A DNA stretch of 64,000 nt from Bacteroidales bacterium (GTDB lineage Bacteria > Bacteroidota > Bacteroidia > Bacteroidales > UBA7960). Position 1 is the first letter of the stretch. Every line of letters begins with the position of its first letter. Below the pieces are notes generated by a model. It was not told where the DNA came from and searched no databases. It saw only the letters and a list, made by a program, of their open reading frames with translations. Both the position numbers and the translations under genes were made by a program. Location of the stretch: positions 5,520 through 69,519 of the forward strand of contig PWRF01000346.1 in assembly GCA_003556325.1 (NCBI GenBank). Direction: 5' to 3'. Of this stretch, positions 1 through 64,000 are shown piece by piece.

Positions 1-317
1 TCCATCCCTCTTAATCGAAAAAACAGTTGTTTATCCAGTTCATAGGGTGAATTAGTCAAATTCCATGTTATTGGTGATGAATCTGTGCTATGATCATAAA
101 CACCAAGGACATCACCGGGTGGTGATCCTTCTAAGGTGGTGTATATGATCAACTCAATTTTAGAAATATCATCATCTTGGGGATCAACTGCATAAAAAAT
201 TTCGATGGTTGAATTATCCTCAAGTACGTTTATAGTTTCAATTGAGATCTGAGCGTGAATATCTATTGATTTCACTAATACGGTGATGCATGCAAAAAAC
301 AAGGGTAGTCTGGACAT
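1..317 (-). CDS. hypothetical secreted protein, N-terminal part only (gene runs off the window start)
   Basis: ATG at 317-315 on the minus strand, followed by an uninterrupted frame to base 1. The N-terminus MSRLPLFFACITVLVKSIDIHAQ is signal-peptide-like. It is missing from the ORF track only because no stop lies inside the window. No family recognised. Confidence 0.4.
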   Translation of the reverse strand, partial: MSRLPLFFACITVLVKSIDIHAQISIETINVLEDNSTIEIFYAVDPQDDDISKIELIIYTTLEGSPPGDVLGVYDHSTDSSPITWNLTNSPYELDKQLFFRLRGM

Positions 318-325
318 AACTGGTT

Positions 326-949
326 TTATTGTTGATCCTCGTTTTCATCGGGCACTAGCAACATGAATGTATGTATATTGTTATTTGAATAGCCCCCAGC
401 GCCTGTGCTGCCAAACCCATCTTCTGCATTGGGAGGGCTGGGCCAGCCGGTCGCGTGCTGCACAAATTCAAGTTTCAGCACAGGCACTCCCTGTTCAGAT
501 GTTTTCTGGTAAATTCCTTCTATTATTACTGCGCTTCCGTTAATATATGAATCTTGCAGGTCACTTTCGAATTCCACGATGGAATCATGATTGGTCACTT
601 CTCTGCGAGCGAGACGCGCACCCTGGGCGGGGTAACTAAGACCTGTGATTACAGTGGGTTGGCTCCCGTTGCCAAACATCTCCAGGTATATGAAATACCG
701 TTTGTTGTCGGGGTCAAGCTCGTTCGGCGTGTTTTCATGTAATACGATATACAGCGAGTCGTAATTCATCGGATGCGCCCTGAACAGCGGAGCCACATTG
801 CTCCCGGCTGCATACCCGCTGAACAACTCTTTCCACTGGATCCATTCGGGACCATCCGGCTCCGCATCGTCATCCTCGCAAGCGTAAGCCAGGAGTAGCA
901 GGGGCAGCAGCAACCAGGCAATCCGGGAAAAGGGTTGTAAGATTTTCAT
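326..949 (-). CDS. hypothetical lipoprotein, probably surface-exposed
   Basis: 207-aa ORF. Signal peptide ends in LLLLAYAC, and the Cys is followed by the acidic run EDDDAEPD, which resembles the Bacteroidota lipoprotein export signal. No family recognised. Confidence 0.55.
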   Translation of the reverse strand: MKILQPFSRIAWLLLPLLLLAYACEDDDAEPDGPEWIQWKELFSGYAAGSNVAPLFRAHPMNYDSLYIVLHENTPNELDPDNKRYFIYLEMFGNGSQPTVITGLSYPAQGARLARREVTNHDSIVEFESDLQDSYINGSAVIIEGIYQKTSEQGVPVLKLEFVQHATGWPSPPNAEDGFGSTGAGGYSNNNIHTFMLLVPDENEDQQ

Positions 950-965
950 CTGCTTGATTTTTTTT

Positions 966-1107
966 TCAGCTAATTGTTATAGAGGTGTTTATGTTTTTCT
1001 CAAAAGTTCAGGGGGGTTTTGTTGCAACTGTAAAAATGTCGAAATGTCGAAACGTCCCAATAATCATCCCGCTGAGCGTCAGAAACAATGTTCCCGAATG
1101 TCCGGGA
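966..1107. repeat. intergenic repeat family, copy A (left module + 4 octamer units + right hairpin module)
   Basis: Aligns by eye with 37575-37738 along its whole length. It contains tandem 8-mers actgtaaa/aatgtcga/aatgtcga/aacgtccc at 1026-1057, then aataatcatcc, then the hairpin tcccg-aatgtc-cggga. Confidence 0.8.
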
Positions 1108-1457
1108 TTTACAACATGGGTGTTTCATGTTTATTGAACGCAAAGAAACAGGTTGATATTGAGGAGACAGCATTGTTCCCTCCTGGTTATCATGTCAAAG
1201 GTAGCGAATTTGCCTGAAAAAGCATTGCTTCACTGAGCTTGTTACGGCGTATTTCGGCGTGCTTTGCAGGCTGGTTCCGGTATTTTCATTACAATCTGCA
1301 CAGGCACTCCTTTTCTGGACGCTTCCAAAATATCTGGCTGCCGGCTCACGTTGTATAATGAATTGGTAATGGATGGCCGGCAAACTTCAAACTTTCATTA
1401 ATTTTGTTTGTTAATTCAGGAAGGAAAACCGTTCATTTTGCATTCCGAATTCCAAAA

Positions 1458-4400
1458 ATGACAACGTTCGCAAGACTTTTAACCATACTTTCCATATTTC
1501 TGATGGCCATGCTGGCAGGTCACGCCATTGGGTTTTCCATGCCTGGCGGCCTCCAGGAGCACACGCTCTCCTGGCAATCGCCGCAGCAGTTTCCCGTAAA
1601 CGAGGATGAGTATGTCAGGGTGATCTCCTTCCACGGGGCGGTATATGGCGACAGCCTGGCCGCCATTCCGAGGTATGTATACCGTGTGGAAAGCGACGTG
1701 CCGCACTTTTCCCATCAATTTGCACTAAAAAACAAGGTGTTTGAACCGTTGTCCGCCGCTGAAGACTTGATTATACGTGAGTCGGGTTTCAGCCGCGACA
1801 GCATCGTGCCGGATATTTCACGGGGCAGCAGCCGCGGCCAGACTTTCGACATGCTGCAGTTCTATCCCTTCCGCTACCTCGAAGCGGAAGACCGCTACGA
1901 AAAGCTCGTGTCATTCGATCTGCAGCAAACCCTGGCATACGATCCGGAACTCAGGCACCACATCCCCGACAACAGGTATGCCGAAAACTCGGTACTGGCA
2001 GAAGGCAGCTGGTACAAGCTCTGCGTGGAAGAAACCGGAATTCACCGGCTCGATCACGACGACCTCGAAGATCTTGGCATCGACCCATCATCGGTCCAGA
2101 AACAGAACATCAGGCTATTCGGTAACGGCAGCGGCATGCTGCCGGAAGCGAACGATGCTCCATTTTACGATGACCTCGTTGAGAATGCCATCTACGTATC
2201 TGGTTCTGAAACAGGTACCTTCGGGGCTGACGACTATGTTCTTTTCTATGGCCGCTCTCCGGACACCTGGTTCCTCGACACCATCCACAACGGCGCTGAG
2301 AACGTCCCTGTTTTCCGGCATCGTCAGCATCTTTACTCATCAAACTCCTGCTATTTCATCACCACAGACCAGGGCCCCGGCAAGCGCATCGAAAGTCAGC
2401 CGGAAATCACTGAGGCGCCCACTGCCGAGGTGACTACATTCCGTGATTTTGCCATTCACCAGCGTGATCTTGACAACCTGCTTGGATCGGGGCGCGTTTG
2501 GTTTGGTGAGGTCTTTGATGCCACCACTAGCAGGGACTTTAGCTTTGACTTCCCAAACCTTGCAGGCGGTCATACCGCCACCGTGGAGGCTTATCTGGCT
2601 GCCCGCGCCCCTGTGCAGAGCAGCTTTACCGTGAGTGCAGGCAGCCAGCAGGCAAACATGTTTATCCAATCCATTAATCCTGCCGATTATAACGGGTATT
2701 ACGTAAGGACTGTCAATGACTACCTGGAGTTTACCGCTGATAACCAGGATGCCGTTACGGTGAGCCTGACATATAACCGTCCGGGCTCTGGAACACGCGG
2801 CTGGTTGAATTATCTTACCGTGAATGCAGACCGCCAGCTTCGTTTCACGGGAGGCCAGATGGAATTCCGTCAGCTGGATCATGTGGGCCCCGGAGAGGTG
2901 GCCGAATACGTCCTTTCTGACGCCCCCTCCGGCGTGAGGGTGTGGGATGTAACCGACCGTTTTGCCATCAGGGAGCAGGAATCTTCTCAGAACGGGAACA
3001 ATCAGCGCTTCCGCTTGCCCGGTGACAGCCTGCGGACATTCATTGCCTTTGATGAAAGTCTTTTCCTCAATCCCATTCTTGAGGGTGAGGTGCCCAACCA
3101 GAACCTGCATGCCATGTCGCCAAAGGATATGTTCATCGTGGTGCCGGATACCCTGTTGCCTGCAGCCGAACGACTGGCTGATTTCCGCAGGGAAACCAAC
3201 GGCCTGAGCGTGGGAGTGGTGACCACCAGGCAAGTGTACAAGGAATTCTCCTCAGGCTCTGCAGACCTGACTGCCATCCGTAACTTCATGCGCATGTTCT
3301 ACGAACGGGCACGCAGCGAAACAGACATGCCAAAATATTTGTTGCTTTTCGGCAACGGCACCTACGACAACAAAGACATATTTGGCTATGGCGGCAACCT
3401 GATCCCTACCTTTCAGAGCTATGCCTCGTTGTCGAACCGTACCACTTATATGACCGACGACTATTTCGGCTTGTTGTCGGCCCATGAGGGAGGGGGATCG
3501 GAAGGCCTTCTCGACCTGGGCATCGGCCGCTTGCCCGTGAGAACACTTGAAGAGGCCGGGATCATGGTAGACAAGATCATACGATACGAAAAAAGGTATG
3601 CGGGAATGGCCCCGGATGAAGAAGACATTGAATTTATCGGCACCATCTCCAATTATGCCGATTGGCGCAATCGCGTGGTTTTTGTTGCCGACGACGGCGA
3701 TAACAACCGGCACTTTAATGATGCGGAACTTCTTGCCAACAATCTTATTGAGAACTATCCTGTATATAACGTCGAAAAGATCTACCTGGATGCATACCGG
3801 CAAGTTACCATGGCCGGCGGCGCGCGTTATCCGGATGTGAACAAGGCCATCAACGAGGCCGTGAACCAGGGCGCCCTGATGATCAACTACATTGGCCATG
3901 GAGGGGTGCGCGGACTTGCCCATCAGCGGGTGCTTACTTTTGAAGACATTGCAACCTGGGAGAACCGTTACAACATGCCGGTGTTTATGACGGCCACCTG
4001 CGAGTTCAGCAGTTTCGACCAGCCCGACCCCGAGGATCTTTCTGCGGGCGTCCGAATTGTGCTGAAGCCCTCGGGCGGCACTGCTGCCATGTACACCACC
4101 ACCAGGCTGGCCTGGTCGGGAAACAACCTGACCCTCAACAACAATTTTATGAATACCGTTTTTGAGCGGGATGAAGCCGGTAATCCTCACCGTGCGGGTG
4201 ACCTGATCCGTATTGCCAAAAACCTCAGCGGGGGGGCTTCCATCCCTATGCAGCTGCGCAACTTTGTACTGCTGGGCGATCCGTCGATGCAGATGGCATA
4301 CCCGGAGCACCGTGTGGTCACTGAAAATATGCCGGATACGATCAGGGCCTACCAGGAAGTTACCATAGATGGCTATGTCACCGACCAGGCTGGAAACAAA

Positions 4401-5357
4401 CTGACCGGCTACAATGGCATGATCTATCCTACCATCTATGACAAGAAACAGACTTTCCGAACCCTTGGAAACAATACGGGCTCCAATCCTGCTGATTTTT
4501 CAATGCGTAACTCCGTGCTGTACAAAGGCAAGGCCAGTGTTGTAAACGGGAGCTTCTCCTTCAGTTTCATTGTGCCCCGTAATATTGCCTATGACTACGG
4601 AAGCGGAAGAATCAGCTATTATGTCGATGACGGTTACGAAGACGGCCATGGCTATTATGAGGATTTTGTTATCGGCGGGACACTGGACGATTTTATTCCT
4701 GACAACCAGGGTCCTGAGATCGACCTCTACATGAACGACACTACTTTTGTTTCGGGCGATTACACTGACGAGAACCCCATCCTCCTTGCACTTCTTTATG
4801 ATGAAAGCGGTATCAACATGGCTGGCGGAATAGGTCACGATATTGTTGCGTTTCACAACGACTCCAGCGACCCCATCCGGTTGACCCATTACTATGAGGC
4901 CGACATGGACACATATAAAAGCGGTCGTGTAGTATATCCTTTCCGTAACCTGGATGAAGGGCCTCATAATCTGACAGTGCGTGCCTGGGATACGCACAAT
5001 AACCCCTCGACGGCCACCATCGACTTTGTTGTTGCGGGCGGAGGCGATGTGATTCTCGAGGATCTGATGAATTACCCCAATCCATTCAGCTACGACACCT
5101 GGTTTACCTTCAAGCACAACCAGGCGTTCCACGAACTGGACGTCCGGATCGACATTTTCGACCTACAGGGGCAGCTTGTGAACACAATCGAGGAACGTGT
5201 GGTCTCCCCGGGATACCGGGCGACTCCCATTCACTGGGACGGGGTAAGCAACGACGGCCGGCGTCTGGGCAACGGCGTGTATGTGTACCGTGTTACCATA
5301 AACACACCCGACGGGAAAAGGTCGAGGAAGGCAGAGAGACTGGTTATATTCAGATAA
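1458..5357 (+). CDS. porU: type IX secretion system sortase PorU (gingipain-like C25 peptidase family)
   Basis: About 1300 aa with signal peptide MTTFARLLTILSIFLMAMLAGHA. The ATG at 1458 is preferred over the track's TTG at 1404. It has a C25-like catalytic region (MINYIGHGG ... MTATCEF) and a C-terminal T9SS sorting domain (NYPNPFSYDTWFTF ... GVYVYRVTI). It lies directly upstream of porV, as is typical. Confidence 0.85.
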   Translation: MTTFARLLTILSIFLMAMLAGHAIGFSMPGGLQEHTLSWQSPQQFPVNEDEYVRVISFHGAVYGDSLAAIPRYVYRVESDVPHFSHQFALKNKVFEPLSAAEDLIIRESGFSRDSIVPDISRGSSRGQTFDMLQFYPFRYLEAEDRYEKLVSFDLQQTLAYDPELRHHIPDNRYAENSVLAEGSWYKLCVEETGIHRLDHDDLEDLGIDPSSVQKQNIRLFGNGSGMLPEANDAPFYDDLVENAIYVSGSETGTFGADDYVLFYGRSPDTWFLDTIHNGAENVPVFRHRQHLYSSNSCYFITTDQGPGKRIESQPEITEAPTAEVTTFRDFAIHQRDLDNLLGSGRVWFGEVFDATTSRDFSFDFPNLAGGHTATVEAYLAARAPVQSSFTVSAGSQQANMFIQSINPADYNGYYVRTVNDYLEFTADNQDAVTVSLTYNRPGSGTRGWLNYLTVNADRQLRFTGGQMEFRQLDHVGPGEVAEYVLSDAPSGVRVWDVTDRFAIREQESSQNGNNQRFRLPGDSLRTFIAFDESLFLNPILEGEVPNQNLHAMSPKDMFIVVPDTLLPAAERLADFRRETNGLSVGVVTTRQVYKEFSSGSADLTAIRNFMRMFYERARSETDMPKYLLLFGNGTYDNKDIFGYGGNLIPTFQSYASLSNRTTYMTDDYFGLLSAHEGGGSEGLLDLGIGRLPVRTLEEAGIMVDKIIRYEKRYAGMAPDEEDIEFIGTISNYADWRNRVVFVADDGDNNRHFNDAELLANNLIENYPVYNVEKIYLDAYRQVTMAGGARYPDVNKAINEAVNQGALMINYIGHGGVRGLAHQRVLTFEDIATWENRYNMPVFMTATCEFSSFDQPDPEDLSAGVRIVLKPSGGTAAMYTTTRLAWSGNNLTLNNNFMNTVFERDEAGNPHRAGDLIRIAKNLSGGASIPMQLRNFVLLGDPSMQMAYPEHRVVTENMPDTIRAYQEVTIDGYVTDQAGNKLTGYNGMIYPTIYDKKQTFRTLGNNTGSNPADFSMRNSVLYKGKASVVNGSFSFSFIVPRNIAYDYGSGRISYYVDDGYEDGHGYYEDFVIGGTLDDFIPDNQGPEIDLYMNDTTFVSGDYTDENPILLALLYDESGINMAGGIGHDIVAFHNDSSDPIRLTHYYEADMDTYKSGRVVYPFRNLDEGPHNLTVRAWDTHNNPSTATIDFVVAGGGDVILEDLMNYPNPFSYDTWFTFKHNQAFHELDVRIDIFDLQGQLVNTIEERVVSPGYRATPIHWDGVSNDGRRLGNGVYVYRVTINTPDGKRSRKAERLVIFR

Positions 5358-5396
5358 ATGCTGAATGGAAAAACAATAAGCTAATTGAAAAAACGT

Positions 5397-5404
5397 TATA
5401 TTTG
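5397..5404 (+). promoter_or_regulatory. Bacteroidota -7 promoter box (TAnnTTTG) upstream of porV
   Basis: tatatttg lies 80 nt upstream of the porV ATG. The 8-mer motif alone is weak evidence. Confidence 0.35.
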
Positions 5405-5483
5405 CGGTCTTTCAAACAAAGATTTTTAGTGGTCTCTTCTTGCAAACACAGTGAAATTCAGAACGTAAAACCTAAACAATAGC

Positions 5484-6650
5484 ATGTATTCAATGAAATC
5501 TTTTATTTCGATCAAATTATCTGTATTATTTGTTGCCCTGGCTGTCAGTGTTGGGCATTCACAAGAAGGTGGGGTTGATTACGGTGCAGCAGATGTCAAT
5601 ACTATCACGACAGCTGTTCCCTTCCTGATGATCACCCCTGATGCCCGTGCGGGTGCCCTCGGTGATGCAGGTGTTTCCTCACGCCCGGATATCAACTCCA
5701 TGCACTGGAACCCTGCCAAATATGCTTTCATGGATCAGGAAATGGGAATTGCGGTAAGTTATACACCCTGGATGCGTTCGCTGGTGCCCGATATCAACCT
5801 TTCTTACCTTTCGTTTTACCGGAAGCTTGATGAATTGCAAACAGTTGCACTCACGTTGAGATATTTCACCCTGGGAGATGTTAACCTGACCAGCGAAACA
5901 GGTGTTCATCTCGGCACCTACCGGCCCAACTAGTTTGCTTTTGATGCGGCATATGCACGTATTCTTGGCGACCACTTAGCTGGAGCTATCGCTGCACGGT
6001 TTATATACAGCGACCTGACCCAGGGACAGCTGGAGGGTGCAAGTGCCGGTGTTGCCCTGGCTGCTGATGTGGCACTATATTACAACAGGCCACTAAATTG
6101 GGATACACCCACGGAATTCTCATGGGGGCTCAATATTTCCAACATGGGCAACAAAATATCATATACCGATGAGATCAACGCCGACTTTATTCCCATTAAC
6201 CTGCGCCTGGGACCCTCGTTGAACTTCGAGCTTGACAACTATAACGAAATTGCCCTGATGGTGGATTTCAACAAGTTGATGGTGCCTACGCCCCCTATTC
6301 GCGAAGATGGCGAGATTGTCGCCGGCGAGGATCCGGATCGTTCGGTGATATCTGGTATGTTTGGCTCTTTTACTGATGCCCCGGGAGGTTTCAGTGAAGA
6401 GCTCAACGAGATCACCATTTCGGCCGGTGCCGAATATTGGTATGACCAGCAATTTGCGCTTCGTGCCGGTTATTTTCATGAGCACGAGTCGAAGGGTAAC
6501 AGAAAGTATTTTACCTTCGGGCTGGGTCTGAAATACAATGTTTTTGGACTTGATTTCTCCTATCTCGTGCCCGTGGGGCAGCGAAACCCCCTGGAAAACT
6601 CCATGAGGTTTTCTTTGATGTTTGACATGGAGAACCTCTGGGACAACTGA
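5484..6650 (+). pseudogene. porV: T9SS outer-membrane shuttle/channel protein PorV (LptO), interrupted by one in-frame TAG at 5931-5933
   Basis: Track ORFs 5484-5933 and 6069-6650 are in the same frame. The only stop between them is TAG at 5931. Translation continues with no further stop (..GTYRPN*FAFDAAYARILGDHLAGAIAARFIYSDL..). The PorV-like N-terminal motif TAVPFLMITPDARAGALGDAGVSS..HWNPAKYAF is present. Confidence 0.8.
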
Positions 6651-6657
6651 TCCTCTG

Positions 6658-7140
6658 ATGGTCCGTACCGGTTTTGGTTATGATGTGCATCCGCTTGTAG
6701 CCGGCCGGCCACTGGTAATAGGTGGCGTGTCCGTACCCTCCGAAAAAGGCCTTGATGGCTATTCCGATGCCGATGTGCTGATACATGCTATAATGGATGC
6801 CCTGCTGGGAGCAGCAGGGATGAGGGATATCGGATTTCATTTCCCTGATAACGACCCGCAATTTAAAAACTTCGACAGCAAAAGGCTTTTGGGTAAGTGT
6901 ATGGAGCTGATACGCAGCCGCGGCTACGAGCTTGGCAATGTGGATGCCACGGTTTGCCTGCAAAAACCTGCGATCTCAGCGCATATCCCTGAAATGCAAA
7001 AAGCCCTTGCTGACACCATGAAAGTGGCCAGGGATCAGATAGGCATCAAAGCAACCACCACTGAACATATGGGATTTGTCGGAAGGGCTGAGGGCATCTC
7101 GGCATATGCCGTGGCCCTCCTGGTAACGTCATCGTCTTAA
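6658..7140 (+). CDS. ispF: 2-C-methyl-D-erythritol 2,4-cyclodiphosphate synthase
   Basis: Motifs MVRTGFGYDVHPL and GYSDADVLIHAIMDALLGA. The ATG at 6658 lies just after the porV stop. Confidence 0.9.
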   Translation: MVRTGFGYDVHPLVAGRPLVIGGVSVPSEKGLDGYSDADVLIHAIMDALLGAAGMRDIGFHFPDNDPQFKNFDSKRLLGKCMELIRSRGYELGNVDATVCLQKPAISAHIPEMQKALADTMKVARDQIGIKATTTEHMGFVGRAEGISAYAVALLVTSSS

Positions 7141-7914
7141 CTCAAAGCTTTCTCCCAGGTATAGTCTTCGTACTTCTTCATCACCGGCCAGATCTTCCGC
7201 CGTCCCCGCCTTTAGTATAGACCCCTCAAAAAGCAGGTATGCGCGGTCGGTAATGCTGAGCGTTTCATGTACGTTGTGATCAGTGATAAGCACCCCGATG
7301 TTTTTGGTTTTTAACTGGGAAACAATATTCTGAATGTCTTCAACCGCTATTGGGTCAACGCCTGCAAAAGGCTCGTCAAGCAAAATAAAGCTTGGGTCAA
7401 CCGCAAGCGAACGTGCGATTTCGGTGCGGCGCCGTTCCCCCCCTGATAAGGTGATACCCTTGCTCTTCCGGATATACTGAAGGCCAAACTCATCCAACAA
7501 ACTTTCGAGTTTTTCCTGTTGCTCTTCCTTGCCTTTGTCTGTAAACTCAAGAACGGCACGGATGTTATCCTCTACGCTCAGACTTCTGAATACACTTGCT
7601 TCCTGCGCCAGGTATCCGATGCCAAGTTGTGCCCTCTTGTACATGGGCTCGGTGGTAATATTTTTTTTGTCGAGATGGATAGACCCCTTGTTGGGTTTTA
7701 TCAGGCCCACTATCATGTAAAAAGTTGTCGTTTTGCCTGCTCCGTTAGGTCCCAGCAGCCCCACAATCTCGCCCTGGCTAACCTCAACGGATACATGGTT
7801 AACCACAACACGTTTCTTGTACTTTTTAACAAGGTCCTTTGTGTATAGTTTCATTCTGTTGTGTTCGTGCACTTTCTTGCCTGTATTTTCGTTCATCTTC
7901 AAAGGATTATTCAA
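7129..7914 (-). CDS. lptB: LPS export ABC transporter ATP-binding protein LptB
   Basis: Walker A GPNGAGKTT, signature LSGGERRR, and LptB-like N-terminus LYTKDLVKKYKKR. An alternative start is at 7854 (MKLYTKD). Confidence 0.9.
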   Translation of the reverse strand: MNNPLKMNENTGKKVHEHNRMKLYTKDLVKKYKKRVVVNHVSVEVSQGEIVGLLGPNGAGKTTTFYMIVGLIKPNKGSIHLDKKNITTEPMYKRAQLGIGYLAQEASVFRSLSVEDNIRAVLEFTDKGKEEQQEKLESLLDEFGLQYIRKSKGITLSGGERRRTEIARSLAVDPSFILLDEPFAGVDPIAVEDIQNIVSQLKTKNIGVLITDHNVHETLSITDRAYLLFEGSILKAGTAEDLAGDEEVRRLYLGESFELRR

Positions 7915-7955
7915 AATTATTGCCCATATAGGTTTTTAATACTATATTTACATTA

Positions 7956-7963
7956 CAAACCTA
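7956..7963 (-). promoter_or_regulatory. TAnnTTTG box (TAGGTTTG on minus strand) upstream of lptB
   Basis: Plus-strand caaaccta, 42 nt upstream of the ATG at 7914. Confidence 0.3.
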
Positions 7964-8070
7964 CGTGATTTTTCTCAAAACAGGGGAATAATCTGCTATG
8001 AATCGTTCAACCCAGCCTGTTGGCCGCCGTATTAGCGACCTGAAGGCAACAAAACAGAAGTATTACGGTA

Positions 8071-10269
8071 ATGGAGGTAAAGAGCAGTGTATCGTTGCGT
8101 GAGCTGCTGAAGCAGATCTTCGGATACGGAGCCTTCAAGGGTGACCAGGAGGCCATTGTCAAAAGTTTAATGGATGGTAACGACACCTTTGTGATCATGC
8201 CTACGGGCGGTGGCAAGTCTATGTGCTATCAGCTTCCGGCCCTGATAGGTGAGGGTACTGCCATTGTTGTATCACCCCTGATTGCCCTGATGAAAAATCA
8301 GGTAGATGCCATACGGAACTTTGCCGCTTTTGATGGCATTGCACATGTGCTCAACTCATCCCTGACAAGGGCAGAGGTGAACCAGGTAAAAAGTGATCTT
8401 GTCGGCGGAGCGACCAAGCTACTGTATGTGGCGCCCGAATCTCTTACCAAAGAGGAAAATGTGGAGTTCCTTAAAACCCTCAACATTTCGTTCTTCGCGG
8501 TGGATGAGGCACACTGTATATCAGAATGGGGGCACGATTTCCGGCCGGAGTACAGGCGTCTGCGCCCCATCATCGATGCTTTCGAAAAACGCGTACCTGT
8601 CATAGCGTTAACCGCTACCGCGACCCCCAAAGTGCAACAGGACATCCAGAAAAACCTCAGCATGCTGGATGCCAACAGGTTTATCTCCAGCTTTAACAGG
8701 CCCAACCTCTATTATGAGATACGACCGAAAACAGACCACATCACACGTGATATTATAAGGTATGTAAAAACGCAGGAAGGCAAATCCGGGATCATTTACT
8801 GTCTCAGCCGCAAAAAAGTGGAAGAGCTGGCTGCTACGCTCCAGGTAAATGGCGTCCGGGCACTGCCTTATCATGCCGGGCTGGACTCGGCCGTGCGCGT
8901 CTCAAACCAGGATCAGTTCCTGATGGAAGATGCAGAAGTGATCGTGGCAACCATTGCTTTTGGGATGGGTATCGACAAGCCGGATGTGAGATATGTCATC
9001 CATCACGACTTCCCCAAAAGCCTCGAAGCCTATTACCAGGAGACAGGCCGCTCAGGGCGCGACGAAGGAGAAGGCAATTGCATCGCTTTCTACTCTTATG
9101 ACGACATCCAGAAAATGGAAAAATTCCTGAAAGGGAAACCCGTTGCAGAACAGGAGATTGGTATGCAACTGCTTATGGAAACGGTTGCATATGCCGAATC
9201 ATCTATCTGCAGACGGAAAACCCTGTTGAACTATTTCGGCGAAGTCTATGAAAAAGAGAATTGCGGATCTTGCGATAATTGTTTAAATCCGAAAGAAAAA
9301 TTTGAAGGAAAAGAATATATTTGCCAGCTGTTAGAAACCGTGATTGCGGTAAAGCAATTATTTAAACCAAAACATGTAATTAATGTACTTATGGGTAAGA
9401 GCACCACAGCTGTAAAATCCTGCAAGCACAACCGACTGGAGATTTTTGGCAAGGGATCTGACAAAGACGAAAAATTCTGGCATTCTGTGCTGAGGCAGGC
9501 ACTGATCGAACGATTGCTTGAAAAAGACATAGAGGACTATGGGACGCTGAAGATAAGCGAGAAGGGGAAAAAGTACCTGGAAAAGCCGTCATCGGTCATG
9601 ATGAGCAAGGACCACGATTATGACAGTCCGGACGAAGCAGACACCATGGGAGGAATAGCCCAAAAGACCAGTGCAACCGATAAAGTGCTGTTCTCTCTTC
9701 TCAAGGATCTGCGCAAGCAGATAGCAAGGAAACACAACCTTCCTCCTTTTGTGATCTTTCAGGATCCTTCGCTGGAAGATATGGCAATACAATATCCCAT
9801 AAAGCTGGACGAACTTAAACAGATCACCGGTGTCGGGTCAGGCAAAGCCGAACGATTCGGCCGGCCCTTCATTGACCTGATTTCACGTTATGTTAAAGAT
9901 AACGAGATAGAGCGCCCCATGGATATGGTGGTGAAATCCGTGGTGAACAAGTCGGGGCTCAAAGTGTACCTGATACGGAACATTGACAGGAAAGTATCCC
10001 TGGAGGACCTTGCTGATGCCAAAGGTCTTGACTTTGAAGAGCTTCTGCAGGAGCTGGAGAGCATTGTTGCCTCCGGCACGAAAATCGACATCCGATATTA
10101 TATTAATGAAGTAATGGATGTAGACAAGCAGGACGAGATCTTTGATTATTTTACTACCGCGGAAACGGATAGTTTTCAGGAAGCCCTTGAAGAGCTTGGT
10201 GAAGATGAATTTACCGAAGAGGAGGTGCGGCTCATGAGGATACGCTTTTTGTCGGAAATGGGCAATTAA
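8071..10269 (+). CDS. recQ: ATP-dependent DNA helicase RecQ
   Basis: 732 aa. Motifs include PTGGGKS and the DEAH box (FFAVDEAHCISEWGHDFRPEY). A zinc-binding Cys cluster (CGSCDNC) and an HRDC-like C-terminal region are present. Confidence 0.95.
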   Translation: MEVKSSVSLRELLKQIFGYGAFKGDQEAIVKSLMDGNDTFVIMPTGGGKSMCYQLPALIGEGTAIVVSPLIALMKNQVDAIRNFAAFDGIAHVLNSSLTRAEVNQVKSDLVGGATKLLYVAPESLTKEENVEFLKTLNISFFAVDEAHCISEWGHDFRPEYRRLRPIIDAFEKRVPVIALTATATPKVQQDIQKNLSMLDANRFISSFNRPNLYYEIRPKTDHITRDIIRYVKTQEGKSGIIYCLSRKKVEELAATLQVNGVRALPYHAGLDSAVRVSNQDQFLMEDAEVIVATIAFGMGIDKPDVRYVIHHDFPKSLEAYYQETGRSGRDEGEGNCIAFYSYDDIQKMEKFLKGKPVAEQEIGMQLLMETVAYAESSICRRKTLLNYFGEVYEKENCGSCDNCLNPKEKFEGKEYICQLLETVIAVKQLFKPKHVINVLMGKSTTAVKSCKHNRLEIFGKGSDKDEKFWHSVLRQALIERLLEKDIEDYGTLKISEKGKKYLEKPSSVMMSKDHDYDSPDEADTMGGIAQKTSATDKVLFSLLKDLRKQIARKHNLPPFVIFQDPSLEDMAIQYPIKLDELKQITGVGSGKAERFGRPFIDLISRYVKDNEIERPMDMVVKSVVNKSGLKVYLIRNIDRKVSLEDLADAKGLDFEELLQELESIVASGTKIDIRYYINEVMDVDKQDEIFDYFTTAETDSFQEALEELGEDEFTEEEVRLMRIRFLSEMGN

Positions 10270-10328
10270 ACCTGCGGGCACTGTTGTTATTTTTTATTGC
10301 ATAGATACGCATACAAAACCCACATTAC

Positions 10329-10991
10329 ATGTCAGAGGATAATAAGCAAGAACCCCTGGAGCCCACCCGGGAGGGGAGCTCCAAACGAGGAGTGGATAAA
10401 GGAATGATCATCAATATCGTTCTTTTTTTCGGACTGATTGCACTTTATGCCATGCATTTCAGCACACGTACCGATGAAGACACGGTTGCCAAAGGCACCA
10501 TTGAACGGAAAATTGATGAAGCCTTTAATGCCATCGCATATGTTGATAACGAAGTGCTGATGGAAGATTATATGTTTGCCATTGAGCTTCGCAACGATTT
10601 TGAAGCCGAACAGCGTCGCCTTGAGAATGACCTGGACCGGCGGCAGCGAAATTTTCAGATGGCCGTGGAACGCTTCCAGCGCGAAATTCAGGCCGGTACC
10701 ATCGGGATGGAAGAGGCCCAGTTGAAAGAACAGGAGCTTATGCAGCAACAGCAGGACCTCATTCAGCTTAACGAAACCTATAGGGACAGATTAGCGCGCA
10801 AGGAGTTCGAAATGAATAGCGAACTTCTTGACAAAATAAGCGACTTCCTGGAGCGCTACAACGAAGACAAGGGATACGACTTCATACTTGGATATGCCAA
10901 AGGAGGCGGGATCCTGTATGCGCGCGATGCTCATGATATTACCCGGGAAGTGCTTCGCCTGCTTAACGAAGAATATGACGCCAATCAATAG
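10329..10991 (+). CDS. OmpH/Skp-like periplasmic chaperone family protein
   Basis: N-terminal TM/signal anchor, a long Q/E/R-rich coiled coil, and the C-terminal motif YDFILGYAKGGGILYA typical of OmpH family members. Confidence 0.6.
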   Translation: MSEDNKQEPLEPTREGSSKRGVDKGMIINIVLFFGLIALYAMHFSTRTDEDTVAKGTIERKIDEAFNAIAYVDNEVLMEDYMFAIELRNDFEAEQRRLENDLDRRQRNFQMAVERFQREIQAGTIGMEEAQLKEQELMQQQQDLIQLNETYRDRLARKEFEMNSELLDKISDFLERYNEDKGYDFILGYAKGGGILYARDAHDITREVLRLLNEEYDANQ

Positions 10992-11014
10992 TCTTTCAGG
11001 TGTAGTGCCAGTTA

Positions 11015-11548
11015 TCAACCTTTTTGTCTGTCGTTTCCTGTATCAGTTTCTGCTTCTTTCTGGTCTTTGTAGGTAAGGATGTCTGTGGTAACGTACTCAA
11101 GGGCCACTCCTGCGTCTGCAAACAGTTTTTCTGACTCTTCGCCTGCGTGGTATTTTTTTTCGCATACCACCCGTATGATCCCGCAATTAATGATGAGCAT
11201 GGCACATACCCGGCACGGTGTCATGCGGCAGTAAAGTGTTGCTCCTGCTATGCTGATGCCCAGCCGTGCTGCCTGACAAATGGCATTTTGCTCGGCATGA
11301 ACGGTACGCACACAATGCATGGTCATATGGCCGTGTTCGTGCAATACCTTTTTCATCTGATGCCCGGCGTCGTCGCAATGCGGCAGTCCGATCGGAGAAC
11401 CAACGTAGCCGGTTACCAGTATTTGCCGGTCGCGTGCAATCACACAACCGCTTCTGCCCCTGTCGCAGGTTGCCCGCTTGCTGACAGTGTGAGCAATTTC
11501 CATAAAATATTCGTCCCAAGACGGACGCTGATAGCCTGGCTTACTCAT
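11015..11548 (-). CDS. deoxycytidylate (dCMP) deaminase, ComEB/Dcd-type zinc deaminase
   Basis: SWDEYFMEIA start, with zinc motifs HAEQNA and PCRVCA. Confidence 0.85.
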   Translation of the reverse strand: MSKPGYQRPSWDEYFMEIAHTVSKRATCDRGRSGCVIARDRQILVTGYVGSPIGLPHCDDAGHQMKKVLHEHGHMTMHCVRTVHAEQNAICQAARLGISIAGATLYCRMTPCRVCAMLIINCGIIRVVCEKKYHAGEESEKLFADAGVALEYVTTDILTYKDQKEAETDTGNDRQKG

Positions 11549-11701
11549 GTTCTGATTCGTTTATCCTTATAACCTGAAAACAACTCCAATCCAATTAACT
11601 GTTAACGTGCATGGTTTGCTCCTCTTTTGCAGCAACGCTCCATTATGCTGCATCCTCACCAAGGGTGCCGGTTACTATACCCGGGATCTGTATCCAAGCA
11701 A

Positions 11702-12271
11702 TCATTGCTTCCTGTAAAATCCGATCTTATCCAGGAAGTTTTCGGTCAGAATGTTCAGTTGCTCAATATTGCCGTTGTTTTGAATAACGTGATCGGCTTT
11801 GCGGATGCAGGCTGCCAGATTCTGTTTGTTGGGGTCCCGGGTATGCATCTCGCGTTGCTCGTTTTCGACAAAAACCTGGTACGGTATTTTGTCGGTTTCA
11901 GAGTTTCGCTTGCGAATACGCTGGTAGCGGATCCTGGGATCTGCATCTATGGCAAGCAGATAAAAGTTTTCATGTTTTCGCAGCGCATCAATTTCTCCCG
12001 GTGTGCGTATGCTCTCTATGGCACAGTTTTTTCCTGTTTCTTTCGCTTTTTTAATCAACTGTTCAGCGATATAGGCAGGTCCGTGCTTAGCACGCAGGGT
12101 ATTGGCAATAGCGGTCAGGGTGTCACGGTTGACCGGCATGTTGTGTTGCTCCAACTCCCCGCGCAAAAACCCCCGCACAGAATAATGTGTGAACCCCTTC
12201 TCTTTAACCAGGTACTCCACCACTGTCCCTTTTCCTGCACCCAATGTGCCTGTTATCCCTATGATATACAT
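11702..12271 (-). CDS. P-loop nucleotide kinase-like protein (dephospho-CoA-kinase / dNMP-kinase-like fold)
   Basis: N-terminal Walker A IGITGTLGAGKGT. Its 189-aa size and layout fit a small nucleotide kinase. Substrate not inferable. Confidence 0.5.
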   Translation of the reverse strand: MYIIGITGTLGAGKGTVVEYLVKEKGFTHYSVRGFLRGELEQHNMPVNRDTLTAIANTLRAKHGPAYIAEQLIKKAKETGKNCAIESIRTPGEIDALRKHENFYLLAIDADPRIRYQRIRKRNSETDKIPYQVFVENEQREMHTRDPNKQNLAACIRKADHVIQNNGNIEQLNILTENFLDKIGFYRKQ

Positions 12272-12336
12272 GTCCTGACTTTATTTTTGGAAGCCTTACA
12301 ACGCATCCCCTGGTTTCCAAAAGTACAATTTTCCAC

Positions 12337-12366
12337 AAAAAAAAGCCCCGTTTTGTATAAAAACGG
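12337..12366 (-). terminator. rho-independent terminator of the cold-shock gene
   Basis: On the minus strand: stem CCGTTTT / AAAACGG (12348-12354 / 12360-12366), 5-nt loop, then GGC plus a T8 run (plus-strand A run 12337-12344). Confidence 0.6.
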
Positions 12367-12401
12367 AGCCTCAGACCAGTCTAAGGTATTGATAATAACC
12401 C

Positions 12402-12593
12402 TTAAGCTTTCTTTACGTTTACAGCCTTTTTCCCCCTTTCATCTTCCGATATCTCAAAAGAGACCCGGTCGTCGTTTGTGATGGGATCCAAAAGCCCGCT
12501 ATGGTGCACGAAAACATCTTTTTCTGTCTTATCGTCGACGATAAATCCATACCCCTTTTTTTCATTAAAAAATTTAACGGTACCGGTTTCCAT
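12402..12593 (-). CDS. cold-shock protein (CspA family)
   Basis: 63 aa with the RNP-1 motif GTVKFFNEKKGYGFI. Confidence 0.9.
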   Translation of the reverse strand: METGTVKFFNEKKGYGFIVDDKTEKDVFVHHSGLLDPITNDDRVSFEISEDERGKKAVNVKKA

Positions 12594-12633
12594 AATAAAT
12601 TGGTTTAGTGGTAAAAATAATTAGGTCAATGTT

Positions 12634-12641
12634 CAAAAATA
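12634..12641 (-). promoter_or_regulatory. TAnnTTTG box (TATTTTTG on minus strand) upstream of csp
   Basis: Plus-strand caaaaata, about 40 nt upstream of the csp ATG, inside an AT-rich spacer. Confidence 0.35.
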
Positions 12642-12730
12642 CAACATTTTTGCAGATTTACAAGATTTTTACAAAAAAATTATAAGTAAATGACGTTTTT
12701 TTGTGTCGGAAGGGCGCAGCAGATAAGAAA

Positions 12731-12804
12731 ATACCGGCAGTTCGTTGTTTGTGTAAAAAATGCAAGCAGAGAGGTTAAGGTCAAACAAACGGAACTGCCG
12801 GTAT
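12731..12804 (-). terminator. long inverted repeat immediately downstream of the pckA-fusion ORF (terminator-like)
   Basis: Perfect 13-bp arms ataccggcagttc (12731-12743) and gaactgccggtat (12792-12804). They extend to about 21 bp with one bulge. The minus strand then reads TTTCTTATCT. Confidence 0.4.
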
Positions 12805-12823
12805 TACAAAGGTAATGATTTTA

Positions 12824-13462
12824 TCAGAAAAGACTGATCTCCTGCATCAAAGTGGCTGGATCTTTAAGCAGGGATGGATTTTTATCGATATGGATCTGTG
12901 CCGATACAGGCAGTTTATGTGTTCTCATGCGGCTTTTATTTTCGTGATCTGTCAGCTTTACGGTAAGCACTGAGCCGGCTTTCACCAGGAACTCAGGAAT
13001 GGATTGTGTTACATCCCTCAATTTCTGGCTAAGGTTTTGCAGTTTCTCGTTCGAGCATCCGTTACCGTTCATGCAATTTGCTACCTCATCAATTCTGTCA
13101 TACACCTCCTTCAGGGTCAGGTCGTCTTGTGATTTTGTCATATATTCGTTCACTCCGATGTGGCTTTCTTCGTATGAGCAGAAGTCAAAGCCGGCCTCTT
13201 TCATGATATGAATTACTATGTCGTGGCATTTTTTGATCTGCCCCTCATCATCTGTGTTGAAATACGATACAACAGGCACATGCCGTTTTAGCTTTCGTTT
13301 TTTGTAGTCGGTATTTATCGAGTTAAATGAGATGTATTCGTTAAATGAATTTTGAAGGATGTAGATCTGGTCTTTCAGGCGGCTTATTTCTTTTGCATGT
13401 TGCTGCTGGAGGCGGTTGATCTTCTTTTCATAATATTTGTAGTATTGCTTCATGAATTTGTT
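12824..13462 (-). other. unrecognised C-terminal extension / possibly a formerly separate downstream gene fused to pckA
   Basis: It has its own in-frame ATG at 13453-13451. It is rich in K/N/I/Y with a coiled-coil-like start ([24 protein letters not shown]). No motif recognised. Confidence 0.5.
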
Positions 13463-15109
13463 TTGCGGGCCTGCTGCCACCAAACGCTGGCCTTCCTCCG
13501 TATCGGTAAAGTTGTTGAAGTTGGCAATGAACTTTTCTGCTAGTTCATCGGCTTGCTTCATGTAAGCTGTTTCGTATTTCCAGGTGTTTTTAGGATTCAG
13601 GATCTTGCCGTCCACGCCTCTTACCTCTTTGGGGATCATCAGGCCGAAGGGCGCCAGTTCTTCAACTTTTGCTTCATCCAGGGAGCCATCGAGGATGGCA
13701 TCGATGATCCTGCGTGTACTGCCGATATCTATTCGCTGACCAATGCCATATGGGCCGCCGATCCACCCGGTGTTGACGAGGTAGGCAGTTGCCCCGTGCT
13801 CTTTCATCTTTTTGGCTAACTCCTGCGCGTAAACTGTTGGATGGAGCATGAGAAAAGCCGCCCCAAACGCGGATGAAAAAGTCGGCATGGGTTCCTTGAC
13901 GCCCCGTTCAGTGCCGGCCAGCTTGGCTGTATAGCCGCTGAGAAAATAATACATGGCCTGATCGCGGTTCAGCCTTGCCACGGGAGGCAATATGCCAAAA
14001 GCATCGGCGGTCAGGAAGATGATCTTTTTTGGGTGGCCTCCCTTGGAGACTGGCTTCACGGTGTTTGCAATATGATACAGCGGGTACGACACCCGGGTGT
14101 TCTCTGTCTTTGTGGTATTTGCAAAGTCTATCTCACCGGTTTTTTCATCATAGACCACGTTCTCCAGGAGGGCATCCCGTTTGATGGCATTATATATGTC
14201 AGGCTCCTGTTCCTTGCTTAGGTTTATGCATTTGGCATAACACCCGCCTTCAAAATTAAAAACACCTTCGTTGTCCCAGCCGTGCTCATCGTCACCGATA
14301 AGATAGCGCTTGGGGTCGGCCGAAAGGGTGGTTTTGCCGGTTCCGGAAAGCCCGAAAAATATTGCGGTGTCGCCGTTCTTGCCCATGTTGGCAGAGCAGT
14401 GCATCGAAGCCATCCCTTTAAGAGGCAGATAATAATTCATTACCGAGAAAAACCCTTTTTTGATCTCGCCGCCATACCAGGTTCCTCCTACCACTGCCCT
14501 TCTTTCCTTAAGGTTAAAAGCCACATACACGTCTGAGTTCAGATCCTGCTCGACCCAGTCTTTGTTAACGGTCTTGCAGGCATTGAGCATTACAAAATCA
14601 GGCTCAAAATTCGCCAGCTCTTCGTCCGAGGGCCTGATAAACATGTTTTTTACAAAGTGAGCCATCCAGGCTACCTCTGTGATCACACGTATCCTGATCC
14701 TTGTATTTTCATTCGCGCCACAGAAAGCATCCATAACATAGAGTTTTTTGCCATGGAATTGATTCAGCGTGGTTTGTTTAAGCGACTGCCAAACTTCTTC
14801 TGATATGGGTTTGTTGTCGGACCTGTTTTTGCCGTCTGCCCACCAGATGTTTTCCTGGGAGCTGTCTTCCTGGACAATATATTTGTCTTTGGGCGAGCGG
14901 CCTGTAAATATGCCGGTGTCAACAGCTACGGCTCCGGTATTGGTTTCAAATCCTTTTTCATAACCCTCCAGCGACGGGTCGGTTTCGTGCCTGAAGAGCT
15001 CTTCGAAGGACAGGTTGTAGTAAATCTTCTGAACATTTTTAATTCCATAGCGGGATAGGTCGGGGGCCTGAACCCTGCCGGTTTCTTTTGCAGACGCAGT
15101 TTCTTGCAT
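12824..15109 (-). CDS. pckA: phosphoenolpyruvate carboxykinase (ATP) with a 209-aa C-terminal extension of unknown function
   Basis: Residues 1 to about 549 are PckA-like (kinase-1a [22 protein letters not shown], ending ..RLVAAGPQ). The frame continues without a stop through [14 protein letters not shown]... to TGA at 12824-12826. Confidence 0.9.
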
Positions 15110-15206
15110 GATGTAATTGTTGTTTAAGGGTTTTGGTTATGAATGGATGTGCGGCAGAACACCAGTTATTATGATTTTGGCAGACGTCAATATCACCAAT
15201 ACTGGC

Positions 15207-15214
15207 CAAAAATA
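15207..15214 (-). promoter_or_regulatory. TAnnTTTG box (TATTTTTG on minus strand) upstream of pckA
   Basis: Plus-strand caaaaata, about 98 nt upstream of the pckA ATG at 15109. Confidence 0.3.
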
Positions 15215-15351
15215 AGAAAAATGTTGAGGGAGAACATCCAAACCGGCGAAATATTTTTGAATGCGGAGACCGGCAGCCTTATTCCGGACACCCTGGATTT
15301 TGGGATTTTTTTAAAGAAGACCCTGCACCGCTGGGTACACCCCCGGGATGG

Positions 15352-18300
15352 TCAGCTTTTCTTTTGGATCAGCCTATTGATTTTCCGGCGCGTCGAGAGA
15401 ATGATCTGGTACATGCAGGGCACGATCACCAGCGTAAGAAACGTGGCTACCGTCAGGCCAAAAATGACTGTCCACGACATGGGGCCCCAGAACCTGGCGT
15501 TGTCACCTCCGAAATAGATCTGGGGGTCAAAGTCGGTTAAGAGGCTGACAAAGTTTATGTTCAGGCCGATAGCAAGGGGAAAAAGGCCCAGCACGGTGGT
15601 GATGGCGGTAAGCACAACGGGCCTGAAACGCGTTTGGCCTGCCTGCTCAATGAGAGAAAGGCTTACCATGGGGTCGAGAAACATGTTTTCTTCCGTGCCC
15701 AGCTCCTGGCGCTTCCGGGCATGCAGGTAATCTGTGTAATCCAGCAGTACGATGGCGTTGTTGACTACTACGCCCGCCAGGCTGACAATACCCACCCCCA
15801 TCATAATGATGATAAAGTCCATGTTGAACAGGGCAAGGCCAAGAAAGACACCTGCCGTACTGAATATCACGCTTCCTATGATGATGAATGGCTTGAAGAC
15901 AGAGTTAAACTGCGTGACCAGGATAAGGGCAATGAGAGAAACGGCAATAAGCAGTGCCCTGATTAGGAACTCCATGGATTCCTCCTGCTCCTGCTGTTCC
16001 CCGGTAAAGGCGTATTCGTAGCCATTGGGAAGGTCCATCTCTTCCATCAGTTGCATGATCTGCTGGTTGATACGGTTGGCATTGTACCCGGGAAGGACGT
16101 TCGAGCTGAGTGTGGTTACCCTGTTGCGGTCAATGCGATTTATTGCTCCGTAAGTTTTGCTGTACTCGACATCGGCAACGGCAGAAATAGGAACTTGCAT
16201 GATCTGTCCGGTACTCTGGCTGCGAAACGTTATGCGCTGGTTCATCAGGGTGGAGATGTTATGCCGGTATTCTTCCTTCAGCCGCAGCTGAATGGGGTAT
16301 TCCTCTTCGCCCACCTTAAAAGTGGAGACTTCGAGCCCGAACAGGGCGGTACGGATCGTGTTGGCAATGGAGAAGGTGGAAAGGCCGAAACGCCTGGCCG
16401 CCTCGCGGTCAATATGGATGAGGATCTCCGGATTGTTGCTGTCAAGGTCGCTGCTGAGGCCTTCAATACCCTGTATGCCTGCCTGGCTGATGCGGCTTTT
16501 AATTGTGTCGGCAATGGCCATTAGCCTTTCAATATCCGGGCCGCTCACTTCGAGGTTTATCGGCCGGCCCGACGGAGGCCCTGCCATGTTCTTCTCCAGC
16601 ATAAAGTCTATCCCCGGATATTGCCCCGTCAGAGCATCACTTAGCTCGGCCATGATGTCGTTAGTGTTAATGCCGCCGCGCTTCTCGAACTGTTCAAATG
16701 TAACCGTGATCAACCCCCGGTTTGGTGTTTCGCCGGCATTCATCTCCATCTCTCCCACGGCACCACGCCCTACAACAGTTAACACAGACTTTACGATATG
16801 CCTGTAAGGTTCGATGATCTCGTTTACCCTGCCATCTGCCTCACGCACTCTTTTGTCGGTTTCGTCGATATCTGTTCCCACGGGCAACTCCATCAGGATG
16901 TTGATAAACTGTGGCTCGTTGTCAGGAAAGAATAATACGTTCGGGTTGCGCAGCCCGAAACTGACGATGGCCAGGATCAGCACCAGGAAGGTCATCCCTA
17001 CAAACTTATAGGGGTTACGGCCCCTGAGTGCAAAGTGCAGCGTATTTCTATAGAGCTTCTCGAGGAAAGGCAGCAGTACAAGCTGAAACCATTTTGCCAG
17101 CCGGGAAAGAACAAAATGACCCAGGGCGAAAAGGAAGGCAGCAAGCACAAAAAGGTTCCCGTACAAAGTATAGCCCGTGACATGAAAAAGGATTCCCGGG
17201 AGTAGCAAAACGGCTGTGATAACCAGCTTTCTCCGTGTTTTGCGCTTTCCGGCATTTTGCGGGCCTGCTGTGGTTTGTCCCCTGTTTTCTTTTCTGAAAA
17301 AGGTATGGGAGAATACAGGGATTACAACCAGTGCCACAAACAGTGAGGACGAAAGAACAATGATCAGGGTAAGCGGAAGGTATTTCATGAACTCTCCGGT
17401 AATACCTGTCCAGAATGCCAGGGGCAGAAAGGCAGAGAGCGTGGTTGCCGTGGACGTGATGATAGGGGTGGCTATTTCGCCAATAGCTCGTTTTGCAGCC
17501 TCCAGGATGGAATAATCCCTTTCCACATACCGGAAGATGTTGTCGACAGCTACAATAGAGTTGTCAACGAGAAGCCCCAGGGCAAGTATCAGCGAAAACA
17601 GTACGATCATATTGATCTGAAGGCCTGCAATCCCGAATATCATAAAAGACATAAGCATGGAGAGAGGTATGGCAATACCTACAAAAAGGGCATTTTTTAA
17701 CCCGAGAAACAGGTAGAGTATCAGAATTACCAGTATGACAGCCATGATCACACTGTTTTCGAGGTTGGATAGCTGGATCTGGATCTCTTCAGACTGATCG
17801 TTGGTGATGGTAACAGTAAGATCTTCGGGAAGATCGTTGTTTCGGCGCGCTTCCTCCAGTACGCGGTTGATATTTTCTGTTGCCGAGAGCAGGTTGTCAC
17901 CCGAATTTTTTATTACCTGGAGGCTTACCACCGGCTGGTCGTCAAGTCGTGCATAGCTGGTTGGATCTGCGTATGTGTCTGCAATATCTGCTACGTCGCG
18001 CAGGTATACGATCTGCTGATCCTCGTGTTTTACGATGATGTCTTCCATCTGGGATACATCTGTAAACTCGCCAACCGTGCGAACTGCCCAGCGTGTGCCA
18101 TCCTGAAAACGGACAGACCCGCCAGCCATGGAGATGTTTTCAGTGGCAATGGCCGTCTCAAGGTCATCAAAGCTGAGCTGATAGAGTTCCATTTTAAAGG
18201 GGTCGGCATTGATCTGTATCTCCCTCTCCTCCAGGCCTGTAACCTCTACTCGCGACACTTCCGGGACATCTTCGATCTTTTCTTCCAAAAAGTCAGCAAA

Positions 18301-18801
18301 ACGCTTCAGCTCGTTCATGCTGAAATCGCCGCTAAGGTTAATGTTGATGATGGGGAACTCGGAAAAGTCAATGTCGATCACGACAGGGTCGGAGGGAAGG
18401 TCGGAAGGCAGGTCGCCTTTTACCCTGTCAACCGCATCTTTCACGTCCTGTAATGCTTCCTGTACGTTTGTGCCGGTTTCGAATTCCACAAAAATGTCGG
18501 AATTGTCCTGCGATGATGTAGATCGTAATTCCCGGATTCCGGATATGGTATGGATTTCGTTTTCGAGCGGGCGGGTAACAAGGTTTTCCATATCTGCCGG
18601 AGGGTTTCCGGGGTATAGGGTTTGAACCAGCACCGTAGGGATCTCTACTTCGGGAAAAAGCTCTTTGGGGAGGTTTCTGTAAGAGAATATCCCAAAAAGG
18701 GTAATCAAGAAGGCAAGAAGAAAAACGGTGTTTTTGTTCTTGAGTGCAATGGTGGCCGGTTTAAACTCTCTCACCATTTGTTCCTTGCTGCGTTCATCCA
18801 T
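15352..18801 (-). CDS. RND efflux transporter permease (AcrB/HAE family)
   Basis: 1149 aa. Two-fold repeat of TM1, a large periplasmic loop, and a TM bundle. It is the last gene of a TolC-MFP-RND operon. Confidence 0.9.
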   Translation of the reverse strand: MDERSKEQMVREFKPATIALKNKNTVFLLAFLITLFGIFSYRNLPKELFPEVEIPTVLVQTLYPGNPPADMENLVTRPLENEIHTISGIRELRSTSSQDNSDIFVEFETGTNVQEALQDVKDAVDRVKGDLPSDLPSDPVVIDIDFSEFPIININLSGDFSMNELKRFADFLEEKIEDVPEVSRVEVTGLEEREIQINADPFKMELYQLSFDDLETAIATENISMAGGSVRFQDGTRWAVRTVGEFTDVSQMEDIIVKHEDQQIVYLRDVADIADTYADPTSYARLDDQPVVSLQVIKNSGDNLLSATENINRVLEEARRNNDLPEDLTVTITNDQSEEIQIQLSNLENSVIMAVILVILILYLFLGLKNALFVGIAIPLSMLMSFMIFGIAGLQINMIVLFSLILALGLLVDNSIVAVDNIFRYVERDYSILEAAKRAIGEIATPIITSTATTLSAFLPLAFWTGITGEFMKYLPLTLIIVLSSSLFVALVVIPVFSHTFFRKENRGQTTAGPQNAGKRKTRRKLVITAVLLLPGILFHVTGYTLYGNLFVLAAFLFALGHFVLSRLAKWFQLVLLPFLEKLYRNTLHFALRGRNPYKFVGMTFLVLILAIVSFGLRNPNVLFFPDNEPQFINILMELPVGTDIDETDKRVREADGRVNEIIEPYRHIVKSVLTVVGRGAVGEMEMNAGETPNRGLITVTFEQFEKRGGINTNDIMAELSDALTGQYPGIDFMLEKNMAGPPSGRPINLEVSGPDIERLMAIADTIKSRISQAGIQGIEGLSSDLDSNNPEILIHIDREAARRFGLSTFSIANTIRTALFGLEVSTFKVGEEEYPIQLRLKEEYRHNISTLMNQRITFRSQSTGQIMQVPISAVADVEYSKTYGAINRIDRNRVTTLSSNVLPGYNANRINQQIMQLMEEMDLPNGYEYAFTGEQQEQEESMEFLIRALLIAVSLIALILVTQFNSVFKPFIIIGSVIFSTAGVFLGLALFNMDFIIIMMGVGIVSLAGVVVNNAIVLLDYTDYLHARKRQELGTEENMFLDPMVSLSLIEQAGQTRFRPVVLTAITTVLGLFPLAIGLNINFVSLLTDFDPQIYFGGDNARFWGPMSWTVIFGLTVATFLTLVIVPCMYQIILSTRRKINRLIQKKS

Positions 18802-18839
18802 TTTTATTAAAAATTATGGGATGGGGTCAATCCCGTATA

Positions 18840-20036
18840 TCACTCAAAAGAATCGATCCGGATGGCTTCGCCACTGGCAACCTGGAGATGTCCCTGCCGG
18901 ATAAGCAGATCACCGGCGGCGAGTCCTTTCTTTACAAGGGTTTTGCCTTCGGCACTTTTTCCACGCTCGATATATCTCCTTCGAGCCACCGCAGTGCCCT
19001 CTTCAACTTCTTCCGCCGTGAAGACATAATGCCCCTGGGTATCATATCCAATAAGCATGGTCGGGATTACAACGACATCTTCCGTTTCCGTTGCCTTAAC
19101 GCTCATATTGGCCATCATGTTGGGCTTATAGCGGCCGTTTTCGTTCGGTACCCTTACCTGCAAGCGGAATGAGCGGTTTTCAGGATTTATCACATGCCCC
19201 ACCCTGTGCACCGGCACTATCATCTCAACATCGGGATAAGCCGGAAACCGAAGGATTACCGTGCTATTCTCCGACACATAAGGGAGGTAGGATTCGGAAA
19301 CATCTGCGTTGATATAAAGCATATCAAGGTTGATGATCTCCATAACGGGTGTGCCAGGGGAGGCTAATTCCCCTTCTTTGATAAAGTGTTCGTCCACGAA
19401 ACCGTCAATAGGTGATCTCATAACCGACATCTCGCGCTGCGATTGAAGGGTTTCAAGGTTTTTAGTGATCCGCTGCAGCTGATTTTTCGCCTCAAGGTAT
19501 TGTATCTCACTGCCAATTTCCTGGTCCCAAAGCCTTTTCTGCCTGTTGTATACCGTTTCAGCCAATTCCAGCCTGGCTTTCACCTCTTCGATCTGGCCCT
19601 CAACCACGTCTGTTGACAAACGGGCTACAACCTGGCCCTTTGCAACAGGTTCTCCCTTGCCGGCATATAATCTGCGGATATGGCCGCTTGTCTCCGGACT
19701 GATAACAGCTTTGTTCACCGCCTCAACGGTGGCACTGGTCCTGAAATAGTCGGTAAACACCGTGGGCTTAACTTCTGTAACAGTAACCGGAACAAGATGT
19801 GTAGCAGCCGGACTCTCTCCCCGCTCATTGAGCTCTTGCCTGAGTTCGTTCACTTTTTGTGAAAGCCTGTTTATCTCTTCGGTATATTCGTTAATTTGAT
19901 TCCTGATGAGTTCGTTGTCCGTGTCTGCGGGAGATGACGGATTGCTGCATGACTGCATGCCGGGCATCAACAGGGCCAGCGCGAGCCATAACAGGCTGAA
20001 GGCCTTTTTCGCGGGTTGTAAATGATTTGGGTTCAT
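18840..20036 (-). CDS. RND efflux periplasmic adaptor (membrane fusion protein, HlyD family) lipoprotein
   Basis: Lipobox GMQSC, a coiled-coil hairpin region, and beta-barrel C-terminal domains. It lies between the tolC-like and RND genes. Confidence 0.85.
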   Translation of the reverse strand: MNPNHLQPAKKAFSLLWLALALLMPGMQSCSNPSSPADTDNELIRNQINEYTEEINRLSQKVNELRQELNERGESPAATHLVPVTVTEVKPTVFTDYFRTSATVEAVNKAVISPETSGHIRRLYAGKGEPVAKGQVVARLSTDVVEGQIEEVKARLELAETVYNRQKRLWDQEIGSEIQYLEAKNQLQRITKNLETLQSQREMSVMRSPIDGFVDEHFIKEGELASPGTPVMEIINLDMLYINADVSESYLPYVSENSTVILRFPAYPDVEMIVPVHRVGHVINPENRSFRLQVRVPNENGRYKPNMMANMSVKATETEDVVVIPTMLIGYDTQGHYVFTAEEVEEGTAVARRRYIERGKSAEGKTLVKKGLAAGDLLIRQGHLQVASGEAIRIDSFE

Positions 20037-20048
20037 CTGTTTAAAATT

Positions 20049-20130
20049 AATGTCAAAAGGTCAAAATGTCGAAACGTCTAAATGTCAAAAAAAATCATTC
20101 TCCTATGGGTTAAAAATCATTGTTCCCGGA
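20049..20130. repeat. intergenic repeat family, copy C (5 octamer units + right module, left module absent)
   Basis: Units aatgtcaa/aaggtcaa/aatgtcga/aacgtcta/aatgtcaa at 20049-20088, then aaaaatcattctcc and ttgttcccgga. These match the right half of copies A and B. Confidence 0.65.
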
Positions 20131-20232
20131 CATTGGAGGTCGACACGGGCGTTCGATGCTGGATTCCTGATTGTAATTGTTCTGCTGAGTTCATTGGTTT
20201 AAGGGGATTTATGATGCCACTGAAAGAACCGG

Positions 20233-21597
20233 CTATCTGCCGAGTGCTTTTTCGATGTGGTTTCTTGCGTTTAGCAGCTCGAAAAGTGCATTATAATAGT
20301 TGGCCTCTGTTGCGATAAGCTGATCATTGGCCTGTGTAAGCTCCAGGCTGGAAGCCATTCCTTCGCGAAACATGATGGTTGTCCGGTCGAAGATGCGCTG
20401 TGCAAGCTCCATGTTTTCCTGTTCGCTGTCATACTGCTCACGTGCCGTATGAAAATCCGCAAGGGCCTCCTGCATTTGCAGGGTTATGGATTGCGCCACT
20501 TCCTCCCTGCCGGTACGTGCTTTTTCGAGCTCCAGTTGTGCCTGCTGCACCCTTGATGAGCGCATTCCACTGGAAAAGATGGGGATGCTAAGGTTAACGG
20601 CAAAGTAGGTGCTGGGGAACCACGACCGGTCGCTGTCAAAAAAATTGAATTCGTCGCGCATGGCCATCTCCTGCCTGGTGAAGGAAGCGGAGAGTGTGGG
20701 GAGGTATGATGATTGTTCGCGCCGGAGGGCCATCAGGTTCATGTTTTCCTGCGACTGCATGATTCGGTAGGCAATGTGGTTTTCGGGCACAAAGGAGGCC
20801 ATAAACGACAGGTCGCTCAACAGGTCATCATAAAGGTCTTCGAGGGAATCGGTGAGCCTTATCTCCTTTCCCACATCAACCCCCAGTTGAAACTTCAACA
20901 GGTTTTCTGTCACCTCAGCCTGACGTTCAAGGGAAGAGATTCTGTTTTTGAGGTTGGAGACGCTTAGCTGAAGCTGGTCCACGTTGATGGGATCTGTAAA
21001 TCCTTCCTTAAGCATTTCGCGGGTTTCGGCAAGCTGTTCTTCCAGGTTGATGAGATTTTGCCGGATGACTTCCAGGTTCTTCTTTGCCAGCAAGGTAAGA
21101 AAGTATGTTTCTGTCACGGCGTGTTTTACCTCCTGGTTTGACCTTTTGAGTGTCTGATTTGCCAGGTCGCGGTAAATGCGCGATGCACGCAGGCCCACAA
21201 TGTATTGTCCGTCAAAGATGAGCTGCTCAACAGAGGCTGTAGCTGTGATGTTGTGCTCTGTCCCAAACTGTATCTCTGTGAACTCACCGGGTTCGCCCCC
21301 GAAAAACTCGGCGGGTACGAGCGAGGTGGGAATGTCAAGATAGTAATTATACCCTGCTGATGCATTGATCTGGGGCAGTCCTGCAGCGGTTGTTTCCCAT
21401 ATTTGTCTCTCTGCGATCTTCAGGTCGGCCCTGGCCTGGCGAAGAGTGTAGCTGTGACTCAGGGCGTGTTCACGTGCTTCCTGCAGCCCGAGATGGATCA
21501 CATTGTCACCGCCACCTTCATCACTGAAGAGCGTCTGTGCGCCCATCATAAAAATGATCAGCAACGAAAAATACTTGCTTAACAAAGGAGGTTGCAT
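20233..21597 (-). CDS. TolC-family outer membrane efflux protein
   Basis: About 450 aa with signal peptide MQPPLLSKYFSLLIIFMMGAQTLFS (ATG at 21597; the track start at 21654 is less likely). It has two repeated coiled-coil/beta segments and is the first gene of the efflux operon. Confidence 0.85.
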   Translation of the reverse strand: MQPPLLSKYFSLLIIFMMGAQTLFSDEGGGDNVIHLGLQEAREHALSHSYTLRQARADLKIAERQIWETTAAGLPQINASAGYNYYLDIPTSLVPAEFFGGEPGEFTEIQFGTEHNITATASVEQLIFDGQYIVGLRASRIYRDLANQTLKRSNQEVKHAVTETYFLTLLAKKNLEVIRQNLINLEEQLAETREMLKEGFTDPINVDQLQLSVSNLKNRISSLERQAEVTENLLKFQLGVDVGKEIRLTDSLEDLYDDLLSDLSFMASFVPENHIAYRIMQSQENMNLMALRREQSSYLPTLSASFTRQEMAMRDEFNFFDSDRSWFPSTYFAVNLSIPIFSSGMRSSRVQQAQLELEKARTGREEVAQSITLQMQEALADFHTAREQYDSEQENMELAQRIFDRTTIMFREGMASSLELTQANDQLIATEANYYNALFELLNARNHIEKALGR

Positions 21598-21725
21598 CGT
21601 ACAGTTATTTATAGTGATTACCTTAATAACTGTATGATCTGCCACATTGTTCACCTGACTATCCAGAAAGCAGATAAAATGTTGTATCTGATTGACTGGC
21701 TTTCGGAAAGAATAATTGTGAGCTG

Positions 21726-21779
21726 TTTAGTTTAACTTGAAAACCCACGTCATTTGGGCGTGGTCATGTTCTGGCGCGG
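21726..21779. repeat. 54-bp segment (yggS 3' end + 24 bp downstream) duplicated at 31246-31299
   Basis: About 48 of 54 identical positions by eye. tttagtttaacttgaaaacccacgtc is identical in both copies. Confidence 0.8.
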
Positions 21780-22433
21780 TCCGAATATAGCAGTTCCGAT
21801 ACGGACCATGTTGCTGCCCTCCCGGATGCCCTCCTGGTAGTCGTCAGACATGCCCATAGAAAGGATCTTGAAAGAAGGACTTGCAGGGAAATACTTTTCA
21901 CGGATACTGTCGAAGGAATGCTTCAACTCTTTGAATTCGCGCCTTACCTGTTCCTTGTCATCGGTGAATGTTGCCATCCCCATAAGACCCCTGACATCGA
22001 CGAACTTCATGTCGCGATATTCCTCGCTCTCAAGCAGGCTGCAGGCCTCTTCATAGTCCATCCCAAACTTGGTGCTTTCCTCTGCGATATGCAGCTGAAG
22101 CAGAACAGGTACGACCCTGTTGTTCTTTTTCCCCTCTTTGTTGATGACCTTAAGCAGTTTTAATTTGTCAACCGAATGGATCAGCGACACGAAAGGTACA
22201 ATGTATTTTACCTTGTTTGACTGCAGGTGTCCTACCATATGCCACTGGATATCTTCAGGCAAGTCCTCTGCCTTTGGGGTTAACTCCTGTGCTTTGCTTT
22301 CCCCGAAATGCCGTTGTCCTGCCCGGTAGGCTTCCATGATCTCCTCATGTGTTCTTGTCTTGGAAACGACCACGAGCTGCACATGATCAGGGATGCTGTT
22401 GAGCGTGTTTTGAAGGTTTGTTGCTATAGACAT
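21750..22433 (-). CDS. yggS: YggS-family pyridoxal-phosphate homeostasis protein
   Basis: 227 aa with VVSKTRT (PLP lysine), HFGESKAQEL and the HMVGHLQSNK motif. Confidence 0.85.
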   Translation of the reverse strand: MSIATNLQNTLNSIPDHVQLVVVSKTRTHEEIMEAYRAGQRHFGESKAQELTPKAEDLPEDIQWHMVGHLQSNKVKYIVPFVSLIHSVDKLKLLKVINKEGKKNNRVVPVLLQLHIAEESTKFGMDYEEACSLLESEEYRDMKFVDVRGLMGMATFTDDKEQVRREFKELKHSFDSIREKYFPASPSFKILSMGMSDDYQEGIREGSNMVRIGTAIFGPRQNMTTPK

Positions 22434-22532
22434 ATTTGCCGAAGGTATCGTTTACGTGGTAACAAAAATACACAATCGTTGAAAACTTGATATCTTTTGC
22501 TCACGGTTTGTCACCGAAAAAAAGGATATCCT

Positions 22533-22540
22533 TATCTTTG
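22533..22540 (+). promoter_or_regulatory. TAnnTTTG box ending 4 nt before the guaA ATG (possible leaderless transcript)
   Basis: tatctttg at 22533-22540; guaA ATG at 22545. Confidence 0.35.
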
Positions 22541-22544
22541 CATC

Positions 22545-24074
22545 ATGCAAGAAACGATTTTAATCCTTGATTTCGGATCGCAGTATACTCAGTTGATAGC
22601 CAGGAAGCTGAGAGAGCTTAATGTCTATTGCGAGATCCACCCTTACTACTTCAGGCCGGACTCAACAGCTCATATCAAGGGAGTTGTTCTCTCGGGCAGT
22701 CCCTTCAGCGTTCGAGATTCTGAAGCGCCCATGCCTGACCTTTCCTGGTGCGAAGGCAAGCTTCCCATGCTTGGAATATGTTTCGGTGCCCAGCTCATTA
22801 CTGTTCTCAACGGGGGCGATGTGATGCCGTCATCGACCAGGGAGTACGGGCGGGCCAATCTGTCATACGTGGCCCCGGGGGAGGTTTTGTTCAAGGGGAT
22901 AGAGGAGCAGTCGCAGGTTTGGATGTCACATGCTGATACAATCACACGGCTTCCCGACCATTACAGCATAATTGCACGCACTAATGATATTGGCGTGGCA
23001 GCCTTTAAGGATCCCGGGGATATGGTATTCGGGCTTCAGTTTCATCCTGAGGTGTATCATTCGAGGCAGGGTCAGCAGCTTTTAGAGAATTTTGTTGAGA
23101 ACATCTGCGCCTGTTCCCGTGATTGGACTGCGGCTTCATTTGCAGAACAAACCGTTGGAGAGCTCAGGGAAAAGCTTGGGAAAGACAAGGTAGTGCTGGG
23201 GCTCAGCGGGGGCGTCGACTCAAGCGTTGCAGCAACTCTGCTGCACAAGGCTATTGGATCTCAGTTGCACTGCATTTTTGTTGACAACGGCCTCTTGCGC
23301 AAAAATGAGTTTGAAGAGGTTTTGCTTTCCTATAAGGGCATGGGGTTGAACGTCCGGGGAGTGCGTGCTGCAAACCGTTTCCTTGATGCACTTAAGGGCA
23401 TCAGTGAACCAGAGGCCAAGAGAAAAGCTATCGGACGTGTGTTTATTGAAGTTTTTGAGCAGGAAGCGAAAAAGATCAGGGACGTGCATTGGCTGGCACA
23501 GGGGACCATCTATCCGGATGTAATTGAGTCTGTGTCGGTTAAGGGTCCTTCTATGACGATCAAATCCCACCATAATGTCGGGGGGTTACCGGAAAAGATG
23601 AATCTAAAGGTGGTTGAACCGCTGAATTTGCTTTTTAAGGACGAAGTAAGAAAGGTAGGACAAAGCCTTGGCATCTCTTCAACGATCCTCAGCCGCCACC
23701 CCTTTCCCGGCCCCGGCCTTGCCATACGCATCCTCGGTGAGGTGACAGCGGAAAAAGTAAGGATCATCCAGGATGTGGATCACTTTTATATCGGAGCCCT
23801 GAAGTCATCAGGGTGGTACGACAAAGTCTGGCAGGCAGCTGCGGTTCTTTTGCCTGTGCAATCGGTTGGCGTTATGGGCGACGAAAGAACGTATGAAAAT
23901 GCAGTGGTACTGCGGGCTGTCGAGTCAACCGATGGCATGACGGCCGACTGGGTTCATCTTCCCTATGAACTCCTTGGAAGGATAAGCAATGATATCATCA
24001 ACAATGTGAAAGGTATAAATCGCGTTGTTTATGATATCAGTTCCAAACCTCCGGCTACCATTGAATGGGAATGA
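22545..24074 (+). CDS. guaA: GMP synthase (glutamine-hydrolysing)
   Basis: Motifs [20 protein letters not shown], the PP-loop [10 protein letters not shown], and C-terminal PPATIEWE. Confidence 0.95.
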
Positions 24075-24103
24075 TATTTACCAGAGAAAAAACCACGGTT
24101 GTT

Positions 24104-26266
24104 ATGCAGAAACCCTTTGCTTTTATATTCCTTGCTGTCCTGCTATGCTTTTGCCAGCCTGCTGTTGCTTTTGAGGAGGAAGATGAGAGACGTGAGCCGG
24201 TTGAAATCACCAACCGGTCCAGGACACCCCAGTACATTGATGGGGAGGCGTACTACTTCCACGCGGTGTTGCGCGGACAAACCCTGTATTCGATTGCCCG
24301 GGCCTACGGTGTGGATGAGGATGAGATCATTGCAGAGAACCCTGATATTCGTGACGGCTTGCGCTACGACCAGGTGATACGCATTCCGGTGAAAGATGAT
24401 CCGGCTACCATGCCTCCGATAGAAAAGCTCAGGCTGGATGAGGTGGCACCGATGCCGGATGGCGATTTTGTTGAACACGAAGTTCAGCGTCACGAAACTC
24501 TTTTCGGCCTTTCAAGAAAGTATGGAGTGACACAGGAAACCATCCTTTTCTATAATCCGGAGGCCCGTGAAGTGTTGCAGGTCGGCCAGGTGCTTGTCGT
24601 CCCCATTGAAGACCAGGATCCCGCATCAGAAGGGTACCGGTTGCATACGGTTGCACCTGGTGAGACCAAATATGGCATATCGCGCGAGTATGGTATTTCT
24701 GTGGCCGAGCTTGAGTACCTGAACCCGGAGATCCGGGAGGGGCTCCGCGCAGGCCAGCAGATAAGGCTGCCATTGAAGGAAGAAAGGGAGGTTGCTGAAC
24801 CGGTGACAGAACCCGCTCAACGGTTTATCTTCCTGCCATCGGAACATCAGGTACAGGAAACAGTGGAATGGGACCCTTATTGCTATGACCCGGAGCATCG
24901 AAGCGAATACAACGTTGGTCTGATCATCCCGTTGTACCTGGAAAGCCTTGAATTAACGGACGAGCATGCAGCCCGAATAGATAAGCTGCGCGAGGCCTCC
25001 GTTGACAGCCTCCCGGATCAGCAGGAAATCCGGCAGACTATAGACAGGTTTTCTGCAGTTGATATGTCACCCGGCCACAGGTCTTTCAGCTTTTTGTCCT
25101 TTTATCATGGTGTTCTTCTGGCACTTGACTCTCTCCAGGATGCCGGTGCCAGCATACGCCTGCATGTCTTTGACGGATGCGATAACATTCAGAAGGTACA
25201 GCAGCTGACAGCAACAGACACCCTGGACAATATGGACCTGATCATTGGCCCTTTTCACGAAAGGCCGCTTCAGCATATCGCTGCATATGGTCAGATGCAT
25301 GATATACCGGTGGTTTCGCCTATGCTCCCCGACATCCGTCAGCTTGAGGATAATCCAAACCTTTTTAAAGTAAGACCGTCGCTTGAAACTATGCTGGCCG
25401 AAGTGGCCGGATACATCGCTCAAAACTATCCCAGGCAAAATATTATTGTGGTGCATGACAATCAGCCGGGTGCTGCTGCGGTGATCGAATCTTTCAAGGA
25501 CACATTGCTGACACGGGTGGCGATGGTAAACCATTTTTACGATAGCCTGAACCTGGCCCGCGTAGACGGTTACTACCTGGATGGCACCCTTGTCGGCAAC
25601 AGGAGGTCGCGTTCGTTGGTTATCCCGGATACAGCAGCGGTCAAGTGGGTTTCGCCTGACCTGTTCGGACAGCAAACAGAAAGGCGCTTGCCTGTCCCAG
25701 CCAATGTAACCGAACTGATATACAAAGAAGAGGGTATGGAAGGCCTGCTGAAAAGCATGCGCCAGGACAAGAAAAATGTGCTGATCACACTAATCGGCGG
25801 CGAACCTTTTGTTTCGGATTATCTGCGCCAGCTGCATGAAAACCGGCGCAACTATCATATGAGTATCGTGGGGATCCCCGACTGGGAAAACTATATCAGC
25901 ATCGAAATTGACTATCTGCAAAACCTTAACGTTCATTTTTTCAACGACTCCTTTTATGATTATTCGGATGATCATATCAGGGACTTTGTGAGGAGATACA
26001 GGCAGACGTTTTTCAGCGAACCGGATGAGGATGCTTTTAACGGAGCGCAAACCGCCTATTTCTTTTTCAGTGCCCTGTTGGAATACGGTTCCGGGTTCAC
26101 ACGGTGTATGCCCTATATGAACAGAATTGGTCACGCAAGCCCTTTTGCTTTCCATCGGGCCGGCGACAAAAACCACGGCTGGGAAAACTCCCATACCTCA
26201 ATTTACAGGATCAAAAACTACCGCTGGGTGGATGTAACCAGGCCTGTTGAGCTGGCCTTTGATTAG
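24104..26266 (+). CDS. LysM-repeat protein with C-terminal periplasmic-binding-protein-like domain
   Basis: Signal peptide MQKPFAFIFLAVLLCFCQPAVA. Three LysM repeats are present: VLRGQTLYSIARAYGV.., VQRHETLFGLSRKYGV.., VAPGETKYGISREYGI... Confidence 0.75.
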   Translation: MQKPFAFIFLAVLLCFCQPAVAFEEEDERREPVEITNRSRTPQYIDGEAYYFHAVLRGQTLYSIARAYGVDEDEIIAENPDIRDGLRYDQVIRIPVKDDPATMPPIEKLRLDEVAPMPDGDFVEHEVQRHETLFGLSRKYGVTQETILFYNPEAREVLQVGQVLVVPIEDQDPASEGYRLHTVAPGETKYGISREYGISVAELEYLNPEIREGLRAGQQIRLPLKEEREVAEPVTEPAQRFIFLPSEHQVQETVEWDPYCYDPEHRSEYNVGLIIPLYLESLELTDEHAARIDKLREASVDSLPDQQEIRQTIDRFSAVDMSPGHRSFSFLSFYHGVLLALDSLQDAGASIRLHVFDGCDNIQKVQQLTATDTLDNMDLIIGPFHERPLQHIAAYGQMHDIPVVSPMLPDIRQLEDNPNLFKVRPSLETMLAEVAGYIAQNYPRQNIIVVHDNQPGAAAVIESFKDTLLTRVAMVNHFYDSLNLARVDGYYLDGTLVGNRRSRSLVIPDTAAVKWVSPDLFGQQTERRLPVPANVTELIYKEEGMEGLLKSMRQDKKNVLITLIGGEPFVSDYLRQLHENRRNYHMSIVGIPDWENYISIEIDYLQNLNVHFFNDSFYDYSDDHIRDFVRRYRQTFFSEPDEDAFNGAQTAYFFFSALLEYGSGFTRCMPYMNRIGHASPFAFHRAGDKNHGWENSHTSIYRIKNYRWVDVTRPVELAFD

Positions 26267-26925
26267 CGAAGGTCTATTATCTCAAGCTCTTCCGGATAGT
26301 CATCAGCTTCAAAGACAAATGTATTTTCGGCTATATCGGGGCTGGTGTCGATGGTTTCTATATCGTACCTGTAAATGACCCCTTGCCGGTCGTAAGCTTC
26401 CGTATACACTACTTCTTTTGTTTCCTCCAGGATGGCCAGCCTGAACTTGAAAAAGGCCTGGGGCTGGCGAGGCACCATATCAACAATATGCTTCATTTTA
26501 TCACCGTAAGGCTCCAGGCGGATCCATTTGCTGGTATAATCATCTTTAAAATTCTCCAGGATGGAGGCCGGGCTTATTGCATCGTCAGTGTATTCAGCCA
26601 GGCTGATGTGGACTTCTTTTACGTCCTCAAAAAAAGACCAGACAGTTTCGCCGTCCGAGATAAAGTGGTGATTGCCAAGGTTCAGATAGTATTTGTCACC
26701 CGAAGTGAGGATGTATCCTTTCTGCTGCTCTTGCTCGCCGTGTTGTTCACTTATCATCGTGTAGATGAAGGTCATCTTCATGGCATCGTGAGCTTTGATC
26801 GCCTCACTGGCTTCCGACAGAATTTCGTTTGCTTTTTCCTCGTACCGCTCCGGCTGCCCTGCCGCAAAAAAAGGCATTGCCAGGAAGGCCAGGAAATATA
26901 CTGATTGAAATCGTGCTGACATCAT
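26263..26925 (-). CDS. LolA-like outer-membrane lipoprotein carrier protein
   Basis: 220 aa with a signal peptide. It sits directly downstream of ftsK, a conserved Bacteroidota arrangement. Its stop overlaps the LysM gene stop. Confidence 0.65.
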   Translation of the reverse strand: MMSARFQSVYFLAFLAMPFFAAGQPERYEEKANEILSEASEAIKAHDAMKMTFIYTMISEQHGEQEQQKGYILTSGDKYYLNLGNHHFISDGETVWSFFEDVKEVHISLAEYTDDAISPASILENFKDDYTSKWIRLEPYGDKMKHIVDMVPRQPQAFFKFRLAILEETKEVVYTEAYDRQGVIYRYDIETIDTSPDIAENTFVFEADDYPEELEIIDLR

Positions 26926-26956
26926 GGGATAAGGTATTAAAAACCCGTAATTGCTT

Positions 26957-29467
26957 TTACAGGTTGTTCTTCAAAATCTGTTCCAAACTGACTTCGTCTT
27001 TAATTTTGACTTCCCGCGCCTTGCTCCCTTCGAAGGGGCCAACTATGCCGGCTGCCTCCAGTTGGTCAATGATACGTCCGGCCCTGTTGTATCCCAGTTT
27101 AAGTTTTCGCTGTATCAATGAGGTGGATCCCTGCTGAGTGCTTACGACCAGTCGTGCTGCGTCCTCGAAGAATGCATCTCTTTCCGACGGGTCCAGTGCA
27201 TCGCTCACAGCTGCGTCTTCTTCCAGGTACTCTGGCAAATGAAAAGCATCAGGATAGGCTCTTTGCGAACCAATAAAATCGGTTATCCTGTCAATTTCAG
27301 GGGTGTCAATAAATGCGCATTGCAGCCTTAGCAGGTCACTGCCTGTGCTAAGCAACATATCGCCGCGCCCAATGAGCTGATCCGCCCCTCCGCTGTCAAG
27401 TATTGTCCTGGAATCCACTTTTGCCGTAACCCTGAAGGCGATACGGGCCGGAAAATTGGCTTTGATGGTTCCGGTGATGATATTTACCGACGGCCTCTGT
27501 GTGGCAATGACAAGATGTATGCCAACTGCTCTTGCAAGCTGCGCAAGACGTGCAATGGGCAACTCTATCTCTTTGCCCGCTGTCATGATCAGGTCAGCAA
27601 ATTCGTCAATAAACAGGATGATATATGGTAAAAACCGGTGCCCCATATTGGGGTTGAGTTTCCGGTTTATGAACTTGTTGTTGTACTCTTTAATGTTACG
27701 GGCTTGTGCGTCTTTAAGCAGGTCGTAGCGGTTGTCCATCTCAACACACAAGCTGTTGATCGTGCGGATGACCTCACGGGTTTCGGTTACGATGGCTTCT
27801 TCAGTATCCGGGAGCTTCGCGAGGTAGTGCCTCTCGATCTTTGAAAACAGGTTTAATTCTACCTTTTTCGGGTCTATAAGGATAAATTTGACGTAGGCGG
27901 GATGTTTTTTGTACAGTATGGAGGTGATTATTGCATTAAGGCCCACCGACTTCCCTTGTCCTGTGGCACCTGCCATCAGCAGGTGAGGCATTTTAGCCAG
28001 GTCAGCAATAAATGTTTCGTTTGCAATAGTCTTGCCCAGCCCGATAGGAAGGTCAAAGCCAGACTTTTGAAACCGGTCGCTCGCCAGAATGGATTTCATG
28101 GAAACGATTTCCGGCTGGCTGTTTGGCACTTCTATCCCAATGGTCCCTTTGCCTGGAATAGGAGCAATAATGCGGATTCCGAGGGCAGCCAGGCTGAGCG
28201 CGATGTCGTTCTCAAGGTTTTTGATCTTTGATATTCGTATGCCGGGCGCGGGGATTATTTCGTAAAGTGTAACCGTCGGGCCAACGGTGGCTTTTATCTT
28301 ATCGATTTCAATAGCATAATTTTTCAGGGTCTCAATGATCCTGTTCTTGTTTTCTTCAAGTTCCTGTTTGTTGACATGTATGGTACCGCTTCCGCGATCG
28401 TCAAGCAAATCGAGGCCTGGCAGCTGAAAACGGGGTAAATCGAGAGTTGGGTCGTATTCGCCCAGCTCCGTCCTGCTGCCTTCATGGTCGTCGCTTCCAT
28501 ACGGATCATCCAGCTCACGATAGTCGCTGCCCGACACTTTGCCATCTGCCACCTCTATTTCCCAGTCCGGGTCTTCACCTGTTTTTGCAGGCTTTGGTTC
28601 GATATCTGTATCCAGTTCAACTTCGGCAGCTGTGTGATCGTCTTCATCTGGCACGGGGGCATGATCATCACCATTCTCAAGCTGGAATGCCGGATCCGGA
28701 AGCCCGCTATCTCCGTCATCCTCCTCCAGGCTGTCATCAGCAGGAGTGAGCGTGTTTTCCCCTGCTTCCGTTTCTTCTTCTTCTTCTTCTTGCTTCCGTC
28801 CGAAAAGGCCGGACACCGCATTTGCAATTGCGTGGAAGTTGGGGTCGAAGCGGAGGATGACCACAAGTGCCCCGGTGAAAAAAAGAAAAAACGCTGTGCC
28901 TATCACGCCAAGTAAGCCGTTGAGAAAGGCTGACGCCTCATAGCCAAAGCGCCCCCCAAGGATAAGCAGCTTGTCATCCGGGATGATGTATCCCAGGAAT
29001 ATGGATATCCAGATCAAAAGAAAAAACGAGTAATAGAAATTCTTTTTTAGCGGCAGCAGCCTGTATTTTGTGAGTATCCGGAACCCTGTGAGAAACATGA
29101 TGAATAAAATCAGGAAAGAAGATATTCCGAACCATTGTTTTATAAACAGATGGGAAAGCACCGCTCCAACCCTGCCCATCATATTGCTGACCTCTAACGA
29201 GGAGTCGGTAAGCAATGCCCAGTTGAAAGCCCTGCCATCCAGCCAAACATCATCTGCAGTCCAGGTAAACAGGTAAGACACAAACGCAAGGGACAAATAT
29301 GCTGACAGCAAAAGGAAAAACAGCCCCACGCTTTTTCTGAGCCGCTGGCTTTTAAAGAAGGCCTTCAGGGAAGTCCACGTTAACTCACGGCCCTCCAGGT
29401 CGTTGCTCTGGCTGTTTTTTTTCTGTTTGTATGTGTTCTTTCTGAACTTATTCACGTTTGCAGGCAT
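26957..29467 (-). CDS. ftsK: DNA translocase FtsK/SpoIIIE
   Basis: N-terminal TM segments, an acidic linker (EEEEEETE), a motor domain with Walker A GATGQGKS, and a C-terminal gamma domain (STSLIQRKLKLGYNRAGRIIDQLE). Confidence 0.9.
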   Translation of the reverse strand: MPANVNKFRKNTYKQKKNSQSNDLEGRELTWTSLKAFFKSQRLRKSVGLFFLLLSAYLSLAFVSYLFTWTADDVWLDGRAFNWALLTDSSLEVSNMMGRVGAVLSHLFIKQWFGISSFLILFIMFLTGFRILTKYRLLPLKKNFYYSFFLLIWISIFLGYIIPDDKLLILGGRFGYEASAFLNGLLGVIGTAFFLFFTGALVVILRFDPNFHAIANAVSGLFGRKQEEEEEETEAGENTLTPADDSLEEDDGDSGLPDPAFQLENGDDHAPVPDEDDHTAAEVELDTDIEPKPAKTGEDPDWEIEVADGKVSGSDYRELDDPYGSDDHEGSRTELGEYDPTLDLPRFQLPGLDLLDDRGSGTIHVNKQELEENKNRIIETLKNYAIEIDKIKATVGPTVTLYEIIPAPGIRISKIKNLENDIALSLAALGIRIIAPIPGKGTIGIEVPNSQPEIVSMKSILASDRFQKSGFDLPIGLGKTIANETFIADLAKMPHLLMAGATGQGKSVGLNAIITSILYKKHPAYVKFILIDPKKVELNLFSKIERHYLAKLPDTEEAIVTETREVIRTINSLCVEMDNRYDLLKDAQARNIKEYNNKFINRKLNPNMGHRFLPYIILFIDEFADLIMTAGKEIELPIARLAQLARAVGIHLVIATQRPSVNIITGTIKANFPARIAFRVTAKVDSRTILDSGGADQLIGRGDMLLSTGSDLLRLQCAFIDTPEIDRITDFIGSQRAYPDAFHLPEYLEEDAAVSDALDPSERDAFFEDAARLVVSTQQGSTSLIQRKLKLGYNRAGRIIDQLEAAGIVGPFEGSKAREVKIKDEVSLEQILKNNL

Positions 29468-29516
29468 GCCTTTGGGCTTCTATGAGATCGTTTAACAAAA
29501 ATAAGAAAATGCCGGG

Positions 29517-30914
29517 TTAAAACCCCAGGGTTTTCAACATAGACTTGTAGCTTTGTTCTTTGGCAAAAAGTTTGGTATGGTATTCGCCTTCCTCATCCTT
29601 GTCGATGATCACCAGCTTTGGCGCGGGAATGAGGCAGTGCTGCAAACCGCCAAATCCACCAAGGGTCTCCTGGTAGGCCCCGGTGTGAAACATCCCTATA
29701 TATTGCGTTGCCTCCTGGTCTATCTTAGGAAGGAAAACGGCGTTTGCATGCGATTCTGCATTGTAGTAATCCTGGCTGTCACATGTTAACCCTCCCAGGT
29801 TCACCCTTTCATATTCCTTGTCCCAGTTGTTCAAAGCCAGAAGAATGAAGCGCTGCTTACTTGCCCAAATGTCGGGCAGCGTGGTCATAAAGCTGGAATC
29901 AATCATATTCCACCTCTCGCGGTCGTTTTGTTGTTTCTGGTCGAGAATGGAATAGATGACGGCACCGCTTTCACCAACCGTGAACGCACCAAATTCAGTA
30001 AAGATATCCGGTTCCGGGATTTCATACTGGTCGCAGATCAGCTTTACCTGTGCAATGATTTCCTCTGTCATATATTCGTAGTCGTAGTCGAAGCCCAGCG
30101 AATTTTTCACCGGAAAGCCACCCCCGATATTCAGGCTGTCGAGCTCCGGGCAGATCTTTTTTAGCTCACAATAGACGTTTACACATTTTGAGAGTTCGTT
30201 CCAGTAATATGCATTGTCCTTGATTCCGGTATTGATGAAAAAGTGCAGCATTTTCAGCTCAAAACGAGGGTCATTCTGAATGTTTTTTTTGTAATAAGGC
30301 ACGATATCGTTGTATCGGATACCCAATCGCGAAGTGTAAAACTCAAACATGGGCTCTTCCTCCGCAGCTATACGAATACCTAACTTGCACTTTTTGTCTT
30401 TACGTATAAGCTGATCGTATACCCTGATTTCCCCTTTATTGTCGATGACAGGGATGGTATTGCCGAATCCGCTGTTGATAAGGTCACTTATCTTTTCCAT
30501 GTACAAAGGCTTTTTAAAGCCGTTGCAAACAATATACCTTGATTTGTCTATCAGGCCTAACCTTAGCAGTTCTTCTATAATATAAATATCAAAAGCAGAA
30601 GACGTTTCGAGGTGGATGTCGTTTTTCAGCGCTTCCTCCAGGATGAAGCTGAAATGAGAGCTTTTCGTGCAATAGCAATAGTGATACTCACCTGCATAAT
30701 CTACCCTGGCCATCGCCACGTTGAACAAACGCTTGGCCTTTTGGATCTGCTGGCTGACCTTGGGCAGGTAACTGATCTTTAGGGGTGTGCCGTATTGCTT
30801 GACAAGATCCATCATGCAAATGTCATGAAAGTACAGTTCGTTGTCGATCACCTTGAATTCTTCCTGGGGAAAATCAAAGGTTTGCTCAATCAGGTCGATG
30901 TATTTATTTTTCAT
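29517..30914 (-). CDS. speA: arginine decarboxylase-like PLP-dependent decarboxylase (Orn/DAP/Arg decarboxylase family)
   Basis: About 465 aa from the ATG at 30914 (MKNKYIDLIEQTF). It has the YCTKS PLP-lysine region, LNIGGGFPV and GGLTCDS. Confidence 0.7.
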   Translation of the reverse strand: MKNKYIDLIEQTFDFPQEEFKVIDNELYFHDICMMDLVKQYGTPLKISYLPKVSQQIQKAKRLFNVAMARVDYAGEYHYCYCTKSSHFSFILEEALKNDIHLETSSAFDIYIIEELLRLGLIDKSRYIVCNGFKKPLYMEKISDLINSGFGNTIPVIDNKGEIRVYDQLIRKDKKCKLGIRIAAEEEPMFEFYTSRLGIRYNDIVPYYKKNIQNDPRFELKMLHFFINTGIKDNAYYWNELSKCVNVYCELKKICPELDSLNIGGGFPVKNSLGFDYDYEYMTEEIIAQVKLICDQYEIPEPDIFTEFGAFTVGESGAVIYSILDQKQQNDRERWNMIDSSFMTTLPDIWASKQRFILLALNNWDKEYERVNLGGLTCDSQDYYNAESHANAVFLPKIDQEATQYIGMFHTGAYQETLGGFGGLQHCLIPAPKLVIIDKDEEGEYHTKLFAKEQSYKSMLKTLGF

Positions 30915-30964
30915 ATCCGCATTAAATATAATAAAACAACTGTCTGCGATGGCACAACCGGCAC

Positions 30965-31060
30965 CTGTTGTCTGCAACTGCAAAGCTCAGGCAGCATACA
31001 AGATATGTGCTGGAGGTGCAGGCATATAACTGTTGTCTGCAACTGCAAAACTCAGGGAGC
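30965..31060. repeat. two 31-nt direct repeats (2 mismatches) with 65-bp period, upstream of speA
   Basis: ctgttgtctgcaactgcaaaGctcaggCagc at 30965-30995 and ctgttgtctgcaactgcaaaActcaggGagc at 31030-31060. The core ttgtctgcaa recurs inverted as ttgcagacaa at 31121-31130. Confidence 0.8.
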
Positions 31061-31076
31061 CGGGGTATTGTGATTT

Positions 31077-31122
31077 AAAGCTGACAGCCGTGCTGCCCTG
31101 CCAGCTTTGCCCTTTGTTTTTT
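31077..31122 (+). terminator. orphan intrinsic-terminator-like hairpin on the plus strand
   Basis: Stem aaagctg (31077-31083) / cagcttt (31102-31108), an 18-nt GC-rich loop, then tttgtttttt at 31113-31122. There is no plus-strand CDS upstream. Confidence 0.35.
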
Positions 31123-31245
31123 GCAGACAATTTTTTGCTCTGGTATCTTATCCTTCAGCAAATATAAAATAAACGGTTTTACAAATCAGATAGTGTTTGC
31201 TTGTTTCTGTTCTCCCCTGCCTTAATTTATAATCGCAACTCTTCT

Positions 31246-31299
31246 TTTAGTTTAACTTGAAAACCCACGTCCTTTTTGTGGGGTCATGTTCTGGCGGGG
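31246..31299. repeat. second copy of the yggS 3'-end segment
   Basis: See 21726-21779. The minus-frame translation here (..KPRQNMTPQKG) echoes the YggS C-terminus (..GPRQNMTTPK*). Confidence 0.8.
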
Positions 31300-31465
31300 C
31301 TTTACCCGCAGGCCTGTTCGGCCGAAAAACTCACGGTGCGAAGCAAAAATCGGGGTAAAAGCCGCCTTCTTTGGTCGTGGATAGTCGGATTTTAGCGAAT
31401 TTTTTTTACATTCAGTTCATTATTGATTGGCAAGAATGATAAAGGGGAGAAAGCCAGTAGCTTTT

Positions 31466-31873
31466 CTAATTGTTGCCTGCGGTTTGTTTTTTATGTTTTT
31501 TTCTTCTTTTCCGGTATTGAAGATACACGGATATGATTAATGCGGCGAGCCATCCCAGAAGGGTTATTATATCGGAGAACGAGGGAGTGATCTGAATACC
31601 CAGGAGGCGGTCGAGTATATACTGCACGTATGCTGTGGTGAGGTCTGTCCTCTCCAGTTGCCTGAGAACAGACCAGTGCCAGTCAGTAAGCGGGCAATAG
31701 CCGAGGCCGTAGAAGATCCCAAGGATAAACCAGGATATGCCGGTCAGCAACACGGCTGCCAGGTGGAAGATCCTCCACTTCGGATATATCCATCCAAAAA
31801 GTATAAACAGGATGAACACAGAGTGAAAGACCACAAAAAAGATATCAAGGACATGCAAAAAGAATTGGGACAT
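31466..31873 (-). CDS. DUF2784-like small membrane protein
   Basis: 135 aa with four hydrophobic helices, the motif GYCPLTDWHW, and a basic tail RKRRKKHKK. Confidence 0.55.
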   Translation of the reverse strand: MSQFFLHVLDIFFVVFHSVFILFILFGWIYPKWRIFHLAAVLLTGISWFILGIFYGLGYCPLTDWHWSVLRQLERTDLTTAYVQYILDRLLGIQITPSFSDIITLLGWLAALIISVYLQYRKRRKKHKKQTAGNN

Positions 31874-31881
31874 GGTGTGGT

Positions 31882-33282
31882 TTACCTTATTACGCGCATG
31901 CTTTTATCGAATCGGATATTGGCCGGGAAACCCCTTTCGGGTGAGAGTGACAACCACACGAACATGGCTCTTCCCACGATGTGGTCTTCGGGCACGAAGC
32001 CCCAATACCTTGAATCTTCAGAGTTGTGCCGGTAATCACCCACCATCCAGTAATAATCCATTTCGAAGGTGTACGTTGTTGTTTTTTCGTTGTTGATATA
32101 GATGGCGTCGTTTGTTATTCTCAGGTCGTTGCCTTCGTACTTGCTGATTATCCTTTCGTAAAGGGCTATGTTTTCGTTGTTGATTTCAACGGTAGCACCT
32201 TTTTCCGGTACATACAGGGGGCCCATGTTATCCTGGTTCCAGGGGAATGCATGATCATGAGGGAAAATATGCCTTTTTGCTTCTCCCCGGGGTTCCACTC
32301 TTTTCGTTACTTCGGTGATCCCGCTGAGGTTCCTGAGCGTCGCTGCTGTCTCCCTGGTCATGGCCATCATGTATGTCCCGGGTATCTGCTGAGCCCAGTC
32401 GGTTATGTCGAGCCTTCTTAACCGCCTTGCTGAGAGCGGGTCATCAGACCGGACCCTGTAAAAGTGTTGCGCTTCAGGAGGGTCTGGCTGCCGTTGGTTA
32501 TTTATGTATACTTTCGCCTCGCGCAATTCAAAGGTGTCGCCGGGTATGGCGAGAGCACGCTTAATATAGTTTTCTCTCTTATCTACAGGCCTTTCTATGG
32601 GATCTGCAGGATTGTTGAACACAACCACATCGTTGTTACTGATGCTGCGTATACCGGGAAACCTGTAATGAGGCAGACTGATCCACTCGACGTAGGATCT
32701 TACATTTTCTGTTAGCGGCAGCGTGTGATGTGCAAAAGGAAAAGCAATGGGGGTGTGCGGAACCCTTGGCCCGTAACTGAGCTTGCTCACGAAGAGATAG
32801 TCTCCCACAAGCAATGATTTTTCCATCGACGACGTGGGGATCGTATACGCCTCAAGCATGAAAGTCCGGATAAGAGACGCTGCAATTACGGCAAAAATGA
32901 TGGCATCGGCCCATTCTCTTACTGCTGATTTTTTGATTACCGGCAGATCTTTCGGATGTGTATACTGTTGTTTGCGCGAAAATCCCAGCCAGGGGAGAAA
33001 TACAAAAGGAAACAAAACACCCAGTGCCTGCTCCCCCAGTCCGTCTTTTCTGAAGCATTTCAATGTTTCTACCACCATCAACAGGACTGTAAACACATTT
33101 ATGAAGGGGATCAGAATAAACACGAACCACCAAAGGGGTTTGTGTATGACTTTTAACCAGATGTAAAAGTTATAGAGTGGTATAATTGCCTCCCAGCCGC
33201 GGTATCCTGCCTTTTGAAATATTTTCCAAAGGCCGGCTACAGAGGCCAGGAAGAAAATGATTGTCAGGATCATGTATGCCAT
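31882..33282 (-). CDS. lepB: signal peptidase I (long Bacteroidota type)
   Basis: Catalytic Ser motif IPTSSMEKSLLVGDYLFV and box E GDYRHNSEDSRYWGFVP. The ATG at 33282 (MAYMILTIIFF) avoids overlap with dapB. Confidence 0.85.
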   Translation of the reverse strand: MAYMILTIIFFLASVAGLWKIFQKAGYRGWEAIIPLYNFYIWLKVIHKPLWWFVFILIPFINVFTVLLMVVETLKCFRKDGLGEQALGVLFPFVFLPWLGFSRKQQYTHPKDLPVIKKSAVREWADAIIFAVIAASLIRTFMLEAYTIPTSSMEKSLLVGDYLFVSKLSYGPRVPHTPIAFPFAHHTLPLTENVRSYVEWISLPHYRFPGIRSISNNDVVVFNNPADPIERPVDKRENYIKRALAIPGDTFELREAKVYINNQRQPDPPEAQHFYRVRSDDPLSARRLRRLDITDWAQQIPGTYMMAMTRETAATLRNLSGITEVTKRVEPRGEAKRHIFPHDHAFPWNQDNMGPLYVPEKGATVEINNENIALYERIISKYEGNDLRITNDAIYINNEKTTTYTFEMDYYWMVGDYRHNSEDSRYWGFVPEDHIVGRAMFVWLSLSPERGFPANIRFDKSMRVIR

Positions 33283-33293
33283 TGTTCTTGGTT

Positions 33294-34031
33294 TTAAAAG
33301 TTTAAAAGATCTTTCATGCCGAAAACGCCCTGTTTGCCATGCACCCATTCGGCTGCCAGAATGGCTCCTTCAGCAAAGCCGCTTCTGTTGTGTGCTGTGT
33401 GTTTAATCTCTATACTATCGATGGAAGAGTCGTAAGAAACGACATGCGTACCGGTTACATTTTCGACGCGGTAAGATTTGATGGGTAAGACCCCGTTGGT
33501 TGGGTTATCATCTGCATTTCCCCACTTGCTGAGGTTCTCCCGTTTGCTTATGATGTCTTTTGCCAGGGAGATTGCTGTGCCGCTGGGTGCATCCAGTTTT
33601 TGGGTATGGTGTGTTTCGGTGATCCCGGGGCTGTAGCCTTCGGCTTTAGCCAGCATTGACGCAAGTTTGCTGTTAAGTTCAAAGAAAATGTTTACTCCGA
33701 TGCTGAAGTTGGAAGCATGGAAAAGTGTACGCGTGTTTTCTTCACAAAATTTCAAGATCGCGGGCATCGCATTTAGCCATCCCGTGGTGCCGGTTACAAC
33801 CGGCAGGTCAAGTTCGAAGCATCGCTTAATATTTCCCGGTGCTGCGTCGGGAGTGGTAAACTCCATTGCCACGTCGCATTCCGCAAGTTTTTCCCTGTGA
33901 GCATCCCAATCGTCTTCGTTATCTATTATTACTCTAACTTCGTGATGGCGTGAAACAGCCATTTTTTCAATCGCCTTTCCCATTTTGCCGTAACCTATCA
34001 ATGCGATTTTAAGTTTTTTATTCATGCTCAT
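33294..34031 (-). CDS. dapB: 4-hydroxy-tetrahydrodipicolinate reductase
   Basis: Motifs IALIGYGKMGK and ETHHTQKLDAPSGTA. Confidence 0.9.
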   Translation of the reverse strand: MSMNKKLKIALIGYGKMGKAIEKMAVSRHHEVRVIIDNEDDWDAHREKLAECDVAMEFTTPDAAPGNIKRCFELDLPVVTGTTGWLNAMPAILKFCEENTRTLFHASNFSIGVNIFFELNSKLASMLAKAEGYSPGITETHHTQKLDAPSGTAISLAKDIISKRENLSKWGNADDNPTNGVLPIKSYRVENVTGTHVVSYDSSIDSIEIKHTAHNRSGFAEGAILAAEWVHGKQGVFGMKDLLNF

Positions 34032-34043
34032 AATGTTGTCGTT

Positions 34044-34661
34044 TTAAAATCTTAACCTAAGAGTGAACTGAGCACTATGAGAGGTATTTCCAATGCTGAG
34101 CTCAGAAGGTATGGTCGTTGGCTCCATCCTCAGAGTAAGGTCTTCTCCTACGTCGAAAGTCATCAGGTGGGCGTCCACGCTTGCATCCAGTATGTTGAGA
34201 AGGTAGAGGGCAGCGGTGAGCATGTAAGTGATCTCCAGGTTTCTGCGGTAGAAATTCATGGCCCGTTCCAGCTCACCGTCTGAATGCAGGGGAAAATCGT
34301 CTACTGTGTTGGGGTTACCGTCAATCCTGGCAATCCATGCATTGCGCCACTTTCTGTAATTGCTGTTGTTAAAATCAATGAAATAGGCAAGGGTTCCGAA
34401 CCCCGCATATATAACCGGGACTTTCCAGTATCTTTTGTTGTATATCTGGCCGAGGCCCGGGAGAGTGGCCGAAAGCATGGCTGCCCTTGCAGGGGAAGGT
34501 TCAAACACTTCGGTCTCGTTCAAAGGCCTGACCTGATCGTTATTTATGGTAAATGCGTGAACAGGCGAGGTATTGAAGGCGGAGAGATAAAAAAAAAGTA
34601 CACAGGCCAGACCAGCAATCAGCTTGTTGGGGAAATGGCTATACTTTTCTCTGCGGTGCAT
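34044..34661 (-). CDS. DUF5683-like membrane protein (conserved downstream of parB in Bacteroidota)
   Basis: Motif SATLPGLGQIYNKRYWKVPVIYAGFG, plus its position in the parAB-dapB-lepB block. Confidence 0.6.
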   Translation of the reverse strand: MHRREKYSHFPNKLIAGLACVLFFYLSAFNTSPVHAFTINNDQVRPLNETEVFEPSPARAAMLSATLPGLGQIYNKRYWKVPVIYAGFGTLAYFIDFNNSNYRKWRNAWIARIDGNPNTVDDFPLHSDGELERAMNFYRRNLEITYMLTAALYLLNILDASVDAHLMTFDVGEDLTLRMEPTTIPSELSIGNTSHSAQFTLRLRF

Positions 34662-34697
34662 GTTGAAAAATTTCTGTAACGAGACAGCAGCCTGGCA

Positions 34698-35612
34698 TCA
34701 TTGTTCACTAAGCTTACCAGCAATAATGGCAAGTTGCTCTTGCGATTCAAAGGCTATCACTATGCTTCCTTTGCCGTCTTTCTTGTTTTTGATGCTTACC
34801 TTGGTGTTAAATATATTACCAAGGCTTTCCTGCAGTTCTTTCTGCTCTTCGGTAAGTTGTTTTTTCAGTGAGGTTGTTTTGTGCTTTGGGGCCTGGTCCG
34901 CATCATCCGGGGTTATGATTTGCCTGACTATTTCTTCCACTTCGCGGACTGAAAGGTTTTGTGCCAGGGTATCCTGGTACACTTCCAGCAGGGTGGTTAC
35001 ATCATCCAGCGGAAGAAGAGCTTTTGCATGACCCATGCTGATGAGGTCCTGCCTTAGGCCAAGCTGAATTTCTCCCGGCAGGTTTAGGATCCTTAGGTAG
35101 TTGGCTATGGAGGACCTGCTTTTGCCCAGTCGCTCGCTTAACCTCTCCTGTGTAAGAGCATAGTCGTTTATGAGTTGTTTATAACCGAGTGCTATTTCAA
35201 TCGGGTTGAGGTTTTCGCGTTGAATATTTTCCACGATTGCCATTTCCAGCATGGCGTTTTCATCGGCTGCCACAATATAGGCCGGCAGGTCCGACAGACC
35301 TGCAAGCCGGGCTGCCTTTAGCCGCCTTTCTCCGGATATAAGCTGCAGCTTATTATCTTCCAGCTTGCGAACGGTAATGGGTTGTATCACTCCCTGTTCT
35401 TTGATTGAGGCAGCCAGGTCGTTCAGCGCTTCCTCGTCAAAATCGGAGCGGGGTTGGTGCGGATTGGGCTCAATAATGTCGACGGGCACCTTGCCGATAG
35501 TACCTGTTGGCAGCAGGTCTTTTTCCACATCATAGGTGGGTTGTGCTTCTATGCCGCTTTGATCCAGCAGTGCTCCCAATCCCTTACCCAGTGCTTTTTT
35601 CTTGGCATTCAT
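34698..35612 (-). CDS. parB: chromosome partitioning protein ParB
   Basis: Motifs QPRSDFDEEAL and GERRLKAARLAG, with an HTH region. Confidence 0.9.
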   Translation of the reverse strand: MNAKKKALGKGLGALLDQSGIEAQPTYDVEKDLLPTGTIGKVPVDIIEPNPHQPRSDFDEEALNDLAASIKEQGVIQPITVRKLEDNKLQLISGERRLKAARLAGLSDLPAYIVAADENAMLEMAIVENIQRENLNPIEIALGYKQLINDYALTQERLSERLGKSRSSIANYLRILNLPGEIQLGLRQDLISMGHAKALLPLDDVTTLLEVYQDTLAQNLSVREVEEIVRQIITPDDADQAPKHKTTSLKKQLTEEQKELQESLGNIFNTKVSIKNKKDGKGSIVIAFESQEQLAIIAGKLSEQ

Positions 35613-35697
35613 GCGATTGAAATTTTATTGAATCGGTATTTTCATACCTTTATTATGACAATCATCCTGTAAGTTGTAACGCGCAGATGGGATAAAA

Positions 35698-36501
35698 TTA
35701 TATGTTTATTTTTTTATCTGCCTTTCTCATTTTTGTCATCCCGTTCTTTTGCAGGATCTCTCTTGCAAGGTTGAGGTGGTTAAGCGATCCGCGGCTTTGG
35801 GCGTCGTGCATAATAATGGTCTCTCCAAAACTGGGCGCCTCCCCAAGCTTGATATTCCTGTATATCACCGTGTCGAAAACCAGATCCTGGAAATGCATTT
35901 TCACTTCTTCCACCACCTGGTTAGCCAGCCTGAGCCGGGCATCGTACATGGTCAGGAGAATCCCTTCAATTTCAAGTTTTCTGTTTAGCCTGGATTGTAC
36001 GATCTTGATGGTGTTAAGGAGTTTTCCAAGACCCTCCAGGGCAAAATACTCACATTGCACCGGGACAATCACAGAATCAGAAGCTGTCAGTGCGTTGACG
36101 GTAACCAGTCCGAGAGAAGGTGAACAGTCTATAATTACAAAATCATACTGATCTTTCACCTTGTCAATTACCTTGCGCATCATTTGTTCGCGGTTGGGCA
36201 TATTGATCATCTCTATCTCAGCTCCGACGAGATCAATATGTGCAGGGATCAACTCCAGGTTTGGTGTTTCTGTTTTAATGATGATGTTCCGGGGGTCTAC
36301 ATCGTCAATAATACACTCGTATATACTTGTCTTAACGTGTTTTGGGTCTATGCCTACTCCTGAAGTAGCATTTGACTGGGGGTCTGCATCTATCAACAGC
36401 GTTTTGTGTTCAAGAACGGCCAGGCTGGCAGACAGGTTTATGGCGGTGGTGGTTTTTCCGACACCCCCTTTTTGATTGGCAATGGCAATGACTTTACTCA
36501 T
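35698..36501 (-). CDS. parA: chromosome partitioning ATPase ParA/Soj
   Basis: Deviant Walker A NQKGGVGKTTT. Confidence 0.9.
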   Translation of the reverse strand: MSKVIAIANQKGGVGKTTTAINLSASLAVLEHKTLLIDADPQSNATSGVGIDPKHVKTSIYECIIDDVDPRNIIIKTETPNLELIPAHIDLVGAEIEMINMPNREQMMRKVIDKVKDQYDFVIIDCSPSLGLVTVNALTASDSVIVPVQCEYFALEGLGKLLNTIKIVQSRLNRKLEIEGILLTMYDARLRLANQVVEEVKMHFQDLVFDTVIYRNIKLGEAPSFGETIIMHDAQSRGSLNHLNLAREILQKNGMTKMRKADKKINI

Positions 36502-36755
36502 ATAAAAAATATAAAAAACAACGGTTGTTTTTAATGCGTTTTGGTTGCAAAATATTTAGCAAGCATTGATATACAGCCAGGTCGTTGCCTTTTGGCGGAT
36601 AATGCAAAAGCTGAACCGGTTCTTACGACACTGGTGACGCAGTACAATACTGTTTACGACTGACGCCAGGTTGCAAATTTACAACTTTAGCCAGCTTCCT
36701 GTTTGTTTTTTATGAAAAAAAACAGGGGTTTGTCTGATATCCGTTGCCAGGCCGC

Positions 36756-37577
36756 TTATTGAGGCGGTTCTTGTGTCCAGTCGATTTCAGAGCCAAGCAA
36801 GCTGTGGGGGATAAGGTATACCAGGAACAGAATGATAGCTGCCGCAAGCACCCAGGACCGGTGATACGGGTTTTTTCTGACCTTGAAAAAGGCAATTGCC
36901 CAAAAAATAAAGGAAACGGCTGTTTTGTTGTCTGTAAGGTCTGTGCCGAAAGGCCACCCCGTCCACCAATCGCCGAAGGCATACTTTTGCACGATGGGGC
37001 CAAACACCAGCCCGCCCAGGATCAGTGTTACAATGGTCCATAGAGCAAAATTATAGGTTTTTTCCCTGAACAGGGCTGCAATGCCCGCTCTCATACTGAA
37101 AAGCATGGCGGCGAACATGAAGATGATGTGCGGTGTCAGAGCCCATGCCGGCACCGCGTCGCGGAACCTTATGATCACGGGTTCTTCATTTACGACCACC
37201 GACTCGTCGCCTGCCTCGAGCACAATCTGGTATTGTGCTTTTCCAGCCGCCGGCAGTTGAGGGATGTATGCCACCAGGTAATCGTTCTCCCGAACCAGCT
37301 GAAGGGTATCCCAGGGAAATTCACCCGGATACAGCCTTACCCTGTAATACCCTTCGATATCCCTGTTTTCTGCTTTTATCCTTACCGGTGCATCAGAAGG
37401 CTGATCATAGGTTCTGATCAGGCGGTAGTCAATTGTTTCTGATGCAATCTCCACGCTGGCCCGGACAGGCTTGGTGGGACCGGTCATGCGCGTATACACC
37501 GAACTTAACAGTGTAATTACTATCGCAATAATCCAGAAAAGCACGCTTCTGTTTTTCATTTGTTTATGTTTTTTCAA
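36756..37577 (-). CDS. hypothetical integral membrane protein
   Basis: 273 aa: an N-terminal TM helix, a non-membrane domain of about 130 aa, then about four TM helices containing GDWWTGWPFG. No family recognised. Confidence 0.5.
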   Translation of the reverse strand: MKKHKQMKNRSVLFWIIAIVITLLSSVYTRMTGPTKPVRASVEIASETIDYRLIRTYDQPSDAPVRIKAENRDIEGYYRVRLYPGEFPWDTLQLVRENDYLVAYIPQLPAAGKAQYQIVLEAGDESVVVNEEPVIIRFRDAVPAWALTPHIIFMFAAMLFSMRAGIAALFREKTYNFALWTIVTLILGGLVFGPIVQKYAFGDWWTGWPFGTDLTDNKTAVSFIFWAIAFFKVRKNPYHRSWVLAAAIILFLVYLIPHSLLGSEIDWTQEPPQ

Positions 37578-37738
37578 CTAATGGTTATTGAGGTGTTTAT
37601 GTTCTTGTCAAAAGCTTAGGGGTTGTGTTGCAACTGTCAAAAAGTCAAAAAGTCAAAATGTCAAACTGTCGAAACGCCGAAACGTCCCAATAATCATCCT
37701 CCTGTGTGTCAAAACCTTTATTCCCGGAGCACCGGGAT
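37575..37738. repeat. intergenic repeat family, copy B (left module + 7 octamer units + right hairpin module)
   Basis: Octamers actgtcaa/aaagtcaa/aaagtcaa/aatgtcaa/actgtcga/aacgccga/aacgtccc at 37633-37688, then aataatcatcc, then the hairpin tcccgg-agca-ccggga. Confidence 0.8.
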
Positions 37739-37934
37739 CCTCTCTGTGGGGTTTGGCTTTGCCTTAGCCTTCTTCCTTCCATTGCCAATGATCACACTCC
37801 CGGGTGTCAGCATTTTACCATATACGCATCTATTTGTCGATGGTTTCGTTTGGAATGAACGAGACGTTTTCCAGGATCCTTGAATAAATAATAGCGTTGT
37901 ATATCTCCTGCATCATGTCGGTACGAATGTTCAT

Positions 37935-40847
37935 TTAAATGAGTTTGCGGTTTGACTGGCTGGGATATGTCCGGTTGGAAAGGAAGACAAAAACCAGGTC
38001 TTCCATGGGGTCGGCCCATACGTAGGTGCCTGTAAAACCACTATGACCGAAGCTTAGCGGCGATGCGCTCTTTGCTGAGGGGCCGCTTTGATCTCTGTCC
38101 AGGGCAGGTTTGTCAAACCCCAGCCCCCGCCGGTTTCCTTTACTGGTAAAATGGGCTGTGGTAAACTTTTCAACGGCAGAACTTTCAAAATACTGATCAC
38201 CCCCATAGCTGCCGCCGTTGATGATCATCTGCATTAAGACAGCCATGTCTGCGGCGTTTGCAAAAAGGCCCGCGTGCCCGCTTACCCCGCCTAACATGGC
38301 AGCTGCCGGGTCGTGAACGTATCCGTGTACAGTTTGTCTGCGCCACAAAGTATCCCTCTCGGTGGGAGTAATTCGTATACTGTCGGAGTGTTTGCCTGGC
38401 CGGAACCCGGTGTTCTGAAGTCCAAGCGGCATATAAAAGGACTCATGTACAAAGCTGTCGAGGGGCTGGCCGGTAACATGGTTGATGATTTCTGCCAGAA
38501 GAATAAACCCAAGGTCGCTGTACCGGTAATCCCTGCTTTCGCTGAGTTCCGAATTGGAGATCCGGGCAAACATGCTCTCCCGGAAGTCCCTGTGCAAATA
38601 CATATCCGGGGAGACCTTTACAGGGAATTCATCTGTGGCATATGTATGGTACAGGCCATCAACAAAGCTGCCATCCTGGTTGAGCGTTTCCGTAAAGAAG
38701 GGTATCCAGGGCTTGAAGCCGGCCTGGTGCGCAAGGATGTCGCGCATGGTGATCTCACCTATGTCCGGGTTCCCGATCCAGGGCAGGTATTTTGCGATGC
38801 CCGCATCCAGATCTATTCTCCCTTGCTCATGGAGCTTCATAAGTGCTACCGTGGTTGCGGCCACTTTCGTGACCGATGCAAGATCGTAAATATCTGAAGT
38901 GTTAACGGGGGTAATGCTGTCGTATGTATGGTATCCGAATGCTTTGTTGTAGATCATTACGCCATCTTTTATAATGGCTACCTGGCATCCAGGGTATGCT
39001 TTTTCCAGGATGCCTCTCTCTGCCAGGCTGTCGATACGGTGCAGGAGATGACCCCTGATCCCTGCTTCTTCCGGGTATCCAAAACGAATACGGGTCGGCT
39101 CGGCTGTGACGATGCCGGTGTTTGCCGGGATGTGCTTCCCGGCCGTTACAGGCAGCTTCCCTGTGAGCTGAATGCCATTGAACAGGGCTTCGGCAGCTGC
39201 ATGTTCAAACAATTCCCCCTCCTGGTAAGCAACCAGGATAGCATCGACATACAATATCTCATCCTCGAAGAATGCGAGGCTGTAAGGATTGGCAAAAAGA
39301 CTCAGAATGACGTCCTGTTTCCGGGCTATGGAGTGTATCAGCCCGATTGTTTTTCCATTGATACCGTAATCGTTTCTAAAGAAAAAGCTGTTGTCGTGCA
39401 CGGATATGATCACCAGGTCGTATGCTTCCAGTTTTTTCATCATCTGAAAGGCCCTGACCGGCGTGTGATATTTATCGATCCCATACCTGGAGACGGGGCT
39501 GTACTTGTTGAGCCTTTCATGGAATGCATTGTCAGGGGTGGCACCTATGGATAAAGCCGCAATACGCTTGTGAGCAATGTTTCTTAGCGGCACAAGTTCT
39601 TGCTGGTTCCGAACAAGGGTCAGTGAGGATTCTACAAGCTTTTTATTCAGTAACCTGTTTTGAATGGTGTTAAGATCTTCAACAAGCATTTCAGGAGTGG
39701 CGTACCGGAAGTTGTCCAGTCCGGCTTTTTCTTTAAAGTGCAATACTTTTCTGCATTTTAGGTTGAGGTATTCTTCCGGCAGGATACCGTTAAGGATGGC
39801 ATTTTTTATGGTATTGATGGCTGCGGGCACGTTTTCGGGAAGCAGCAGGATATCGTTCCCGGCCATTAACGCCCTCAGTTCGAGTTCGCCGGGTTCGAAA
39901 TAGTCGCTTACCCCACGCATATCAAGGGCATCGGTGATAATGAGTCCGTTAAACCCCATTTCCATTTGCAACAGCTTTGTCACGATGTTATGGGAAAGGG
40001 TTGAGGCCAGCTTTGGCTCCGGCTCGAGCGAGGGCATTTCCAGGTGTGCGATCATGACAGATTGCAGCCCTTGCTCTATGAGTCTTTTAAAAGGGTACAG
40101 GTGTATGGAGTCGACCTCTTCAAAAGTATGTTTTAAAAGGGGCAGGGTGTGGTGAGAGTCCAGGTTGGTATCGCCATGGCCCGGGAAATGCTTTGCACAG
40201 GCAATGATGCCTTCATCCTGCAGTCCGTGCATATACGCGAGTCCTTTTTCGGCCACCAGTTGCCGGTCTTCGCCAAAGGCCCTGAAGTTGATGACAGGGT
40301 TTTCGCTGTTGTTGTTGACATCCACCACGGGAGCAAAGTTGATATGAACCCCCATCCGCCTGAGCTGCCTGCCTATTTCTTTACCCATTTCGTAAATCAT
40401 ATCACTGTTCCGGACAGCTCCGAGCGCCATTTGCCGCGGAAAAGCCTCCAGGCTGTCAAGGCGCATTGCGGGGCCCCACTCGGCATCCATAGCAATGAGC
40501 ATGGGAGTTTGAACCTGGCTTTGCATTCGGTTGGTGACCAGCACCTGTTGGGTCGGTTCGCCGCGGAAAAATGCCGCACCTCCAATGTTATAGTCTCTTA
40601 CAAGGTGCACAATACTGTCGTAGTAGGCTTCATCGCGATCGGTATGCACCCGTATCATCAACAGCTGGGCTATTCGCTCTTCGAGGCTTAAGGAATGGAA
40701 AACCGAGTCTACCCAGGGAGAACTGTAGAGATCTTCACGGGTATTCTGCTTTGTATTGTTCCCGGCAGATTGTATGGCGGGAGGGGAAAGGAAAAAAAAG
40801 GATCCCAGTATAATGAAGTGAACTCCTAAAACAAAAAATCTGCGCAT
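37935..40847 (-). CDS. glycoside hydrolase family 3 (NagZ-like beta-N-acetylhexosaminidase) fused to a serine beta-lactamase/PBP-like domain
   Basis: GH3 motif KHFPGHGDT. The C-terminal half carries the SxxK motif (LASVTKV). The ATG at 40847 gives signal peptide MRRFFVLGVHFIILGSFFFL. Confidence 0.8.
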   Translation of the reverse strand: MRRFFVLGVHFIILGSFFFLSPPAIQSAGNNTKQNTREDLYSSPWVDSVFHSLSLEERIAQLLMIRVHTDRDEAYYDSIVHLVRDYNIGGAAFFRGEPTQQVLVTNRMQSQVQTPMLIAMDAEWGPAMRLDSLEAFPRQMALGAVRNSDMIYEMGKEIGRQLRRMGVHINFAPVVDVNNNSENPVINFRAFGEDRQLVAEKGLAYMHGLQDEGIIACAKHFPGHGDTNLDSHHTLPLLKHTFEEVDSIHLYPFKRLIEQGLQSVMIAHLEMPSLEPEPKLASTLSHNIVTKLLQMEMGFNGLIITDALDMRGVSDYFEPGELELRALMAGNDILLLPENVPAAINTIKNAILNGILPEEYLNLKCRKVLHFKEKAGLDNFRYATPEMLVEDLNTIQNRLLNKKLVESSLTLVRNQQELVPLRNIAHKRIAALSIGATPDNAFHERLNKYSPVSRYGIDKYHTPVRAFQMMKKLEAYDLVIISVHDNSFFFRNDYGINGKTIGLIHSIARKQDVILSLFANPYSLAFFEDEILYVDAILVAYQEGELFEHAAAEALFNGIQLTGKLPVTAGKHIPANTGIVTAEPTRIRFGYPEEAGIRGHLLHRIDSLAERGILEKAYPGCQVAIIKDGVMIYNKAFGYHTYDSITPVNTSDIYDLASVTKVAATTVALMKLHEQGRIDLDAGIAKYLPWIGNPDIGEITMRDILAHQAGFKPWIPFFTETLNQDGSFVDGLYHTYATDEFPVKVSPDMYLHRDFRESMFARISNSELSESRDYRYSDLGFILLAEIINHVTGQPLDSFVHESFYMPLGLQNTGFRPGKHSDSIRITPTERDTLWRRQTVHGYVHDPAAAMLGGVSGHAGLFANAADMAVLMQMIINGGSYGGDQYFESSAVEKFTTAHFTSKGNRRGLGFDKPALDRDQSGPSAKSASPLSFGHSGFTGTYVWADPMEDLVFVFLSNRTYPSQSNRKLI

Positions 40848-40931
40848 GCCAGTAATAGTATAACCATAACCATAATTTTGCCTACTCTGCAAATATAACA
40901 CAAACGGTTTATAAAGCAGCGCTGGTGGTTT

Positions 40932-41579
40932 TCATTTTTCATTTTTTTTGGCATGATAATATTTGCAGGCTGGCTTGAGCGGACAGATATCACATTTGGG
41001 CTTTCGTGCCTGGCATATATACCGGCCATGCAGGATAAGCCAGTGATGGGCAACGGCAACCTGCTCTTCAGGAATGTATTTCAGAAGCTGCTTCTCGGTT
41101 TCCCGTGGGGTTTTCGCATTGGTGGAAAGGCCAATCCGGCGTGCTACCCGGAAAACATGCGTATCGACGGCCATGGCCGGCTTATTATAGATCACGGAGG
41201 CAATTACATTGGCAGTTTTGCGCCCCACACCCGGCAGTTTTTCCAGTTCTTTTACCTCGTCCGGAACTACGCCTTTAAACTCTTCAAGCAATACCCCGGC
41301 CATCCCAATGAGATTTTTACTTTTATTGTTCGGGTAAGAGCAGCTTTTTATAAGCTCATAAACCATTTCATGGCTTGCCTTGGCCAGTGAACCGGGTTCA
41401 GGGAAGCGTTCGAAGAATGCAGGGGTTATTTGATTTACGCGCTTGTCGGTGCATTGGGCTGACAGGATAACTGCTACCAGCAACTGGTAAGGGTCTTTAT
41501 ACAAGAGCTCTGTTTCCGGGTCGGGCTGATGCGTTGCAAAGTAGTTTAAAACAAAATCAAAACGCTCTTTCTTTCTCAT
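40932..41579 (-). CDS. nth: endonuclease III
   Basis: HhH-GPD region LPGVGRKTANV and the 4Fe-4S cluster loop CQARKPKCDICPLKPAC. Confidence 0.9.
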   Translation of the reverse strand: MRKKERFDFVLNYFATHQPDPETELLYKDPYQLLVAVILSAQCTDKRVNQITPAFFERFPEPGSLAKASHEMVYELIKSCSYPNNKSKNLIGMAGVLLEEFKGVVPDEVKELEKLPGVGRKTANVIASVIYNKPAMAVDTHVFRVARRIGLSTNAKTPRETEKQLLKYIPEEQVAVAHHWLILHGRYICQARKPKCDICPLKPACKYYHAKKNEK

Positions 41580-41786
41580 CTGCGGCGTATTTTATGGTGT
41601 AAGGTCGCAAGGTTTTTTTTGCCGGGATCTGCAGGTCAGACCCTGTATGTCTTTCAGTTTTGAACGGCTAAATTATGGTTTTTTTCTCCTCTGGTGGCTG
41701 AAAATGTCCATATTATTGCCTAATTTCGAAGCGTTTTTCGGCAGCAGATATTCGGTGCGCTGCCATTAAGCTAAACAGAAAAAGAT

Positions 41787-43862
41787 ATGATAAACAAAGC
41801 GTTGACTGATCCCAAAAGTATCGTAGTAGTCGGGGGCTCAAATAATACCGCTAAACCGGGAGGAAAAGTATTAAAGAATCTTATCGACGGAAAGTTTTCC
41901 GGTGAGCTCTATGTTACCAACCTTAAGGAGAGCGAAGTACAGGGCATTAAAAGTTACAACGACGTTGCTGATCTTCCGGAGGTAGACCTTGCCATCATTG
42001 CCATTGCTGCTCAATTTGTTCCGGATACGGTAGATGTACTCGCCCACCAGAAGGGAGCCCGTGCGTTTATTGTCCTGTCGGCGGGATTCAGCGAAGAAAG
42101 TGAGGCAGGTGCTGAGCTCGAGAAAAGGCTTGTGGAGATTGTTGATGAGGTGGATGGGGCGTTGATCGGGCCAAACTGTACCGGCGTCCTTACACCGAAT
42201 CATCACAGTGTTTTTACGTATCCCATTCCCAGGCTTGACACCAGGGGATGTGATTTTGTTTCGGGGTCCGGCGCTACTGCTTGTTTTATAATGGAGGCCG
42301 GTATTCCCAAAGGCTTGAGTTTTGCCAACGTTTTCTCTGTTGGAAACAGCGCACAAATGGGTGTTGAAGAGGTGGTCAGGTACTGGGATGAGTCGTTTGA
42401 CCCGGGCAGCAGCTCCCGGATCAAGCTATTGTATATCGAGGATATCAAGAAGCCCCAGATGCTGCTGGTCCATGCCGCATCGTTGATACGCAAGGGATGC
42501 CGCATTGCAGCTGTCAAGGCTGGCAGTTCGGAAGCCGGCAGCCGGGCGGCCTCTTCGCACACAGGGGCCCTGGCCAGCCCGGATGCCGCCGTAGACGCTT
42601 TGTTCCGCAAGGCCGGCATCGTCCGTTGCTACGGCCGCGAAGACCTGATAGCGGTTGCTTCGGTGTTCACATATCCTAAATTGGAAGGAAAGAATATTGC
42701 CGTTATAACACATGCAGGCGGCCCCGCTGTTATGCTTACCGATGCCCTGAGCGAGGGTGGACTGGAAGTGCCTGCCATTGAGTCACCGAAATCCAATGAG
42801 CTGCTTGAGGAGCTGTTCCCCGGCTCCTCCGTTGCCAACCCCATCGACTTTCTGGCCACAGGTACAGCAGAACAGCTGGGTGTCGTCATTGATTATACCG
42901 AAAAATATTTTGACAACATCGACGGGATGGTTGTCATATTTGGCACGCCCGGCCTCTTCCCTGTGTACAATGTCTATGACATGCTTGACCAGAAGATGCG
43001 TTTATGCAAAAAACCCATCTTTCCGGTACTGCCAAGCATACTTACCGCGAAAGACGAAGTGGATGCATTTATCTCAAAAGGCCATGTAAACTTCCCCGAC
43101 GAGGTGATGCTGGGTCAGGCCCTGAGCAGGGTCTTTAACACAGCCCCGCCATCCCGCCAGGATATTGTACTACCCAAGGTAGACAGACCCAAGATCCGCC
43201 GTATCATTGACAACGCCGGTGACGGATACCTTACACCCAGGGATGTGCAAACCCTCCTCGACGCCGCCGGCATCCCACGGGTGACCGAAACGGTAGTTGA
43301 AACACAGGAAGCAGCGGTCAAAGCTGCAGACCGGATGGGTTACCCCCTGGTTATGAAGGTAGTAGGACCCGTCCATAAATCTGATGTCGGAGGGGTCGTG
43401 CTGAACGTAAAAGACCAGGAAAGTGTGGTCAGGGAGTTTAGCCGCATGATGAAGATCAAAGATACTACCGGTGTGCTCATGCAGCCTATGCTTGAGGGTA
43501 TTGAGCTTTTCGCCGGCACCAAAAGGGAAGAAAAATTCGGCCATATGATCATGTGTGGCATGGGGGGCATCTTTATCGAAGTACTGAAAGATGTGGCAAC
43601 CGGATTGTATCCCGTGAACACAGATGAGGCACTTGAAATGATCGACAGCCTGAAGAGTTACGAGATCCTGGAGGGAGTGAGGGGAAAAGAAGGCATTGAT
43701 ATTGATGCCTTTGCCGATGTGCTGGTGAGGCTTTCGTCGCTGATGGAAGCGGCTCCCGAGATTTTTGAAATGGACCTTAACCCACTGCTGGGTAACGAAG
43801 AATATATTGTAGCGGTTGATGCAAGGATCAACATACAGAAAGATGCGAACAAACAGACCTAA
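41787..43862 (+). CDS. ADP-forming acetate/acyl-CoA ligase family protein (CoA-binding + ligase-CoA + ATP-grasp domains)
   Basis: 691 aa. N-terminal CoA-binding start PKSIVVVGGSNNTAKPGG and a C-terminal ATP-grasp region (GYPLVMKVVGPVHKSDVGGV). Confidence 0.8.
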   Translation: MINKALTDPKSIVVVGGSNNTAKPGGKVLKNLIDGKFSGELYVTNLKESEVQGIKSYNDVADLPEVDLAIIAIAAQFVPDTVDVLAHQKGARAFIVLSAGFSEESEAGAELEKRLVEIVDEVDGALIGPNCTGVLTPNHHSVFTYPIPRLDTRGCDFVSGSGATACFIMEAGIPKGLSFANVFSVGNSAQMGVEEVVRYWDESFDPGSSSRIKLLYIEDIKKPQMLLVHAASLIRKGCRIAAVKAGSSEAGSRAASSHTGALASPDAAVDALFRKAGIVRCYGREDLIAVASVFTYPKLEGKNIAVITHAGGPAVMLTDALSEGGLEVPAIESPKSNELLEELFPGSSVANPIDFLATGTAEQLGVVIDYTEKYFDNIDGMVVIFGTPGLFPVYNVYDMLDQKMRLCKKPIFPVLPSILTAKDEVDAFISKGHVNFPDEVMLGQALSRVFNTAPPSRQDIVLPKVDRPKIRRIIDNAGDGYLTPRDVQTLLDAAGIPRVTETVVETQEAAVKAADRMGYPLVMKVVGPVHKSDVGGVVLNVKDQESVVREFSRMMKIKDTTGVLMQPMLEGIELFAGTKREEKFGHMIMCGMGGIFIEVLKDVATGLYPVNTDEALEMIDSLKSYEILEGVRGKEGIDIDAFADVLVRLSSLMEAAPEIFEMDLNPLLGNEEYIVAVDARINIQKDANKQT

Positions 43863-43886
43863 CCTCAGATACCCTGATAAAACATT

Positions 43887-45323
43887 ATGATAATCCGAAT
43901 AGTTGTTCTGGCATTATACGCCCTGATGATTGTATGGGTGGGCATAAGAGGCCTGAAAAAAACAAAGACTTTCAATGATTTTTACCTGGGAGGCGGAAAT
44001 GTCGGGCCCTGGATGACCGCTTTTTCCTACGGCACTGCGTATTTCAGCGCTGTCCTCTTTATCGGATTCGCCGGAAACGTGGGCTGGAACTTTGGCTTCT
44101 CGGGCCTCTGGATAGCGCTGGTAAATGCTCTTCTTGGCGTACTGGTGGTGTGGTGGGTTGTTGGTATGCGCCTGAAAGATGCTGCAAGGGAATACGATGC
44201 CTTTACCATGCCCGAATTTCTGTTAAAGCGATATAATGCACCGGAGCTTAAACTGCTTGCCAGTCTCGTGGTTTTTGTGTTTATGATCCCTTATACTGCT
44301 GCCGTATTTATGGGCCTTTCCTACCTTTTTACCTCCAATTTTGATATTGAATACTGGCATGCATTGGCATTTATGGGTTTCTTTACGGCCTTTTACATGG
44401 TGCTGGGGGGGTATAAATCAATGGCACTGATCGACATGATCTTTGGAATTATCATGGCAGTAAGTGTCATTATACTTTTTTTCAGCACCGTTGGTGAGGG
44501 TGGCGGTTTGCCCCAGATCACCTTTGCCCTGCGCGAGATAGACCCCAGGCTGACACAAGCGGTTGGCCCGCCCGGATGGTGGCCGCTGCTGTCCATGGTT
44601 TTGCTTACCAGTATGGCGCCTTTTGCCATGCCACAGCTGATGCAGAAGTTTTATGCCATAAAAGACAAAGCTACCGTAAAAAGAGGTATGCTGGCTTCTA
44701 CTTTCTTTGCCATCCTTATCGGCGGCGTGGCCTACTTTATTGGCTCCACCTCCAGGGTTTTCCTCAGCCCCGAAACCGCCCCTGCTGCTTTCGACCTGCA
44801 GGAACAGCCAGTGTATGACATTCTCATGCCCGAGTTGCTTACCAATGTAGTGCCTGTTTCCCTTAGCGTGATAATCCTGTTGCTGATCCTTTCGGCTTCG
44901 ATGTCAACACTGGCAGCACTCGTTTTGGTTTCCGGCTCTACCTTCGTGAAAGACTTTGTGCACGGATTTATAAAAAAGGACATTAAAGATGCATCCATGA
45001 CTGTGATGATGAGGTTTATGAGCGCCGTCTTCATCCTGCTGTCTGTCGTGCTGGCCTACCTGAACATTGACAGCATTGTGATGATACTGGGGATTTCCTG
45101 GGGGGCTCTCGGGTCCTTCTTTCTTGGCCCGTTTATCTGGGGCCTGTACAGCAAAAAGGTCACCCGCGCCGGTGCCATTGCCTCGGGTACAGGCGGACTT
45201 ATGGTGTGCCTGGTATTATATGCTGCCGGCATTCCTTCCCCGCAGGCAGGAACCATAGGCATGTTCACATCCCTTGCCCTCAACCCGGTAGTAAGCTGGT
45301 TCACACAACCCAAATCGGCGTGA
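43887..45323 (+). CDS. sodium:solute symporter family transporter
   Basis: 478 aa, about 13 TM helices, and an SSF-like N-terminal pattern (FYLGGGNVGPWMTAFSYGTAYFSA). Confidence 0.75.
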   Translation: MIIRIVVLALYALMIVWVGIRGLKKTKTFNDFYLGGGNVGPWMTAFSYGTAYFSAVLFIGFAGNVGWNFGFSGLWIALVNALLGVLVVWWVVGMRLKDAAREYDAFTMPEFLLKRYNAPELKLLASLVVFVFMIPYTAAVFMGLSYLFTSNFDIEYWHALAFMGFFTAFYMVLGGYKSMALIDMIFGIIMAVSVIILFFSTVGEGGGLPQITFALREIDPRLTQAVGPPGWWPLLSMVLLTSMAPFAMPQLMQKFYAIKDKATVKRGMLASTFFAILIGGVAYFIGSTSRVFLSPETAPAAFDLQEQPVYDILMPELLTNVVPVSLSVIILLLILSASMSTLAALVLVSGSTFVKDFVHGFIKKDIKDASMTVMMRFMSAVFILLSVVLAYLNIDSIVMILGISWGALGSFFLGPFIWGLYSKKVTRAGAIASGTGGLMVCLVLYAAGIPSPQAGTIGMFTSLALNPVVSWFTQPKSA

Positions 45324-45401
45324 TTCAGCCCCTTAAAGCAAAGGGTAGAGGAGACATGAAACTTTCCTGAAAGAGATGTTAAACACAGGGAAGCGTTTGA
45401 T

Positions 45402-45483
45402 AGCAGGATGGGGAGTAAGGAGCAGGAAGCAGGAAGTAAGAAGTATAAAGTAGGAAGTATGAAGTAGGAAGTAGGAAGCAGGT
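45402..45483 (+). repeat. purine-rich heptamer tandem array 1 (consensus AGYAGGA, about 11 units)
   Basis: agcagga-tgggg-agtaagg agcagga agcagga agtaaga agtataa agtagga agtatga agtagga agtagga agcaggt. Ten units are contiguous at 45414-45483. Confidence 0.85.
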
Positions 45484-45530
45484 GTCTCGTCCTGAAATAG
45501 GTTTACACTTTTTGTAAACAAAAATCAGGA
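45483..45530 (+). repeat. about 48-nt hairpin-forming unit, copy 1
   Basis: tgtctcgtcctgaaataggtttacactttttgtaaacaaaaatcagga, with outer inverted repeat tcctga/tcagga and inner gtttac/gtaaac. About 80 percent identical to 45592-45637. Confidence 0.7.
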
Positions 45531-45591
45531 TTATGAGATACAAAGTAAAGAGATTACCGGAAGAGGTTCAATTCAAGGTTGTCCAGATGTA

Positions 45592-45637
45592 TGTCTCGTC
45601 ATGAAAAAGGGTTACTATTTGTTATGAAAAATCAGGA
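45592..45637 (+). repeat. about 46-nt hairpin-forming unit, copy 2
   Basis: tgtctcgtcatgaaaaagggttactatttgttatgaaaaatcagga. Confidence 0.7.
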
Positions 45638-45681
45638 CGGGCCAAAGTAAAAAATAGGTGAGAAGGCAGATGGAGATTCGA

Positions 45682-45709
45682 AGTAAGAAGTAAAAAGCAG
45701 GGAGTAAGA
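45682..45709 (+). repeat. purine-rich heptamer tandem array 2 (4 units) abutting the porin start codon
   Basis: agtaaga agtaaaa agcaggg agtaaga. The last A is the A of the ATG at 45709. Confidence 0.75.
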
Positions 45710-46944
45710 TGAAGCGGATGATTGTATTTTTTGTGATGGTGTCTTGCAGCGTGCATTTTCCTGTTATTGCTGATAATGATACGTTGCCGGGAGAGGAACA
45801 GGGGTTTTCTGTGAGCTTTCGTGGCTTTGTGAAGACGGATTACTGGATTGACAGCCGCACGGTGGTGGCGGCTCGCGAGGATCTGTTTTTGCTGTATCCG
45901 GCAGGTAAGAAGTTGGATGACAACGGCGTCGACATATACGGAGATCCCGTTTTCAATTTTTCGGCCATCACATCCCGGGTGGCTGGCCATTTTACCGGCC
46001 CTGATGCCTTTGGCGCAAGGGTAAGCGGGATGATAGAAGCGGACTTTTCCGGTGTTACCGATGCCGACATTAACGGTTTTCGCCTCAGGCACGCTTATCT
46101 GAACCTGTCATGGGAACGCTGGGACCTGCTTCTGGGGCAATGGTGGCATCCTCTTTTTTCCCCGGCAGTGGTCCCTGCCGTGGTGTCATTGAATACAGGG
46201 GCGCCTTTTCAGCCCTTTATCCGGAATCCGCAGGCAAGCCTTACCTATCACCATGCCAACTCCAGCTGGTTGCTTTCTTTCATCGGTCAGCGCGACAACT
46301 CCAGTGATGGCCCGCAGGGTGTCTCGCCCAACTACCTGCGAACAGCTGTAATGCCGAACGTGCATTTCCAATGGAGCCGGAAAGCCGGGAACGTCAGCAA
46401 GGGGCTGGCTGCCGACTATAAAACCATCAGGCCGAGGTTGGTAACAGAATCCAACCTGTATACCGACAACAACATCTCCACCTTTGCACTGATGGCTTAT
46501 GGCCGCGTTACCGGCAGCAACTGGGATGTTAAAGCGAAAACAATATACGGCCAGAACCTCAGCGAGCATCTTATGCTCGGAGGCTATGCCGAAACCAGGA
46601 TCGATGACGAAGGATTCGTTTCGTATACACCGCTGAATCACCTCTCCTCATGGGCTAATGTGTTATATGGCGACCGTGTAATGGCCGGTATATTTTTAGG
46701 ATATGCCCATAACTTCGGCGCTGATGAACAAATTGCAGGCGAATCATATGGTCGCGGCGAAGAGATCGCCTATGTTTATCGCCTTGCCCCGTCGCTGCGC
46801 TTTTCCTCGGGCAACATTGAACTGTGCGCCGAGCTGGAATATACTGCAGCTGCCTACGGTGAACCTGACAATAAAGGACGTGTAAAACACCACGAAGAAG
46901 TCGCCAACACCAGGTTGCTTTTCACCGCTTTCTACTATTTCTGA
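45709..46944 (+). CDS. putative outer-membrane beta-barrel porin
   Basis: Signal peptide MKRMIVFFVMVSCSVHFPVIA, alternating beta-strand-like pattern, and a C-terminal aromatic ending ..LLFTAFYYF. Confidence 0.6.
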   Translation: MKRMIVFFVMVSCSVHFPVIADNDTLPGEEQGFSVSFRGFVKTDYWIDSRTVVAAREDLFLLYPAGKKLDDNGVDIYGDPVFNFSAITSRVAGHFTGPDAFGARVSGMIEADFSGVTDADINGFRLRHAYLNLSWERWDLLLGQWWHPLFSPAVVPAVVSLNTGAPFQPFIRNPQASLTYHHANSSWLLSFIGQRDNSSDGPQGVSPNYLRTAVMPNVHFQWSRKAGNVSKGLAADYKTIRPRLVTESNLYTDNNISTFALMAYGRVTGSNWDVKAKTIYGQNLSEHLMLGGYAETRIDDEGFVSYTPLNHLSSWANVLYGDRVMAGIFLGYAHNFGADEQIAGESYGRGEEIAYVYRLAPSLRFSSGNIELCAELEYTAAAYGEPDNKGRVKHHEEVANTRLLFTAFYYF

Positions 46945-47175
46945 TACAGGATATGATTTCCCGAACCCCGACATGCAAAATGCCAGCAGTAAAAGCTGTA
47001 AATCAATAGGTACAGCCTTATGAAAAATACCTGGCCCTTTATTCTCCCGGTCTTCCATCACCGTTCATTTCCCTTCCTGCGTATTGGAAACCTCCCGTAT
47101 TTTTTTGGAAATACCCTCTATTATTCCTACCTTTAACATAACAATAGCCTGCTTGCTAAATGTGCTTTTTTACCT

Positions 47176-47265
47176 CAGGCCATCTGATTCGTTGCGAAAG
47201 CCTTGAAACAGAATCTCGAAACAGAATACTATGCCGGCGGCTTTCGACGCCTCGCAACCGGCCTG
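47176..47265 (+). promoter_or_regulatory. three-segment stem-loop in the 5' region of the USP gene (candidate structured leader)
   Basis: Pairs caggcc 47176-81 / ggcctg 47260-65, gttgcg 47191-96 / cgcaac 47253-58, and aaagcc 47197-202 / ggcttt 47239-44. The loop carries gaaacagaat twice. Confidence 0.3.
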
Positions 47266-47322
47266 AAATAAGAACATGAACAATGCAGGTCAGAAGTGCA
47301 TAAACCCTAAACCCACACTACG

Positions 47323-48432
47323 ATGGAAGACAAATTGATTACCCTGGCAACAGATCATTACACAGCTGCGGAAGTTTTGAAGGCGCGGCTCGAATCTGCC
47401 GGAATAAAGTGCTTTTTGCGAAACGTTCACCTCATACAGGGAGCGGGCTCAGAAGGTGTGAAAGTCCTTATACATGAAGATGACCTCCAGATGGCACTGC
47501 GATTAATGAACGAATGGAAGGTTGAGCAGGAAAAGATGGAGATGAAGAATCCCCGCGAAGTGCGGCGCATTTTGGTACCCGTTGATTTCTCGGATTACTC
47601 AAAAAATGCCTGCCGGTATGCATTAAACCTGGCAAAAAAACTAAAAGCCGATATCAAGATCCTGCATGTGTATTATGCACCTATTGTTGACCTGGTCCCT
47701 ATCACTGATGCCTACAGCATCCAGGTGGATATGGATATCAATCTCCGTGAGATGGAGAGCAATGCCAGGAAAGGCCTTCTGCAATTCGTAAGCGAGATCA
47801 GAAAGGAAGCAGCCGGCAAAGGAATGGGAGATGTCAGGATCGGCTATTCTTTGCGGGAAGGGATCACAGAGGACGAGATCGCAAAGATGGCGGAAGATTA
47901 CAAACCCGGAATTATTGTTCTGGGGACAAAAGGCAAAGGTGAGAAACAGAGTGATATCATCGGAAGCGTTGTTTACCGTGTGCTTGACAGAACGAGGGTT
48001 CCTGTCCTGGCCATCCCGGAGCAGTCTGCCTACGATGCATCCAAGGAGGTAAAAAACGTTGCCTATGCCACCGAGTTTGACGATTCGGATTATGTTGCCA
48101 TACGGCGGTTGCTATCCATTCTCTCCGAGTTTGAAGTTAAGCTGCACTGCATCCATATGTCAAAAACGCCCGCCAAAGACATGAATGAGGCCAGGATGGA
48201 CACTCTTAAAAAGTATTTTGCGAAAGTACACAGAGGCATAGAAGTTGAATGCCACCTTCTGGAGAGCGATGATACTATCAAGGAGCTGGAGTCGTTTGTC
48301 GAAAAGAAGGGTATAGACCTGTTTTCGATGGTTAACAGGAAGCGAAGTTTGCTTGCCAGGCTTTTTAACCCTGATATCACACGCAAGCTGATCTACCAGA
48401 GCACTACACCTTTGTTGATATTCAGGGCATAA
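47323..48432 (+). CDS. DUF2007-like N-terminal domain fused to tandem universal stress protein (UspA) domains
   Basis: The N-terminal approx. 65 aa resemble the small 'putative signal transducing' fold. Two Usp modules follow (RRILVPVDFSDYSKNA.. and VAYATEFDDSDYVA..). Confidence 0.7.
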   Translation: MEDKLITLATDHYTAAEVLKARLESAGIKCFLRNVHLIQGAGSEGVKVLIHEDDLQMALRLMNEWKVEQEKMEMKNPREVRRILVPVDFSDYSKNACRYALNLAKKLKADIKILHVYYAPIVDLVPITDAYSIQVDMDINLREMESNARKGLLQFVSEIRKEAAGKGMGDVRIGYSLREGITEDEIAKMAEDYKPGIIVLGTKGKGEKQSDIIGSVVYRVLDRTRVPVLAIPEQSAYDASKEVKNVAYATEFDDSDYVAIRRLLSILSEFEVKLHCIHMSKTPAKDMNEARMDTLKKYFAKVHRGIEVECHLLESDDTIKELESFVEKKGIDLFSMVNRKRSLLARLFNPDITRKLIYQSTTPLLIFRA

Positions 48433-48449
48433 ACTTACCGGGAAGTCTG

Positions 48450-49406
48450 TTACTTAATGGTCAGGCTGTGGTTTATCCAGTCGAGGAGGTAATCGTACAC
48501 CTCCTCTTTGTTCTTTTCGTGCAGCAATTCATGCCTCCCTGAAAAAATTTTCAGGGATAGGTGTTGGAAATTCTGCTGGAAATAATTTTTATGCAATTTT
48601 ACTGCGTCCTTTCCGAAGCGGCCCACCGGGTCTTCTTTCCCGGACATGATCAGCACGGGTAGTGTTTTCCGGTATGTAATCAATGATTCCGCCCTTGCGG
48701 TAGCCAGTACACCCTTTATTATCTCTTTGAAAAATCCATTTGACAGGTAAAAGCCACAATATGGATCCTTTGCATATGTGTTCACCTCCTGCCTGTCCGA
48801 AGAGATCCATTCGTACATGGTTGGCCTGGGTTTAAAATGCCTGTTGAAATTCCAGTAGAACAGTTTGTTGAACCATGCGCTTTTGTTTTCGGCACCCTCC
48901 ATTATCGACTTTAGGCGAAGCAAGTTCAGCAACGGCAGCAAAAGGGCCCTGTTCATCACGAAAGTGCCTGAAAGAATAAGTCCTTTGATGTAAACAGGAT
49001 ACACTGCTGTGAAGTGTCTTGCCAGCACGGAACCCATAGAGTGCCCGAATAAAAAAACGGGTGCTTCGGGATGTTCTTTGCGTATGTAGGTATATAATGC
49101 CCTGACATTTTCCAGCATGCTCTGCCAGCCTCTCTGACGCGAAATGATGCCCGTGTTTTTCAGGTCTTGTGCTGTTTTGCCCTGACCCGGATGGTCGCCA
49201 ATATACACGCTGTATGCATTTTCTGCAAGGAAGGTGGCAAATTCTTCGTATCTGCCCGCGTGTTCAGCCATTCCTGGGATGATCAAAACCATTCCTTTGG
49301 CTTTGGCGTCTGCCGGAACATAACCGTTCACATGAAAGCGGTGATCTGACGGGCTGCTCAGGAAAAAACTCTTCGTGCTGACGGATTGGCTTTTCATTTT
49401 ACTCAT
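48450..49406 (-). CDS. alpha/beta hydrolase (lysophospholipase / monoacylglycerol lipase-like)
   Basis: Nucleophile elbow GHSMGS and an HPGQGKT region. The ATG at 49406 is preferred; the track start at 49442 is TTG. Confidence 0.75.
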   Translation of the reverse strand: MSKMKSQSVSTKSFFLSSPSDHRFHVNGYVPADAKAKGMVLIIPGMAEHAGRYEEFATFLAENAYSVYIGDHPGQGKTAQDLKNTGIISRQRGWQSMLENVRALYTYIRKEHPEAPVFLFGHSMGSVLARHFTAVYPVYIKGLILSGTFVMNRALLLPLLNLLRLKSIMEGAENKSAWFNKLFYWNFNRHFKPRPTMYEWISSDRQEVNTYAKDPYCGFYLSNGFFKEIIKGVLATARAESLITYRKTLPVLIMSGKEDPVGRFGKDAVKLHKNYFQQNFQHLSLKIFSGRHELLHEKNKEEVYDYLLDWINHSLTIK

Positions 49407-49454
49407 TTTTACGACCTTTGTGCCCGGAAAAGACAGATCCAAAAATAAACATTT

Positions 49455-49871
49455 ATGGGGATGCAGAAAGAAAAACCCAATTTTGGAAAAAAGCTAAACC
49501 CTGTTCAGCGTTTTCTTTTTACCCTGGCGGGATTGGCGAGTTTTGGCCTGGGTTTTCTGGGTGTTTTTGTGCCCTTGCTGCCCACTGTTCCGTTTATGTT
49601 ATTGTCGGCCTTCTGTTTTGCAAAATCTTCAGAGCGATATTACAACTGGCTTATCACTCACCGGTATTTTGGCGAACACATACTTAACTATCGCGATCAC
49701 CATGCGGTAACAGCGGCGGTTAAAAGAGGAACGATAGCTTTGCTTTGGATCAGTATAGGGATTACGGCGATTTTTGCGATCAACAATTTATGGATTCGTC
49801 TGATGTTGCTGGTTATCGCCATCAGTGTGACCGTTCACGTGGCCTCCTTAAATACCATCAGCAAAAAATGA
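49455..49871 (+). CDS. YbaN/DUF454 family inner-membrane protein
   Basis: 138 aa with the motif LPTVPFMLLSAFCFAKSSERYYNWL. Confidence 0.7.
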   Translation: MGMQKEKPNFGKKLNPVQRFLFTLAGLASFGLGFLGVFVPLLPTVPFMLLSAFCFAKSSERYYNWLITHRYFGEHILNYRDHHAVTAAVKRGTIALLWISIGITAIFAINNLWIRLMLLVIAISVTVHVASLNTISKK

Positions 49872-49872
49872 A

Positions 49873-49896
49873 GGGCCTCGCTTTGCAGGGAGGCCC
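49873..49896. terminator. GC-rich hairpin between convergent genes (bidirectional terminator candidate)
   Basis: Stem gggcctc (49873-79) / gaggccc (49890-96) with a 10-nt loop. No strong T run. Confidence 0.4.
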
Positions 49897-49931
49897 AGAA
49901 TGCTATTCATTATTTTGACGAACAAACCGTC

Positions 49932-50423
49932 TTATTGGGGTTTAACATAACCCTGGGTAACTTCCTCAGGGGTAGGCTCCCGGCGGCGTATCACTTTTCC
50001 CCTAAAGTGAAGATCCATGCCTGCCAGGGGGTGGTTGAAGTCCATCTTGACCTTTTCGTCACCGATTTCCATCACTTTCCCCCTGTGAGGGTTCCCCTCC
50101 TGATCTTCCATGTTGATGATATTTCCTTCTATGAGAAGGTCATCTGCGAGCTTGCCATCAATCACAAAAATGCTTTTGGGCAGGTCTACAATGGCCTTCT
50201 CGTTCACCTGCCCATAAGCCTTGTCGGCTTTTATGGTGAACTCAAACGTTTCTCCCTCCTTAAGGTTTTTAACATTCTCTTCGAAGCTCTGATTCAAGCG
50301 GCCCACACCAAACAGGAATTCAATAGGCTGGTCTTCCTTGACAGTTTCCAGCAAGTTTCCTTCGGGGCCTCCTTCGCGCAACTCATAAGTGAGTGCAATT
50401 ACTTTGGCATCAGATTGCGTCAT
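49932..50423 (-). CDS. FKBP-type peptidyl-prolyl cis-trans isomerase (SlyD-like)
   Basis: Motifs FLFGVGRLNQSFEENV and DFNHPLAGMDLHFRGKV. ATG at 50423 (MTQSDAK). Confidence 0.8.
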   Translation of the reverse strand: MTQSDAKVIALTYELREGGPEGNLLETVKEDQPIEFLFGVGRLNQSFEENVKNLKEGETFEFTIKADKAYGQVNEKAIVDLPKSIFVIDGKLADDLLIEGNIINMEDQEGNPHRGKVMEIGDEKVKMDFNHPLAGMDLHFRGKVIRRREPTPEEVTQGYVKPQ

Positions 50424-50693
50424 AATATACAATTGTTGGTTTGAAATTTGAACGGACAATTCCCTTAAAGGGAAGCCCGAATCGGGTTTTATTTGTATTG
50501 CGAAGGTATAAAAAATGAGATAAATCGCAAAAAATCAAGGGGTTTTATTTGTTTTGGCCTTATTAAATGCGCGGGTGTGAGCAGGTGTTATCCAGTGCTG
50601 ACAGGCAAACGGGCATATGGCTGAAGGCTTGGCGAGCATCCTCTTACTATAGAATATTACTGTCTAAAAAATTGTATTGTCAGAAAAAAGTTG

Positions 50694-50701
50694 TATTTTT
50701 G
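50694..50701 (+). promoter_or_regulatory. TAnnTTTG box upstream of rpmG
   Basis: tatttttg lies 32 nt upstream of the rpmG ATG, with a TTG about 20 nt further upstream. Confidence 0.4.
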
Positions 50702-50732
50702 CGCTCCTGAAAAACATCAAATACCGACAATC

Positions 50733-50921
50733 ATGGCAAAGAAATCGAAAGAAGCTCGTCACCAGGTAATCCTGGAATGTACTGAGCACAAAAACAGTGG
50801 GATGCCGGGGACGTCAAGATATGTTACCACAAAGAACAAAAAGAACACACCTGAACGCCTCGAAGTTAAAAAATACAATCCCATCTTACGAAAAATGACC
50901 ATTCATAAGGAAATAAAGTAA
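50733..50921 (+). CDS. rpmG: 50S ribosomal protein L33
   Basis: [62 protein letters not shown]. Confidence 0.9.
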
Positions 50922-50933
50922 ATCTGAATCATT

Positions 50934-51092
50934 ATGGCAAAGAAAGTAGTTGCAACGCTAAAGACAGGAAGTGGCAAGGGGTTTGCCAAAGTCATCCGGA
51001 TGCAAAAATCTGAAAAGTCGGGTGCATACGCTTTTGAAGAAGACATTGTTTCTGCGGAAAAAGTAAAAGAGTATTTTGCACAGAAGAAATAA
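50934..51092 (+). CDS. DUF4295-like small protein (52 aa; below the ORF-track cut-off)
   Basis: Translated by hand: MAKKVVATLKTGSGKGFAKVIRMQKSEKSGAYAFEEDIVSAEKVKEYFAQKK. It lies between rpmG and ftsY, as in other Bacteroidota. Confidence 0.6.
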   Translation: MAKKVVATLKTGSGKGFAKVIRMQKSEKSGAYAFEEDIVSAEKVKEYFAQKK

Positions 51093-51250
51093 TTGTTTGT
51101 TCAGGTTTTTCCCAGCGCACCTGCCGGGCTGATCGATATCTGCCTGGCAAAATGGTAGTTGCAGGGATAACAGGGAGCTTTTCAGATCTGTTCCAACACG
51201 CTTGGTGCAGGTCTGTTTTTTTTGCGGTACCATAAAAAAATCTGTCTATC

Positions 51251-52201
51251 ATGGGTTTGTTTGACATGTTCTCCAGGAACAAGGAAGAAAAGCTGGATAA
51301 GGGATTATCCAAAACCAGGAACACCTTTTTTTCAAAACTCTCCAAGGCGGTTGCCGGCCGCTCGAAGGTTGACGATGAGGTGTTGGATGACCTCGAAGAA
51401 GTGCTCGTTGGGTCGGATGTGGGGGTGTCCACAACCATCAAGATCATTGAAAGGATTGAAGAGAGGGTGGCAAGGGACAAATACCTCGGCACGGATGAGT
51501 TGAACAGGATATTGCGTGAAGAGGTTACTGCACTCTTATGCGAAAATGAATCGTCCGACTTTTCCGAAATATTGTCTGAAAGCCGGGAACGTCCTTATGT
51601 GATCATGGTGGTGGGTGTTAACGGTGTTGGAAAGACCACTACGATAGGCAAGCTGGCACATCAGTTTAAAAGCGCCGGGAAGAAGGTTGTGCTCGGGGCT
51701 TCAGACACTTTCCGTGCTGCGGCGGTCGACCAGCTGACCATCTGGGCAGAGCGTGCCGGGGTTGAGCTTGTCAGCCAGGGCATGGGCGCAGATCCTGCGT
51801 CTGTATCCTATGAAACCCTTGAGTATGCAAAACGGGAGAATATGGATGTGGCCATTCTTGACACGGCCGGACGATTGCACAATAAGGTCAACCTTATGAA
51901 CGAGCTGGGCAAGATCAAAAGGGTAATGAAAAAAGTCATTCCCGGCGCGCCCCACGAGATCCTGCTGGTGCTTGACGGGTCTACCGGCCAGAACGCCTTC
52001 GAGCAGGCCAAACAGTTTACCGCCGTTACTGAAGTAAATGCTTTGGCCATTACCAAGCTGGATGGCACGGCGAAAGGGGGCGTAGTTATTGGTGTTAGTG
52101 ACCAGTTCAGCGTACCTGTCAAATATATTGGTGTAGGCGAGAAGATCGACGATTTGCAGATTTTTGACAGGGAAGCATTCGTTGAGAAACTCTTCCAGTA
52201 G
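51251..52201 (+). CDS. ftsY: signal recognition particle receptor FtsY
   Basis: Motifs [22 protein letters not shown] and [10 protein letters not shown]. Confidence 0.9.
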
Positions 52202-52242
52202 CATGAGCAGATGCATTTGATAGCAGAATAATTTTCCTGATC

Positions 52243-53538
52243 GTGGCAAACAAAACTTCCGTTAATATCATAACCCTCGGGTGCTCCAAGAATGTGGTTG
52301 ATTCTGAAAAAATAATGGGTCAGCTTTCTCCGCACCGGTTCAGCATATCGCACGAAAGCAATGAGCCTTCTGACATAGTTATCATCAACACCTGCGGTTT
52401 CATAAAGGATGCCAAAGAAGAAAGTATAGATGCCATTATCCGGCTTGTTGAGGCCCGCAAGCAGGGATTGGTCAAAGACGTTATAGTTACCGGATGTTTG
52501 TCGGAACGCTATCGTGAGGAATTGAGCAGGGAGATCCCCGAGGTGGCTGCCTGGTTTGGCGCACGCGATCCCGGTGAGCTTCTCGAATGGTTTCATCAGA
52601 AGTACGATGCCCGTAATCCTGAGCGATTGCTATCCACACCCGGCCATTACGCCTACCTTAAGATCTCGGAGGGATGTGACCGCACCTGTTCGTTTTGCGC
52701 GATACCCGCCATACGTGGCAAGCACCGGTCTGTACCGGTTGACCGCCTTGTAGATGAAGCCGGGATGCTGGCCGGGCGAGGAGTTAAAGAGCTTGTTTTG
52801 ATAGCCCAGGATTTGAGTTATTACGGCATTGACCTGGCCGGCCGTTCGCAACTGGCCGGACTGCTCAGGACTCTCTGCGAAGTGGAAGGTATACGATGGA
52901 TACGCCTGCATTATGCTTATCCCAATAATTTCCCAATGGAAGTGCTGGACGTCATGCGCGAATCCTCAAAAATATGCAACTACCTCGATATCCCCCTGCA
53001 GCATATCAACGAGGAAATCCTCAGGTCGATGCGACGCGGGCATGGGAAACATGAAACGGAGATGCTGGTGCAACGGATCAGGGAAACAGTTCCCGGTATT
53101 GCCCTGCGCACGACGCTGATGCTGGGTTATCCGGGAGAAACGGAAGAGGCATTCCGGGAACTCATGGAATTTGTATCCCTTGCCCGTTTTGAGCGTCTTG
53201 GCGTTTTTACCTATTCCCCTGAGGAGGGAACAAAGGCCTGGGAGCTGGGAGACCCCGTGCCCGAATCCGTAAAACAGAAGCGGTCAGATGCTCTCATGGA
53301 AAAGCAGGCCGAAATATCCATGGAACATAACTCCCGCAAAATCGGGAAGGTAATGCAAGCAGTTATCGACAGGGAAGAGGACGATTACTATATCGGTCGC
53401 ACAGAGTTTGATTCCCCGGAAGTTGATAACGAGGTCTTTATTGAAAAATCCCGTCCGCTTTTTCCCGGTCAATTTGTTTCGGCAACGGTTACGGATGCCG
53501 CGGCGTTCGAATTGTTTGCCAGGCCACACGGCAAATAA
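52243..53538 (+). CDS. rimO: ribosomal protein S12 methylthiotransferase RimO
   Basis: GTG start. It has an MTTase N-domain, the radical-SAM motif CDRTCSFCAIP, and a C-terminal TRAM domain. Confidence 0.9.
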   Translation: MANKTSVNIITLGCSKNVVDSEKIMGQLSPHRFSISHESNEPSDIVIINTCGFIKDAKEESIDAIIRLVEARKQGLVKDVIVTGCLSERYREELSREIPEVAAWFGARDPGELLEWFHQKYDARNPERLLSTPGHYAYLKISEGCDRTCSFCAIPAIRGKHRSVPVDRLVDEAGMLAGRGVKELVLIAQDLSYYGIDLAGRSQLAGLLRTLCEVEGIRWIRLHYAYPNNFPMEVLDVMRESSKICNYLDIPLQHINEEILRSMRRGHGKHETEMLVQRIRETVPGIALRTTLMLGYPGETEEAFRELMEFVSLARFERLGVFTYSPEEGTKAWELGDPVPESVKQKRSDALMEKQAEISMEHNSRKIGKVMQAVIDREEDDYYIGRTEFDSPEVDNEVFIEKSRPLFPGQFVSATVTDAAAFELFARPHGK

Positions 53539-53547
53539 TGTCCTGAC

Positions 53548-53577
53548 TTCCCGGTAAGCTCAGCTCCGGGAATTTTT
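53548..53577 (+). terminator. rho-independent terminator of rimO
   Basis: Stem ttcccgg (53548-54) / ccgggaa (53566-72), 11-nt loop, then ttttt at 53573-77. Confidence 0.55.
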
Positions 53578-53598
53578 GCCGGGTCCAGGGGCCGGAAG

Positions 53599-56229
53599 TT
53601 ATTTAAGCAGCAGAGAGTTAAAAATCAGCTTGTTGGACACCGGGGTTGACCCTCTGAAATTGGGGGCAAAAGAGAAGAGTATCGCTTGCCCCTCGCCGCG
53701 CTTAAGCCACACTACGGCCGGATGTCGTTCCAGCAGCTCTTCTTTTTCTGTGTAACCGCTTAAAAGCAGGTCTTTATCTTCGGGAAACTTTCCGATCACC
53801 CTGCGATCCATTCCGAAGCTGGGTATGGACGTTGCAAAAACAGGTGAATTCCTGTGAAATACACCTATCTGGTTTTGCATGCCCAGTGTTATGGGATGAT
53901 CTTCCAGAAGGTTGATCTTCAGCAGTGAACCCGGACTGTAAAACCCGTTATTTGTGAGTTGCCCGGATACATTCTGCACAGGGAAGCGGAAATTATTCTC
54001 GTCTTCGCCGGGGTTCATCAGTCCGAAGAAAAGCTCGGTGGACCGCGCCCAGGAAACAATATTTCCTCCCTTTTCCATAAATTTCAGCACATTCTGCCAC
54101 CCTTCGCTTCCCATGCCTTTTATGTATTCCGGGTTGTAAAAGGGAATATATACCTCACCGGCACGGGTGGTGTGTCCATGCAGGATCTGATCTTTGGTGG
54201 CGTCGGGAAATACGATCACATCGAACTTCCCTTTCAGGTCGGTGTCTTTGAAATCTACAGGATTGAGGACGCTGTATCTGATGCCATAAGTGTCGAATAG
54301 CCAGCGGGTCCAGCCGGCATCCATGTCGTGAAAATTTGTTTCACACAGGGCAATCCTGGGCATATCAACGTTTGCGATCTGCACATTCGGCAATTCAGTA
54401 AGATATTCAGGGTTGATATGGAGATCTTCCAAAAGGGATAACAGGAATTCACGGTTGCTTCTGCTCACTGGTATCACGAAACTTCCTTCGGGATATGGTT
54501 CATCCTGCCACAGCATCTTCTCGGTAGTTCTCATTACGTCAAATCCTTCGCCAAGGGTGGAGAAAGCTGCTTTGTAGCTGTGGTTTTTGTTTGCAGGAAA
54601 GAGAAGATGGGTGATGTCTCCGGGTACGCCCCTGCTGACGTGCAGCTCATAAGGGTTGATCCGTGAGTACTGAACGAGGTCGTTTTTGTAGGGAGTGTTG
54701 ATCTCATGGCTCAACACTCCACGGTGCAGGGGCAAAGACCAGGAGGTGATGTCGTAGGGCCTGATCATCTCTCCGCCGGGAGTATATCTGCGTACGGGAA
54801 ACTCCTGGCTTTCCATGACCTCCTTGATGAAAGCTCGGAAAGGCTGGGCAAGCGGGATGATAAAATCGCCTTCACGAATAAACAAACCCTCCATGACGGC
54901 ATCGTTATCCATTTGGTATATGTTGATGCCATGCCGGTCCATGAGCTTTAAAAGACTAATCAACTCACCCTGGTCGTGTTGCTCGCGCGGCAGCACATAA
55001 TAAAACGGAGGCTTGGGAAGCCCTTTGTTGATTTCTCTGCGTGCCATCTCATTCCTGAACTCCAGAATATCCTCACGGTGCAGGGAAGCGGTTTTTACCA
55101 GGGAATATACCGACTCCAGTTCATAAGTTACCAAGTCCTCCAATCTCCACCACCCTCCAGGCCATGGAGCAGGAAAGTTGATGCTTTTTTTGTATTCAGA
55201 CAATCCTTTGCCAAAAACGCGCAGTTCGTTGGCCTCGATGTAAATGGGTGTTGCCAGTTGAACCGAGGCGGCTTCGGTAAGCAGGCTGATCACGTTTTTC
55301 CAGGTCGATGTTTGGGTAGACCCCGGCCAGTAATCATCAAAAAGGTAATGCTGGCTGATGCCCTTCAGTCCGCTGGCGGTCATGTCCCTTGCCATGTTTG
55401 AACCAAAAACCCAGGTCCAGTTCCATACCAGTTCGTCTACATTTTGTGCAATGGGGTCGTGGTTGGGGGGCACGAAATACCTCGGCCCTGTGCTTCCCAT
55501 CTGGTGCTTTTCGACGAGCACGTGAGGGAACCAGTCGCGGTTGTATATGTCGGCCACGGCCTGGTTATCGGTTTGGGTAAGGGTTACAAAGTCACGGTTT
55601 ATGTTGTGACCTACGTACTTATGGTAAACTCCGGGTAAAGAACTTCCCTCATAAGGTGTATCCAGGTATCTGCGGTAATGCTCCACGATCATATTCATCC
55701 CATCCGGATTGTGGCAAGGAACCATCATAAAAACGACATTGTCGAGATGGCCGGGATTGCTGCCGGTCCCTGTGATGAGGTTGTATGCCATCAGTGGAGC
55801 AGCCTGGGAGGGTGCAACCTCGGTAGAGTGCATCGACAAGGTAACCAGCACAAACGTTTTTCCTTCGTCGATAAGTTCTTCAAGCTCGGCGGGAGGAATA
55901 TCCGCATCGAGTGCCAACCGGCGGTTTATTTCCTGCAACCTGTCCAGGTTAGCTATGTTTTCTGCCGAGGAAACAAAACCAATATACATAGGTCTGCCCA
56001 TTGGGGACTCTCCATGTTCGACCATCTTCATCATGTCGGATTGGTTTTGAAGGAGATCAAGGTATTCAATCAGTTCTTCATAGAGAAACATCTTTCTGTC
56101 GTCGCCCGGGTTAAAACCAAAAAAGTCTTTCGGGGCAGTTAGTCCGTTTTCTCCTGCAGAGAGGCTTGCTGATTTGATAAGGAAGCAAATGGCGGTAAAA
56201 AGTAAAACAAAGGACCTTGAAAGAAACAT
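53599..56229 (-). CDS. M14-family zinc carboxypeptidase-like protein (large secreted form)
   Basis: 876 aa with a signal peptide. It has the zinc-binding HSTE (LSMHSTEV) and a VPCHNPDG region. Confidence 0.7.
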   Translation of the reverse strand: MFLSRSFVLLFTAICFLIKSASLSAGENGLTAPKDFFGFNPGDDRKMFLYEELIEYLDLLQNQSDMMKMVEHGESPMGRPMYIGFVSSAENIANLDRLQEINRRLALDADIPPAELEELIDEGKTFVLVTLSMHSTEVAPSQAAPLMAYNLITGTGSNPGHLDNVVFMMVPCHNPDGMNMIVEHYRRYLDTPYEGSSLPGVYHKYVGHNINRDFVTLTQTDNQAVADIYNRDWFPHVLVEKHQMGSTGPRYFVPPNHDPIAQNVDELVWNWTWVFGSNMARDMTASGLKGISQHYLFDDYWPGSTQTSTWKNVISLLTEAASVQLATPIYIEANELRVFGKGLSEYKKSINFPAPWPGGWWRLEDLVTYELESVYSLVKTASLHREDILEFRNEMARREINKGLPKPPFYYVLPREQHDQGELISLLKLMDRHGINIYQMDNDAVMEGLFIREGDFIIPLAQPFRAFIKEVMESQEFPVRRYTPGGEMIRPYDITSWSLPLHRGVLSHEINTPYKNDLVQYSRINPYELHVSRGVPGDITHLLFPANKNHSYKAAFSTLGEGFDVMRTTEKMLWQDEPYPEGSFVIPVSRSNREFLLSLLEDLHINPEYLTELPNVQIANVDMPRIALCETNFHDMDAGWTRWLFDTYGIRYSVLNPVDFKDTDLKGKFDVIVFPDATKDQILHGHTTRAGEVYIPFYNPEYIKGMGSEGWQNVLKFMEKGGNIVSWARSTELFFGLMNPGEDENNFRFPVQNVSGQLTNNGFYSPGSLLKINLLEDHPITLGMQNQIGVFHRNSPVFATSIPSFGMDRRVIGKFPEDKDLLLSGYTEKEELLERHPAVVWLKRGEGQAILFSFAPNFRGSTPVSNKLIFNSLLLK

Positions 56230-56356
56230 AATTGTAAGAATTTAGAAAAAATGCATTTTAATGATAAATGGAACGGGCATAAAAATACAAAAATGATTGA
56301 CAATACAGAGCCAATCATTCTCCATAGTCAAAAATGCCTGTTTTCTGAACGATGGG

Positions 56357-57766
56357 TTACTTACTCATAATGGTATTGTAAGTTTGCATCAGGATGTCGG
56401 AAGCTTCTTCTTTGTTGCTGCCTTCTGCATAGGTCCTTAGCACCGGTTCAGTTCCCGAAGGCCTTATCATCACCCACTGGTGGTCGCTGAAATAGTATTT
56501 AAACCCGTCCAGGGTTTCGGTATGCAGAACCTTATATTTCCCAAAGCTATTGTAAACCCCTTTTTTGCAATTCTCCACGATACGCTCTTTCTCAGCGGGA
56601 TCAAGCGCAAGATCTGATCTTTCAAAAGCAAATGGGCCGGTGATTTTATATACGTCATCTATCAGCTCCGTGAGTGACTTGCCGCTTTTTACCATGGCTT
56701 CCCAGATGATCAGGCCGTTATAAATGCCATCGCGTTCAGGAATTTGACCATTTACCGCTATCCCTCCTGATTCTTCTCCGCCTACCAGGACCTCTTCCTC
56801 CAGCATAATGCCGCAAATATGCTTGAATCCTATTTTTACCACCTCAAGGGGTATCTGATAATATGCACACAGCTCTTTTATTTTTACTGATGAGGAAAAC
56901 CCGACCACCACCTTCCCCTTTTTGTTTTTGTGTTGATGCAGGTATTGAATCAGGAGCAGCTTTACGTGGTGGGAGTCGATGTAGTTTCCGTATTCGTCCA
57001 TCAGGGCTGTCCGGTCCGCATCGCCGTCGACGGCAAGGCCGCAATGAATGTTTCCAGCTTCTTTGATGGCTTTTGTGAATGCTTTCAGGTTTTTTGCCAG
57101 GGGCTCCGGTGGGATGCCGTCGAAAAGAGGCTGCCTTTCGCTGTGCAGGTGCATTATGTCCGGGAAAAGCCTTTTCATGATGTTTTGCCCGGAGCCATAC
57201 ATAGCATCAAAGGCAAAGTTCATGTCTGAGTTGCGAATCTCATTCAGGTCGAATTGACTTTCAAGATGTTTGCAATACATGTCTTCCAGGTCGACATATT
57301 CAAGCAAGCCTGCTTTCTGCAGCTCCTCCAGGCGTATATTTTCATATTCTCCGGCCGCCCGTGGGGGTATTAATTCTTCGATCTCGCCCACCTCTTTCTC
57401 CAGGAGGGGCCCTCCGTATGCGCCTTTGAGTTTGTAGCCGTTATATTCGGGAGGGTTGTGGCTTGCTGTTATGAACACGCCGAGGGTGCTTTTGTGACGT
57501 ACAGTGCCCAGGCTGATCATTGGGGCTGTGGCTATTGTACTGGCCATATACACTTTGATATTGTGCCGGCATAGCACCTTAATCACTGTATCAGTAAATA
57601 GTTCGCCGCCAAACCTGCAATCGTGGCCGAGAACGATAGTTGGCTTTTCCGTTTGCCTTAATGCCCACAATGCCGTGCCTTCAGCGATGCGCGCCACGTT
57701 GGAGGTGGTAAAATCCTTTGCAATAACGGCCCTCCAGCCATCTGTTCCGAATTTGATTTCTTTCAT
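56357..57766 (-). CDS. alpha-D-phosphohexomutase (PGM/PMM family)
   Basis: N-terminus KFGTDGWRA, phosphoserine loop TASHNPPEYNGYK, and metal loop AVDGDADR. Confidence 0.85.
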   Translation of the reverse strand: MKEIKFGTDGWRAVIAKDFTTSNVARIAEGTALWALRQTEKPTIVLGHDCRFGGELFTDTVIKVLCRHNIKVYMASTIATAPMISLGTVRHKSTLGVFITASHNPPEYNGYKLKGAYGGPLLEKEVGEIEELIPPRAAGEYENIRLEELQKAGLLEYVDLEDMYCKHLESQFDLNEIRNSDMNFAFDAMYGSGQNIMKRLFPDIMHLHSERQPLFDGIPPEPLAKNLKAFTKAIKEAGNIHCGLAVDGDADRTALMDEYGNYIDSHHVKLLLIQYLHQHKNKKGKVVVGFSSSVKIKELCAYYQIPLEVVKIGFKHICGIMLEEEVLVGGEESGGIAVNGQIPERDGIYNGLIIWEAMVKSGKSLTELIDDVYKITGPFAFERSDLALDPAEKERIVENCKKGVYNSFGKYKVLHTETLDGFKYYFSDHQWVMIRPSGTEPVLRTYAEGSNKEEASDILMQTYNTIMSK

Positions 57767-57881
57767 GCTTTTCTGTTCGTTAACCCGTTTTCGTTTCTCT
57801 GTTTATCCCGTAAAATGCATCTGCATGGCCAGAAAGGTGGTGATGCCGGTCTGTTCGCCTGAAAATCAGAACATTGACCCT

Positions 57882-58925
57882 CTACCTGAAAACATTTCTT
57901 TCGTCCAGCGCCCTTCTGTATCTTCTTGCGTTAGCCAGATGTTCTGCATAGGTACGTGCAAAAACATGGTATCCGCTAAAGTCTGGCTTTGCGCTGAAAT
58001 AGAGGTAGTCGTGTTCTTCGTAGTGTAATACCGCGTCAATGGCATGCGGCTCCGGCAAGTTGATGGGGCCGGGCGGCAGTCCGGCGTACTTGTATGTATT
58101 ATAAGGAGAATCTATTTCCAGGTGCCTGTTAAGTACACGCCTGATGGTAAAATCGCCCAGCGCATAGATCACCGTCGGATCCGCCTGGAGGGGAATCCCG
58201 AGGTTTAGTCTGTTCATGTAAACACCTGCAATTCTGGCCTTTTCCTCTCTTTTGTTTGTTTCGCTTTGCACGATCGATGCCAGTATGCCTGCCTCAGCCT
58301 CCGATAAGCCAATTTCTTTTGCTCTTTGCCTGCGCGCTTCATTCCAGAAAACCCGGTATTCACGTTGCATCCTGTCAAACAGCTGCCTGGCGTTTGTATT
58401 CCAGAACACTTCGTATGTATTTGGAATAAAAAGCAATCGTGCCGGCAAAGAGTCTGTCCCGGCCTCCCGGAGCAATTCGTGGTTACGCAGAAGATCAATG
58501 ATCTCTGTTGAATCTGCCTCTATTTGCGAGGCTATTCTTCCCGCAAGTTCCTCGTTGGTGCGGATATTATGAAAAGTCAGCCTCACTGGGCTTTGTTCTC
58601 CCGATCGCAGAAGGTTGATCAGTTCGTTGTTGCTCATGCCGTGGCGAATAAGGTAGCGACCTGCCATTACGCGGTTAGGGTAGTTTTTTTGTCTGGCCAG
58701 CCAATCAAACCGGTCGGGGTGGCGTAACAGGTCCTTATCTATGACCATCCCGAGCACATCATCATAGCTGCTCCCTGTAGGGATGTGCAGGTGAATATGT
58801 TCTTTTTCTGCAAGTGCCACATTTGGCGCATAGACATAACTATAAAACAGTATGCCTGCGGCGGCCAGGACGGCCACAAAGACTCCGGCGGCAATTTTTA
58901 TCATCAGTGCAACTCTCATAATCAT
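57882..58925 (-). CDS. mltG: endolytic murein transglycosylase MltG (YceG-like)
   Basis: N-terminal TM anchor, and a YceG-domain motif ASIVQSETNKREEKARIAGVYMNRL. Confidence 0.85.
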   Translation of the reverse strand: MIMRVALMIKIAAGVFVAVLAAAGILFYSYVYAPNVALAEKEHIHLHIPTGSSYDDVLGMVIDKDLLRHPDRFDWLARQKNYPNRVMAGRYLIRHGMSNNELINLLRSGEQSPVRLTFHNIRTNEELAGRIASQIEADSTEIIDLLRNHELLREAGTDSLPARLLFIPNTYEVFWNTNARQLFDRMQREYRVFWNEARRQRAKEIGLSEAEAGILASIVQSETNKREEKARIAGVYMNRLNLGIPLQADPTVIYALGDFTIRRVLNRHLEIDSPYNTYKYAGLPPGPINLPEPHAIDAVLHYEEHDYLYFSAKPDFSGYHVFARTYAEHLANARRYRRALDERNVFR

Positions 58926-58982
58926 GAGAAGTAACGTTTTTCGTTATTATTCATTGCGGCAACCTGTATTATTTCAAACTGG

Positions 58983-59501
58983 CTAAAACAGCAATTGCAG
59001 GAAATGTTCATCGTGCCAGCGGTTTTGATACATGCGCCATGCCTTTCGTGTGCCTGTTATCTCAAAGCCTTTACGTTCGAACAGGCGCAGGCTTCCTTTG
59101 TTCCCGGTGCTTATGCCGCAAAACAACTGCTTCAGGTTCAATGTGTTTTTCGCATACTCCTTTATAATGTCAATGGCTTCGGAGCCATAGCCCTGGCGTT
59201 GGTGCTGCGGAGCAATCAAAACACCCACTGCCGCACGCCGGTGATGGGGGTCAAAATCAAACAGATCTATTATCCCCACGGTGACCCCTGCGACGGTTTC
59301 GATCATCAGGCGCAATTGCTTGTCATGATATATGTTATTTTCTGAGCCCAGGATATATTGTTCGAGGAAAAAACGCGAAATGGGGTTCAGGTGGTTGGAT
59401 GCAACCCAGTTTTTTGCATCATTTTCCCAGGTGTAGAGGTTTTCCAGGTCTTCTATTTCAACCGGTCTCAGATGTATGCGATCTCCTGTTAAAGGCTTCA
59501 T
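58983..59501 (-). CDS. GNAT-family N-acetyltransferase
   Basis: 172 aa with an acetyl-CoA-binding motif QHQRQGYGSEAI. Confidence 0.75.
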   Translation of the reverse strand: MKPLTGDRIHLRPVEIEDLENLYTWENDAKNWVASNHLNPISRFFLEQYILGSENNIYHDKQLRLMIETVAGVTVGIIDLFDFDPHHRRAAVGVLIAPQHQRQGYGSEAIDIIKEYAKNTLNLKQLFCGISTGNKGSLRLFERKGFEITGTRKAWRMYQNRWHDEHFLQLLF

Positions 59502-59504
59502 ATT

Positions 59505-60332
59505 TCAAATGCCGTTACGTGAAAATTCACCCTGAAAGATGAAGGTTGCCGGTCCTTCAAGTGAAACGTTTCTGTATGCTGATCCTTTTTCTGCCGGAGG
59601 TGAAAACGCAACTCTGAGTTCGCCTCCTTTGGTAGTTACCGTGTATGCCTGTTGGGCGCCGCCGGCACGGTGATGGGCTGCTATTGCGGCGGCAGCTGCA
59701 CCGCTGCCGCAGGAGAGAGTTTCGTTTTCCACTCCTCTTTCATACGTTTTTACATAAAGCTTGCCATCCTGCTGGTGTTTCACGAAGCTGACATTTGTGC
59801 CATCCGGCGCCCATTGTTTTTGATGCCGAATTTGCCTTCCCTCCGCAACCGCATCTATGCTTTCCAGGTTTTCAACAAACAAAACCACGTGCGGCGAACC
59901 GGTGTCCACAAAATACATGTTGTCAGCAACGGCATCCGGCATGCGCGTTTCCTTTAGATTAACCCTTACATGGGTGACAATGCCATCCTGCTTTGTTACG
60001 GCAGCTTCATGGTGTCCGTCGGAGGTCAGGAAAAGGGTTTTCCCGCCTTTGATAAGGCGATTGGATAATGCAAATGCCACGGCGCATCTGCTTCCATTAC
60101 CGCAGAAGCTTCCCGGCCGACCGTCTGAGTTGAAATACCGCATTCTGAAATCCACGCCCGGTGCCCTTTCTATCAGGATAAGCCCGTCTGCTCCAATACC
60201 AAAATGCCGGTGGCACAGTTTTTTTATGAGCAACTCCGTCTTAGGGCTGTTGGCGCTAAAAAAATCCTTTGTATTGTCAATTACAATAAAATCATTCCCG
60301 GTGCCATGATATTTTTTAAAAGGGATCGTCAT
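59505..60332 (-). CDS. dapF: diaminopimelate epimerase
   Basis: YHGTGNDFIVID, with catalytic Cys motifs FCGNGSRC and SCGSGAAA. An alternative upstream ATG is at 60353. Confidence 0.9.
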   Translation of the reverse strand: MTIPFKKYHGTGNDFIVIDNTKDFFSANSPKTELLIKKLCHRHFGIGADGLILIERAPGVDFRMRYFNSDGRPGSFCGNGSRCAVAFALSNRLIKGGKTLFLTSDGHHEAAVTKQDGIVTHVRVNLKETRMPDAVADNMYFVDTGSPHVVLFVENLESIDAVAEGRQIRHQKQWAPDGTNVSFVKHQQDGKLYVKTYERGVENETLSCGSGAAAAAIAAHHRAGGAQQAYTVTTKGGELRVAFSPPAEKGSAYRNVSLEGPATFIFQGEFSRNGI

Positions 60333-60596
60333 TGCAATGTAGTTTTCTGACACTCAAAAGTAGCAAAAAAACAAAGATGGGCTTTCGAAATAATTATATG
60401 TGACAGATTGGCAGTGCGGAAAGTGTTGATATAGTGGCTATAACACAGGCGTGTACGTGTTTTTAAAATTTGTTAAGATTTTTTGTCATCCTAAGGCATA
60501 TTTATTGATGAGCAGGTTTGATAAAACAAAAGATATTTTCGGTTTGTAGTAAAACAAAGCCGTAAAAATGTTGTTAACAAATTAAAAGGAAATACT

Positions 60597-62081
60597 ATGA
60601 AAAAGTTTTTAGGCCTGTTTCTTGCAGCTCTTCTTGGTGGAATAGCTGCAACCGGTATTCAGTCTGTCTATCTTTCACCTGACAACGGGGACGTAACTGT
60701 TTCTCATGTTATTCCGGCAAGATCTGAGAGAGTTCCGGCTTCTTTGGTTCGGCATATGAACGATTTTTCTGAGGGATTGCCAGATTTTACCGTTGTTTCG
60801 GACATGACAGTAAATGCTGTCGTTCATATTCAGGCTGAGTTTCAGCGCCAGCGCAGTCAGCAGCATGATTTTTTCGGGCCTGATGATTTTTTTGATTTCT
60901 TTTTTGGTCCCCGCCGCCGGCCTTCTCCCCAGCAACGTCCCATTATTGGTTCCGGGAGTGGAGTAATAATTTCGCCGGACGGCTACATCGTCACCAATAA
61001 CCATGTGATCGACAACGCAACTCAAATTGAAGTGAGCTTAAACGATAACAGGGTGTATGATGCCGAGGTTGTTGGTTACGACCCTACGACAGACCTGGCA
61101 TTGCTGAAAATTGACGAGGCAAATCTTCCGTTTCTGGAATTTGGGGATTCTGACCAGCTTCTTGTAGGCGAGTGGGTGCTTGCCATCGGCAACCCCTTTA
61201 ACCTGCAGTCAACTGTCACGGCAGGCATAGTAAGTGCCAAAGGCCGCAATATCAATATTCTTGCCGACACGATGGCCATAGAGTCTTTTATCCAGACAGA
61301 TGCGGCTGTTAACAGGGGGAATAGCGGAGGAGCCCTTGTTAACACCAGGGGCGAACTTATTGGGATCAACACAGCCATTGCTTCAACTACAGGTGCTTTT
61401 GCAGGGTATTCTTTTGCCATTCCATCTAATATTGCAAATAAGGTTACCGAAGATCTGATGGAGTTTGGTGAGGTGCAGCGAGGAATGCTGGGTGTGACCA
61501 TATCGCCGCTTACCAGCCGGGAGGCAGAGGAGCGCGGTCTGGGTGTGATCCGGGGGGCCTATGTGGAAAGCGTTTCGCCAAACAGTGCCGCCGAAAAGGC
61601 CGGTATACGAGAGGGCGATGTAATTTTAAAAATTAATGATAACGCGGTTCGTAATCCTACCGAGCTGATTGAGGTTGTCGGGCGTAAACGTCCGGGCGAC
61701 GAGGTAAGAGTGACCTACTACCGCGACGGCAGGGAGAGGACAACCTCAGCCATCTTGAAGAATATCTATGGCGAGATAGCAGAAGTCACCAGGGAAGTTA
61801 GGGAGACAGCAGAAATCCTTGGAGCACGCTTCGAGGAAATTACGGAGCAGGATCTGGAACAGCTTGACACAGATCATGGAGTGAGGGTGGCCTCCGTTGC
61901 ACGTGGCGCTCTGAGAAATGCCGGTATACGCCAGGGCTTTATTATAACACACATCGACAACCAGGAGGTGCATCACCCGGATGATGTGCTTAACATGCTG
62001 GAAGGAAGAAGCGGTGGTGTTCTTATTGAAGGAATTACTCCTGACGGCACCAGGGCGTATTACGGAGTCGGTCTCAGCTAA
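60597..62081 (+). CDS. htrA: Do/HtrA-family periplasmic serine protease with PDZ domains
   Basis: Catalytic triad context NNHVI, DLALLK and GNSGGAL, followed by two PDZ-like regions. Confidence 0.9.
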   Translation: MKKFLGLFLAALLGGIAATGIQSVYLSPDNGDVTVSHVIPARSERVPASLVRHMNDFSEGLPDFTVVSDMTVNAVVHIQAEFQRQRSQQHDFFGPDDFFDFFFGPRRRPSPQQRPIIGSGSGVIISPDGYIVTNNHVIDNATQIEVSLNDNRVYDAEVVGYDPTTDLALLKIDEANLPFLEFGDSDQLLVGEWVLAIGNPFNLQSTVTAGIVSAKGRNINILADTMAIESFIQTDAAVNRGNSGGALVNTRGELIGINTAIASTTGAFAGYSFAIPSNIANKVTEDLMEFGEVQRGMLGVTISPLTSREAEERGLGVIRGAYVESVSPNSAAEKAGIREGDVILKINDNAVRNPTELIEVVGRKRPGDEVRVTYYRDGRERTTSAILKNIYGEIAEVTREVRETAEILGARFEEITEQDLEQLDTDHGVRVASVARGALRNAGIRQGFIITHIDNQEVHHPDDVLNMLEGRSGGVLIEGITPDGTRAYYGVGLS

Positions 62082-62143
62082 ACACAGCTGATCGAAACCG
62101 CTTGTAACTGTCTGATGCTATTGTCTGAAACAAAATTTTTTTG

Positions 62144-62151
62144 TACCTTTG
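62144..62151 (+). promoter_or_regulatory. TAnnTTTG box upstream of rpoD
   Basis: tacctttg lies 66 nt upstream of the rpoD ATG. Confidence 0.35.
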
Positions 62152-62216
62152 AGGGTTTTTTCTGCACCGGGTGAGAAAACCCCCTTTAACCTTTTAACAA
62201 TAAAGGACTTCCATAT

Positions 62217-63083
62217 ATGCGACAACTGAAAATTTCGAAATCAATAACGAACCGGGACACCGCGTCACTGGATAAGTATTTACAGGAGATTGGCAAGGTT
62301 CCTCTTATATCTGCAGAAGAAGAGGTGCAACTGGCCCAGAGGATCAAACAAGGTGACCAGGTTGCACTCGAAAAGCTTACCAAAGCGAATCTTCGTTTTG
62401 TTGTATCCGTTGCCAAGCAATATCAAAACCAGGGGTTGAGCCTGCCAGACCTTATAAACGAAGGCAATCTCGGTTTGATAAAAGCTGCCAAGCGCTTTGA
62501 CGAAACACGGGGTTTTAAATTTATCTCTTACGCCGTTTGGTGGATTCGCCAGTCTATACTGCAGGCCCTGGCGGAACAATCCCGTATTGTAAGGTTGCCC
62601 CTTAACCAGGTAGGCTCTCTGAACAAAATAAAGAAAGAGGCATCCAGGCTGGAGCAGCGTTATGAGCGCCCTCCATCAGCCGAAGAGCTGGCCGACGCCC
62701 TTGATGTCAACGAAGATAAGATCACAGAATCCTTCCGGATCTCCACACACCATGTTTCTGTGGATGCACCGCTGGTACAGGGCGAAGATGCAAGCTTGCT
62801 TGATGTATATGTAAACCAGGATTCACCCAATGCTGACTCAAGCCTGATACACGAATCCCTTGCCAGGGAGATACAACGTTCGCTTGCTACCCTCACTGAA
62901 AAGGAGCGTGACGTGATAAATCTTTATTTCGGTATAGGAATGAATCATGGATTGACCCTGGATGAGATAGGCGCAAAATTTGACCTCACCCGTGAGCGTG
63001 TGCGTCAAATCAAAGAGAAGGCTATCCGCCGTTTGAAACATACCTCGAGAAGTAAGCTTCTTAAGGCCTACCTTGGCCAGTAA
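62217..63083 (+). CDS. rpoD: RNA polymerase primary sigma factor (short Bacteroidota RpoD/SigA)
   Basis: 288 aa with region 2 ([10 protein letters not shown]) and region 4 ([14 protein letters not shown] ... [15 protein letters not shown]). Confidence 0.9.
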
Positions 63084-63101
63084 AATAAAAACATACCAGG
63101 T

Positions 63102-63146
63102 AAAGGGGCAAAGCACAACGAATAACTATGCTGCCCCTTTTTATTT
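63102..63146 (+). terminator. rho-independent terminator of rpoD
   Basis: 9-bp stem aaaggggca (63102-10) / tgccccttt (63132-40), then ttattt. Confidence 0.6.
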
Positions 63147-63170
63147 ATCACTCCTTAAGCCCAACCCCTT

Positions 63171-64000
63171 ATGAAGCGTCTGTTGTATTTATTCGTCTTT
63201 TCCTTTGCAGCTCTGTTCATCTTTCCGGATACAGTTTTTTCGCGGGATGTCAAAGTTCAGGTTGCTGTCACGGCGGATGTGCATGCACGTCTATTCCCTT
63301 ATGATTTTGTAGCCAACAAGCCTGCCAGGACAAGCCTCGCCAATGTGCATTACATGTCCCAGGTTTTGCGTGCCAGGGACCGCAGCAACCTTATTCTGCT
63401 CGATAACGGCGACCTGATTCAGGGAACTCCTGCTGCCTACTATGCAAACTTCCTCCAGGAAGCAGACAAAAACCTCTTTAGCCGCGTCATGAACTTTATC
63501 GGCTACGATGCTGCAACCATTGGCAACCATGATATAGAGGCCGGCCCGGAAGTGTATAATCGCTTACTGGAAGAGTTTGATTTTCCGTGGCTTGGTGGTA
63601 ATGTGCTGGATGCTGAAACCGGAGAGCCCTATTTCAAGCCTTATACCATTATCGAGAGACAGAGGGTAAAGGTTGCTGTGTTGGGCCTCACCACTACGGG
63701 AGTACCCACCTGGTTGCCCCCGCACCTTTGGGAAGGCCTGGCCTTTAAGGATATGGTAGAAAGCGCACGTTACTGGATAGACTATATTCAGGAGAACGAG
63801 GATGCCGATGCTATAGTGGGACTGTTTCACAGTGGCTTTGGACCTTTGGACCCCGATCCTGACGACCACCCCCTTGAACATGCATCCGGCTATATCGCCA
63901 AACACGTGCATGGATTTGACGTTATTTTTGCCTCACATGATCATCAGCGTAGACTTCAAACAGTAAGCAGCACAGCCGGAAAAGATGTAATGGTAATAAA
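63171..64000 (+). CDS. metallophosphoesterase / 5'-nucleotidase-like protein, N-terminal part (runs off the window end)
   Basis: Translated by hand: MKRLLYLFVFSFAALFIFPDTVFS signal, then TADVHARLFPYDF, LLDNGDLIQGTP, GNHDIEAG and SHDHQ. The frame is open to base 64000 and is absent from the ORF track because it has no stop. Confidence 0.7.
   Translation, partial: MKRLLYLFVFSFAALFIFPDTVFSRDVKVQVAVTADVHARLFPYDFVANKPARTSLANVHYMSQVLRARDRSNLILLDNGDLIQGTPAAYYANFLQEADKNLFSRVMNFIGYDAATIGNHDIEAGPEVYNRLLEEFDFPWLGGNVLDAETGEPYFKPYTIIERQRVKVAVLGLTTTGVPTWLPPHLWEGLAFKDMVESARYWIDYIQENEDADAIVGLFHSGFGPLDPDPDDHPLEHASGYIAKHVHGFDVIFASHDHQRRLQTVSSTAGKDVMVI

Follow-up and report, generated by a model that had tools for sequence, protein, structure and literature searches.

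The pckA gene, which encodes ATP-dependent PEP carboxykinase (PckA), runs without an intervening stop codon into an additional C-terminal domain in the stretch of Bacteroidales DNA that we analysed (the window, 64,000 nucleotides). Comparison with related loci indicates an ancient fusion that has become fixed in an uncultured Bacteroidales lineage, known mostly from soda-lake sediment MAGs. It is almost certainly real and translated through as one 86-kDa polypeptide. The features referred to below are as follows.

12824-15109, minus strand: ORF of pckA plus the C-terminal extension, 761 codons, 86.4 kDa, with the stop codon TGA at 12824-12826
13460-15109, minus strand: ATP-dependent PEP carboxykinase body, residues 1-550, assigned by Pfam, NCBIfam, alignment with PDB 6at4/1aq2 and invariant columns
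13454-13471, minus strand: junction, G547-P-Q-N-K-F552, stop-free, with the protein pattern GP[QK]N x [FY] kept and the codons varying synonymously
13298-13453, minus strand: extension residues 1-52 (protein residues 553-604), a long amphipathic heptad helix with an invariant Met first
12827-13297, minus strand: extension residues 53-209 (protein residues 605-761), an alpha/beta core according to AF2 and hhalign
12713-12812, minus strand: 3' RNA element, with a hairpin at 12730-12805, the loop motif CCUCUCUGCUUGCA at 12761-12774 and then a U-rich tail

The reading frame contains a complete PckA

The first-pass annotation of the window described a 761-aa ORF that reads past the usual end of PckA, and both the ORF list and a codon read-out bear this out. 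The codons across the junction are GGC CCG CAA AAC AAA TTC ATG, with CAA at 13465-13463 and ATG at 13453-13451. An exact look-up of the 761-aa protein in protein records gave no entry, and the public NCBI annotation of the fused protein is just PckA.

The NCBIfam profile NF006819 spans residues 13-549, up to profile position 537 of 538 (922 bits, cut-off 745), and the body also matches TIGR00224 (826 bits, cut-off 590) and Pfam PF01293 (E 2e-212, 706 bits, cut-off 26.5). The 540-aa PckA of E. coli aligns with residues 16-549, finishing at E. coli residue 539 (E 4e-239). When aligned with PDB 1AQ2/6AT4, the kinase-1a P-loop GLSGTGKT and other conserved blocks of the catalytic region are identical to those of the E. 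coli enzyme. At the active site, every Arg, His, Lys and Asp that the PckA family conserves is kept, and R71, H237, G253-T261, D273/D274, R339 and R459 are invariant across 42 fused proteins. By these alignments, residues 13-549 make up a whole ATP-dependent PckA that is catalytically intact and highly similar to the E. coli enzyme. Because the matches to NF006819 and to E. coli PckA both end at residue 549, the extension, judged from sequence, begins at the natural C-terminus of PckA.

The fusion is old and conserved in related genomes

Fused loci were found by a genome scan and an exhaustive search of representatives; word-indexed protein searches gave 6-9 matches, most of which were fragments, and none of the full-length fused proteins was among them. 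In 43 of 43 GTDB species-level Bacteroidales loci, pckA reads in frame into the extension without a stop codon between them. Five more contigs have a stop-free junction, four of them metagenome contigs (L002-L005) and one a MAG contig (L054). In 41 loci (40 GTDB loci and L054), the reading frame stays open for at least 541 codons ahead of the junction. The carriers are species-level Bacteroidales genomes, mostly MAGs whose dataset names say soda-lake sediment. Not counting the window's own, the fused form is present at 48 of 49 related junctions. The lone exception is the MAG L001 (PWNO01000264.1), where a TGA replaces a Gly codon, in frame and 15 nt upstream of the extension Met; here a 211-aa gene is called separately and is still under purifying selection.

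These data support one of the readings proposed earlier, a fusion of an enzyme with an unknown domain, and refute another, a base-call error. A 761-aa PckA is odd a priori and L001 does have a stop at a Gly codon, as might be expected if the long ORF came from an error of base calling or assembly, or from a single-nucleotide stop loss that arose very recently in this genome alone. However, the stop-free junction recurs in 43 independently assembled species-level genomes and 5 contigs, with extension identity down to 39%, and we give such an error virtually no chance. A comparison of orthologous loci for an intervening stop, which had been suggested as a check, found the downstream domain present, in frame and without a stop in all but L001. 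A recent fusion through a single TAA-to-CAA change at 13463-13465 is likewise unsupported. The CAA is not a former stop, since Q549 is a normal PckA residue that aligns with the K of AAGPK (K539 in E. coli), and the extensions of related loci have diverged to 39-71% identity, which makes the fusion old. An ancestral stop would likely have stood at about codon 551, the most variable position of the linker. Loss of such a stop, with a 3-nt spacer and then the ATG coming after it, is a plausible origin of the ancient fusion.

The extension is under purifying selection, with a dN/dS of approximately 0.07-0.16. Variability at the three codon positions over its first 64 codons is 0.20/0.10/0.55. The dN/dS of the extension is 0.033/0.48 between L001 and L006, and dN is approximately 0.26 with dS above 1.6 between the window and L009/L011. 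The linker (AAGPQNKF-M) is conserved as a peptide while its codons vary synonymously.

The G+C content of the extension is 0.416 compared with 0.495 for the pckA body, which agrees with the earlier impression that the extension is more AT-rich. Of 41 related genomes compared, 40 show this offset, and the two parts have similar GC3; the low G+C of the extension is thus a matter of amino-acid composition. We reject a foreign origin of the extension on the same two grounds.

It could also be that two products are made, with Met553 acting as an internal start for a free 24.5-kDa protein that is produced besides, or mainly instead of, the 86-kDa fusion. Met553 would then be the start-codon relic of a once-separate gene whose function is unrelated to PckA and which rides on a highly expressed transcript. 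The Met at extension residue 1 is invariant in 48 of 48 sequences with an A-rich stretch just before it, the separate gene of L001 has its upstream TGA close by and remains under selection, and L34, HSP20, RRM and AmoA, with which the domain is also combined, are abundant proteins too. However, if a separate protein sufficed, stops at the junction would be tolerated and frequent, whereas only L001 has one. In addition, K2, Q3, Y5, Y7 and Y8 of the extension are conserved as strongly as Met1, so this Met may belong to a structural motif. In the linker, P548, N550 and the aromatic character of residue 552 are kept at the protein level, which indicates that the junction itself is translated and constrained. 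We regard two products as quite improbable.

The extension belongs to a large unnamed domain family

The extension comprises 209 residues (553-761; 24.5 kDa) and, after a 5-residue break (AGPQN) at the end of the PckA body, is laid out as an amphipathic heptad helix of approximately 45 residues and an alpha/beta domain of approximately 155 residues. In the helix, the hydrophobic fraction is 0.72/0.66 at heptad positions a/d compared with 0.27 elsewhere. Alignment revealed a near-invariant motif within extension residues 1-52, and a C-terminal motif, IHxDKNPxLLxxPxxLxxE, is also conserved. The AF2 model of the extension (pLDDT 80.3, pTM 0.69) has a helix at residues 2-44 followed by an alpha/beta, ferredoxin-like core in the order beta-alpha-beta-beta-alpha-alpha-beta-beta-beta plus C-terminal helices. 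Blocks of the core are mostly at pLDDT 83-93, with one loop block at 63, and the most conserved segment of the extension is modelled at low confidence. Modelling of the full-length protein, for which the alignment was shallow, gave a pLDDT of 46.7 and a pTM of 0.32 and did not reproduce the PckA body.

As the first-pass annotation had stated, the extension has no recognised family; searches against Pfam, NCBIfam, PADLOC, PHROG and PDB sequences gave no family match, and adding its relatives to these searches gave coiled-coil noise only. It likewise matches no common, annotated PckA-associated domain in the databases. Foldseek with the extension model found nothing at E<=1e-3 in the PDB or BFVD. 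The best PDB matches, which are non-significant, are to ferredoxin-like, dimeric alpha+beta barrel, NIPSNAP, aspartokinase ACT and coiled-coil-preceded class III cyclase domains, with TM-scores of 0.2-0.3 when normalised to the query. A literature search for C-terminal extensions of PckA in Bacteroidetes found nothing relevant. We also considered and rejected a T9SS C-terminal sorting domain; Pfam and NCBIfam gave no TIGR04183/Por_Secre_tail match, the model shows an alpha/beta fold and a long helix, and the PckA N-terminus has no hydrophobic signal segment.

By profile comparison, the extension belongs to a large unnamed family that has no Pfam or NCBIfam description. An exhaustive profile search of representatives gave 471 matches at E<=1e-3, most of them 250-450 aa long with the domain at the C-terminus, and hmmsearch matches to distant members reached E 1e-20. 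Aligned with distant relatives by hhalign, extension residues 19-209 gave a probability of 99.9% (E 1e-32, 192 aligned columns). The PckA extension shares the arrangement of the family, a C-terminal domain preceded by a coiled-coil helix, and the C-terminal part of stand-alone members is also a coiled coil plus the alpha/beta domain. Examples include WP_207425803.1 from Pedobacter sp. SYSU D00535, MDC7126800.1 from a Spirochaetales MAG, and the C-terminus of WP_012168491.1, a NACHT protein of Acaryochloris marina. Fusion partners in the family are NACHT/NB-ARC, TIR, VWA, AmoA/PmoA, HSP20, RRM, ribosomal L34, a cytidylate-kinase-like domain, a sigma-70-like domain and DUF6232.

Common to the extension and the family are the coiled coil, the motif LQNxLxxYL...R-x-hydrophobic-P (RHxP at its end in the PckA extension), the alpha/beta core and the C-terminal KNPxLLxxP helix. 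Among 135 relatives the S of a GSWxK motif is invariant and the G and W are nearly so, and the K is nearly invariant in a 55-sequence subset. By contrast, the PckA extension lacks GSWxK and has G-x-N-E-x-M at the aligned positions. The PckA subfamily has invariant residues of its own (H58, H188, D190 and K191) and a shorter helix than other members. The PckA fusion is limited to this subfamily, which is one 50%-identity cluster of full-length proteins (representative P0010).

A conserved hairpin follows the fused gene

The long inverted repeat that had been noticed directly after the extension is present, with perfect 14-nt arms at 12730-12743 and 12792-12805. The hairpin has a predicted stability of -27.5 kcal/mol (z = -4.1) and is followed by UUUUCUUAU. 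In 33 loci, including that of the window, the stop codon is followed by a terminator hairpin whose stem covaries and whose loop is invariant (CUCUCUGCUUGCA), and 12 of 15 stem pairs show compensatory changes. Stable, G+C-rich and followed at once by a U-run downstream of the stop codon, the hairpin probably serves as intrinsic terminator for the fused gene. It may have an added function. A search of Rfam with the hairpin gave no family.

Possible roles of the extension

PckA acts at the PEP-oxaloacetate node, and in anaerobic Bacteroidota (Bacteroides, succinate producers) it fixes CO2 on the route to succinate and propionate. A lineage-wide accessory module on PckA implies an undescribed control, assembly or localisation of this enzyme. 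As a whole explanation we lean, by a little, towards an ancient PckA fusion with a self-association or tethering module. The part of it that assigns the extension to self-association or tethering is tentative and falls somewhat short of an even chance. No catalytic-looking residue set conserved across the family was found, the coiled coil is constant and unrelated partners are tolerated, which together suggest a non-enzymatic assembly module. Helices from two copies would pair with each other, and the globular head would make an additional homotypic or partner contact, drawing PckA into a dimer or a higher-order or localised assembly. Such assembly would alter the regulation of PckA or its coupling to the PEP-oxaloacetate node. 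The most conserved segment of the extension is a candidate binding site that could equally serve PckA, a ligand-dependent switch or another protein.

The fused pckA lies in housekeeping surroundings (RND pump, csp, kinase-like and dCMP deaminase genes), and stand-alone relatives adjoin HTH_3/XRE and Fic genes in variable regions. The gene surroundings vary both across the fused clade and around the stand-alone relatives, which show no conserved partner. This speaks for a module that acts on the polypeptide carrying it and not with a fixed partner gene.

The main rival to assembly or tethering is that the extension is an ACT-like, allosteric ligand-sensing domain. Its core would bind a metabolite or nucleotide signal and the rigid helix would relay a switch of PckA activity or oligomeric state, with the same module controlling the NACHT, TIR and VWA proteins to which the family domain is fused. 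Metabolic enzymes often carry a regulatory ACT domain at the C-terminus, and TIR effectors and STAND NTPases are typically paired with sensor domains. The core begins beta-alpha-beta-beta-alpha, and the ferredoxin-like, aspartokinase ACT and class III cyclase types at the top of the Foldseek matches, although the similarity is weak and non-significant, would fit a sensor role equally. However, the TM-scores are low and no PDB match reached E<=1e-3, the 135 relatives have no match to ACT or other ligand-binding Pfam profiles even at E<=0.1, and the ACT profiles of Pfam do not match the extension at E<=1. A pocket-like motif common to the PckA subfamily and distant relatives was not found, GSWxK being absent from the extension. 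We consider a sensor unlikely.

Immune signalling gives another alternative, in which the module is a conflict-system domain that ties PckA to NLR-like defence through guard/decoy or effector recruitment. Family members are fused to NB-ARC/nSTAND (P0055), to a CAP12-type TIR and to VWA (P0066, P0124), a plasmid protein of Acaryochloris has an NNH3-NACHT-pentapeptide-domain architecture, and the HTH_3/XRE and Fic genes adjoin stand-alone relatives in variable regions. These immune-type partners are, however, a small minority among the 135 relatives. PADLOC and PHROG gave no match, tblastn found no homologue among phages, the fused pckA has housekeeping neighbours, and the PckA fusion is stably kept, unlike typical defence genes. 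This alternative seems to us very improbable.

A broader reading has a new promiscuous higher-order-assembly or signalling domain common to NLR-like immune proteins (NACHT/NB-ARC, TIR, VWA) and core housekeeping proteins (PckA, AmoA/PmoA, HSP20, RRM, L34), PckA in an assembly or in immune-like wiring, and the 3' hairpin possibly a regulatory RNA. In all its parts together this is decidedly unlikely. If true, these Bacteroidales would build PckA into a regulated supramolecular assembly or wire it to immune-like signalling.

The module family amounts to several hundred sequence clusters that are absent from Pfam and NCBIfam, and its partners are strikingly different, from NLR-like NTPases and TIR to the methane/ammonia monooxygenase A subunit. 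Settling its role in a single, tractable enzyme fusion would give the entire family an annotation. The PckA fusion offers an easy assay, the oligomeric state and kinetics of full-length compared with truncated PckA.

Comparison with known systems

Rho-independent terminators share with the 3' hairpin a G+C-rich stem followed by a U-run directly past the stop codon. In contrast to the loops of ordinary terminators, which are not conserved, the 30-48 nt loop of this hairpin has a 13-nt block, CUCUCU(G/A)CUUGCA, that is invariant save for one G/A position in 24 species, and its stems covary.

Like the ACT/ferredoxin-like domains of enzymes such as aspartokinase, the extension is appended to the C-terminus of a central metabolic enzyme, and its predicted core is of the beta-alpha-beta type and gives weak Foldseek matches. 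It differs in that there is no sequence-profile match, the structural matches are non-significant and it has a long coiled-coil stalk, unlike ACT domains.

As a comparison, canonical PckA is approximately 530-540 aa long and ends one residue past AAGPK, and the E. coli enzyme is a monomer without an accessory domain. The fused protein of 761 aa departs from this single-domain architecture by carrying an unrelated domain in the 211 residues beyond the last PckA profile position.

The pckA reading frame extends past the normal end of the enzyme

The pckA gene of the window joins an intact PckA to a coiled-coil stalk and an alpha/beta head from a promiscuous, undescribed domain family; the fusion is stable and translated. 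The positions of the fused gene are listed below, and those of the ORF, its CAA codon, the in-frame ATG and the stop are as the first-pass annotation had read them.

12824..15109, minus strand: pckA-extension ORF, ATG to TGA, 761 codons
13465-13463, minus strand: CAA codon of the junction, which reads GTG GCA GCA GGC CCG CAA AAC AAA TTC ATG
13453-13451, minus strand: in-frame ATG of the junction
12826-12824, minus strand: stop TGA of the fused ORF

Pfam PEPCK_ATP covers residues 28-500 of the 761-aa protein (E 2e-212), the NCBIfam PckA models cover residues 13-549, up to model position 537/538, and E. coli PckA (540 aa, PDB 1AQ2/6AT4) aligns with residues 16-549, with 539 as its last aligned residue. 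Since the NCBIfam models and this alignment stop at 549, the 211 extra residues begin exactly at the normal PckA end. The CAA codon had been proposed as the site of the expected stop; Q549 instead pairs with the normal K of AAGPK, and the former stop would lie at about codon 551. In the alignment, the P-loop and other blocks common to E. coli PckA are intact; across 42 fused proteins they do not vary. Judged by sequence, the PckA part is taken to be a functional enzyme. The extension proper (residues 553-761) has a mass of 24.5 kDa and the whole fused protein one of 86.4 kDa.

The impression that the extension is more AT-rich than the pckA body was correct, with G+C of 0.416 versus 0.495 in the window. 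Of 41 related genomes compared, 40 show this offset (means 0.406 versus 0.463), with GC3 similar in both parts. The low G+C thus follows the K/N/I/Y-rich composition of the extension, and a recent foreign origin was rejected on the same grounds.

The fusion is old and under purifying selection

A scan for the extension in GTDB genomes, one per species, gave 43 loci, whose records are titled mostly as Bacteroidales, Bacteroidia or Bacteroidetes MAGs, with a few Sphingobacteriia, Marinilabiliales and Bacteroidota, one Deltaproteobacteria and one 'bacterium'. Many isolate names start with soda-lake sediment dataset names, such as CSSed10 and B1Sed10 (PMC6146748). The extension lies in the pckA frame with no intervening stop in all 43 loci and in five further junction-bearing contigs (metagenome contigs L002-L005, and MAG contig L054, located via P0010, the PckA fusion cluster of the wider family). 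At least 541 PckA codons are open upstream in 41 loci (40 GTDB loci and L054), the others being cut by contig ends. This recurrence excludes both a base-call error and a private, recent loss of the stop in the window's genome, and establishes what had been offered as one option, a genuine fusion of the enzyme to a domain of unknown function. That the long ORF is an artefact is hardly conceivable.

The junction consensus is ...RLVAAGP[QK]N x [FY] M[KR][QE][YF]Y.... Its linker codons differ by synonymous changes (CAA/CAG, AAC/AAT, AAA/AAG, TTC/TTT) that leave the peptide intact, which indicates that the junction itself is translated and under constraint. The extensions are between 71% and 39% identical to that of the window, a divergence that marks the fusion as old. 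Over the first 64 extension codons, differences per codon position are 0.20/0.10/0.55. For the pair L001/L006, dN/dS is 0.033/0.48 in the extension and 0.006/0.39 in the body; between the window and L009/L011, dN comes to about 0.26 in the extension (dS above 1.6) and to about 0.07 in the body. Selection on the extension is purifying.

Plausibly, the ancestral pckA stopped near codon 551, a downstream family member began with its own ATG after a 3-nt spacer, and loss of the stop then joined the two; codon 551 is the most variable position of the linker. The stop-loss fusion suggested in the first-pass annotation may therefore be right in kind, but it placed the event too late and at the wrong codon.

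The sole exception to the stop-free junction is L001 (PWNO01000264.1, GCA_003557765.1), where TGA at 5983-5985 replaces the Gly codon of AAGP while PQNKF-M... remains in frame. Gene callers give two products here, a PckA of 546 aa and a protein of 211 aa. Purifying selection still acts on the extension of L001 (dN/dS about 0.07 versus L006), and the TGA may be an assembly error, a recent split or a codon that is read through. This split form, together with the invariance of Met553, is what would be expected if internal initiation at Met553 gave a second product with a role independent of PckA. Such dual products seem quite unlikely given that 48 of 49 related junctions have no stop and that the linker is constrained.

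Word-indexed protein searches gave only fragments and split forms and missed the full-length fused proteins, which were found by the genome scan and an exhaustive search of representatives. The small counts from the word-indexed search thus understate the spread of the fusion. NCBI annotates one full-length fused protein, MBN2730057.1 (757 aa), merely as phosphoenolpyruvate carboxykinase (ATP).

A conserved hairpin follows the fused gene

12713-12812, minus strand: conserved 3' element, hairpin plus U-run, directly after the pckA-extension stop
12730-12805, minus strand: hairpin, with the U-run next to it
12402-12593, minus strand: CspA-like cold-shock protein gene, 63 aa, 3' of the hairpin

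The hairpin is the inverted repeat already noticed after the ORF. In an alignment of 24 loci, a 13-nt loop block, CUCUCU(G/A)CUUGCA, varies only at its G/A position. The outer stem, CCGGCAG/CUGCCGG, is conserved, and in 12 of 15 pairs changes on both sides preserve the pairing. With a covariance model, 33 sources each had a single strong copy, namely the window and 32 related loci (L001, L006-L008, L010-L022, L026-L032, L034-L035, L037-L038, L042, L047-L048), always immediately 3' of the fused gene's stop. Elsewhere in the 530 kb scanned there were only antisense echoes and two marginal matches. L009 has a 3'-truncated copy at a contig end, the most divergent fused loci lack the element, and no Rfam family matches it.

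The order of genes in the window (11015-18801) is RND efflux pump (ACR_tran), pckA-extension, csp, AAA_18 kinase-like gene and dCMP deaminase. L001 shares it, whereas the more distant L054 differs, and the neighbourhood is not conserved across the clade. In most element-bearing loci the CspA-like gene lies 230-490 nt downstream of the fused gene's stop; in L023 and L024, both without the element, the distance is 184 nt. The element appears to be the terminator of the fused gene and to have a further, sequence-specific role, which may be that of a 3'-UTR (regulatory) RNA or of a protein-binding site/terminator. Since about 30 related loci have the same order pckA-hairpin-csp, read-through of the terminator could possibly couple csp to pckA transcription; Csp-mediated antitermination at the element is speculation.

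Anatomy of the extension

Across 37 aligned extensions, Met1 is invariant within the start MKQYYxYY, a near-invariant 22-residue block is followed by RHxP, and the C-terminus IHxDKNPxLLxxPxxLxxE is conserved. AlphaFold2, run on the extension with a 10-sequence alignment (pLDDT 80.3, pTM 0.69), predicted a helix (2-44), then beta(55-65)-alpha-beta-beta(101-112)-alpha-alpha-beta-beta-beta and three short C-terminal helices. Core-block pLDDT is mostly 83-93, with one loop block at 63 and the invariant FNEYISFNS segment below 50. The helix has heptad periodicity (hydrophobic fraction 0.72/0.66 at a/d versus 0.27 elsewhere), and in the full-length model, which otherwise failed, it starts five residues past the last PckA helix.

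As the first reading had it, the extension belongs to no recognised family: Pfam, NCBIfam, PADLOC and PHROGs gave no match above noise. Foldseek searches of PDB and BFVD with the model found nothing at E<=1e-3. The top matches, all weak, were to ferredoxin-like, NIPSNAP and ACT domains and to cyclase domains that follow a coiled coil. This weak fold resemblance is the one observation pointing to an ACT-like ligand sensor exerting allosteric control on PckA, which we consider somewhat unlikely.

The extension belongs to a wider domain family

The extension profile was run with HMMER exhaustively against 1.84 billion cluster representatives. At E<=1e-3 it matched 471 proteins, of which 146 also reach E<=1e-10. 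P0010 (757 aa) is the only full-length PckA fusion cluster among them. The other members are mostly 250-450 aa long, with the domain C-terminal behind a longer coiled coil. Profile-profile comparison with 55 relatives matched extension residues 19-209 (probability 99.9%, E 1e-32). Among 135 relatives, no Pfam family is common to the domain even at E<=0.1, and known N-terminal partners, listed below, are present in a minority.

NB-ARC/nSTAND NTPases: P0055
VWA: P0066, P0124
CAP12-type TIR
Cytidylate-kinase-like domain: P0110
HSP20; RRM; L7/L12 N-terminal domain
Ribosomal L34: P0149 (Logan assembly, 265 aa; L34-like N-terminus HGFRERM...GRKVLARRRAKGRKKL)
Sigma-70-like region: P0020
Methane/ammonia monooxygenase (AMO) subunit A: P0150; full-length P0160 (509 aa, AMO 22-251)
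NNH3-NACHT-pentapeptide repeats-domain (tblastn): WP_012168491.1, 1162 aa, L056 3085-6573, Acaryochloris marina MBIC11017 plasmid pREB8
DUF6232 plus domain (tblastn): Nonomuraea ORF

P0149 is a candidate fusion, a gene-calling merge being the alternative. The record of WP_012168491.1 is annotated only as a pentapeptide repeat-containing protein. In P0160 and P0150, both JGI metagenome proteins, coiled coil and domain form a C-terminal add-on of about 250 aa. Named members come from Bacteroidota (Pedobacter), Spirochaetales, Actinomycetota and Cyanobacteriota, and the neighbourhoods of three stand-alone members had no partner gene in common.

The coiled coil always accompanies the domain. NACHT, TIR, VWA and HSP20 work through cooperative assembly. 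Because the coiled coil is always present, unrelated partners are tolerated and many partners assemble cooperatively, we tentatively favour, at somewhat less than even chance, a non-enzymatic self-association or tethering unit. Such a module would make PckA, which is monomeric in E. coli, dimeric, oligomeric or localised. Beside partners of this kind the extension could also be read as a link to an immune pathway, which is very unlikely. It is unlikely, too, that the extension represents a new assembly or signalling domain common to NLR-like immune proteins and core metabolic enzymes.

Compared with its relatives, the PckA subfamily has conserved residues H58, H188, D190 and K191 that they do not conserve, and it lacks their GSWxK motif; no catalytic-looking residue set is common to the whole family. 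AMO subunit A is a second core metabolic enzyme, besides PckA, that bears the coiled coil and domain. The appended family is undescribed in the libraries searched; the PckA enzyme is known, and its fusion is already in public data, unremarked there.
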